A stretch of DNA of 55,875 nucleotides from Gracilinanus agilis (taxonomy: Eukaryota), in contig NC_058135.1 of assembly GCF_016433145.1 (NCBI RefSeq), forward strand, positions 221,446,734-221,502,608, in the 5' to 3' direction. The notes beneath the pieces are model-generated. The model searched no databases. It had not been told where the DNA came from and saw only the letters and a list, made by a program, of their open reading frames with translations. Of the stretch, positions 1 through 55,875 are shown one piece after another. The number at the start of each line of letters is the position of its first letter. Position 1 is the stretch's first letter. A program made the translations under genes and the position numbers.

Positions 1-76
1 AGGAATGGGAGAGGGAGAAGGAGAGAGAAAGAGACAGACAGAGAGACAGACAGAGACAGAGACAGAGAGAGAGAGG
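1..76. repeat. GA/GACA purine-rich microsatellite
   Basis: Directly visible (GA)n/(GACA)n run; a similar run lies at about 862-920. Confidence 0.9.
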
Positions 77-120
77 GAATATGAATGTCTAGTGTAGGTA
101 GGGCTCTTTCCCTTACTTTT

Positions 121-274
121 TTTTTTAACCCTTACCTTCTGTCTTGGAATTATGTATCGGTTCTGAGCCAAAAGAGTGGTAAGAGTGGTAAGGGCTAGGC
201 AATTGGGGTTAAGTGACTTGCCCAGGGTCACATAGCTAGGAAGCATCTGAAGCCAGATTTGAACTTAGACCCTC
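121..274 (-). mobile_element. 5'-truncated SINE1_Mdo-type CORE-SINE
   Basis: Poly-T, then aacccttaccttctgtcttgg...aagtgacttgcccagggtcac. 15-bp TSD ctttcccttactttt at 106-120 and 275-289. Confidence 0.9.
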
Positions 275-1399
275 CTTTCCCTTACTTTTCAATTATAAAA
301 GCCTCTTGGAAACTGGGCATTTTCCCCCAGAGTCCCTCTCCCAAGTTCCTAACCCTATAAATACCACCCAAAAAATATTCTTCCTGGCTTTGAAAGTGAG
401 GTAAAGTCACTCCATGGCCCAGGCCCCAGGTCTGGTAGACCTAAGATTGACTGATTTCGGATTTTAGGATTATTGATCTGGAACTAGAAGGAGCTCAAGA
501 GGCATCTAGTCCAATACACTCTACTTTTTTTTTTTTTTTTAACAGATGAGAAAGCTGAGACTCAGGCAAGGTGAAGTGACTTGCCCAAGGTCACACATGC
601 AGGGAGAGAGTGGAATCTCTAGCTCCACAACCAGTGCTCCTTCTCCTGGGCCATACTGGCTTCTGAGCAAACATGGAAAGCTGAGACCTGACTCCACCCA
701 CCCAAGAAATCCTCCCCAAATGGATTATTTTATGGAGTAGAGATGGCATCACAACCTACCAACAGAGGAAATGGAATTACAATAGCTAAGGATAGGAAAG
801 CTGCTGAGGTGTCCCCAAAGTCTAAGAGGATAGGTGAGAGAGGGATGTGTGGAAGAAGGGAGGAAGGAAGAGGGAGAGGAGAGAGACAGAGACAAAGAGA
901 GACAAGAGACAGAGAGAGGGAAAGATCTATGTGCCCAGGGTTCCATCCCACCCAAGAAATCCTCCTAGCACTCTATCCACTGTGCTACCAGCCGCCCAAT
1001 TTTGTATTTATTTCCCCTTGGGCAGTCCAGGTAACTTCTCTGAACCTCAGTTTCATCCTCTATAAAATGAGAGAGTTAGACTAGGTGACTTCTACAGTCC
1101 CTTCAGCCCATAAGTAATGACGATGCTATCAAATACCCAAGAGAGAAACTTATTACTGGAGGAGCCGGAGAGCCACCTTCTCGGCTGGAACTAGTAAGGG
1201 TCAGAAAGCTGAGGGAGGATGCGGCTGCATAGATCCTGGGGGGCTGAGTGCTCTCTAATGAGAGCTGGGCAGTAGGCAGAGAATGAAATCTTAGACTAGA
1301 GTTGCACCATCAAAAGAACACGGAGCCCTTTCAGGTGGTCCAGCAAAGCTTGGAGTCAGGGCTAGCAAAAGCTTGACTGGCAGGGACATGGGTTTTTTT

Positions 1400-1790
1400 C
1401 CAGCTAATAAACAAACATTTATTAGGCATTTACTAGGTGCCAGGTAGTGTGCTAAGACCTGGGCATGGCAAAATAAAGGCAAAAGCAGTTCTTGCCTCGA
1501 CAGAGCACACATTCTAATAAGGTAACATGCAAAAATGTATATATAAGACTTACGTAGGATAACTGGAAAGCAGTCTTAGAAGGAAGGCATTAGCAGGAGA
1601 AGAGATGGTGGAGAGGGGGTGGGGAGGGGAGGGAGAGGGGGTGGGACAGGACAGGGAAAGGCTTGCCCCCACCAGAATCCAAGAAAGCCAGGAGGCAGAA
1701 ATTTTTTAAAAAGAGCTTTCTAGGCACTGGGGACAACCAAGGGAAAGGCACACAGTCAGGAGGTGGAAGGACAAAGACATCTGACTGGAC
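1400..1790 (-). mobile_element. L2 LINE 3' fragment
   Basis: caaacatttattaggcatttactaggtgccagg is the antisense L2 terminus, followed by L2-like purine-rich sequence. Confidence 0.65.
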
Positions 1791-2699
1791 TTTGGGGATG
1801 GTCTTTTCCTGGATGAGGGGTGAGTCCCCAAACAAGGTGGGGAGGTCACTTCCCTGACCAGAGAGCCAGCTGAGCTCTGCTCCAGGAGGTCCTGGCTCTA
1901 ATGCTTGCCAGCCAGCATCAGACCTTCCATCATTGCCCAACTTTTGAGAAGAGACCCAAACCAATGAAAGTGGACACAATGGAGCCTGTAAAAGGATGTC
2001 ATCATCTGGGGAGTTCCAAAAGACACGAGCATTCCTCTTCCTAGGGGATGTCCCAGTGTCCCAGGAAATAGAGAATCTTGCTCAGCCAGCCCTAGGTATA
2101 TTTGTTTAGTAAAACAACAACAAAAATAATAATAATAAAAGCCCAACCCATTTTCTACTCCATGAAGGGAGTGAGGATGAACAAATGAGGGGAATGCCAG
2201 TCAGGGTGATATGCAGGAGGAAGTTAAGGTGCTCTGAGACTTCTCTAGGAGCCATGAAGGCTTGGCAAGTATCCTAAACCTCTGGCAATACTGATCATTA
2301 GATTAGCACCTCAGCCAGGGTAATGCAGCTGATGCTATGATTCAAAGAAATAGACGGAATGGTGGAATCACAGGCAGACTGGCAGACAGACTTCTGGGAG
2401 AGAGCCTTGCTAGCTTCCATACACCTCCATGGCCACCACCAAATTGCCCTGGGGTATGCCCACTTACTTCAGCTGGTCCATGATCTGCCTGGTACATATG
2501 GTTAAACAACAGTCCAAGTGTTTAGGATATTTTGAAGATTCCTCCATCCACATCCTCATCCACAGGCTTTATTTTTGAAATAGAAGACAGGAGGCTCCAC
2601 CTCCGTCTGGAGAACCTTCAGGCTGTCTTCTGGCTCTGCTGTATTGGAATTTGTGGAATCAATCCCATGACAGTTGGATGAGTTCTGATTGTTAATTTG

Positions 2700-3140
2700 A
2701 TTCAAGTCAACAAACTTTTATTAAATTCCTACTGTGAGTAAAGCTTGTGCTTGACACAAAAGATATTGAGAAGAAAAATAATATTGTGTCTTCCCTAAAA
2801 GAACTTATTAGTCTAATGGGGGAAATCTAACTATATATACAAAAATACTTTACCACAAGGTTAAGTATGAGGGTAGAAAAATAAGGATCCAAAGTGCTCC
2901 AGGAAAATATGAGGGAGAGATTGCCATCAACTGGGAAGAAGGGATGGAAGTGAAGAAGGAGGTGATAAAAAGCCTCCTTCAAGGATGGAGCACCAGACCT
3001 GGACCTTGAAAAAAGAGAAGGATTTCCATAAACCAAGATAAGAGGAAGGGCATTCCAGGCTTTGGGGATAATCTGTGAAAACCCAGGAAGGTGGGAGAAA
3101 ACAGGAAAGGGGAAGGCAACAGCTAGTTGTCAAGGTTAGA
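2700..3140 (-). mobile_element. L2 LINE 3' fragment
   Basis: tcaacaaacttttattaaattcctactgtg antisense L2 end plus downstream L2-like segment. Confidence 0.65.
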
Positions 3141-3589
3141 AAGTTCTTTCTACCAAGATAAAAATCTGCCTTTGGTTTGTTTGTTTGTTTTTCCTGCTGC
3201 TCCTAATTCTTCCCTCTGGGGCCAAGAGGAACATGACTAATCCATCATCCATATGAGTTGCAAACCACTTGCCAGTTTCGAATTTTTGTCTGTGCTCTGC
3301 TTGGTGCTAGTTCTAAAGAGATGAAAAACCTAGTCCTTTACACTTAAGGCGTTTGAATTCTACTGGGAGAGTGTTTAATATTTGGAAATAACAATGATGT
3401 GAGGCAGACACTGATTAAGTAGATTGGAGTGGGTCAAAAAGAGTGATCTGTGGGGCTCAAGGAAGGAAAGTTATTTTAAGAGAGAAGTTCTTCCCCCTTT
3501 GCGTCCATCCTGCTACTGACTGTGCTGCAGGGGAAAACAGAACCACACCCTACCCTTAGGGAGCTCTTAGTCTGGTAGAGGAGATAAAG

Positions 3590-5862
3590 ATCAAACTGAA
3601 GATTTCTAGGAAGATGGAAACAGAAGAGGTGACAAAGGAGCCTAAACTCCCCAAAAAGTGAGGGACAGGAGAAAAAGAAAAGGAGGAAAAAAGAAGAAAA
3701 ACCTACTCAAAAACCTCAAAAGAAGTTTTATGGGGGGGGGGGAACCCTATAAAACAAACCAACAAAAATTTTGCCACAATGGAAAAAATATGATGGAATA
3801 AAAGAAACCAAGGCAATAAAGGCTAGAAAAAAATCACATTGAAATGAACATCCACAGAAGTATCAGAAACAAACCTTGATTTCTCTCAAGAACAATAAGA
3901 TGAATTAAGAAGTACACTGAAGGAATCAAATGAAGAAATGAGATTAGCATAAATATTAGTAGATGAAGCAAAGGAGGAACTGAGATAACTAGAAACCTCA
4001 GAACAGATAAAGATAAAACAAAAATTTAGAAATCTAGATAGATAGAACAGATCAACAGATTATGAAAAACAGAATTGTTTTACTAGAAGATAGAATGACA
4101 GAAACAATAGAGGGAAACAAAAAAGATCCCAGAAACTTACCCTGCTATAAAAAAAAATGTAATCTACAAAAAGAAAAGTGACATATATGAAAGAGAGAGA
4201 AGATAAAATCAAGGCTTACTAAAAATTGTTAGAAGAAACTAATCTGATCGTGACATTTCAGGAAATCATGCAAGAAATTCCCAGAAATGTTGAGGAGGTG
4301 GGACATACTGCAAACCAAAAGAATTCACAGGGTGGCAATGTTAAAAATTCAACTCACTCAGATATATAAGATTATAGATTTAGAGACAGAATAAATATTA
4401 ACGGCCATATAGTCCCACCCTCTCATTTTACAGATGAGGAAACAAAGGCTCCAAGAAGTTAAATGATTTGCCCAGAGTCTTATTTCAAAACGTTAATGAT
4501 GGAGGCAGTAGACTGAGACCCAGGCCTAGAGACAGGAGATGCTGAATTCAAACCTGACCTCAGATACTTCTTAGTTGTGTGACCCTGGGCAAGTCACTTA
4601 ACCCTGTTGCCAAATCTTTACCATCAATACACAGTATTGATTCTAAGACAGAAGATAAAGGTTTAAAAAATATCATAATGACAAGGAAATAATTTTGACA
4701 GACTTCAAGAAGAAAGCTGTTCTTTATTAAAATTGTAAAAAATTCTCCTACAAAACAGAAAATTGAGAGAAGAAACTGGAATATGATATATAGAAAGTGA
4801 CAAAATCACCAAAGCTAAGCAGTCTTTTCAAGTACAAAAGATCGACCTTTACTAACCTACTCGAATCTGAAGAATTTATAAGGGGAGGGTCCATCTTAAG
4901 ACAACTTTTGACAGACAAGACCAATGAGAACACAAAGCCTGGGTCCTGTAGAAGGGCTAGCAGCACGAGGAGAAAGAAAAGGCAGGTCCAAAGCTGGTCC
5001 TACTCCACCATGTCTAAGAGCTTCTGCCCGTGAGGACAACTCTTGGAGAATATGGCTCTTCTCCGTTGGGTCCATCTTGACTATTTCCCAACAAGTTTTG
5101 GTGCACTGACCACATCCTGGGTCACATCCTGCACCGAAATGCGTGAAATCTTCACAGACCGAAAGCAGCAGCTCTCATCCAGTCTGGTCACACAGCCAAG
5201 CAGCCTGGGAATGGGAAAATGAGGTCAAGCTGACCAAGCTCCATCAGAGCCAAACTGAACTCCAGGCTGAAAACCTTCACAGCACATCCACCTCTCTGCT
5301 CCCAAATCTAGTGAGGCCAACTCCACAGTAAAGGATAGGAGTTGTGATGAAACGCGTGGCAGGGTCAACCTAGGGGGCTGGTCACTCCAGCCCATGGGCG
5401 GCAGCAGCTGTGTGAGCAAGCGAGCTCTCCACTTGACTTCGGGACAACGGAGTCTTGGGTCAGTCTGTGATTTGGCTTTTAGGTCATCCAGTGTACTAAT
5501 TGGCTTTGTTGTCTTGTTTTTACTGGTGGACCTTTCACCTCCAACAGTGTCTTACGTCTAGATTAGAGAGAGTCGGGGCGAACGACAGAGCCATAAGGAC
5601 AAAAGGGAAGAAGCAAAGTCTTCTCTTGTCTTCTTTGGACTGCCAAGCAAGGAACAAAGGCCCTGCTCAGGTTTCCAAGTATTAAGAAAGCTTGTTTCAC
5701 ATACATTTTTGGACAAGGCCAATATGGGGATTTGTCTACACTTATTTACTACTAGGATTTTGTTTTTCTTTCTTTCTCTTTCCAGTGAAGGGAGGTGAGA
5801 AAGAGAAAATATATGCTTGATAACTGAAAAATAAAGTAAAATTTAATTAAAAAAAAAAAAAA
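3590..5862 (+). mobile_element. Degraded L1 ORF1-only element (HAL1-like) with L1-type 3' end and poly-A
   Basis: ORF1-like peptides FQEIMQEIP (about 4257), RNWNMIYRK (about 4770) and PKLSSLFKYKRSTFTNLLESEEFI (4809-4880). About 0.75 kb with no ORF2 similarity follows, then a marsupial L1-type 3' UTR, AATAAA and an A-tail. Interrupted by a MIR and a SINE at about 4400-4670. Confidence 0.6.
4510..4670 (+). mobile_element. SINE1_Mdo-type SINE nested in the L1/HAL1 relic
   Basis: caggcctagagacaggagatgctgaattcaaacctgacctcagatac...gtgaccctgggcaagtcacttaacc...aaggtttaaaaaa. Confidence 0.85.
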
Positions 5863-6259
5863 GAAAGCTGGTCTTATCTTCTTTCTAGTCTTCCTCCTTT
5901 TACCTCAACTAAGTTTTCCATTTCAGGAAAACTTCTGAGCCTAAAAGCCAGCTTAAAATAAAAACTTAATGTTCATTTTCTATTCCTTTGTCAACTCAGG
6001 AGCTCCATGGAAAGGGCAGAATATCTGGCTTCTTCTGGCTTCAAAATTGAGGATTATGTTTTTTAAAGGAAAATTTAAATAAAATCTGTTTATTTAACTA
6101 AGATAAATAAAAATAGAAACAAAAAGGTAAGCATGACCTTATCATTATAACATTAATTGCCTGACATGACATTATGACATTAACATCTGACCCAGGAGAG
6201 AGAGCAGGAAATTCAGGTTTTGCAGATCTAGAACTAGAGACTTTATAGGTTATCTTGTT

Positions 6260-6461
6260 CAGTGGTATCAAATTTAAAAAGGAACAGAGGCCGCTATACA
6301 TAAGAATCCCTCTAGGCACATGTTGACTTGGAAAACCATATATGAACATTATCCGTGTTTTATTATGTTTCTTTTTAATTTTGATAAATATTTCCTGGTT
6401 ACATTTTAAGGTGGTTCTGGCAGCAGTTAGGAGTGGCTGTGTGTTTAGTGCCTGTGGTTTG
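6260..6461. mobile_element. Old hAT-Charlie-type MITE inserted in a MIR
   Basis: Begins cagtggtatcaaa with an AT-rich MITE-like interior. Degenerate right end and degenerate TSD (atcttgtt / atctggtc). Confidence 0.5.
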
Positions 6462-7194
6462 ATCTGGTCCATTTCAGTCTTTTTTTTAGCATTTAGTCCA
6501 TCTAGTCCTCTTCATTTTACCGACGAGGTCAAAAGACACAGGCGATAAGTGGCAGAGTCAGGAACCACATCCCGGTCCACACTGCCAGCACCCAGGACAA
6601 AGATAAAAAGGAAATCACCTTTGCTCCCCTGAAGAAGCTACAGTTCTCTTAGAATGGGCAAGCTTGGAAGCCTAGACAGTAAGACTTCTTTCAGAGGTTA
6701 GAAATGTATTGAGAGGCCATGTGAGAAGTTATCAGTGGTTCTCATATAAAGTAAAAGAAAACTATTGATTCTTATTGCACAGTCTTTAGAAAGGACTACA
6801 CTATGCTAATATTCTCAACACACTGATTCTTCTACTTAGGAAGAGAATCAACCCAGTTGGGAGCTACACCAGCAGTTTCAGTGTGGACAGTGAGTAATAT
6901 TCCACCCAGTGGTCCAGTCCATCACTTAGTCTTCCTTCTCCAGGAAGAAAGGATGCTCTCAATGGCTCCGGTAATCCAGAGTGGCCCACAACCTCACCTC
7001 TCTGCCTGCCCATGATGCTCCCACCTCTATTTCCAGTCGAGAGGGTGTAATGGGAGAATCCCCCGACTTACTCAGATGGTTTCAGTACGAGACCAGGCTC
7101 TGCTCCTTATAACATGGCCTCAAAAAAGCCACTTTACCTTCCTCATTCGTAAAGTAAAAGAGCTGGACTAAAGGAAAAGAGGACTAAAAGACCT

Positions 7195-7365
7195 CAGAGG
7201 CAGTTCTTTGCCATTTTTTGCATGGCAATCCATTGGGCCCCTTCTCTGAATGTTTTTAAATTTTTAAAAAATACATAAGATTAGAAGCAAATCAATTATA
7301 GAGAAATGAGATCATCCAAGCATTTTTTTTTAAGTTCATAGAACCCAAGTGAAGAACTCTTACCC
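7195..7365. mobile_element. Ancient hAT-Charlie MITE (Charlie4z-like)
   Basis: gggccccttctctgaatgtttttaaa...aagttcatagaacccaagtgaagaactc. Opposite-orientation copy at about 48403-48571. Confidence 0.55.
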
Positions 7366-8519
7366 TATGATCAGCCAGGTCTCTCTTTCTCTGCCTTAGG
7401 CAGAGTCTGCCCCAGGGGCAGTCACAAGAGCCCAGAAGAAGAAATCCTTTCCAGTGGAGAAGGGAAAGAGAGATGAAGGCAAATCAGAACCTGAGCAGAT
7501 GCTAACTACAAGGCCAGTGTTTCTTCACAGCTCCAGAATCCAAGGTAATGTGTTATTTAAAATTACTGGTGTTCCATTAGAAGTATTAAGCCTCAAGATA
7601 TATAGTATTTTACAAACTTCCTGTGGACATGTGGGGGACTTTGAAACTACATTTTCCATGATCCAACGGGTTTCCTGTTTTGGATGACGTCTTCAAGGCA
7701 AAGCCTGCCAGCTTTAAATATTGGGAAGTGGCATTTTGACTTGCTCTTTTTGTTACCTGTGCAGGCTCCCGGGGGATGGAGAGGATTAAGGAAGGTAGGA
7801 AATGTAAAATGACGGAGGCGGCAATTTGAACTTTTTATAGGCGTGTGGTTGATTTATTCTATCAACATGGGCCTAAATAAAATATTAGTTTTCCTCATAA
7901 TATCAGCCTTCATCATTTTTAAAAATAACAGTAAGAAGCTGGAAAGTAGCTGCAAGAGCAGAGACTCAGGCTGGGAAATATAAGGAAAATGCATAGCAGA
8001 GAGTGTCCGGAACTGATCAATTTCTGACTCACCAGCTCTCTCCAGTGGCTGCTCCTCTTCTGGGTGGGTTTGGTCCTTCACCCTCACACAAATCAAAAGA
8101 TCCAGAAAAATCTGCCTTATGCAGCCTCCCCCTTCTTCCAGGGGGTCCCAGGAAGTCTTAGCAATTTGGGAAAGTCAAACAGATTTCGAAAAAGGAGACA
8201 CTCCTAAATATTTAACTCATCCAGAAGAAGGCACCTTCTTGCCCTTCTTCCATTCTTCTCCCACCTGACTGCCTGGGTATTTTCCCTTCCTAGATGGTGC
8301 CTCCTCCCTACCTCTGCCTCCTGGCCTCCTTCACATCTCAGGCAAAATCCCTCCTTCTTCTGCAAGAAGCCTTTCCTGGTTCTGGGTGGCCTCAGTGCTA
8401 ATGGCTTCCTCCTTAGATCGCCTGCAGTTTTTTCCATCAGGGACATAGTTGGACATAGTTTGCATATTGTCTGCCCCGTTCAGCTGCTCCCTGAGAGCAA
8501 GGACTGTTTTTTACCTTTT

Positions 8520-8640
8520 TGTTTGGCTTGTTTAGTTGTTTTCAGTCCTGTTTGATTCTTCGTGACCCCCTCCTGGCGTTTTCGTAGCAAAGATATTGCT
8601 GTGGTTGGCCATTTCCTTCTGCAGTTCATTTTATAGGTGA
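8520..8640 (-). mobile_element. MAR1-type SINE 3' fragment
   Basis: ttgtttttcagtcctgtttgattcttcgtgaccccc...ggccatttccttctgcagttcatttta. Confidence 0.7.
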
Positions 8641-8739
8641 CTAAGAAATGGTTGTTGACTGACTTTACTCATGTAAATCTGATCTGGTATGAAATGTCTG
8701 AGGTTTGGGAGAACCATAATAACAATAGCTAATATTTAT

Positions 8740-8904
8740 TTATTTTTAAACCCTTGCTTTCTGTTCCAAGGCAGACAAGCAGGAAGGGCTGGGCAATGGG
8801 GATTAAGTGACTTGCCCAGGGTCACAGAGTGAGGAAGTGTCTGAGGCCAGATTTAAACCAGGACCTCCTGTCTCCAGGCCTGTCTCTTTATCCACTGAGG
8901 CATC
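8740..8904 (-). mobile_element. SINE1_Mdo-type SINE in a MIR
   Basis: TSD atagctaata(t/c)ttat at 8725-8739 and 8905-8919 (14/15 identical). Confidence 0.85.
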
Positions 8905-10232
8905 ATAGCTAATACTTATAAAGCACCAAATATATGCCAGGCACTGTGCTAAATCCTTTACAAATATTACCTCATTGGATCCTCACAACAACCCTGGGAG
9001 GTAAGTGGTATTATTACCCCCATTTTAAAGTTAGGGAAACTGAGGCAGAGAGATGCCATGACCTGTTCAGGGTAACACAGCTAGTGTCACAAAGTGGTAG
9101 AAGCAGCAAGGGAAAGATACAATTAAGGTCACCAGGCGTGGTGGTTTTCATACTACATCTCCCATAGAGAGGCTGCTCCTTGGCGTTCAAACACCTCAAC
9201 TCACTAGTTCTCCGTCATGCCTTCAAATTAACACAGGAGACAACCCGAGTGTGATCTCCTCCACCCTGGGGCAGCTTGCTGGCATCTTTAAAGGAAGGCA
9301 TCCAGGTCCCCACCCCCACCCCACTCTACACAGGCATCGTTGGCCAGTAGCTTGGGTCTCGCCCCAAGGAAGGCAAGAACTGTGAATTTTGTTCTCCTTT
9401 CTAATGTCCCAGGAAGGAAGGTTCCAGGGACTAGCAAGGAGCCCTTGCTTTACATGCAGGAGACAGAAAAGCTTCTGGCATTTTCCAGAAACGGAAAGGG
9501 GAACATATCTAGAACAGAGGCAGCCTGCTGCTAACCTGAGCCTCTGAAAACTGGGGTGGTTTGGATGACCAGAGCAGACATTTCAAGGAGGCTTGTGGAC
9601 ATGTTTGATTAGAAGGAAAGAGGGAGATAGTAATCTGTGGCATGCAGAAGCAGGAGGAGAACAAGATCTAGAAAACTAGGAAACAGGCTGGCAAAGCCCT
9701 TTCTTCCTCAATTATTGGAAGAGAGGAACTCTTCCCTCTTCCCTCTCTTCCCTCTCATTTCTCCTTGAACATGAGCATAGACAGTCATCATTCATACAAA
9801 GTTCAATTAGACACTGATGATCCTGGAGAGCCATTAGCCTAAAAATAAATATCACCAACCTACCAGACAATTGTTTCACATGGAGAATGGGAGCTTTAAT
9901 ACAAAATCCCTACCATCCATCCACACAGCAAGCATGAACACAATAGGCAAAGGAAAGAGGATTCTATCTCTCCTGAAGGATCCAGAGAGGCCTTTCAGAG
10001 GTCAGTCCCAGGAAAATCCTCAACCTTTATGGAGGAAAAAACTGAAGCCCAGAGAGGCCTGCCCAAGGTTACCCACCGAGGAAATCAATGGTAAGATGAT
10101 TCCCCAGCTCACACTCACACTAGCAGGCCGGGTCCCCAAAAGGGAGTTGATGACTGTCCTCAGTGTTCTAGGGGTGATCTTGAATTAGAAGGTTGTGTCT
10201 TCTAAAGGTATTGCTTATGGGCTCCCATTGGA

Positions 10233-11565
10233 TGTAGTCCCTACCCCAATATCAAAGTCAACCAATTGACATCAATCAATTAGCTTTTACAAAAGGATAT
10301 TTACTGAGAAGTCCTAGGAAGAAGTTATAAAAACGTGGCCCCAAATGGGGTGGGGGCCTCCTCCTCTCCCCACATAGTTCACTGGGCAAGAGGGCTCAAA
10401 AGTTTGTGTCATTGAAAAGGAAAGGTGACCCAGGACAATTCTGAGGGGCTTATGAGAAAGAACACTACCCACATTCAGAGGAAGAACTGTGGGAGTGGAA
10501 ATACAGAAGAAAAACAACTGCTTGAACTCATTGGTTGATGGGACATGACTGGGGATGTAGACTCGAAACTACCACACCAAAGCAACTATCAACAATTTGG
10601 AAATAGGTCTTGATCGCTGGCACATGTTAAAACCTGTGGAAATGTGCGTTGGCTGGGGGGGGGGGGGGGAAGAGGAGGTCAAGGGAGGAAGGGGAAAGTA
10701 AGAACATGAATCATGTAACCATGATAACTTTTCTAAAAAATAAAAATTATTAAATAAAAAAAATTGCTGTTAAAAAAAAATAAAAGGAAAGGTGATGGGT
10801 GAGGGATACATGAAACCTAGAAGTGACCTCATTACTCCTGCCTCTAAGATTTATCTTCTGCCTTCAGAGCTTCTCCATCAATTTTCCTTCTGAGTAGGGT
10901 GTCTTGATCAATGAGCTGCTCCCTTCTTTCACTAGGCTGGCTCCTTCCCAGGCACAACTTCCCAAATGATGGCTCCATGCCCTACTGGGCTGACTCAAGG
11001 AGGTCCCTCCACTGCTGGGCTGGTTCAAGGTAGTCCTTCCGCTGCTGGGTTGAACTGAGTCAAGGGGGTCTCTCCGCTGCTGGGCTGGCTCCTCGCCTAC
11101 CGGGATGCTGCTGCTGCCAACTCCAGTGGTCTCTGAGAGCTTCGGGATAGCTGGTGGCCCTTCTGACCATCTCCAATTCAATTCCGTCTTCAAATACTCC
11201 TTAAGCGAAGATCAGAAACACAAAACTCCACCTCCGTCTCCTCCGTAGGCTCAGATCAGGGAAGAATAGACAGAAAGGAGAGAGAGAGGCACCATCTCTT
11301 CCGAGGTAACGTGGGGGCGGTTAGACGGGGGCAGACGCGCCCCCTTAGGGAGCCCAGAGCCGTCGTCCTTGCTTCAAAGCTTCCAGGGAAGGCGGCCACC
11401 TCTCTCTGCTCAAACCTCTCTCTGCATGCTCCGCTCCGTTTCTGCTTCGCTTCCCCCGCTCCTCCGTGTCGTCCCAGTCCCGATGGTCTCACTGTCTCTC
11501 CGGGTATGAGACTGGAACGGCAGAGAATATTGGGGGTCCTCTGAAGGTGGGCGACCTGCTTAGCA
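10233..11565 (-). mobile_element. Probable LTR-like element (CpG-rich, internal 30-bp tandem repeat) interrupted by an L1 3' end
   Basis: TG...CA ends, mirrored ccccaatat / atattgggg near both ends, 30-bp repeats at 10985-11092. No clean TSD, so boundaries and strand are tentative. Confidence 0.4.
10429..10781 (+). mobile_element. 5'-truncated L1 (Monodelphis-type 3' UTR)
   Basis: 14-bp TSD aaaaggaaaggtga at 10415-10428 and 10782-10795, G-rich 3' UTR tract and A-tail. Homologous to the minus-strand copy at 12.7-13.5 kb. Confidence 0.9.
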
Positions 11566-12060
11566 TCGAGGCCGGATGAAGAGGCTTAGATAGGACGGAT
11601 GAATGCGCGGGGTGTTTCCTTAGCCCCTAGCGCGGGTAGCAGTGGCCCGGGGGGCCGTCGGGGCCAAGGGAGTGGTGGAAGAGACCCTCCTTCCCCGGGG
11701 GAGTTGGGGGCCTTCTAGGACCTGCTCTCATGTCTTTATTTGGCCTGTCCAACCCCACCCAGTCTATTCCCTGTAGGCCCAGTAGGTGGCGCCTGGCTCC
11801 AGGACTCTAGAAGCCTCGAGGGCTCGAGCCCTACCCTAGGCTTATTTTTAATTCTAACTTGGAGAAGCCGGGCAGGGGCAACGCAAAGATGAAGGCAAGC
11901 GGCTTAAGTAGGAGCCCTGAAGCACCCCTCCAAGCTCCCCAGAGCCCTTCTCGTTGTCCCACGGCAGGGGCAGACGTGAGTTCTAGGTCATCTCCCATCC
12001 CTCAGTCTTTCCACAACCACGACCTTTCAGGGAGGCACCGGGATCTTTCAACCTGAAACG
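11270..12060. promoter_or_regulatory. CpG-rich island-like segment with a strong CTCF motif
   Basis: Dense CpGs by eye; CCAGTAGGTGGCGC at 11779-11792 fits the CTCF core. Confidence 0.55.
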
Positions 12061-12094
12061 TTCAGCAAGAGCTCCGACCTGGCAGTCAAGAGAT

Positions 12095-12312
12095 CCCGGG
12101 TTCTAGACCCTCATTCGGCTAACTAAACTCACTGTGCAACCTCGAGCAAATTCCTTTCTCTTTTCATTTCGGTTTCTTCTTTTTATAATAAAAGTAGTAG
12201 ACTAGTGGCTCTCTCATGCCCCTCCCAGCTCTGACATTCTCTGTCCCGAGATTCCTTCCAGTTCAGACGAGTTCTGCTCTGTTCTAAGGTCCTTTCCAGT
12301 TCTAAAATTGTA
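12095..12312 (+). mobile_element. MIR3-like SINE with about 3 tandem copies of its 3' tail
   Basis: MIR core followed by cccctcccagctctgacattct / ttccttccagttcag / ggtcctttccagttctaaaatt. Confidence 0.65.
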
Positions 12313-12660
12313 GACCTGGATCCAGACCCTACTGGTTGGTGCAGAGATCACATACTGCTTTCACTTGCCTAATAGAAACCACTTGAGGCTTATCTTAGTG
12401 TTGGGGATTTTGTACAGCACCCACTCCTCCCTCCCTCCACTGCGGCCGATAATAAAGAGCGGAGTGTGCCGAACCCAATCATACCCCCCTCGCCCCCCAC
12501 CAAGGCCACTCCTCAGAGGAACGCTTGGGCGACTGGTAAGGGCATCTTATAGTTACAGCCACATAGATTCCACATAGGAGGGGAAAGACCTTTTCTTTAG
12601 TAAAAATCCTCCATTCAAATCTGATCTCTCCTTCATATTATCTGTGTGACCTTGGAAACG

Positions 12661-13485
12661 TTCTTTCTTTTTTTTTTTAATAGAAAATTTTATTTAATCA
12701 ATTTAGAATATTTCCCCATGGTTACAAGATTCATGTTCTTTCTCTCCCCTTCCCCACCCATCCCATAGCCAACAAGCAATTCCACTGGTTTTTTTTTTTT
12801 TAACCCTTATTCTGTGTATTGGCTCCTAGGTGGAAGAGTGGTAAGGGTGGGCAATGGGGGTCAAGTGACTTGCCCAGGGTCACACAGCTGGGAAGTGTCT
12901 GAGGCCGGATTTGAGCCTAGGACCTCCTGTCTCTAGGCCTGGCTCTCAATCCTCTGAGCTACCCAGCTGCCCAATTCCACTGGGTTTTACATGTATCATT
13001 GATCAAGACCCATTTCCATATTATTGATAATTGCACTAGGGTGATCATTTAGAGTCTACATCCCCAATCATGTTCCCATCAACCCAGGTGATCAAGCAAT
13101 TGTTTTTCTTCTGTGTTTCTGCTCCCACAGTTCTTTCTCTGGATGTAGATAGTGTTCTTTCTCATGAATCCCTCAGAATTGTCCTGAGTCATTGCATTGC
13201 TGCTAGTAGAGAAGTCCTTTATGTTTGATTGTGCCATAGTGTTATCAGATAGTCTCTGTGTACAATGTTCTCCTGGTTCTGCTCCTTTTACTCTGCATCA
13301 ATTCCTGGAGGTCTTTCCAGTTCACATGGAATTCCTCCAGTTCATTATTCCTTTGAGCACAATAGTATTACATCACCAACAGATACCACAATTTGTTTAG
13401 CCATTCCCCAATTGAAGGGCATCCCCTCATTTTCCAATTTTTTGCCACCACAAAGAGCACAGCTATGAATATTTTTATACAAGTG
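12661..13485 (-). mobile_element. L1 3' UTR and ORF2 end, antisense, with a nested SINE
   Basis: Poly-T, then the reverse complement of the L1 3' end also seen at 10429-10781. Confidence 0.9.
12789..12971 (-). mobile_element. Young SINE1_Mdo nested in L1
   Basis: Near full-length; 12-bp TSD caattccactgg at 12777-12788 and 12972-12983. Confidence 0.92.
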
Positions 13486-14387
13486 GAAAAGTCCTTTCCA
13501 TTCTGGATTTCAGTTTTTTCCTCTGTAAAATAGGGGTATTTGGTTAGATGATTTCTTGGGTCCTTTTCAATTCTAAATAGCATGGCCCTACGTCACAACT
13601 TCCATTAGCTTCAGCTCTCTCATCTATAAAATGGGGATCATAATACTGTCAATACCCATCTCTCAGAGTTGCTATCAATCAAAAAACAAGTATTTATTAA
13701 GTATCTTCTATAAGCCAGGCATCATACTGAAGACACAAATATAATGGATGAAACAATCCCTACTTGCAAAGAGGTTGCATTCTCACAGGGGCGGGCAATA
13801 AGTATATACATAAAGATGTACAGAAGAAATATAAAGAACAGTATACAAATACAAAGTAGTTAAAAGCAAAGCATTTGACTATGTGCCAGCTATTACAAAG
13901 GTTTTATCTAGACAATAGTGTCTCGAAGGAAGAAGAGGATTCTCTGAGGAAAGGAGAAGGGGAAGTGCATGGGGAGGAAGAGGGGGATGGCCAGCACTAA
14001 GGCAAAAAGACTGCAGAGAGGAGGTCATGTGTCAAACAGAGAGACCACCGTTTTGACTGGATTACAAAATGAAAGAGAGAACAATGTTGAGGAAAGTAGG
14101 AAAGATTGGTTGGGGCAAGGTTGGGTGTAAAAGCTAAAATGAGGAATTTATATGCAAACCTGGAGACAACTGAGGGCCTCTGGAGTTTACTCAGAGAGGA
14201 GAGGAAGGAAACAAGCATTTATTAAGATCTATATGTGCCAAGCACTTTATAAATATATCATTTGATCCTCAACAATTCCGGGAGCTAGGTGCTATTATGA
14301 TCTCCATTTTACAATTAAGGAAACCAAGTCAGGATCAAATTAAATGATTTCTCTGGGTCATAGAACTCATAAGTCTCTGAGGCTATA

Positions 14388-14607
14388 AATATATATATTT
14401 TTTAAATTTTTTTTTAAACCTTTACCTTCTGTCTTGGAGCCAATACTGTGTATTGGCTCCAAGGCAGAAGAGTGGTAAGGGTAGGCAATGAGGGTCAAGT
14501 GACTTGCCCAGAGTCACACAGCTGGGAAGTGTCTGAGGCCGGATTTGAACCTAGGACCTCCTGTCTCTAGGCCTGGCTCTCAATCCACTGAGCTACCCAG
14601 CTGCCCG
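14388..14607 (-). mobile_element. Young SINE1_Mdo nested in a MIR
   Basis: 13-bp TSD ctctgaggctata at 14375-14387 and 14608-14620. Confidence 0.92.
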
Positions 14608-15199
14608 CTCTGAGGCTATATTTAAACTCGGGTCTCCCTGAACTCTAGACTTAGTAGCATCACCTAGCCGTGAGAGTGGCCTGATAGGAGTGTGGCAGAA
14701 GAAATGTAGTGAAAAGAGACTTGATGTAGAGACATTAATTAGGAGGCCAAGGTACAAAGATAGGCAAGAGCTGCCGAGAGCCAGAACTCAGGTGGCAGCA
14801 ATGTGAGTGAGTGGCGTGAGTCAAATGACAAATGTTGTAGAGATAGGAGTAGCAAGATTTGGCAAGTGGCTGGATATGTGGGGTGAAGTACAATGAGGAG
14901 GCAACAATTTATGGACCTTAATTCCCTAGAGAAATGAGAACTGTGCACATTATTAAAATTGCCACACACCCCCTCAGATGGACAAGGTAGTCTATACTTC
15001 CCACCACATTGTATGCGATCCTCTGGGAGGCTCACAGGACACGGAAATTACAGCGGAGGGAGGAGACATGAGTCAGTGGCAGAGTAAATGCTGAGGTCAC
15101 AGAATTAGAACCTAGGTCCTCCTGGTTTCAAGTCCAGTGCTACCACACTGTCCAAAAGAGAGAGAACAAGACAGACTGGAAGACAGTGTTGGTGCAGAC

Positions 15200-15880
15200 T
15201 CTGGTGGTTGTCCTTCATACTCCAAGAGGACAAAATGGCATCACAACGTCAGGCTCGATGAACAATGTGTTGAATTATAGCTGATCAGATCAATATGAGA
15301 AGGCTCTACCACAGAGTAGGACCAAAGAGCCTGTATGAACATTTGGGATGGAGACATCTCTAAATCTGCCCATCTCACATTTCTTTTGAGCTATGGAAAT
15401 TCTGCTTTGCTCAAAAAGCACAGCACTTTCTTTGGCGTGGGCACACCACGCTGAATGGTTTTATGCCAGTGTCCTCTCTGTCTCACAATCAATACCCAAG
15501 TTCTTCAGAGAGACCTTGAAAGTGTCCTCCTGCAGCTTCTTTCACGTTGCGAGCGCTTGCCTCATCCTTTAGACAAATATATGTCTGGCATCCGAACAAC
15601 GTGGCCAGTCCGTTGAGTCGTGCTCTCTGCATTAGGGTTTGAACACTGGCAGTTCAGCTTGAGAAAGGACTCTGCACCCATCTTGCCAGTTGATCTTCAG
15701 AATCTTCCTAAGAGAATTAAAATGCAAGCAATTCAGTTTCCTGGCATGGCCCTGGTGGACTAACCAGGTTTCAGAGGCATACAACAATGAGGTGAGCACA
15801 ATGGCTCCAGAGTTTGGTAGGCAGCCCAATATCTCATGGCTCACCTCTTCTCTCCCACACTTTCTTTTGGAGCCTCCCAA
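15200..15880 (-). mobile_element. RTE LINE 3' fragment
   Basis: Minus-strand peptide AIVLTSLLYASETWLVHQGHARKLNCLHFNSLRKILKINWQD is typical of the RTE ORF downstream of the RT core; RTE-like 3' end gttgtccttcatactccaagaggac. Confidence 0.85.
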
Positions 15881-16641
15881 ACAATGAGCTCTGCTTGCTA
15901 GGGGAAGGGTGAGATCCATGTAGACCAGAGCAATCTGGGAAAGCTTCCTGGAGAAGACCAGATGTGCCCTGGCCCTGCAATGGTATGGTTGTGTGGGTGG
16001 GCGATGGGCTTATTATGAATCAGCAGCGTGATGTGGCAGCCAAAATAAAAACTAATACTATCTTGGGCTTTATGAATAAAAATAAATGTCCAGGATGAGA
16101 GGCAGGATGGTGTTACTGTGTCTAGCTGTATAACCCCACACGGATCCACTAGGGGATGGTGTTCAGTTCAGGGCTGCAGGAAGTATTGGATAGGAAGGAA
16201 GCAGGGGACAATTCTGAGTGGGCCTATCTTTGAACTAAGACTAAGGAGTCTAAATTGGAATCAGTGGCAAAAAACTTGGGCTTGGCTTCAAGCTGCATTT
16301 CAAGCACTTATAGCTGCATTATCTCATGCAAAGAATAAAAATAACAAATAGTAAAATATAATAAAAAGAGGCTCTGATTATGTGATAGGCAGTGGCAATC
16401 CCCTTAAAGCTTCCTGAGCAGAGAAATGACAAGAAACTACTCCATAATGAGATCTCCTTGGGCTTCATCTGGTTGAGCCCACACATTCCAGGGGAGTCTG
16501 GGGAGGCCAAGTTTTCCATCTCCTTTACAATTAGAGCCCAAATTATTGTGCTTTTCTTTCAGATCAAGGTGTAAAAAGGAATTCTTTATTCCTTTTTTAA
16601 ATTTAACAAGGTGACTTGGAGGTCCTCTTACCATAGAGATG

Positions 16642-17372
16642 TGTAGGGATTAACCAGCCCATAGTGACAGGAAGGAGAAACCGGGGGTCCCCCTGCTGAA
16701 CCAGTTGCTGACAGTTAGGAGAGGGAGTTGCTGACAGTTAGGGCTGGCAGTTGCAGGGAAGTTGGGTGGCTGCTGGGCATAAGTTGGTTGTTGGGTTGGT
16801 TGCTGGCAGTGTGGGTTGGCATTTAGTTGTTGGGATATAAAGGTGGGCCTGAGCTTACCGTGAGGCTTTTGGCTTTGGCCTTTAAAGGGTTTTTTGCCTC
16901 TGGAATCTCTAGAGAGCAGGAGGTCTGTCTCATAGGCAAGGATCTGCTTCAGTTGGGTACTGACAGTTGGGCTGCTATAGAAAACTGATTGAAGGAGTGA
17001 ATGGTGGTTGTCTATTATTTAGGGAGTTTGGTCGTTAGTGAATAATTTATAGAGTAGAGTAGAGTAGGCCTGGTCAGCCAGGCAAGAAGAACCTGTCTTG
17101 AGAAGACAGTTAAGTAGAGTTTTTAGACATTTTAGTTAGTATCAGGAATTTTAGGTATATTTATAGGGTATAAGATTAATAATCTTTCTATCTTTCCCTC
17201 CCTTACTATATTCTTTTACTGTCTCTATTTTAATTAAACTAAATTGTTCATTGTTAAAAGCTGCTAGAAGTTTTCTTTCCTCATTAATTTATAACTCTAC
17301 TATATTCTAATTAAAACAAATTATTAAAAGCTACCCTCTTATTTTGTCAAAACTCCTATTTTAACCCTTACA
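16642..17372 (+). mobile_element. Solo ERV LTR
   Basis: Starts tgtagggattaa and ends ttaacccttaca (inverted termini). TATAAA at 16836-16841 and ATTAAA motifs near the 3' end. No clear TSD. Confidence 0.75.
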
Positions 17373-18309
17373 AAGGTCATGGATATATGCATTGTTATGG
17401 AGCTGGAATGAGGTTGGATGTGCTTTGTGAAGGCTAGATAACAGAGCCAAGAATAAAATGTGGGTTCCTGGAGTCAACCCATTTCCCTTGTGACCATGCT
17501 GTTTCCATCAGGTCACAATGTCAGAGCTGGAAAATACCTTACACATCATATTTTTAATCAAGACCTTCCTAATCTTTCCCAGTTATTAGGGTGGTCTCAC
17601 TCCTCAAATCACCTTTTATTTCTCTGTATCAATGCTGTATCCCCTTTTCCCCAGGAGGCTGAAAGGAAGCACTTTAAGATCAGGGACTACCTTTTTGTCT
17701 TTGTCTCTGTAGAATCTATCACAGAGCCTTGCCACCACATACTTGAACATTTCATAAATGCTTGCTGAATTGTATCAAAAGGAAGAAACCGAGGCCCCGA
17801 AAAAGGAAGTGACTTGCCTAGGGTCCCAAACCAGGACCTGAACTCAAGGCTTTCTCTTTCTAGTCTACCACACTTGCCTTCCCCCTCTCTTTTTTTCTTT
17901 TCCATTCCTTCTTTTTCTCATACTTTCCCTTTCTTCTCTCCCTCTTTCTCTCATTTTTTCACACATTCCTCAATAAACATTTAGTCATTGCCCATACATT
18001 TCCTTCCCTACTTCTCCTATCCTTGGTATCATGAAAAGCACCCAAAATTTGGAGCCTGTTCACTCGACACTGTATCTGTGTGCATAATCTTTCTTTCACA
18101 AAGTTGTAGTTAGGGTATATGCTATGTTATATTATCTTTCCAAATCTCTTTATATTCCTCATTTAAGTACACCATAGGATCCCATTACACTAGAATGCCA
18201 TTGGAGCAAAGATGGTGACCAAAGGAAAACTAAAGAGGAAAACTCTTATCCAGAGTTCTACAAGACAAAGGCATATGCCAGAAAGTATCCAAGCAGGTCT
18301 TTTTCAAAA

Positions 18310-18680
18310 CTATTGTGCCATAAGGAATGATGAACAGGATGATTTCAGAAAGAGCTGAAAAGACTTACCTGAACTGATGCAGAGTGAAATAAGCAGAACC
18401 AGGAGCTCATTGTATACAGTAACTGCAATATTGTGAATGATCAATTGTGATAGATTTGGCTACTCTCAGCAATACAGTGATCTAGGACAGTTCTCAGGGA
18501 CTTGGGACAAAGAATGCTATCTACCTCCAGAGAAAGAACTGTCGGAGCCAGAATGCAAATGAAAGCAGATGATTTTTCAATTGTTTATTTGGGTTTATGT
18601 TTGGGAGTTTTAGTTTTCTACTATTACTCATGTATGAAAATGAACTATATGGATAAAATAAATTAATAAAATTTCTTTAT
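18310..18680 (+). mobile_element. L1 ORF2 end and 3' UTR fragment
   Basis: ataaggaatgatgaacaggatgatttcagaaag...gaactgatgcagagtgaaataagcagaaccagg. Confidence 0.85.
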
Positions 18681-21259
18681 AAAGAAGGTATCTAAGCAGG
18701 GATATCTAAGAAAGAAGGAGGGGATAGAAGAACCAGGAGGGCAGAAAAGAAGGGCTCTAAGTTGCGTCACTGATTTGAGGGCAAAGAGGCTTCACACAAG
18801 GATGAAGTCATGAGAATGCCCAGTTGGCAGAAGCAGCTGCAAATGGCAGCTACCAAAGTGGTAACAGTACAATAGATAGATTGAGTCAAGGCAACGGGAT
18901 GTATAAGTGCTCCAGGACCAATGAATCACAGTTCTCAAACTGTTGAGACTTGGGCTCAAAGGGTTACCTATTTAGAAGAAAGAACCTTATAGCTAAAGCA
19001 TCAAGTAAAATCTTCTCATTTTTCAGGCAATTAAATGACTTTTCCCAAGGCAAAGGGCCAAGTGGCAGAGCTGAGACATGAACTCAGGGCTCCAAAGGCA
19101 GAGCTTCTCTATCGATGATGTGCACATTTTCCTTGCTAGTGAACTGTACATGCTCTCAGTTCTTTTGCTGTCTTCTATTTTTTTACAAGTGTGTTTCTGT
19201 TCAAATTGTACACCCTCCATGTGAGCCAAACCTTGGTGGAGAGCATGAGCTGTGCTTACAGAGATGCTATAATGGATAAATCTTCTCGGTTGAACAGTCT
19301 TCAATCAGTAGAATAGTTTGCCAACTTTTGGACATTGAATGTTTCAAAGATAAATAGTCACACTGGGATCAGCAGATTCCGAGCACATTGGCACAGTGCT
19401 TTAGGATTTATAAAACACTTTACATACATTTTCTTTATACAACTGCCTTGGAACGCGGATGATGGAGGGACTGAGATCTCCATTTTATAGCTGAGGTTTT
19501 CATGAAAGCTCAGAGAGGTTCAACAATATGTCTACAGGAACACAGCTCCTCCTCCTCCTGGTAATGACAAAAATGATGGTGGTGATGATAGCTAACATTT
19601 GTTTAGCACTTAAAGGTTTGCAGAGTGTTTTATGGAGGCTGTCTCATTTGATCCAATAGCCCTGGAAAGGTGTATTATCTTCATTTTACAGACGAAGGAA
19701 CTGAGACTGAGAGATTAAGTGAATTGCCCAGGATTACAGTTCCCAAGTGTCTGAAGGCAGACTGATTTGAACTCAGATCTTCCTGACTCTAAAACCAACA
19801 CAATCCACTATGCTGCCTGCCAATAAATGTCAGAGGCAGAATTCAAACTTACATCTTTATTTCAAGTCCAACCTTTTATACTCTGTTAGTGATCTTGGGG
19901 ATTGGAAAGAATGCTGGATTTGGATTCAAGAAAACACTGGTTCAAATCTCAATTCTTGTACTTCTTACCTAAGTAGTCTGAGGAAACTTCCTCAATGTCC
20001 TGATGCCTCATTTTCTTCATATGTGGAAGGAGCAGGTTGAACTGGATGGCCTCTAATGGTCCTGCAAGTTTCAAATCTGTTCTCCTGTGATTCTCCAGGA
20101 GATCTTTTGATTGTTCATCCCCTTATTTTGCAGAGAAGGAAACTGAAGCTCCAGGAACCCAAATGACCTCCCCAAGACCATGCAATTCTTTGCAATTTCA
20201 CATTTTTATCTCTCCTCGGTACTAGCCATTGGCAAATGAGTATCCTCCTTCACGTGGTCAGAAGATGCCTGTGCTAGAAGAGATCTTGGGGGTCATCTAG
20301 TCCAGCCCTCTCATTTTACAGAGAAAAAAAGAGGCATGGGCTAGAGAAATGATTTATTCAAGGTCACACATATACTAGGTGGCAAAGCCACAATTCGAAT
20401 GAAGGTCTTCTGACTCAAACACCATCTTTCCCAGAAGGTTCTGGCAAATCCTGACTGGTCGGCTCTCCATTTTCAACAGCCCTCACCGACCAAAGAAACT
20501 CCTATCGTGACCACACTTCCTACTGGTGGTCAAGTCACAGTTTCTCCACCTACAGCTTCTCTGGCCTAAACTGTACCACAAATATGTGTCTTCCTTCTTC
20601 TGACAGAGCCTCCTGGAGGCCCTGGAGAGATGCCAGGAAAACCTTGGTCTTATCAACAACACATTGAGAAGCCATCCTTGACGAGGGATGACTTTTCATC
20701 CAGAATAAGTTTTGGGGTTTTTTTCTTGGCCTCAGTGTCTATCCGCTGCTTTCTGATAAGCAGTTTCCTTTCTGAAACAAAGGGACGGTGGCTCTGGATC
20801 CGAAATCAAACAAAAACATTCGCTTTGGGCTCTGATACTTACGGGCTGTGTGGGCACAGAAAGGTCACTTCAGTTCTCTAGGACTCAGTTTCTTTATCTG
20901 TAAAATACAAATAGCAATCCTTGCAATCAATCAACAACCTTTTTTCAAACTCCTACTTGTGCTAGACTCTGGGGAAACAAATACAAAACCCCCAAATCCC
21001 TGCCCTCAAGAAGCTTACATTCTCTCAGGCAAGATAACATGTAAACAGACTTGTACAGATTCAATACAAAGTAGTATGGGAGGAAGAGCACTAGCAATTG
21101 AGGAAACCAGGGAAAGCTTCATATAGAAGACAGTGCCCGAGTTCTGTTTTGGAGGAGGAGAAGAATTCTATGAGGTTGAAGTAATGAAGGCATTGGGGCC
21201 CCCCAATGTAAAGGCATGGAGATGATCCCAGTGTTAGCCAAAAATAGTAACCTAAATTA

Positions 21260-22490
21260 CAGGAGTAATACCTCACTATTCAACACAAACTACTGGGGAC
21301 ATTTCAGAAACTAGACATAGACCAGCATCTAATATCACATACCAAGATACACTGGAAATGGATCCGTGCCCTCGATCATAAACAAATTAGAGGAGCAAAG
21401 ATGAAATGACTTTTGGGGTTTATGGAGAGGGGAAGAACCCGTGACCAAAAAAAGGAGAGAAAGAATCACAGAAGATGAAATCAATAATTTGGATTACATA
21501 AAAATTTAAATGTTTTTATACCAACAAACTAAATGCAACTGAAATTAAAAGGAAAATAGGCAACTAGAGATCAAAATCTTTGCAGCAAGTTTCTTTGATT
21601 GATAAGGGTCTCATTTCCAAAATACATAAAGAATTGATTTAAATTTATAAGAACATTACAAGAAATAATATTCCCCAATTGATAACTGACCAAAGGATAG
21701 GAATAGAAAATTTTCTAAGGAAGAAATCCAAGCTATCAATAGCCAAGAGAAGACATTCTCCAAATCACTAATAATAAGAGAAATGCAAGTTTAAACAATT
21801 CTGATGCTGCATGTCACACCAATAAGATTGGCAAGGTTGACAAAAAAGAAAATGTTGGAGGGGTTGCAGGAAACAGATTACATGACGTGGCTTGTAAATT
21901 GGTATAGCCATTCTGGAAAGTTAATTTGGAATTATGATCAGAAAAAAATGCTAAATGTACATATTCTTTGATGTAGTGATACCATTAATAGGCCTATACC
22001 TTAAAGAGACAAGATACAGAACAATAAGCTGCAAATGTATAAAAATAATAAGAGTAGCTCATTTGGGGGTGCCCACGAATAAACTTATGCTGTAAGAAAT
22101 AATGAAAAGGATGATTTTAGAGAAACCTAAAAAGACCTGAATTAATGGATACAGCCAGGTAAGCAGAACCAAGAGAAGAACAATTACTGCAATGACCATA
22201 ACAAAAAAAAGACAAACAATTTTGAAAGGCTTAAGAATTCGGACTATTTCAATAACCAGCCATTTTCTAGAGAATGTGTTTCCTGAGGATCCACAATGCA
22301 CTGTGCTATCCACCTCCCAAAAGGGAGGTGATGGGCTCAAGGTGCAGAATGAGACACACATTTTGGGATGAAGCCACTTCAAGAATTTGTTTTGTTTGTA
22401 TATGTCACAAGGGTTATGTTTTAAATTTTTAGGGTTGGTGGGAGGAAGGGAAACTAGATAGTGATTAATTTTTTAAATGAAATGACTTTT
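21260..22490 (+). mobile_element. Older L1: ORF2 C-terminus and 3' UTR
   Basis: tagaccagcatctaatatcacataccaagata, aagagaaatgcaagtttaaacaattctg and an L1 3' UTR. Confidence 0.85.
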
Positions 22491-22715
22491 TTTTAGGCCC
22501 TGAAATAGGAGAAGGGAGATGGAATATGGTGTGTAAGGAACAGAGAGAATGTGGCTGGGAAGATAGGTTAGAGCTAGATTATATAAAGGGTTTTAGAATC
22601 CAAGGAGGGGAGTTTCTACTTTATTCTAGAAGCACATAGCTGTTATGTTGAGAGAACACTTTAAAAACCTTAGGTATGTAGCCATGAATTGCTATTATTA
22701 AAAAGAAACGTTATG

Positions 22716-22904
22716 GGGCAGCTGGGTAGCTCAGTGGAGTGAGAGTCAGGCCTAGAGACAGGAGGTCCTAGGTTCAAAGCCGGCCTCAGACACTTCCCAG
22801 CTGTGTGACCCTGGGCAAGTCACTTGACCCCCATTGCCCACCCTTACCACTCTTCCACCTATGAGACAATACACCGAAGTTAAGGGTTTAAAAAAAATAA
22901 AAAG
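22716..22904 (+). mobile_element. Young full-length SINE1_Mdo
   Basis: tRNA-like head (gggcagctgggtagctcagtgg; B box ggttcaaagcc). 16-bp TSD aaaaagaaacgttatg at 22700-22715 and 22905-22920, at a TT|AAAA site. Confidence 0.95.
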
Positions 22905-23749
22905 AAAAAGAAACGTTATGCCTGGTACAGGATCAATCATCTTTAAAAAGAATTTATTATATTCCCATTTATATAATGATTTAAACTTTACAAAGGTTCA
23001 CAACAACCACTCCATGAGGCAAGTGGCACAAGGAATATTATCCCTATTGTACAAGTGAAGAAACTGAGGCTCAGAGAGGTTAAATGACCTGCCCAGGATA
23101 TCGACACCAGTGGGGAAGGGAGCTGTGTGCTTGCTGGAAGAGAACAGTTTTTAGGCATGATGTGAATCTGTTCTTGGGGCTCTCGATCATCACAAAGTTT
23201 ATACCTTCCCAGGAAAATCTGTTCCTCCTTCTGATTTCAGTGTTTCTGTCGGTGCCACCACCATTCACCTCTTTTCCCATGGTCGTAGCCTCAGGGTTCT
23301 CTCTGACTTGTTCCTTCCTCCCAGTTATGAGGCTCTCTCAACTCTATCTCTGTTGTACCTCCTCCTCCTTCCTCTGTGTTCCCACGTCATTCTGGCACAG
23401 GTCCTCATCAGCACCTGCTCAGACCACAGGAGTAACCCGCCTGCTCCCTCTCCCTTCCAGGTCCATCGATCTCCCTCACGATGCCTAGAGAACATTCTCT
23501 CGTTCAAAGGTCCCTTGTGGCTCCCCATTACCTCCTGAGAAATGAGAAGTCGGTGAGGACGAGTTCAGCAGGAGTAAGAGCCCATTTGGGGGACACATAA
23601 TGAATTCTACAGCGCACCGACAGTATGGCCTGGAGGGCTGACCAGAGAGACAGGAAAAGACTGGATTTGAGTCCCACCTCCAACACATCCTAGTGTGTGT
23701 CCCACAGACAGTCCCCTAAACTCTGGGTGCCCCGGGATCCGCTCTACAA

Positions 23750-23970
23750 ATGTTGTTTCAGGCATTTGTGACCCCATTTGGAGTTTTCTGGACAAAGGCA
23801 TTGGAGAAGTTTGCTACTTCCTTCTTCAGTTCATTTTGCAGATGAGGAAACTGAGGACAATAGGTTAAGGGACTTGCCCAGAGTCACAAAGGTAGTGTGG
23901 GAAGCTGGATTTGAACTCAGGTCTCCTGAATCCAGGGCCAATGCTCTATCTGCTATTGTCCCAGCTTGTC
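23750..23970 (-). mobile_element. MAR1-type SINE
   Basis: gttgtttcaggcatttgtgaccccatttggag...gcagatgaggaaactgagg...ttgaactcaggtctcctgaatcc. Confidence 0.8.
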
Positions 23971-24175
23971 CTTCCATGGCCCTCTGGGATAGCTGGAAGT
24001 GATGTGAGATCCAGTTGACAAGAGTTGGGGATGTTTAATCTGGAGAAGAGGGGGGGGGTGGGACACATGATCAAGTATTTGAAAGTGTCCTGTTTGTTTT
24101 TAAAAACCTCCTTACCTTCTGTAATTGTCTGAACTGATTATCAGTTCCTGGGAAGAAGAATATTAAGGACTAGGC

Positions 24176-24351
24176 CAGAGATGGGCAAACTACAGTCTGG
24201 GCCAGATGTGGCCCCCTGAAATGTTCTATTGGCCGAATACAATGAGTAGGATACAATACAATGAAACTTCGAAAGAGTTGTTTAGAAATAGACTGACAGA
24301 TGAGTATTTCCTTTCCTTTGGCCCCTTCTTTAAAAAGTTTGCCCATCACTG
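24176..24351. mobile_element. hAT (Charlie-group) MITE inserted into a SINE1-type SINE (about 24095-24480)
   Basis: 16-bp TIRs cagagatgggcaaact / agtttgcccatcactg. Perfect 8-bp TSD gactaggc at 24168-24175 and 24352-24359. Confidence 0.92.
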
Positions 24352-25859
24352 GACTAGGCAATGGGAGTTAAGTGACTTATCCAGGGTCACATGGCAAGGA
24401 AATATTTGAGACCAGATTTGAACCCAGGAACTCCCATTTTTAGCCCTGGATTTCCATCTACTGAATCACCTAGCTTCCCCTTAAGGCTGTCCTTTTGAAG
24501 ATTTGACTTGTTCTGCTTGGACTCAGAGGGCAGATCAACTAACAGTGGGTGCAAAGAAGCCAGTTTAGGTTCGGTGTCAGGATGGCCACAAGAGCTGTCC
24601 ACCAGTGGAACGGGCTGCCTTGGTAGGTGATGGGTTTCACTTCATAGGAAATCTTCGAGCAGAGCCCAGATGACCACATTACAGGGGGGATTCCTTTTGG
24701 GCATGAGTTGTACTAGAGGGGCATGAAGGTCCTGGAAAATGCCAAGACTTTGGGTTCAAACTCAAATTTACTTAATGACTTCCGCCTATTTCCCTGAGCA
24801 GACCAAATGAAATGCTCTGCCCATACGACAAACCTCCCAAAGTCTAAAGGCATCTCTCCTCTTCTATGGGCTACATGGCTTCAGTTCTTTCACCTGATCC
24901 ATCACTGTCCTGGTCACCCTTCTGACACCCCTCAGCTTAGATGAGTCCTTCCTAAAATGGGATTCTCAGAACTGCACCCAAAGGGCCTTGGAATGTGGGT
25001 TAACCAGGGTAGAGGACCGAGAGGCTCGGACTTCTCTTGGCTTAGACACTATTCCACTGTAGGCAGCCCTCCCCTCCCCAATGTCCCGAGCCATTTCTGG
25101 GCCTTCAAAACTTGGTTTGCCACCAATTCAACTACTTTTTCTTGAGCTCCAACTTCTTTTCCTTTCTCAATTTCTTCCTTATGACCATCCAGTATTAGTC
25201 ACATGATGTGCATCAAGGTGATGGAAAGGGACAATTGGCTTAAAATAGCAAAGCAGGAAACTACATCACTGGCAAACTCCCCCCACACCAGTGGCCCAGA
25301 CCTGCCATCTCCTAAGTGCCAGGAAGAGAAGGGCAGAATCCCGTCGGTTCTCTGGGCCCTTGGCATCTGCTTTCAGCCTGGCACCCTATCAAGGGAAGGA
25401 GGAAATGATGAGCTAACAGCCTGCCCACTGAATGGCCACAAAAGTGTTTTCATGGAGGGGTCATCCTTGTCTTTTGTCTGGGAAAGCCATGAGTGTGCAG
25501 GATGCTGAGGCTCGAGATCCCTGTGCAGGAGGGATCAAGTCTCTCTGGGATTCCAGGGTGGAGGAACCCAAGGTCCAGCACGGCGGTGCAGGAGGGTGGG
25601 AAGAACCTCATCGTCTTCCAACTCCACTGGCACATGGCATAGTACGGCATGGCCCAGCGTGGGATAAGCCTTCCCCTACATTTACCTTCTCCCTTTCTCC
25701 TTCCAGAACATCCTGCTTCAGAGACATCCCTACACGGAAAGCCCACACAGCCCCTGCCAATCAGCCGTTGAGGACCCTTCTCCAATGAGGGAGTCTCTTG
25801 GTTCCAAAGCATTGTGGGAGTAGGGTGGTCCATGAAAAGGCCCCCTTGTATCTAAGAGC

Positions 25860-26730
25860 ACATTAAGTCACTTGCCTGGTTTTTCTGGCTGATGTATCGC
25901 ACTAATCTAGGAACCTCTAGTGAGCTTGGAGTCTCCTAAAAGCCTCAAATCTTTTCAAATGAATTACTCTCTAGCCCCACCTCCCCATCTTATATTTGAT
26001 AAGCTGATCTTTTTTGCAGTTCGATATGGGATTTTAATCTGTCCCTATTATTCCTCCCAAGATTCCAGCCTTTCCAGGTCTTTTCAGAAGCTGACTCTGT
26101 CATCCAACACGTTGGCCGTCCCACTTGGTGCCAGTGGCTTGTTTGCTGAGCATCCTACTTAGGCGTTGATCCGAGTCACTGAGAAACCTGCTCAACAGCA
26201 GAAAGCGAGACTCCTGGAAAACTCTTCCAGTTGCCTCTCCCAAGCTGACATGACCCATTCATGACCATTCTTTGAATCTGGTCACTCCACCAGTTTCAGA
26301 CCCATCTAATAGCACCCTCATCTAGCCCCTATCTCTTTGGCTGGTCCACGAGAACACCATCGCACATTCGATCCAAGTCTAAAAGCTAGAGAAAGCGCCA
26401 TCCACAACACAAGTGGAGTCAGTCTGGTGTGACTTTATCATGAAGCCAGGTTGCTTCTCTTGGTCACCAATTCCCTTTCTGCATTCTCATTAGCCTTCGC
26501 TCCTTTGATAGAGTGTTCTAGAATTGCGTAAGGATTGGCTTGAAGGTCTCTAGACTCTAGTTTTTAGGCTCTCCTCTCCCTCCTTTTCTTGACTATCTGG
26601 ACAACAGCTGACCTCTTTCCTGTCTTGCTGAGAGCCCTGTGGTAGCTCAGCAATCCCCCCTCTGGCTCTTTTAGTACCGTGGTGTGTCTGTAACTCATGG
26701 GGGCAGGCAGGTGCTCTCTCATTATCTCCT
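25860..26730 (-). mobile_element. L3/CR1 LINE RT-region relic
   Basis: Antisense CR1-like text (ctgactctgtcatccaacacgttggccgtccc; atcatgaagccaggttgcttctc). Other L3 pieces at about 16020-16200, 24580-24730 and 24780-25200. Confidence 0.7.
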
Positions 26731-27595
26731 TCCTTATCTTAGGTTTCTACCACCTGCAGGACATTTTTTTCTGTCCCTTCCAGTCCAAAGATCATCTTCC
26801 TTGGGAGAGAAAACAAACAAAACTAGAGTCAAGTAAGCTGAAAGAGAGACCCGGAGGTCAGTAGATGACAACAAGAATGGCAAGCGTTATAGTAAGATTG
26901 AATACCAGCTAGACAGCACGATGGATGGAGAACTTCACCTGGAGTCAGGAAGATTTGAGTTCAAAATCTCACGAATATACCTACTAGCTGTGTGACCCTG
27001 CACTAGTCACTTGATCTGCATTTGCCTCAGTTTTTTCATCTGTAAAATGAAATGAATAATAGCACCTATTTTGAAGGTTCATTTTGAGGATCGAATCAGA
27101 TAACAGAATTAAAGTGCTTTGCAAAGGTCATTTAAACCATGATAGACTTGTTAGCTGTATTATTGTCATTGAGGCTGACCCTGAGCCTGGGCCACTGGCT
27201 CACAGCTTGTCACCTGTCAAGTAGCAGGATCAGAATCCATAATCAATATGCTCCCTTCTGTCCTGGTTGGTTTCTGTTCTGGGACAGAGCGGGGCTCTTC
27301 AATGCCTGCTAGAGGTCCTTGCCTCTCCGCCGATGGGCTGACAGAGGGATCTGCAGGAGCTGGAGCTCTCTGAGAAGGCTTCTTGCCACTCTGTCTACAC
27401 TGGTCTCACAAGGCTGAGTTGTATCCAAGAGGCTGAACTTACTTAAATACATATCCTCTATGGCTAGGAGGAGGCCAGCACCATTGGTCTGTTCTCCCCA
27501 CCTCCAGGTTGCCCTTGGTCATTTCAGGCCATCAGATTTATCTTCAAACTTCACGCTGGGATCATGGAGATTAAAATGACCTTAAGAAATTCGCT

Positions 27596-27795
27596 AAGGA
27601 CAGCTAGGTGGTTCCATGGATAGAGTGCCAGGCCTAGAGTCAGAAGGTCCTGGGTTCCAATCAGACCTCAGACACATCCTTGCTGTGTGACCCTGGGCAA
27701 GTCACTTAACCTCAGTTGCCTAGTCTTTACTAACTCTTCTGCCTTGGAACTGATATTGAGTATCTATTCTAAAGTGAAAGTAAAGGTTTAAAACT
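27596..27795 (+). mobile_element. SINE1_Mdo-type SINE (older subfamily)
   Basis: ggacagctaggtggttccatggatagagtgccaggcctagagtcag...taaaggtttaaaa. Related copies at about 31311-31512 (+) and 48785-48970 (-). Confidence 0.85.
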
Positions 27796-29339
27796 GACAG
27801 AAAGACAGACAGGCAGAGACAGAGAGGTCTTCTAATCTGAGTCCTTCATTTTACAAATGAAGAAAATGAGGCCCCCAGGGGAAGTGACTTATCCAAGGTT
27901 ACACACTGCTAGTAAATGGCAGAGATGAGATTTTAATCCAGGTCTGCTGACTCCACATCTAAAGCTCTTCTCACTAGACAATGAGTTTTCTTCAGTACTT
28001 ATGTCTGTAGTTTCCATTGCTGTCAGTCAGGAATGAACCTGACAGGACCTCCTTTCAAAGCCACCTAAATATCCCAAGACCAAAGGATTTTGAGTTCTTC
28101 AGGACCTTAGAGATCATTTCTCTGGGGGAATCTTAGCCTTCTCTTGGTCCTGTGGGGAAGCTTAGAAACCCCTTTCCTGGATGATGTTTGTGAGTGCAGA
28201 ACATAAAATTTGCCGCATTACCAAGGCCATCAATTCTATTGAAATAAAGATGGATTTTTTCCATCCACTTTCATGGACGCCCAAAATCTCTCCGTCAGTT
28301 ATCCCCCTCCCCACCTGCACCCCCCCCCATCCCGAGCCATGGGTGATGCTCACTCATGTCTCCAAGTTCTCCTTCTACAGATGAGGAAGCCAAATCCCAG
28401 AGAAGGACAAGGAACGTTGGCATTTGGGCTCAGGTCCTCTGACTGAAAATTCAGCCTTCATTCCTTTCCACAATGCAGTTATTCAGTCAACAAGAATTGA
28501 TGAAGCACCTACTACCTGCCAGCCATTGTCCTAAGCCCCAGGGATGCAGAAAAAGGCACATGAGAATGCTCGCTAGAGAAGTTCCCAGACTACCTGGGGA
28601 GAAGGTAGGTAAACCATCATGTACAAACAAGATGTCAACAGGATAAACCTAAATATCTCAGCTTGGCATTCAAGGCCTCTCTATGGTCCAGTTCCAGCTT
28701 TGTTATTCCCCTCTTCCTCCCCTCTATATCCTCTTCCTCTAGACCAGCCTCTCCGTTGTCCCCCTGGCCCTTTATCTGCCTTATTTAATTCCTGTTTCTT
28801 CATTTTAGCCGATGCCCCTCTCTTCTCCAGCCAGGAAAATACTGCCAAGCCTTCAAGACTTAACTCTTTAGCGACTCCCATAGTGCAAAAGCTCAGCAGC
28901 AAGGGTCAAGGAAGCTGAGATCCCAGCCACAGCTTGGCCACCGACTCAGCATGTGACCGAGGACAAGTTGATTCTCCTCTCTGTGCCTCAGTGTGCCCCT
29001 TTGTCAAATGAGGAGGCTTGTGTAGGATGATGTCTATGTTCTCCCTTCCAGCTCTGACCCTGACCCCGCTCAGGCCCATCCACTACAGATTTGTGTTGCA
29101 GGTCACAGATTCTGGCAAAGCCTGATTCATGGACCACCATGAGGCTGACTCTGGGGGTGAAGGATCACGGCTAAATGCTAGGAAAAAGCCGTGGCACCAA
29201 GTGTCCAGAGAGGTGGCTGAGACTCCAGGAGACGAATGCCTGGTGACATGGAGGGGGTGACAAGTGCCCCCCTCTTCGTGGCTTTTCTTTGTGCCTCTGA
29301 CTTGGTTGTTTTGTTTTTTTTTTCTTTGCGAGAAAGAAT

Positions 29340-29462
29340 TGCAGGTGCAGAAACTGCACGTGTCATTAATTGGCCAATTTGGGGGGCAATTAGCCACTTG
29401 CCCCCTCCTTCCCAATGATTAAGTGGCCAATTGAGTCTGTAATTAGCCCAGCCCAGATGGCT
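29340..29462. promoter_or_regulatory. Candidate developmental enhancer (homeodomain/NKX2/E-box cluster)
   Basis: Five AATT(A/G)GCC copies, CACTTG, TTAAGTG, and E-boxes CAGGTG, CACGTG and CAGATG within about 120 bp of non-repeat DNA. Confidence 0.6.
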
Positions 29463-30249
29463 TCTGTGCCTTTCACTTTGGGAGGGTGAGGGGGAAGGGA
29501 CTGGAGTGACAGGAGACTGCCACAAAGATTTTTATTTGGGATTCCATTTTCTAAAGAGGTCAAGGGGCTCTTCTCCATTTGAGGCAGCTTCCTCCAGGCT
29601 CCAGTGGGGGCTGGAGAAAGGCTCAGTCCCTGAGAGTACAGGGATCATCGGGTAGTAAACACATGTCAAGAAATCATTTCTGGGGCCATCTTGTCCAGCT
29701 CCATCATTTTGCAGAGAGGCTGAGACTAAGCCCATGTCACATGGCTAGTCAGTGGCACAAGGGAGATTTGAACCCAGGTCCTCTCCCTCTCCCGCTAGAG
29801 CTCCTTCCACTATCTCAGATCTGCTATTCCCAACTGTACCCTGCACCCCTACTTTTTTTAACAGATGAGAAAACTGAGACCCAAGCACTGGGCCAGTGAG
29901 TGGCCTAGCCAGGAAGCACTTGTAAATGCTCCTTTATAAAAATGCAGAGGCACTATGACAAGAATAATAACTAGCATTTAGAGCGCACTTTCCAAAAACA
30001 ATCTTATTTCATCCTCACGACTGCTCCGAGGTAGGTGCCATTAGTATTCTCATCTTGCAGAGGAGGAAAGGGAGAGAGACAGCATTTGGGTCGGTGAGGT
30101 GGGACTTGCAGTAAATGTTTGAGGCTGGATTTGAACTCAGGTCTCCCTTCCCCCCACCCCTCCCCCGGGTCAGCAAGGTTCCTCAGAAGCAGGTGGGAGA
30201 TGGGGTGCAGGCTGGATTTGGAGTCAGAGTCTGAGTGGGAATCCTGTCT

Positions 30250-30920
30250 CTGCTGCCCCTCCCCCCCGCCTTGGGGCAGCTCCACACTGGGGTTCTGACT
30301 CCGCGTCCTGGGCCCTGTTTCTTGCCCCCCCCCCCTTCCGTGTCGCTGGGCAGGGAGCCAGGGCGCACGGAGTGGGAACTGGGCAGACGCTTTCCCCGAC
30401 GAGGCTGAGCTCTGATGTTTGCAGGCTCCGTGTGCTCACCATCCAATTTAACTTCACAAGCGGTTATGGATCACCCCTGGGGCGTTAGGGAAGGGAAGAC
30501 CGAGGCACCGAAACGGCCTTGCCCTCGAGGAGCTTCCGGCCCGCGGGAGAAAAACGAGAGCAGGCGTACAGCGAACGAGAGCTCCGTCCCAGGGAAGCCG
30601 AGCTGGCAGGCGAACGTGCCCCGACGGGCGTAGAGCCTCGACTTCCCAGGATGCTGCTCCTGCTCCTCCCTCCTACACAGGGACGTATCTCGCGAGAGCT
30701 TCGTGGAAGGGGCTGAGATCCGAACAATTCCCCCAGGCCAAAGGAGCAGGCGATCCTCCGGGTCCTTCCTGTCCTCTGTCACATCGCAGAGCAGAAAGTG
30801 AGCCATCCGAGGGCACGCGGTGACCAGGGTCAGAGCCAGACACGGGTTTTTGGGCTCCGAATCCAGCGAGCTGGAGGTCCCAAGAAAACTGCACACGAGT
30901 CCCTGCCCTCCAAGGAGCTT
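30250..30920. promoter_or_regulatory. CpG-rich island-like segment
   Basis: High CpG density by eye. Contains a candidate + strand exon 30681-30797 (cctacacag| ... |gtgagc). Confidence 0.5.
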
Positions 30921-32689
30921 CCCTGTCCAGCTCCCCCAGCCTTCCCCTCCCCACATCCCGGGCTTTTCTCTGGACTCTGAGCCTTGACTTCTCTTTAGAC
31001 TTTGAGCTCCCTGAGGACACGGAGCTGCTCGTCTTCCTTCTATTCCCTTCCTGTCTTCCTCTTCTCCATTAGAACACAGAGCGCAAGCTTCAGTGGAGTG
31101 GAGGTAGAGATGCAGGCCTAGAGTCAGAAGGCGCGGGTTCAAATCCCAGCCCTGACACAAGTCACGAGCAAAGTGTTCTGTAAGCCTTAAAGGGCTGCAG
31201 AAGTTGAACCATTTCAAACTAGCCAACATTGGCTAAGCGTATTCTAGATCTGGGATCTGGGCTTGTCACAGACGATGTAGAAATGAAAAATGACGCATTC
31301 CCAAGGTACAGCTGGGGGGGGGGGGGACTCAGTGGATTGAGAGCCAGGCCTGGAGTCCAAAGGTCCTGGGTTCCAATGTGGACTCAGACACTTCCTCTCT
31401 GTATGACCCTGGACAAGTCACTTAACTCCATTTGCCCAGCCCTTACTGTTCTTCTGTCTTAGAGCTGGTACTTAGCATCGATTCTCAGAGGGAATGGAAG
31501 GATTTGTTAAAAGTGATGCATTCCCTGCCTTGGAGGGAGTGAGCAGACAGGCCACGTGGAAGAGGGCAGGACTGAGTCAGTGTAGATGCTCTCTGCGGAA
31601 GCTCTCCCCTTGAAATACTCTCAATTCGGTAATGACGCTCCACAAGACTGACAGATAACCACGAACCAGAGTGCCAGACACGGGGAGGGGGAGACTCCCA
31701 GGGTGGCAGCAGGGAGTAGTCAAGGAAGGCTTCATGGGGGAGGAGCTTCAGCGTGGAGATGCCAACATGTTTGGGGGCGGGGATGGGAACAAAATGTCTG
31801 CGCGGAAGAGTGAAGCCAATGGGATGAGAACGGGGAAAGGAGCGTCTCCTGGTGATGTGTCAGAGTGGAGCAGTCAGAGCGGAAGCATCCCTGGAGACCA
31901 TCCACTCCTACCCTCTCTCTACAGTTGTCTTCTTATCTCTTGGTCAGACTGGAAGCGTCCTGAAGCCAAGGAGTGTCTCATTCGTCCCCTCGGAGTCCCC
32001 AGGGACAAGCCCAGGACCCCACATGCAACAGGTTTAGTTTGAATGAACCACAAAACGTCTGAAGGGGAGGAGAAGGAAGTAGGTAGTTTGCAGGTCATTT
32101 GGAGTACTGCTAGGGAGGACCTTGAATGCCAGGCAAAAAAATCTAAACTTTTCTTGTAGATTAATATAGAGCTGGAGGTGATCTTAGAGACCATCTAATG
32201 CAACACCTTCATTTTACAGATGAAGAAACTGAGTCCAGGAAATAACTCATCCAAGGTCACGCCACTGGTAAGTTGTAGTCTGTCAGTCAACAAGCTCATG
32301 CTCTGAGGCAGTCACTGCACAGTGTGGCCACAAAGAAAAGCAAAAATGTGCTTTCTGACCTTGAAGAGTCATGGACACAACATGCAGATAACTGTGTATG
32401 TGTGAGATGGGTAAGTGTAACTGGGAGGTGATCTCAGCTCAAAAAGGGGGTAAATAGTATCGTTACTACTTTTAGACACCCCCATTTGTGATTCACTGGT
32501 TTGGAGAACAGATAAGGAAACCCCATTTACCAGTGCAGGTCAGCACCTGCTGGAAACTTAATAATCTCTTGGAGAGGTAGAGTGACAGACCCAGGGTCAC
32601 ACTGACAGCATCAGAAGTAGGTCTTGAAACCAAATCTTCCAGACTCCAGTATTGGTCTCTATCCATTAACTTGGCTGTGCTGCTGGGGC

Positions 32690-32900
32690 AGACTGATAGA
32701 ATGCCAGTCTGGCCTGGGATACTTACTGGTTATGCAACCTGGGCCAGTCACTTAAGCCTGTTTGCCTCCATTTCCTCATCTGTAAAATGAGTCGGAGAAG
32801 GAAATGGCAAACCACTTGAGTGTCTTTGCCAAGAAAACCCCGAACAGGGACACAAAGAGTTGAGCATGACTGTGCAATGCCATGCTGCTCATCAGAACAC
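32690..32900 (+). mobile_element. MAR1-type SINE
   Basis: cctcatctgtaaaatgagtcggagaaggaaatggcaaaccacttgagtgtctttgccaagaaaacccc. Confidence 0.8.
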
Positions 32901-33427
32901 AGTAACAGAACCCTCCAGGCGGCTCCTTTCCTGGGGAATCATCCAGCCAGACCACAGGGCTTTCCAAGTTCTTGCCTTGGTTTTGTGTCATCAATCTGTC
33001 TCTTCTGACTCCAGCCTGCCTTAGTGCTTGCCTCTATCAGCTTCTCTCCTGTGCTCCTGTGGTGGTGTTTGGGGGGGCAGCAAGCACAGTGTAGGCAGAA
33101 CAAAGAGCCTGATCAGGATGCACCCGAGTTCAAATTCAGGGTCTGCTGCCACTCACCTCTTTGCATTTGCCCTCTCTGGGCCTTAGTTTTTTTCCACCGA
33201 AAAACTAATGGATGGGGCAAAATGATTTCTAAAGACTGTTTCAGCTCTAAAAACCTCTAGTTCTGTCTTCATTGTTTTAAATCTGCTAGAGACTGGGAAA
33301 CACAACAACTAACCTGTTTTTGAATTGTGTACAGTCACCATAAATACTTAGCAAGTGTCTGAGGGGGTATATTCAATGGGTAAAGTGCATGAACTTTGTG
33401 ATAGCTATTTTGTCTCCCTTAAATGCT

Positions 33428-33525
33428 TCTTCTTTCCTTTTCCCTTCCTACCTTTCTTCCTCTTTCTCTCCCTTCCTTCCTTCTTTCCTCCCTCCCTCCC
33501 TCCCTTCCTCCCTTCTTTCCTTCTT
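33428..33525. repeat. (TTCC/CTCC)n low-complexity tract
   Basis: Directly visible pyrimidine repeat. Confidence 0.9.
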
Positions 33526-34199
33526 TGCCTATGTAGGTAGGCCTAGAGACAAAAGGGAGAGTTGGGTTACATACAGATAGCAAAATTGTTGTACCAAGGC
33601 ACTGATGGCAAGGTGGAATATCACCTGCCACCATCATTATCAACTCAGCAGAGACGCACTTGGTGGTTGGCCCTTTACAAGAGGAGAGTCCTGAGGGTGT
33701 GGGGCTTAGAAGCGGTGGTGACATTTGCTGAGTAGAGGGCTTGAAGAATCTAGGAGAAGGGGCAGTCCTGAGCTGGCGCTGAAGTGAGTGTCCTATTCCA
33801 AAGGGAGCCTAGGACTCCTGGATGGCTACAGAGGAATGAGTACTGAGAATCTGAATAGTCTGCTGGGGTCGAGGGGGAAAGAAGACGGCATCCATGGAAT
33901 GGATATAGGCAATAGGAATGTGGGAGTTAGAAGACCTGGCTCCCAGGCTGGCTCTGCCCCCAACTTGCATGTGAAGGGTCTGGCAGGTGTCCTTTGCAAG
34001 TTATTTCCCCTTCTTGGCATCTCCCTTTCCTCATTTGCAAGAGGAATTGGACCATCATCACTTAGGGCCCTGTATTTCTAATGACCTCGGGCAATTAATT
34101 TCCTTCTGCTGGAGCTCAGTTTCCTCCTCTGTAAAATGAGAAGAACCTCCCCCACCACTACCACCACCATCAGAGGGTCAAAAGAGGGAGCCACTGTCG

Positions 34200-34990
34200 A
34201 CTGCTACTTGGAGATGGGATTTCCGGAGCCGGCTGCTTCCTTTTCCCCCATTATCCTGGAAGGGGGCCTGGGCTCCAGCTTGTCAGAACTGGAAGGACCT
34301 TGGGGTCCGATCACCTGGTTTGCCGATGAGGCAATCTCGGCCCTGAGACAGAAAGGCGGGGCTATTTCCCCAAGTCAGAGAGCAGAAAGTGAGGCTCCCA
34401 GCCCGGAGCTCCTCCTCCCTGCTCTGCCTGCTAGCCCACGCCTGATAGAGCCCGAGGCAGGGATGGAGAGTTTCCGGGGTGGTCCACGGCATTTCGCTGG
34501 GCAGATTTGAGCCAGGCTCTAAGCCTGGTCAAGGAACTGAGGTGGTGTGGGTGGGGCAGCGGAGGCTTCCCGACATGCTGGGCTTCCGGAGTCGAGGCTG
34601 ACCCAGGAAAGCGGGTGGCTCCTGTTTAGCCAGGGACCTCTTGGCAATTTCCTGAACGGCCATGTGACAGCGGCCGCGGCTCTGGGCCGGCCTAGGACCC
34701 AAAACTGGGGCGCCCCCACCCCCGACCCCATCTCCCATCCCGGGCCCAGGTGGGCCGAGGGCGGAGGGGAATGGGAATAGGCCAGACGCCTCCCCCACCC
34801 CGCCCCCACCCCTCCACCTGCAGGCCAGAAGGTGGTCACTGGTCTGCTGCTCTCGGTTTTCTAGGTGTGGAGGAGGCGTCCCGTCCACCAGGTGCCTGGG
34901 ATGGCAAGACGCAGTGAACCTTCCCCACCAGGAAAAACTGGGAGGCTCGATGTTTGTTGCCCTCCGTCTGCCTGCCCTCTCGGTCTTGCT
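34200..34990. promoter_or_regulatory. CpG/GC-box-rich promoter- or enhancer-like island
   Basis: gcggccgcgg, gggcggaggg, cccgccccc, CATGTG E-box, and a C-rich tract at 34790-34817. Confidence 0.5.
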
Positions 34991-37619
34991 GCCAGCTTCT
35001 CTCATTTCCCTTCTTTCACTTTGTTTTCCCTTTAATTGTCCTACTTCATTGTTATTCAGGAAAAACTTGAGAGTGCAAGTCCTGATTGGAGCGCACTGCT
35101 TGCTTTGTGATCTTGGCCAGGTCCCATTTCCCCCTCTGTACTTAGGTTCCCACCTCTGATACTGGCCTGGGTTCCCTCTCAAAGTCCTGCAAACTGGAAG
35201 ATGTGGGTCTGCATCCCACTAAATCGGTCCAATTCCACCCTAATAGTGCCTCCATCACAGGGGTGTTGTGTAAAGAGCTTAGCAGACCTTGAAGCTATCT
35301 AAATGATGGTGATTATTTTCATCCATAAGCCATCAGTCTCTTGTATTTCCTACATACTGATGCCTGCTCCCCCCTCCATCCCCCCCCAACCCCCCAGCTT
35401 TAAGACACAAGCCAAGCAATATCTGTTTTCTGGGTCCTGATGTTAGCCATCTTGTGAAATCACTTACCATTTGCACTCCTTTTTAGTAATTAACCTTTTC
35501 CATCCTCACTTCCCCCTGTCCCCTCCCCTCTCCCCCCTCTCCCCCTGCCCTGCACCATCTCCTGTGTTGGGAGTTCAATCTTTTTCATTATTGTATCCAC
35601 TCACCTGACTGCTGGGCTGAGCCACAGGCAAGGCTAAAGTCCAGGACAGAGTGGTATAGCTGGAAGTGTCCCTAGAAGAGAGATTTTCAGAGCTGTAATG
35701 CATGATTACCAGACTATCTCCCCACCAAAGGTGTGATAAAATGCCAGATTCCAAGTACTACCAATAGCCTCAACTATCTCTTAGCATACCTTCCAACTTG
35801 TACTCTATCAATCTCATTTTTCTTATACATAGATCTGGTCATTAACTACTCTACTCAAAAACCCACAGTGGCTCACAGTTGCCTGCTGAGTCATGTTCAA
35901 ATTCCTTTGCCTGGCATTCGTGGCCCTGTACAACTGGCCTCAAGTCTACATTGCTGGCTTTACCTCATACTTCTCCCTAATAGCTTCACTATTTCATTCC
36001 CTACAGTGACTATTCCAGACCTCCTCTCTTCTTGTGTACCCACTGCCTTCCCTTCTCTGCTGAAGATCTCACCTCTTACCTAACTTGCTGGAAAAAATGA
36101 GGCCATTCATCAAGTGCCCATCTTCTCCTCTCCTTGGACATCTTCCCCCTCTGTCTCTTTATTCATTGAGGTCTCAGATGAAGAGGTGGTTCTTTTTCTT
36201 GCCATGGCAGGCCTTTGTACCCTTGATCCCATTCTGTTCTCCAGGTATTATTATCTGAACTCTAGTTACCTGCTCCTTCCCTAGCTAAAAAAATTATTGT
36301 GTCCCATGTTCTTAAAAAAAAAAAAGTATTCTTTGATCCTACCATCTACTAGCTATCATCCTATACCTTTCATCCCCTTGCTGGCTAAATTCCTTGAGAA
36401 AGCCACTTCAGTTAGCCATTCCCCTTTCTGTCATCTGACTCAATTCTAAGTCCAGTACTGCTGCCCCAAGGTTCAAGGACCCAGGTTAATTCTATGTCTG
36501 AGCTCATTCTCCCCGGAATGGGATAGGGAGAGTGTTTCCCCAAGATGTTGGGGAGAAATGTTTGTACTTTTTCCCTCCCTTGCTGTGTCCTCAAAATAAA
36601 TCTTTTACAAAAAGCTGGCTGATAGCAACTGGTTTAATGGAACTGGAAGCACCAGTCACTGGTGTCTAATGAGGGTAAGGTGGAAAAAAACAAGCCAATA
36701 ACATTAGAGAAAAGACAACCCACTAGCCCTCGAACCCTGAAAAGGAGATGTAGAAGCCTGGCTCTGAGATAGTGCAGGGGGGAGTACTACTTACCTTTTC
36801 TTTACAAATGTCTAAATCCTTGTCTCCCCCTCTACATATTCTATGATCCAGCTCCTCTGGTCTACTTACTCTTCTTCCTTCCCTTATGATGCTCCATCAT
36901 CTCACCTTTGAATCTTTGGGATGGCTGTCCTCATGCCAGAGACATCTGTTTGGTCTCGTCTCTTCATTTTGAGTTTTCCAGGCGTTTTTTAAAGATTCAG
37001 TTCAAATCCCAGCTGCTATGGAGGCCTTTCCCAGGCTTCTTTGCTGCTAGGGCCTTCCCCTTCCAGATTTCCTTGCTCTACTCTATGAAAAGACCTGGTT
37101 ATTTCTCTGTTGTCTCCTCCCTTAGGATGGCAGCCCTTTGAGGGGAAGGAATGTTTTTCACTTTCACTTAGCACAGTGCCTGACACTTCTCCATGATATG
37201 TCCTCAATACCCTGGAATAATCACAGACCCTCTGAGTCAGAAGAGATCTCAGAAGGCAACTCGTCCAACTTGTGCCTGAAGGAGACTCCTCCCCACAAGA
37301 ATCCTACCCACAAGTCTTTATCTAATTTTCTCAGAGACTTCTCTAGGAGAGCGCTCAGCAGCTCCAGATGAATGCAGGCCATGCTCCTGAGGTTTCTCCT
37401 TACATGGAGCTTAAATCTGACTACAACTTCTCACTCACTTCTAGTTCTGCCCCCTGAGGCCAAGCAGAACTAATGTCCTTCCCTTATAACAGCCCTTTTA
37501 GTCCTTTTAGACAGCCATAATGTCTTCCTTTCCCTCTTCAACTGCTAAATATTTACCCAGCCTTAAAAACCCTACTTGATGCCACCTCCTCGAAAAAGCT
37601 TCCCTTACTCCCTCTAGTT

Positions 37620-37837
37620 CAGGGGTCGGCATGGCCATGAGAGCCATAAATGCCACATTTTTTAAAATGTAATTTCGTGAGAGCCGTACAGTGCTCACAG
37701 TGCGCGCTCCTGTAATAGCGAAAAACCAGCTCCTGTAACAGAAAAACAAATTGACTTTATGGCTCCTGCAGAAAGAGCCATATCTGGCCCTCAAAAGAGC
37801 CAGATAGGGCTCGAGAGCCATACGTTGCCGATCCCTG
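37620..37837. mobile_element. Young hAT (Charlie-group) MITE inserted in L2
   Basis: TIRs caggggtcggc / gccgatccctg. Perfect 8-bp TSD ctctagtt at 37612-37619 and 37838-37845. CpGs retained. Confidence 0.92.
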
Positions 37838-38689
37838 CTCTAGTTGGTAACAACCCCTTTCCTGGATCCCAAGTCACATAGAGCTTTTTGCTATGGCAAA
37901 TGTATCATGTCTTACTTTGCATTATAGTTGTCCATATTTGCTGTATTTCCCCTCTATTCGACTGTGAGCTCTATTAGGGAAGATTGTGTCCCCAAGATTC
38001 AATATCTTGAATTTGTATTTTCTTTTCTTGCTGTATTCAAAGCAAATTTCCTTAAGTAAAAGCTAACTGATGCTAACTGGCTAATAGTTACTGATGTCTA
38101 ACACAGATGGCTAACTGACTTTCCTCTATCTCTCTACCCCTTCTCCCCAACCTATCTAAAGCACAGGACTCTGCACATGATAGGTGCGTAATAAATGGTT
38201 ATTAAATGGGATGGAAGAGAACATAGGCTCCTATCTTAGAGTCAGAGGGGTCTACCTTCAGATCCCAGGTTAGCTCCTTACTAGCTCTGTGACTTCAGAT
38301 AAGTCTTTTGACATTTCTGGGCCTTGATTTTTTTTTCCTCTATAAAATAAAGGGGATGGCTGAAATCAGAAGCGGCAAACAGACTAGCCCACACCCTGGT
38401 AGCTAGAATCAGATTCAGATGTAACTGGGAACTATTTAGCAAAATAAATAAAAATAAAACATAGACAATGTTAGTATGTAGTTTTCTATGCCAATACGCA
38501 GCCAGCAAAGATCCTTATGTGTGGTTCTGTTTGGGCTTGCTACTAGTGGACTAAATGACCTCTAAGTGCCCTTACCTCTCTAAATCTATTACAGTATTAT
38601 TCTGTGATCTCTAATCATTCTTGGCGATGTTATTGACAGAATTTGGTACCACAAAGTCATGCTAATTTGCATTTATCTTATTGTTAGTT

Positions 38690-40210
38690 TTGATTCCCCT
38701 TCAGGTGATTAATAACCTAAGTGTAGGTGTCCCGGGACTTTTTCTTTCTCCAACCAAACCCTTTCTCTTAGTGACCTCATGAGCTCCCACAGGATTACTT
38801 ATCAGATATCCCCAGCTCCATATATCTAGCCCTAATCTCTCTCCTGAGCACTGACTACCTTTCATATACCAATGCCTGGATGCCCCCTAGGTATCTCGAA
38901 CTCCACCTGCCCAACACAGAACTCATTATCTTTTCCCTCAGACTTCCCCTCCTCCTCACTTCCTATGAAAGATACTCCTGCTCCATCATCTCCACTCTTC
39001 GTTCTGCCCAGAGCATCATATTTGGTTACCAAGTCCTGTTGATTCTCCCTCTGCATCTCCCACAGCCACCCCCTCACTCATACCACTAGCACCACCCTAG
39101 AGCAGGCTTTCATTATCTTTTAACTGGGCTGCTGCATTAGCTTCCTAATTGGTCTCCCCGCCTTCCATTTCCCAGTGGCCCTTTCCAGCCCCCCTCAACA
39201 TGAATGCTTTCCCTCTGAGATTTTCTCTAATTTACCCTGTATATAGCTTATTTGTACATAGCTGTTTGCATGTGACCTCCCTATTTGACTGTGAGCTCAC
39301 TGAAGGTGATGGCTGTCTTTTGCCTTTGTCACTGGCACTTAGCATGGTCCTTGGCACGTGTAAATGCTTCATAAATGCTGGTTGTCTTGACTTGATTTCC
39401 CTCATGTCAAATGGTACTCTAGGCAGCTGCCAAAGTGGTCTTGTCGAAGTGCAGGTCTATTTCCAGTCTTGGAGAGGCTACATTAGGGGTTCCCAGTTGC
39501 TTCTAAGATAAACTACCACCTCCTATGTTTGACCTTTATTCACAGTCCGGCTCTAGTGGACCTTTCTGGGTGGATGACCCCCTCCTCCTCTTTCCACACA
39601 TTACATTCCAGCCGGACGTGCCTCCTTGATGTTCCCATGATTCCGTCTCCTCGCTCCCTGCCTTTGCACAAGCTGTCCCCATGCCTGGAGCGCATTGCCT
39701 CTTTACCTCCAACTCTGAGCATTGTTAGCCTCCTTTAAGCTCCAGGCCAACTGCTGCCTCCTACAGGAGGGCACCAGGCTTCTTGCTCACCCTTTTTTGG
39801 GTGCTTGGCAGCCTTTTACACTTCTGAACCTCTGCTCCAGGATAGTCGTTCCTCCTTGCATTCTCATTACACAGCCTTCTCTCCATTCTCCTCTTACCTG
39901 TAGGACCACTCCAGTTTCCTTTGTGGGATCACTATCCAGTACGTGCCCCCAAACTGCAGGGGTTCCCCTAAGTCCCTTCCTGAGGTCTTTCTCTAGTTTA
40001 CAGCTCTCATGTGTGAAATGATTCCCTCTCTGCCCCTAGCCTGGTCCTAGAGCTGCTGGCTGCAGGAAGCCTTGTCTGCTCTCCCCCATCCCCCAGTTTC
40101 CCCTTGGATCTGGCTGACTGTGTCTAGGTTGCCTCCCCCCACTAGAATGTAAGCTTCTCAAGGGCCAGGATTTCACTTGTCTGTGTTCCCAGAACAGGCC
40201 CAGGACCTAG
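38690..40210 (+). mobile_element. L2 LINE 3' region fragments
   Basis: acagaactcattatcttttccc, tgactgtgagctcactgaagg, ctagaatgtaagcttctcaagggccagg. Confidence 0.75.
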
Positions 40211-40548
40211 TTCCTGTCAGCGGGTCACAGTGACCTGTTGGCTGGTTCGGTTAGTACCAACTCCAGATTATTTTGTATCTATTTCTTTGGGTTCCTATTG
40301 TTCTCCGCCCCCCCCCCCCAAGACTCTAACATTCTTGAGAGCAGGGACTGTTGGGTTTTTGTCCTTTTATCTCCAGCACCCAGCACTGTGTGGTTGCTTA
40401 AACACAAACAGTGGCTGTAAAAAAGCTTCCTGAAGGAATGGATGATTCTCCACTTGCTCCAGTCGGAGACTTATCCCTATAGGTGGTCTCTCTCTGACCT
40501 GTCAGTTTATGAATAAAGAGTCTGTAGGGTTCTAGTAAGTGCTGACTT

Positions 40549-40781
40549 GGGGCAACAAGGTGGCGCAGTGGACAGAATGGAAGACCCATCCCTGAAGGCC
40601 TTCCACTAACCGTGTGACCCTGGGCAAGTCACTTAGCCAAACGGAACTGTTTGCTTCAGTTTCCTCATCTATAAAATGAGCTGGAGAAGGAATGGCAAAC
40701 TGCTCCAGTATGTTTGCTGAGAAACCCCAAATGGGGTCAGGAAGAGTCAGACACAGTTGAAAAGTCTGAACAACAACAAAA
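40549..40781 (+). mobile_element. MAR1-type SINE, near full length
   Basis: ggggcaacaaggtggcgcagtggacag head, CORE, and RTE-type tail ending acaacaacaaaa. Confidence 0.85.
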
Positions 40782-41544
40782 TGCAAAGCATTCCAATTGA
40801 TCTTTGCTAGATGACAAGCCTGGTCTGGATGCGTGATATGTGTAAGCATATTGCAGAATCACAAAATGTCTGACGGAGATCTCAGACACTATCTTGCCCA
40901 GCCCTTTCATTAAAAAGGCCCTGAGAGGGGTCGGAACTTGCCCAAGGTCACATTGTAAGTTAATTAGTGGCGAAATTGGATCTTAAATCTAGATTTGTTT
41001 TGATTTGTTTTTTAAAGCTTTTGGCTTCAAATCAGGACTTTTCCCACAGGCCTCTTATCCTGCAAGAGACCCATTTTTAAGCCACTAAACCATTGGGCTG
41101 AGGCACATGTGTGTTAACGGAACCGTGGCCCAGTTGTGGTGGTAAAAAAGAAAACAGAGTTGCTACATTAAATCCCAGGAAAAGTCACTGCTGCTTTCCC
41201 CACCGTCAGCCACAATTAGCTCTAGTCTTGGTTTAGAAGCCGTTCCACCAAGTGCCAAAGACTGTTGATTCCCCCTCTTAGATGAGAGTCAGTGGGTGCC
41301 ACAGAATTAGTATGGGGGGCCTGTGACTGATTTGTGGACAGAAACTCAGCACTTGTGAATGTAGGTAAGAATCAACATTTTATATGATTGTTATTATTAC
41401 AAAGGGAAAAGATCAGGCTGTCTTATTGTTTCTAAAGCTTTAAAAAAGCATCTATCTGAAAACACCCCGTGAGGTAAGTAGGGCATTTATTATTGTTCTT
41501 ACTTTATAAATGAAGAAACTAACATTTAAAGAAATTTAAGTAGA

Positions 41545-42650
41545 ACGTGGAACATATGACCTATCAGATTTATGGATGGGGAAGAATGTATGAAAAATGA
41601 AGAGACAGAGAGCACTGTGAGATATAAAATGGATAATTTTGATTACATTAAATAAAAAAGTTTTGTACAAACAAAACCAATGCAACCAAGATTAGAAGGA
41701 AGCAGAAAATTAGAGGGGCAGATTTTATAGTTTCTTGGATAAAGGCTTCATGTCTCAAACATATAGCTAAGTCAAATTTATAAAAATATGAGTCATTCCT
41801 CAACTGATAAATGGTCAAAGAATATGAACAGGCAGTTTTGGGAAGAAAAAATCAAAATTCTTTATAGTCATAGGGGAAAAAATGCTCTAAAACATTATTT
41901 ATTCAAGAAATGCAAATTAAAATAACTCTGCCATCTCGAACCTATCAGATTGGTTAAAATGACAGAAAGGAAAAATGACAAATGTTGCAGGGAATGTGGG
42001 AAAATTGGGGCCCCGATACACTGTTGGTGAACTGTGAACTGATCTAACCATTTTAGAAAGCAACCTGGAATTATGCCCAAAGAGTTACAATACTGTGTAT
42101 ACTCTTTGTCCCAGCAATACCACTATTAGGTCTGTTTCCCAAGATGATCTGAGATTAAAAAAAAAAAAGGAAAAGAACCTGTATGCTCCAAAACATTTAT
42201 AGCAGTTCTCTCTAGAAATTGAGGAGATGCCCATCAATTGGGAAATGGCTGAATAAATTGTCGTATAAGATTGTGATGGCATACTACTGTGCTGTCAGAA
42301 AGGCCAAGGAGGTTGGTTTTAGGAAAAAATGGAAAGATTTGCATGAAATAATGCAGAATGAAACGAGCAGAACCAAGAGCATGTCGAATAGACTAACAGC
42401 TGCATTATTTGAAGAGTAACTGTGAATGACTAAGCTATTCTCAGTAATATGAACATTCAAATCAACCACGAAGGACTTTATGAAGGAAGCTGCTCTCCAT
42501 CTCCAGGGAAAGAATTGATAAATGGAAGTATGTATTTTCTGGTTCCATATAAATATCTTTATCAAATGTTGGCTTTCTCTAATGTAGGGTTGGGAGGGAA
42601 AGTGGGAGACAATTCAGAACTCAAAATGTATAAATAAATATTTTTTAAAA
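41545..42650 (+). mobile_element. L1 ORF2 C-terminus and 3' UTR
   Basis: aagaaatgcaaattaaaataactctg, ggtgaactgtgaactgatctaaccattttagaaagc, AATAAA tail. Confidence 0.88.
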
Positions 42651-43881
42651 AGAGATTTCAGTGATTTCTCACGGCTAGTACTCTAAGTGTCAGAGCCGAG
42701 ATTCAAAGACAAATTTCTTTGGATCCTATTCCAAAGTTCTTTTTATTACCACTGTGCCAATACAAAAAGGTATTAGATGTGTCATGTCTACAGCTTAATT
42801 CTACAAATTAATTGTGGGAGGTTGTGAGACATGACAGGCCCCATTTGGGTAAACAATCAGTCATGTTCCTTTATACAGAGCTTCAGCCTAGAGAGTTTGG
42901 CTTTCTCTCGTTAATGGTTGCCATAACCCTGGAAAGCAGCTGGAAGTCTCACAGGCTTGTTCTTGTTGTACAGATGTAGTCACTGATTACCTTTTGGGAG
43001 AAAAACAAGGTGAGCTGTAGAAAGCTCAGGATTCTACTCAGTCCATCAGGTTGCACCATCTCTTTCATATTCACTGCCAGTCCAAATCTTCTCAATACTT
43101 CAAGGTCCGGGACAAGACTTGTCTCCCTGACTGCTCCAGACTACATAGATGTCCCTGTTTTCCAAACTGTTAGACATTTTTCTAGTTTGTGCCCTAGAAC
43201 CTTATATGTGATTAAATGAGCATAAATATTTCCACACAGAGCTTGCAGGGAGAAATCTTAGTCATCAAATCTTGAGTCACCAAATTTGTCACACAATCTC
43301 ATATTCTGAGTCACAGACTCTTAAAATCATGAAATCCATTGAATCTTGTGGAGCCCCAGGAGCTTGGAATCATGGAAGGTTGCCAGTAGGAGCCGACCCT
43401 GGAGTTGCTCAGTTAGTATCTGTATTTTTTTTTTCGTCACATTGTTTCTCTATTCTAAATGTGTATGTCTTGTCTCCCTAATCAGATTGGATGAATTCTA
43501 AATCAGAACCCAGGTAGTCCTCCTTTTCTTTTTCTCTTTCCCTCAGAAGAACCAAACCTAAGACTGGGCACACCAGTAGTCTCAGGGAACTGCAACTTAG
43601 GATGTAGCAGAATTCTTTCTTCCAAAGCAGAGAGATCACTGTGAGTCAGGGGAATGCATATAGGATTTGGAGTCAGAGGACCTGGCTGAATCTGGCCTTT
43701 GCCACTTACTACCTGTAGGGCATGGCTGAGAAATAACAACTAGATCGTTTCTCAAAGGGTTCCTTCCAGTTCCAAAAATGTGATCTTAAGATTTCTAAGT
43801 TTCTCTTCTAGAGTCACATGAGTGTTGAATCAGGAACAGAGGAAATCCCAAGGAGAGTATCAAGGGACAGGTTGTAATGTG

Positions 43882-43919
<38 letters not shown>

Positions 43920-44249
43920 GCTCATTTTTTTCATGGCTGAAAACTCTACTCTCTGCTTTTAGGGATTGTAATAAATTGCTTATGCTACAGCAAAGGCTCA
44001 AAGTCTCTCAGAGATAATAACATTTTATATCTATATAAGCTAGAAAGCTTGCCCAGAGGGTTCACATATGCTTGATCTTAGTTCTGGTTAGGAGCCTCCA
44101 TTAAGGCCTAGCTGCTCTGTCACTAACTACCTATATGATGAGTCATATAAACTGAGTCTCAATTTCCCATTTGTCAAGGAAGAGGTTAAGTTCAGTAAAC
44201 TCTAAGGTACCTCCAAATGTGAATAGTCTCGTATAGTTTTTACATTCCA

Positions 44250-45875
44250 TGTTCTAAGATCCCTGACAACCCTGACATTCTAAGGTATCCATGACATCTT
44301 TGACATTCGATGCTCCATGGTCCTTGACAGCTCTAATATCCTATGATCTAGGTTCTATGGTCCTTGACAGCTCTAACATTCTATGATCTAGGTTCAATGG
44401 TCCCTGACAGCTCTGACATTCTGTGATCTAAGTTCTATGGTCTCTGACAGTTCTGACATTCTGTGATCTAGGTTCTATGGTCCCTGACAGCTCTGACATT
44501 CTATACTCCATGGTCTCTGACAGCTCTGACATTCTATGATCTTGGTTCTAAGGTCTCTGATAGCTCTGACATTCTATGATCTTGGTTCTAAGGTCTCTGA
44601 TAGCTCTGACATTCTATGATCCATGTTCTATAGTCTCTAACAGCTCTGACATTCTATGCTCCATAGTCCCTGACAGCTCTGACATTCTATGATGTAAGTT
44701 CTATGGTCTCTGACAACTCTGACATTCCATGATCTAGGTTCTAGGGTCTCTGACAGCTCTAATATTCTATCATCTAGGTTCTAGGGTCTCTGGCAGCTCT
44801 GACATTCTGTGACCTAGGTTCTATGGTCCCTGACAGCTCTGACATTCTATGATCTTGGTTCTATGGTCTCTGACAGCTCTGACATTCTGTGATCTAGGTT
44901 CTATGGTCTCTGACAGCTCTGACATTCTATGATCTAGGTTCTATGGTCCCTGACAACTCTGACATTCCATGATCTAAGTTCTATGGTTTCTGACAGCGCT
45001 GACATTCTGTGATCTAGGTTCTATAGTCTCTGACAGCTCTGACATTCTATGATGTAAGTTCTATGGTCCCTGACAGCTCTGACATTCCATGATCTAGGTT
45101 CTAGGGTCCCTGACAGCTCTGACATTCTAGGATCTTGGTTCTATGGTCCCTGACAGCTCTGTCATTCTATGATCTATGTTTTATGGTCTCTGACAGCTCT
45201 GACATTCCATGATCTAGGTTCCAGGGTCCCTGACAGCTCTGACATTCCATGATCTAGGTTCTAGGGTCTTTGACAGCTCTGACATTCCATTATCTAGGTT
45301 CCAGGGTCCCTGACAGCTCTGTCATTCTGTGATCTATGTTCTATGGTCTCTGACAGCTCTGATACTCTATGCTCTATGGTCCCTAACAGCTCTGACATTC
45401 TATGATCTATGTTCTAGGGTCTCTGACAGCTCTGACATTCTATGATCTAGGTTCTATGGTCCATGACAGCTCTGACATTCTATGATCTAGGTTCTGTGGT
45501 CCCTGATAGCTCTGACATTCTATGATCTAAGTTCTATGGTCTCTGACAGCTCTGATATTCTATGATCTAGGTTCTAGGGTCTCTGAAAACTCTGACATTC
45601 TATGCTCCATAGTCCCTGACAGCTCTGACATTCTATGATCTAGGTTCTAGGGTCTCTGACAGTTCTGACATTATATGATCTAGGTTCTATGGTCCTTGAC
45701 AGCTCTGACATTCTATGATCTAGGTTCTATGGTCCTTGACAGCTCTGACATTCTATGATCTAGGTTCTAGGGTCTCTGACAGCTCTGATATTCTATAGTT
45801 TATTTTTCATGGTCCCTGATAGCTCTAATATTTTATTTTCCATGATCCCTAATAGCTCTGACCTGCTCTATTCCA
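44250..45875 (+). repeat. Minisatellite of about 40 units; 40-bp unit GGTCYCTGACAGCTCTGACATTCTRTGATCTAGGTTCTAT with 33-bp variants
   Basis: Period 40 directly visible (e.g. 44401/44441/44481). Degenerate units at both edges; preceded by a MIR core at about 44110-44215. Confidence 0.97.
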
Positions 45876-46139
45876 TTTAAGGTCTCTTCCAGCTTGGTAA
45901 ATCAATTTTACATTAGACCTCCATAAACAGCTGAGGCCCAGGCCCCTTGCCATCCAACAATCCAATCCAAACCCTTGTCAATAGGCCAGTTAACCATGGA
46001 ACCCAGTCCAGGTCCAGAGCCACTCTCTCTCTTTCCTCCCATCTCAATCCATAGCTGAGATAATTCAACAGCTGAGCTGGTGTCTTGAGTAATTATTGCT
46101 GCTTGGAAGGGTGTGACAATATACTCTTCCATCTCCTTT

Positions 46140-48230
46140 TGAATTCCCTATAATTTTCCATGAGTTCCCTTCCCCTGGCACCATTCCCTAATTCTCTGTC
46201 TCTATTCCCCTTGGTCCTACCTATCCTGGGAACCTATCCCCTCTGTTTTTGACAAATTGTCTTTTTTAGACCTCTTTCCCAGGTCATTCCTCCTCCTTGC
46301 CATCACGGTTCCATAGCTTCCCCCACAACACTACATCCCTGGCCACAGTCACCTCTAGATGTACCTTCTCTCAGGCTTCCCTACATCCTACACTGGACCA
46401 GGAAGGGTTGCTGTACTCCTTCTTTCTCCTCCCCGCCACATCCAGGCCCTCTCTCCCTCCTGCTGCTGTCATCACTCAGCAATGTCCACTCCTACAAGGT
46501 TCACTGGATCCAGATAGATCATCCCAACTCGTGCTTGGTGGCTGTTCTCTCTTGGCCCCCCCGGCATATTTTCTTTGCTTTCTCCAGGAGTTCAGCACAT
46601 AGCTTGTGATCTTCCTCACTTCCCCAAGTCCTGCCTTTATCTGTGTTCATGCCCCTCTTCAATTCCCATGACCTTCACTTCCATTCCACCTCAATCAGAC
46701 ACAGGGAGGCTCATTTGGTCTTTCAGGTTATAGCTCACAACTGTTCTTCTTCCACAATTTAAAACTCAGATTCTGCTCTCTGATCCAAACCTCCTCCTGC
46801 TGCTGTCATTTTTCTGTGTCTTTCTCACGTGTCCTAAACAAATTACCCATCCTAACTGCAACCTTCAATAACTCCAAACTCCTGGTCTTCCCAGGCCATT
46901 GCCCTGGGGCTGGCTTCATTTTCCTGCCTTTGAAATCTTGGCCTTAGAGTTAACCAGTTCACTTTTACCCTGTTCTCTACTGTCAGTTCCTTTGCCCCCT
47001 TGTCCTATTGCTACTTAGCAGTTTTTTGGAACCCCAGCACAGGATATCAGCCACCCACTCTCACTCCACTCCCACTAACTGCTATTCCTGGCATGATGCT
47101 TGGAAGTCATACAACCACGCTAACTAGGGCCGCTACAACAAACACGCTCTCTAACCTCAATTCAGTCATTACTGCTTGTACGGCTAGCCGTTATTCTCTC
47201 CCGACTGCCTCTCCATTGAACTCCCCAGTGCTCCTAGTCATTTCTTTTCCCCTCAAACCATATACACTTCCCCTCTTCCTCTCCTCTCAGCAGAGGAGAA
47301 AAAGAAAGCCAGCCCTCGTGCCCTCTTTCCTCTTCACGTTCCTTAGTTTTGCAGACACAGCCAAAGTTTTCTGTTCTGCAACCCCCTCCACATGATTCTC
47401 TTCTGTTTCAGTTTCAGGGAAAGAGGTGACTCCTCTCCTTGCTGGGCCTCAGAGAGCTTGACCCTTCCATCATCACTTCTCCCCCCTCCCTAACCTTCCA
47501 TCTTCTCTCTCCAATGGCTCCTTCCCTGGAGCCTACAACCTGCTTGAAAACAGACACCCCCAACCCTTTTATGTGATTGCCATTCTGTCAAGTTTCCACT
47601 CTGTCTCTTCTCTATTTCATGGCCACTCTCTCCCTACCTCCCCCAGCCGCCGAGGCGCTGTATGTTGTAGGGTTTCTTCTTCCTCGTGTCTCACTTCACT
47701 TCTCAACCTCTGGCTTTCATTCCCTTCCTCCCTGTCCCTCCGCACTGTGCGTTACAACTTTGCTTTCTCCTCCTGGCTCTCCTCCAACCTCTCTGGCTGT
47801 TCCTTCTTCATCTCTTTTGCAGGACCATCCTCCATGCCCCAGTCTCTATGCATCACTCTACTACAGGGTTCTGTCTTCGGTCATCTTGTCCTCAGTCTCT
47901 ATTGGCTCTGTTTTGGTGATCACCTCACCTCCTATTCACTCCACTATCATCTCTAGGCAGACAACTCCCAGCTCAACAGACTCAGCCCCATCTCTGTCTT
48001 CAGCATCCACTACTGGACAGCACCACGCCTGGGCCTCTCAGAGGTCTCTCACACTCACCAGCCCACAATGAAACACGTTCCTTATCTTTCTCCTAAATGC
48101 AGACCTTCCTCCTGAGGGCCTTCTTTTAGGCCTGAGCATCACTCTCCCACCATTTAACCCAGGTTTGGGCCCTTTGCAGTCCTCCCCTGGCCATCACTAG
48201 GAATCAATCTCCACATCTCATGGCATCACG
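46140..48230 (+). mobile_element. Long L2 relic (endonuclease through RT)
   Basis: Peptide LQGSVFGHLVLSLYWLCFGDHLTSYSLHYHL*ADNSQ resembles the QGSVLGPLLFSLY...YADDSQ RT motifs. Confidence 0.8.
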
Positions 48231-51200
48231 CAAGGCCGCTTCTGGCTTGGATCCTTCCTGTCTCTGTGTCTTTGGGGAAGTCATGTCACACCTACCTGGG
48301 CCTCATTTTCCTCATCTGTGAAATGGCCTGCAACATCTTGCCCAACTCTATGATCTGTCCTTTCTGGCCTGACTCACATAGCCACTTCCCTACTGGCGAC
48401 ACTAGAGGTTCCTATCCTGCCGGGTATGAGCTGATTTTTAAAAAAAATTGGCATGACTTGTTTCCTTTGTAACGCTCTGTGTTTTATGCATTTAAAAACA
48501 CTATTCTGAGGTGGGATCCAGAGACTTTGCTGGACTGCCAAAGAGATCCAGAAATGTCTAAGAACCCCTGGCTTCAACTGTTCTATCTTGGGTCTGAGCT
48601 ACATTCCTAGGCTTTTCTCACACTGCTCCCCTGACCCCCCGCCCTCCATGTGCCCATCTTACTGATCCTGAGGCTGATGCCAGGTTACATTCTAACTCTT
48701 CACTCTGGCACTCTGTTACAGATCATCCCCCACGCTAGAAATGCTTTTTCTCCTCAGTTTCTTGGAATCTCGTCTGTCCCTCCCCTTTTTAAAAAACCTT
48801 ACTTTCTGTCTTAGCATCAGTTCTAAGATAAGAGCCTTAAGGGCTAGGCAATGGAGGTTAAGTGACTTGCCTAGGGTCACATAGCTAGGAAGTGTCTGAG
48901 GCCAGATTTGAACCTAGAACCTCCTCAGCCCAAGCATATTGCTCTAGCTACTGTGCTTCCTAGCTGCCCCTCACTACTGGATGGGACATAAAGATGCTAC
49001 AGGCCAGGAGGATGCTATTTAGCTGCTAAGCCAGGACTCCAGCAGAGAGCTATTTTATTAAGTGAATGGTGACCACCTATTAGAGGCCAGGTGCCGTGTC
49101 AGGCACCGGAAATACAAAAACCTGAGCAAACCGTCCCTCGCCTTGGAGCGTGTCTATGCTGCTCCTGTGCCATGTAGTTGCCCCTCCAGCTTTGGGGCTT
49201 TTTTCCAAGGAGGAAACACACAATCTTATCCTACAAGGGTTCTAAAATCAACAGGAAGGCTATAGCTACATTGTCTACACAGACAACCAACTAGGATACA
49301 AGGTAGTACAGAGGAGCATTCAGAGATACAAGGTAGTAAGAGTCACCCAAGGATGAGTCAAACCAAGTGCTAGGAAAACTGAGGACAGATACTTCACTTT
49401 CCTCTGGGGACTCTGAGTGGAATGGCCGGGAAGGAAGAAAAAGAGGTGGAGGGGGATGGGAAATAGAAAGTGATGTATCAGAAATATGTAGCTGGCTAGG
49501 TTAACTGGAACAGAGTGAGGGAAGGCAAATCAACCTATAAAGAAAGATACAGGTGAGAGCTACAGATTGTAGGAGGCTGAAATAGAAAAGCTGAGGATTA
49601 GTATACTTTACTGAAGAGAAAAGGATGATCTTTGAATAGGGAAATCAATCGCTCAAGAAACATTTCCACCGTTCCAAGCACTGTGCTAATACTGGCAAAG
49701 TAAATACAAAGAAACTCAAAAACAATTCCTGTCCTCAAGGAGCTCACATTAGGATACCTACAAGATACAGACTATGAATGGAATCTGAGGGGGAAGGCAC
49801 CAGCAGTTGCCTTGATGGGGGTACAGGGTATCTGAGAAAAACCTCCTAGAGAAGTTAAGATTTGAACTGAGCTTTGAAGGAAGCCAGGGAAACTAAGAGC
49901 CAGAGAGGAGAGGGGAAGAACAACCAAGGCACCTTGACAGTCTACCATATTCAAGAGACTGAAAACAAATGATCATCACTGGCTCTGAGAGTTTAAGGAG
50001 GGATCACCAGGTTGGCAAAGAGCATTAAATGGCCAACAGGAGTTTAAATAGGAAGTCAGTGGGGTTCCTTGGCAGCGGAGTGGAGGATTTATTAGAACAG
50101 GGAGAGGCTTTGAGACTGGGACTACCATAAGAGTCCAGGTGAACGGAGGAGCCAAGTAGAGGTAGTGAAGGTCAGAATGAATGGGCCACAGGGACATTTG
50201 ATGGGGCAGACAGACACTGCTTTCCTGGGGCTGGCTACCTTTTCCACTCACTCTGCCCTGTGATGGCTTCTCTCTGACAGATGAGGGCAGAGATTTTACA
50301 GCCACAACAGATCCTGGGGAAGAAGCAGCATCTTCCTGAGCTCCAGGTGGCATTGGACTCCGATTTCCACAGATGAGGCTGAACCAAGATCTTAACTCCA
50401 GAGTTTCTGCATTCTATGAGAAGCATGAGACTCTGAGAACTGTCCTGGGGACATTTCTCTGCTTGCTCAGGGGAAGACTCAGACCGTGCCTGACCCAGAA
50501 TTCCTGGGAACAGATTCATCCTATGTTTATAGGTATTTCTGGAGCACTTCTAGAGGGCTTCGAGCTCCTCAGCAGAAGTTCACTGTTTATAATTATAGGT
50601 GGTCTCTTTGTTATGAAGTACTTTTTTTTTTACTCATTGATTCCATGTGAAAACTACAAGTTTTACACACCCTTTCCCAGCATGTGGGTACATTTCTTTG
50701 GGGGAGCCAACTCCATTAAATCAAGGTTACATGACAAATATTCACTAAAATATAGTTCAGTCAGAAGGAGGCAGGGTCACCCAGTTGCATAGATCAACAA
50801 ATTTACATATCTCTTACACAAGTCATCAGTTACTGATCCATAGAGAGAGGAAGAGCTGAAGGACAGGAGGGCCTTGTCTCTGACGCTTACAGTCATACTT
50901 ACATTTATTGAGTGCTTCCATTCCAGAAGCAAACAGCCAAGGGGATTCCCTAAGTGTCAGTGGCTCTCAGGACCACCTGGAAACATTAGAGCACCCTTAG
51001 GCCCTCTTTGTAGCTTTTCATTGTCCTACCCATAATCTTCATTCTTTGGACATTAGGGCATTCTGCATAGCATCAGGAGGATAATGATGTTAAAAAGACA
51101 AGTTTTTATGTGAGGACAAAGTTTGGAGCCATTAGGAGTACTGGTTAGTTTCTCAAATGGAATCCAGCCTACCGTCTTCTTCCTGCACAAGTTCTCACCC

Positions 51201-52594
51201 AGCCCTAAATCCTACTTGATACTTTTCAATCATGGTTCCTCCCTTCACACCTTCTGACACCCAGGGGTGGGAAGATATGGCAAACACCATCCTTTTGCCA
51301 CCATCACTAAGCAACTACTTTTCTTCTTCTAAAGTTCATTCTGTGCTATCTAAATTCTTGTTTCTGTCATCTATGGACCTCAGAGTCACTCTTCTTTCTT
51401 CACCAAGGAGTTTAGTACCTGGCTCAGGGTATTCTTCTCCATAATAACCCCTGCCTCCTTCAAATGGTCTGAGCTCTAAATTCTAAAAATTCTATGACTT
51501 CTCTCACTAGGTTACTTCAGCCATACCTAAGTGAGCAGACCTCAGACATGACCCTTCCCAACTAAATTTACCCTAGATCTTAGTTAAGGCTTCAGACAAA
51601 TGCCTTGGACAAATATACATCACCCTGTTGTATGTTTCATCTCAAGCTGATAAGCAGAAGATTGCTGAACAAAATTATCTCCGTGGTTTCATCTCTCAAG
51701 GAATCTTGTATAATTTCTACATGGGCATGGAGAGCTTTAAGATTGCCTTTTGTTCTTTTGAGCCAAATGCTTTAAAAAAAAACCATAAACTATAAGATCC
51801 TGCATTCTCTAAACCTCTGAAATGATTTATGATTGTGAAGATATAGTTTACCACGGAAAATTATCACAATTACCTAAATATTCTCTTCTCTAATAACAAC
51901 CTTAAATTGGTAAAACATCTGAAGGTTTACAAAGCTTTTCATAATCAACAGTCACTAGCATTTACATAAAACTTTAAAATTTGCAACATACTTTACAAAT
52001 ATTATCTCATTCTGCCATTTGCAAGTTACATGACCTTTCTCAATTCATCTAAATCCTCCGAACCTCTGTTTTCCTTATTCTTCAAAAATTTGTCCTCTTT
52101 CCCTAATTTATATTAAGGAAATATATATACATACATGTGTGTATACATATATGTATATGTAAGTCATAATGCTCAATATAAATGCCCACGGTTGTTATTA
52201 CTATCCTGATTATCAGGTGAGGTAGATGGCAGTTTCCTAAGTCATGGAGAATGACTGTCCTACATGGACTCTAAATGGAGGGAGTCCCTCCAGATACTCT
52301 TTCTGTGTATTTTTATGCTGACTGCATCAAAGCCCAGCATGCTACAGAATCATCGCAAAGATATTCATGGCCACTCAAAAGAGATTGACTCAGTCTAGTA
52401 GGGGAAGACCAAGTGAATGGAGAATGTTTGTTGTCCAGTCTGACATGCATGGTACATGTGGGTAAGCAGCCACTGAATGAGTGTATTGGTATATCTTTGC
52501 CTGGACCTAGAGTGAATTAGAGGAAAGGAGGAAACTGGATTACATGGGGAAACGGCAGAGCTCCACCAAGGATACCAAGCAAATGTCTACTTTT

Positions 52595-52803
52595 ATTTTA
52601 TTTTATTTTTAAACCCTTACCTTCCATCTTGGAGTCAATACTCTGTATTGGTTCTAAGGCAGAAGAGTGGTAAGGCTAGGCAATGGGGGCTAAGTGACTT
52701 GCCTAGGGTCACACAACTGGGAAGTGTCTGAGATCAGATTTGAACCCAGGACCTCCTGTCTCTAGACCTGGCTCTCAATCCATTGAGCTACCTAGCTGCC
52801 CCC
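52595..52803 (-). mobile_element. Young SINE1_Mdo
   Basis: 15-bp TSD caaatgtctactttt at 52580-52594 and 52804-52818. Confidence 0.93.
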
Positions 52804-53634
52804 CAAATGTCTACTTTTAAACATAAACATTAAACAGGGATGTCCTCTGGCTACAGATCACGGCCCTGCACAATGGCTGAAGAAGCACAACTGCACATGA
52901 TTCTAAGGGCACTGGACAGACCCACAATAAGGTCACGGATGATGGTGTATACCTGAGAAGAATGAGAGGCACCATCAAAATGACTGAAGAAAAAAGGAGG
53001 TAGACCAGCCATGGATCATGTATGAGTAAGAACAGGCACATGGCCAGAGTGAGGCTCTGGTATTCTCAGAGGAAGGTCTCGTATGTTGGGCAGATTGACC
53101 TGGAGGACCAAAGGAAGACCAGAACAAAAATATTAACAGGCTGAGAAGGTACAGAGGGTCTGTGGTCTGCAAATGGAGGGAGTACACTGGTAAGGTTACA
53201 AATACGAAGATGCATTTATCTTCGATGGCACCCTGTGAGGTAGGGAGTATAAGCATTAGGGACAGGGAGTTGATATGGGATTCCACCAGTGTAGGGAACT
53301 TCTAGGTGAAAGGACTCTTTCTACCACTGCTTCTCATCCTCTTCTCTATACCTCATAGCCTTAGAAAACTGCCTAGAACACAAAGGTTAAATGAGTTGCC
53401 CCAGATTATACAACCAATATGTGTTAGAGGCAAGACTTGAATTTGGGACTTTCCAGCTTTGAAGTCAGCTCTATATAATATTATGCCAAGATAGACTCTC
53501 AGGCAGGCATTGTAGGTAATAAGAGGATGAAGGCTGAGACAGAATTTGCTCATGGTAAGTAGTGGAACTGTGATTTGAACCCTGGTTTTTTATATCCTGT
53601 CTAATGTTCTTTCTGCTATATCAGGCTGCCTCTA

Positions 53635-54161
53635 TTAGTAATAACACGAGTGATTCAGTCATTCAAGGATCTATTGTGGATGCTCCTTCCCCCAACATGG
53701 ATCAAAGTCCCTTTATGCCTTTATAGATGGTCTTTGTGAGATGACGTGGCTGAAGACATAGGCATATCCTGGTGACTAACACTTCCATGACTGGGCTTCT
53801 ATACTTACCTGGACCAGGCCTATGGGAACGAAGTCTTTCCAGTTGGGTAGAGCTTTTCCTCCAATAGCATAGTTTTGAAGTACTCAGGGTTACCTCCATA
53901 CTGCAATGAAGCATCAAAAGAAATGCTTAGTAGAGATGAACAACTAAAGCAACTCACAATTCTATGGTGCTTTCTTCAATCTAACCCTGTAAGGTAATAA
54001 TTCATAATTATCCCCATTTGAAAGATGAGGAAGCTGAGGCTCTGAGAGTCTAGGTTAATGGCCAATATCACTGCTCTTCCCATTCCCAGTGCTCTTCCCA
54101 TTAGTGGAGAGAGCTTCCACAGTAGATCCTTGAATGACTGAATTACGAGTGTTATCACTAA
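53635..54161. repeat. 51-bp inverted repeat (53635-53685 and 54111-54161) with a 425-bp spacer
   Basis: Arms match at 45/51 positions as reverse complements; TA dinucleotides lie near both outer ends. Confidence 0.85.
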
Positions 54162-54580
54162 CACAGGCAGCCTTATATAGTAGAAAAAACACTGGACATG
54201 TTGGAAAAAAACTAGGGTTCAAATCACAATTCCTCTACGCACCTTGGACAAATTCTCTCTCTTCCCTTTCTCCAATCCCCTCAATGCTAGTTCCTTCCCT
54301 TTGAGTTTAACTTCCATTTATCCTGTATATATGGTTTGTAAGCAATTCTTTTGAATGCTGTCTCTTGCATTAGATTATAAGATCCTTGAGGGCATGGATG
54401 ATTTTTGTCTTTCTTTGTCTCCCCAGCGCCTAGCATCTAGTAGGTGCTTAATAAAGTGTTGGTTGACTTCGTACCCAACCTTTGGAACACATGACCAACA
54501 GGAAGAGCCACGTATGGTCGCCAACATTCCAGAAAGAACTAGCTGAAAGTAAAGCAAAGAATGTAAGAATGTGAACTCAC

Positions 54581-54800
54581 TAGGGACCCTTAGAACACAG
54601 AATGTTAGAGTTCTAAGTGACCTCAGAACCCAGAATAGAGAATGACAGAGCTGAAAATGGCCTTAGAACAGAGAACTGTAGAACTGGAGGAGGCTTTTAG
54701 AACACAGAATGTTAGAGCTGCAGAAAATGGCAGCCCTGGGAGGGACCTTAGAGACTATGTGGTCTTCCCCTGGCTGGACAGAGAGGAAAAGAGGCATTGA
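54581..54800 (-). mobile_element. MIR3-like SINE with tandemly iterated 3' tail
   Basis: On the minus strand: ctctaaggtccctcccag followed by about 4 degenerate (ctctaacattctgtgttctaagg)-type units. Confidence 0.65.
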
Positions 54801-55099
54801 CTGGACCTCAGATCTAGGGGTTCCATGGTTCCATGGTTGGGGGCGCTGCTGTCTCCTGTCTGTAATGACCTAGATCCAGTCTTTTCCTCCTTCAGTTTCC
54901 GACTTTGTAAAATGAAGGGTTCCTAAATGAGTCCCAAGATTCCTCCCAGCTCTCCATCTATGATCCAACCAAACGGGAAGTTGTCTGTCCAAGAGCCCAC
55001 GGCGAGCCACGGGAGCAGGACTAGAAGGCAAGTGTCCAGGGTTCAAGGCCTGTCACCAGGTGGCCTATCAAAGGGCCTCCCTCTCCCCTAAAGCCAGGC

Positions 55100-55875
55100 C
55101 TAGCACCTGTAGCATCCCTTTCGCCTCTAGGACCGTCTTTTAAGGCGGGAGTCCCGGGGTCGGCTGATGATGGCTTGTTGCTTTCACAAATCCTGGAGGC
55201 GTGAAGGCAGAAGGGGAGTTCCGTCTAACGGTGTCCTCCGCACGAGTCTCCGCCTTCCCCCTCGGCTCCTAGACGTCTCATTCCAGTTCCTAACAGGCCG
55301 GATTAGGCCAGGCCACACTCTACCAGCCCTGGCTTCCCTTCCTCTCGGTAACGCCGTCCGCTCGGCCCAGCTCATTGGCCAGTCTCCCTCCGGCCCAGCC
55401 ATTGGTCCGCTCTCCGCTACTTTACATAGCCTCCTCAAGACCAATCAGCACGCAGCGCCTACTTAACATGCACCCCGATGGCCACTCAGAGAGCGCGGGG
55501 GCTGGGCCACCACGTGCTGTTGCTAAGCTTCGGCTTCTAAATTGTTACTATCGCGGCCGGCCTATAGGAAGAGAGATTCAGATCTGTCAACATTCTCTTC
55601 CCCAAGCTTAGGGGGTTCGGCCTGCTTCCATTGGTCCCACTCAGCCCTAGTTCCCGCCCCCAAACCCAAACGGCGGATTCCTATTGGTTGCTCGACACGC
55701 CCATCGGTCTTATGTGTCAATTTGAGGGCTGGAGCGAGAGGGTGGTGTATAGGCGACTTGGAAGTAGGCTGGAGTGTGTGAACTCGGTGCAGTTGGGCGC
55801 TCGGGGGTCTGCTCTATAGGCAGTGAGAGGAGCCAGAGCCAGGGTGGGGGGGCTGGGTGTTTGCCGTCTGGTTTC
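55100..55875. promoter_or_regulatory. CpG-island promoter with multiple CCAAT boxes and E2F/GC-box motifs, probably bidirectional
   Basis: ATTGG/CCAAT at about 55375, 55402, 55441, 55630 and 55683; GGCGGGAG at about 55144; TTCCCGCCCCC at about 55651; CACGTG at about 55510; high CpG. The downstream gene could not be identified. Confidence 0.8.

What the first reader, a model, noticed from the sequence alone, without database searches (positions are those of the whole stretch)
44250..45875. 1.6-kb minisatellite built from the CR1/L3-type 3' terminus of a MIR3-like SINE
Seen: about 40 tandem 40-bp units directly after a MIR core, each containing GGTCCC...ATTCT(A/G)TGAT. Interspersed variants recur: an identical 43-bp short-unit block at 44651 and 45597, and gatgtaagtt at 44691 and 45051. 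Known: CR1/L3 LINEs and their MIR3-type SINEs end in GGTCCCTTCCA...ATTCTRTG repeats, the region the RT recognises. Inference: the SINE tail itself was amplified about 40-fold, by repeated template re-priming during TPRT or by later unequal exchange, creating a VNTR of retrotransposon recognition signals.
Basis: partly seen in the sequence, partly recalled or inferred. Interest (0 to 1): 0.7.

Follow-up and report, generated by a model that had tools for sequence, protein, structure and literature searches.

The report
SINE-tail minisatellites that swap units
The 1.6-kb repeat is real and is made of the tail end of an old jumping element; it is an odd, locally grown member of a family of hundreds of such tail arrays that crowd into two chromosome blocks of this likely marsupial genome and likely swap units with each other, a process known from reptiles, with no function shown.

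Summary
Confirmed: 34 units of 40 bp and 5 of 33 bp (44319-45843) follow a worn MIR3/Ther-2-type SINE on the same strand. The unit aligns to the tail that this SINE shares with a CR1/L3-type LINE. The array is not unique: a 35-base junction of a related 33-bp unit has 1,366 exact matches (control 0), crowded into C3:46-70 Mb and C1:713-734 Mb. A SINE body abuts 26 of 59 and 18 of 49 arrays (mirror controls 2 and 2). Array centres at different loci are 85-88% identical to one family majority, edges and SINE bodies 75%, and one variant differs between the blocks (p 6e-6), which points to unit exchange between loci. The window array lies outside both blocks and carries private changes in nearly every unit, so it grew locally after insertion; re-priming during retrotransposition does not explain it. 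The unit lacks the 5' arm of the predicted tail hairpin, so it is no ladder of whole recognition signals. Closest known: reptile SINE-derived satellites. I found no marsupial report; Dfam and Repbase could not be checked. Length polymorphism and expression are untested.

The parts
44114..44215 (+). 5'-truncated, worn CORE-SINE of the MIR3/Ther-2 type (name from literature pairing and recall); its own tail is the start of the array
   Evidence: nhmmer E 3.6e-8, model columns 57-171; 75 of 102 aligned bases match the family majority
44216..44318 (+). worn 5' edge units (28-33 bp spacing)
   Evidence: (period-28 row 44252-44319)
44319..45810 (+). main minisatellite: 34 units of 40 bp and 4 of 33 bp; private TGAC change and private 7-bp insert
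   Evidence: uniqueness in the genome:
45811..45900 (+). worn 3' edge: a 33-bp unit, a 37-bp unit and a last part-unit at 45881 that keeps the ancestral TTCCAG
43649..43791 (+). separate single-tail copy of the same SINE type, 320 bp upstream, no array
   Evidence: nhmmer E 1.3e-10
12067..12315 (+). second, small family-type tail array (3 units from about 12211) behind a SINE body
   Evidence: (row 56)
54590..54755 (-). third, worn family-type tail array (4 scored units); no SINE body scored upstream
   Evidence: (row 58)

Best explanation
The array is a minisatellite made of the last 33-40 bases of an old MIR3/Ther-2-type SINE, and it likely grew by DNA-level copying long after the SINE inserted. 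Steps: (1, shown) the SINE and a CR1/L3-type LINE share this tail, and arrays of it sit behind SINE bodies at many loci. (2, inferred) A first duplication formed between the short direct repeats TCTA(A/T)G at the two ends of the unit, giving the 33-bp unit. (3, inferred from the layering) New units were added in the middle, so edges are worn and centres young. (4, inferred) In two chromosome blocks the arrays exchange units with other loci, most likely by ectopic gene conversion during break repair, and so keep one shared sequence with block-specific variants. (5, shown pattern, inferred cause) The window array lies outside these blocks, fixed private changes (TGAC, a 7-bp insert) and spread them through itself by patchy copying within the array. 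It is likely neutral.
For: Tail origin: local score 48 against the SINE tail, highest of 5,000 shuffles 38; 37 copies of a non-CORE element share the tail, their majority reads as an ORF end, and a profile of 5 natural fragments finds 456 proteins at E<=0.001, best 6.6e-18; 8 of 10 looked up are bird proteins, one named reverse transcriptase. Adjacency: 26 of 59 arrays, mirror control 2 of 59, random positions 43 of 600; second set 18 of 49, mirror 2 of 49. Local growth here: G and A of the TGAC change in 33 of 34 40-mers each; 34-mer 4 hits, all in this array; insert pattern 10 of 11 hits here; TGAC pattern 12 of 13 here. Patchy copying: identity flat across lags, variant patches recurring 360 and 946 bp apart. 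Exchange between loci: identity to the family majority rises from 0.75 at edges to 0.88 inside, and from 0.73 in short to 0.85 in long arrays; array-linked SINE bodies are as worn as single ones (0.75 and 0.75); 19 of 30 long arrays hold a unit identical to the majority at 28 of 33 columns; column 11 is T in 26 of 29 C3 arrays and 6 of 22 C1 arrays (p 6e-6), permutation p<2e-4; flanks are not shared beyond a younger dispersed repeat.
Against: No exchange event was seen directly; one assembly only. The family majority, the scoring matrix and many arrays came from pattern hits, which favours likeness to the majority (the 18 arrays from blind samples show the same trend, but only 6 are long). More than half of the arrays (33 of 59, 31 of 49) have no SINE body that scores upstream. 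The second half of the unit fits the LINE-type tail without a gap (score 48 against 42 for the SINE tail), and 0 of 98 single SINE tails carry it (4-6 of 158), so the seed was a minor tail type that I did not isolate. The window holds 3 arrays in 56 kb though it lies outside both blocks, and worn arrays occur on C5, C2 and distal C1, so the two-block picture is not strict.
Confidence: 0.7

Rival explanations
1. Reverse transcriptase re-primed on the SINE tail many times during insertion and wrote the whole array at once.
For: Arrays begin in register at SINE tails. In the 33-bp family, identity within and between arrays is nearly the same (0.785 and 0.792), as one master would give. Slippage on 3' repeats is reported for UnaL2 (PMC3747384, passages).
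Against: Same-age units should be as worn as the SINE body; centres are 0.85-0.88, bodies 0.75. The window array shares private changes across nearly all units. Retrotransposition would not confine arrays to two blocks or give block-specific variants. It may still have made the first dimer.
Confidence: 0.06
2. No exchange between loci: each array grows alone, and centres converge on one sequence because that sequence expands best or is bound by a protein (for example a break-inducing factor).
For: Central units are near-identical at 28 columns across two chromosomes; several differences from the LINE or SINE tail are changes to G or C.
Against: Block-specific variants fit exchange among neighbours better. 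The window array reached about 39 units with a different sequence. No binding or break data.
Confidence: 0.1
3. Units move between loci through an RNA or a DNA circle that is inserted into matching old tails, not by direct conversion.
For: Gives the same young centres and shared sequence. The units keep half of a LINE recognition region.
Against: The unit lacks the 5' hairpin arm and array RNA folds worse than shuffles (z +1.9 to +2.8). The L3-like copies seen are worn fragments. A diffusible intermediate does not explain confinement to blocks.
Confidence: 0.08
4. The shared young centres are an assembly artefact: gaps in arrays were filled with majority-type reads from other loci.
For: The assembly has many N gaps, some inside or beside arrays; no long reads were seen.
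Against: The gradient is gradual over five positions, variants are block-specific, and the window array has private units with no exact repeat over 60 bp.
Confidence: 0.06

Closest known systems
SINE-derived satellites (sSat1-3) of scaled reptiles, Vassetzky et al. 2023, PMC10702118 (read: parts 1-4 of 5 of the text; supplements not seen)
   Same: Tandem copies of part of a SINE with a longer terminal unit that runs on into the SINE; up to thousands of loci; units more alike than the SINE copies (89% against 64% in cobra), within and between loci; likeness rises with array length; locus-specific subvariants; uneven chromosomal spread; gecko sSat3Gja1 includes the 3' part.
   Different: [quoted passage not shown]
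Mammalian SINE-derived minisatellites: Alu-derived human minisatellites, mouse B1-derived (GGCAGA)n family, Haber and Louis short-direct-repeat model (seen only as passages of the reviews PMC6947457 and PMC9659126)
   Same: Minisatellites seeded inside SINEs, first duplication between short direct repeats, later growth by slippage, conversion or unequal exchange.
   Different: Seeded by an ancient CORE-SINE tail; the passages read describe no sharing of one unit sequence between loci or confinement to blocks.
MIR3/Ther-2 CORE-SINE and its partner L3 (PMC3747384 table 1, passages; PMC3403934, passages); CR1 3' hairpin and ATTCTRTG octamer (PMC8665684, PMC4316615, passages)
   Same: CORE body followed by a tail shared with a CR1-type LINE that ends in ATTCTRTG repeats.
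   Different: Normal copies carry one tail; here part of the tail is repeated, without the 5' hairpin arm.

Membership tests
MIR3/Ther-2 SINE (element at 44114-44215) | CORE domain | tested here: met
   Matches a model built from CORE-box copies of this genome; the label CORE for that box is recalled.
MIR3/Ther-2 SINE (element at 44114-44215) | 3' tail shared with an L3/CR1 LINE | tested here: met
   37 copies of a non-CORE element share the tail and end in ATTCTRTG repeats; protein hits are mostly bird fragments, one named reverse transcriptase. No hit is named CR1; that step rests on CR1 being the bird LINE (PMC5753468, passages) and on recall.
MIR3/Ther-2 SINE (element at 44114-44215) | tRNA-derived head | tested here: inconclusive
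   This copy matches only from model column 57.
MIR3/Ther-2 SINE (element at 44114-44215) | Match to the Dfam or Repbase consensus and subfamily (MIR3, MIR3_MarsA, MIR3_MarsB) | not testable with these tools
   No such library is on hand.
SINE-derived satellite (sSat) | Tandem units from part of a SINE, with a terminal unit that continues into the SINE | tested here: met
SINE-derived satellite (sSat) | Many loci, units alike within and between loci, more so in long arrays | tested here: met
   The window array itself departs from the family (0.81).
SINE-derived satellite (sSat) | Subtelomeric position | tested here: inconclusive
   Blocks lie 46-70 Mb from one end of C3 (684 Mb) and 67-88 Mb from one end of C1 (801 Mb); the window lies 78 Mb from the end of C6; scaffold order could not be checked.
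SINE-derived satellite (sSat) | Unit of 70-290 nt (observed range, not a definition) | tested here: not met
   33 and 40 bp.
VNTR | Copy number varies between individuals | not testable with these tools
   Only short contigs of one study are held.
Tail written by TPRT re-priming | Units as old as the element, without shared locus-private changes | tested here: not met
Array of CR1-type RT recognition signals | Hairpin plus octamer in each unit | tested here: not met
   Octamer present; 5' arm absent; array folds worse than shuffles. The hairpin of the SINE majority is itself weakly supported here (z 0.34; no consensus fold of 98 copies).

The most novel reading that the evidence does not exclude
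The 33-bp unit is a selfish, self-spreading sequence: it attracts germline breaks or wins their repair, overwrites the tails of long-dead SINEs and drives thousands of dispersed arrays in two chromosome blocks to one sequence, which would mark those blocks as domains of ectopic recombination in a marsupial; the window array is an escapee that evolved alone.
Probability: 0.15. Interest if true: 0.75.

Novelty: new member of a known kind. Interest (0 to 1): 0.42.

Why it matters
The single array matters little. The family would be a mammalian case of SINE-derived satellites, which the reptile paper left open, and a ready test bed for concerted evolution between dispersed loci: every array has an old, dateable SINE beside it, young centres, worn edges and block-specific variants, and isolated arrays such as this one serve as controls. 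The blocks may also mark regions of high germline break or conversion activity, and the arrays may be usable as polymorphic markers.

Tried and rejected
Block-specific variant at unit column 31 (first guessed): rejected, both blocks are mostly C there. A dispersed family of the 40-bp unit: rejected; the one outside insert hit (L155) is not an array. Higher-order periodicity in the window array: none. Segmental duplication or a larger mobile unit carrying the arrays: flanks share only a younger dispersed repeat in both orientations. LINE body as array seed: no same-strand upstream hit among 108 arrays. GC content alone: 1 array in 112 kb of outside samples with GC>=0.42 and 23 SINE tails. Junction with the ancestral TTCC and RTG letters: 0 exact hits. 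Gene context: 300 of 629 window frames of 40 aa or more scanned, none reached a Pfam cut-off; 142 of 3,850 frames from the blocks and window flanks gave only L1-type and ribosomal-protein pieces, so the blocks stay unidentified. Single-fragment homology search and Pfam for the LINE end found nothing. Link to Rsx repeats: PMC6633197 (passages) printed no monomer sequence in the passages read; untested. Expression: no RNA holder listed. Gilbert and Labuda 1999 is not held. Look-ups of earlier findings by place and by sequence were empty.

Full report
Observation. The array is real. TRF gives period 40, 37.7 copies, 85% matches at 44317-45796. Splitting it gives 34 units of 40 bp and 5 of 33 bp from 44319 to 45843, worn units at both edges, and 87% mean pairwise identity among the 40-mers. 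Exact GGTCCC occurs 12 times, so it is not in every unit. The longest exact internal repeat is 60 bp.

Setting. The window is C6:221.45-221.50 Mb of a 3.7-Gb genome with contigs of 801, 684 and 299 Mb, with N gaps on both sides. Three tail types follow the CORE box. I infer a marsupial from this; the family names are recalled or taken from PMC3747384 and PMC3403934 (passages). None of 300 of the window's 629 longer reading frames reached a Pfam cut-off, so the array looks intergenic or deep intronic.

Origin of the unit. With no repeat library on hand I built the SINE from 98 single-tail copies in blind samples. It matches window 44114-44215 on the array's strand (E 3.6e-8), 75 of 102 bases. 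A window unit aligns to its last 41 bases with score 48; the best of 5,000 shuffles scores 38. A second, non-CORE element with the same tail has 37 copies in the fetched DNA; its majority reads as an ORF end followed by the tail and ATTCTRTG repeats. A profile of five natural fragments finds 456 proteins at E<=0.001; of 10 looked up, 8 are stork proteins, one named reverse transcriptase, 1 is a frog protein and 1 is unnamed. CR1 is the hallmark LINE of birds (PMC5753468, passages), ATTCTRTG is its octamer (PMC8665684, passages), and MIR3/Ther-2 is listed with an L3 tail. So the upstream element is MIR3/Ther-2-type. Against a simple story: the second half of the unit fits the LINE-type tail without a gap and the common SINE tail only with a 2-base gap; 0 of 98 single SINE tails carry it, 4-6 of 158 in a wider set. 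The seed was a minor tail type.

Not a ladder of whole signals. The SINE majority is predicted to fold a hairpin over columns 138-177; the unit starts at column 156 and lacks the 5' arm. That hairpin is weak in my data (z 0.34; no consensus fold). Array 80-mers fold worse than shuffles (z +1.9 to +2.8).

A genome-wide family. All 9 other loci fetched with the SINE-array boundary hold related tandem units, mostly at 33-bp spacing. A 35-base junction pattern has 1,366 exact matches, reversed control 0; the 100 listed fall in 56 arrays, which scales to roughly 765. A narrower pattern lists all 31 hits: 24 in C3:46-70 Mb, 3 in C1:729-733 Mb, 1 on C6, 3 on small contigs. In 100 samples of 10 kb at round coordinates or beside the window, the two blocks hold 17 arrays in 224 kb and the rest 3 in 633 kb (p 6e-8); per SINE tail 17 of 60 against 3 of 99; all 6 arrays of 8 or more units are in the blocks. 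Extrapolated, the blocks hold about 3,000 arrays, with wide limits. GC-rich samples outside hold 1 array in 112 kb. The blocks were drawn from the pattern hits, and worn arrays occur elsewhere, two more in this window.

Link to SINE bodies. A same-strand body runs into the 5' end of 26 of 59 arrays; mirror control 2 of 59, random positions 43 of 600 (arrays near locus ends or N gaps were dropped first). In three 200-kb stretches chosen at hit-rich places: 18 of 49 testable arrays (of 55), mirror 2. The body model also scores other CORE-SINEs. No LINE body stood upstream of any of these 108 arrays.

Signs of exchange between loci. Identity to the family majority rises from 0.75 at the edge to 0.85-0.88 inside, and from 0.73 in short to 0.82-0.85 in long arrays. 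SINE bodies at arrays are as worn as single copies (0.75, n 19 and 98). 19 of 30 long arrays hold a unit identical to the majority outside five variable columns. Flanks are not shared. Isolated arrays should drift apart at the rate of their SINE bodies (inference), so something keeps the centres alike. Column 11 is T in 26 of 29 C3 arrays and 6 of 22 C1 arrays (p 6e-6); young units differ at 2.9 of 33 places within an array, 3.2 within a chromosome and 3.5 between chromosomes (58 arrays, permutation p<2e-4). This fits exchange among neighbours, likely ectopic gene conversion; no event was seen, the scoring matrix favours majority-like units, and there are no long reads.

The window array. It is 0.81 identical to the family, at most 0.88. 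Its TGAC change is in 33 of 34 40-mers and its 7-bp insert in 34 of 39 units; both are almost private to this locus. The last part-unit keeps the ancestral TTCCAG and the edge units are 33 bp or shorter, so a 33-bp array came first and the 40-bp variant spread in the middle (inference). Identity is flat across lags while variant patches recur 360 and 946 bp apart, as patchy copying within the array would give. Growth therefore came after insertion; TPRT could at most have made the first dimer. The TCTA(A/T)G repeats at both ends of the unit offer a DNA-level seed of the Haber and Louis type (PMC6947457, passages).

Known kin and novelty. Reptile sSats share most of these traits, and their authors had not checked mammals (PMC10702118, parts 1-4 of 5). 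Alu- and B1-derived minisatellites are known. Didelphis satellites have monomers of 206-4,290 bp (PMC8056902, passages); passages of PMC3403934 and PMC4408412 mention no tail array. Searches listed no report of this repeat, judged from titles and abstract starts; most subscription papers, all supplements, Dfam and Repbase were not seen and may hold it. Earlier AI notes report like cases in other animal genomes; they are unchecked, and they suggest that the process is common. Verdict: real, correctly traced to the SINE tail, ordinary in mechanism at this locus, and part of a family that deserves a genome-wide look. Interest 0.42.

Noticed in passing
G000 C3:46-70 Mb and C1:713-734 Mb: Two blocks hold nearly all well-kept 33-bp tail arrays; GC content does not explain it and their gene content was not identified.
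   Followed up: partly
G000 C3:59118602-59119065 (-): At least 14 exact pattern matches in a row at 33-bp spacing: a very young expansion or an assembly fill.
   Followed up: no
L021, second array from about 2567 on the - strand: Another tail array with its own drifted unit, like the window array, inside the C1 block.
   Followed up: no
window 37212-37273 (-): 3' end of the L3/CR1-like LINE.
   Followed up: partly
window 41500-42430: High-copy repeat fragment, read depth up to about 670,000 in X1; looks like L1 (recalled).
   Followed up: no
window 10985-11091: Worn 30-bp tandem repeat, 3.4 copies, containing a GGTCCC motif; relation to the tail not tested.
   Followed up: no
L109-L111 (C6 on both sides of the window): The window is bounded by N gaps of about 15 and 20 kb, so its placement on C6 rests on scaffolding.
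   Followed up: no
L136:8062-8276 (C3:10 Mb): 42-bp-period repeat that looks like C2H2 zinc-finger coding sequence (label recalled).
   Followed up: no
P0052, P0148: Database proteins in which a LINE ORF end appears fused to an SNF transporter or TPD52 sequence, likely gene-model errors.
   Followed up: no
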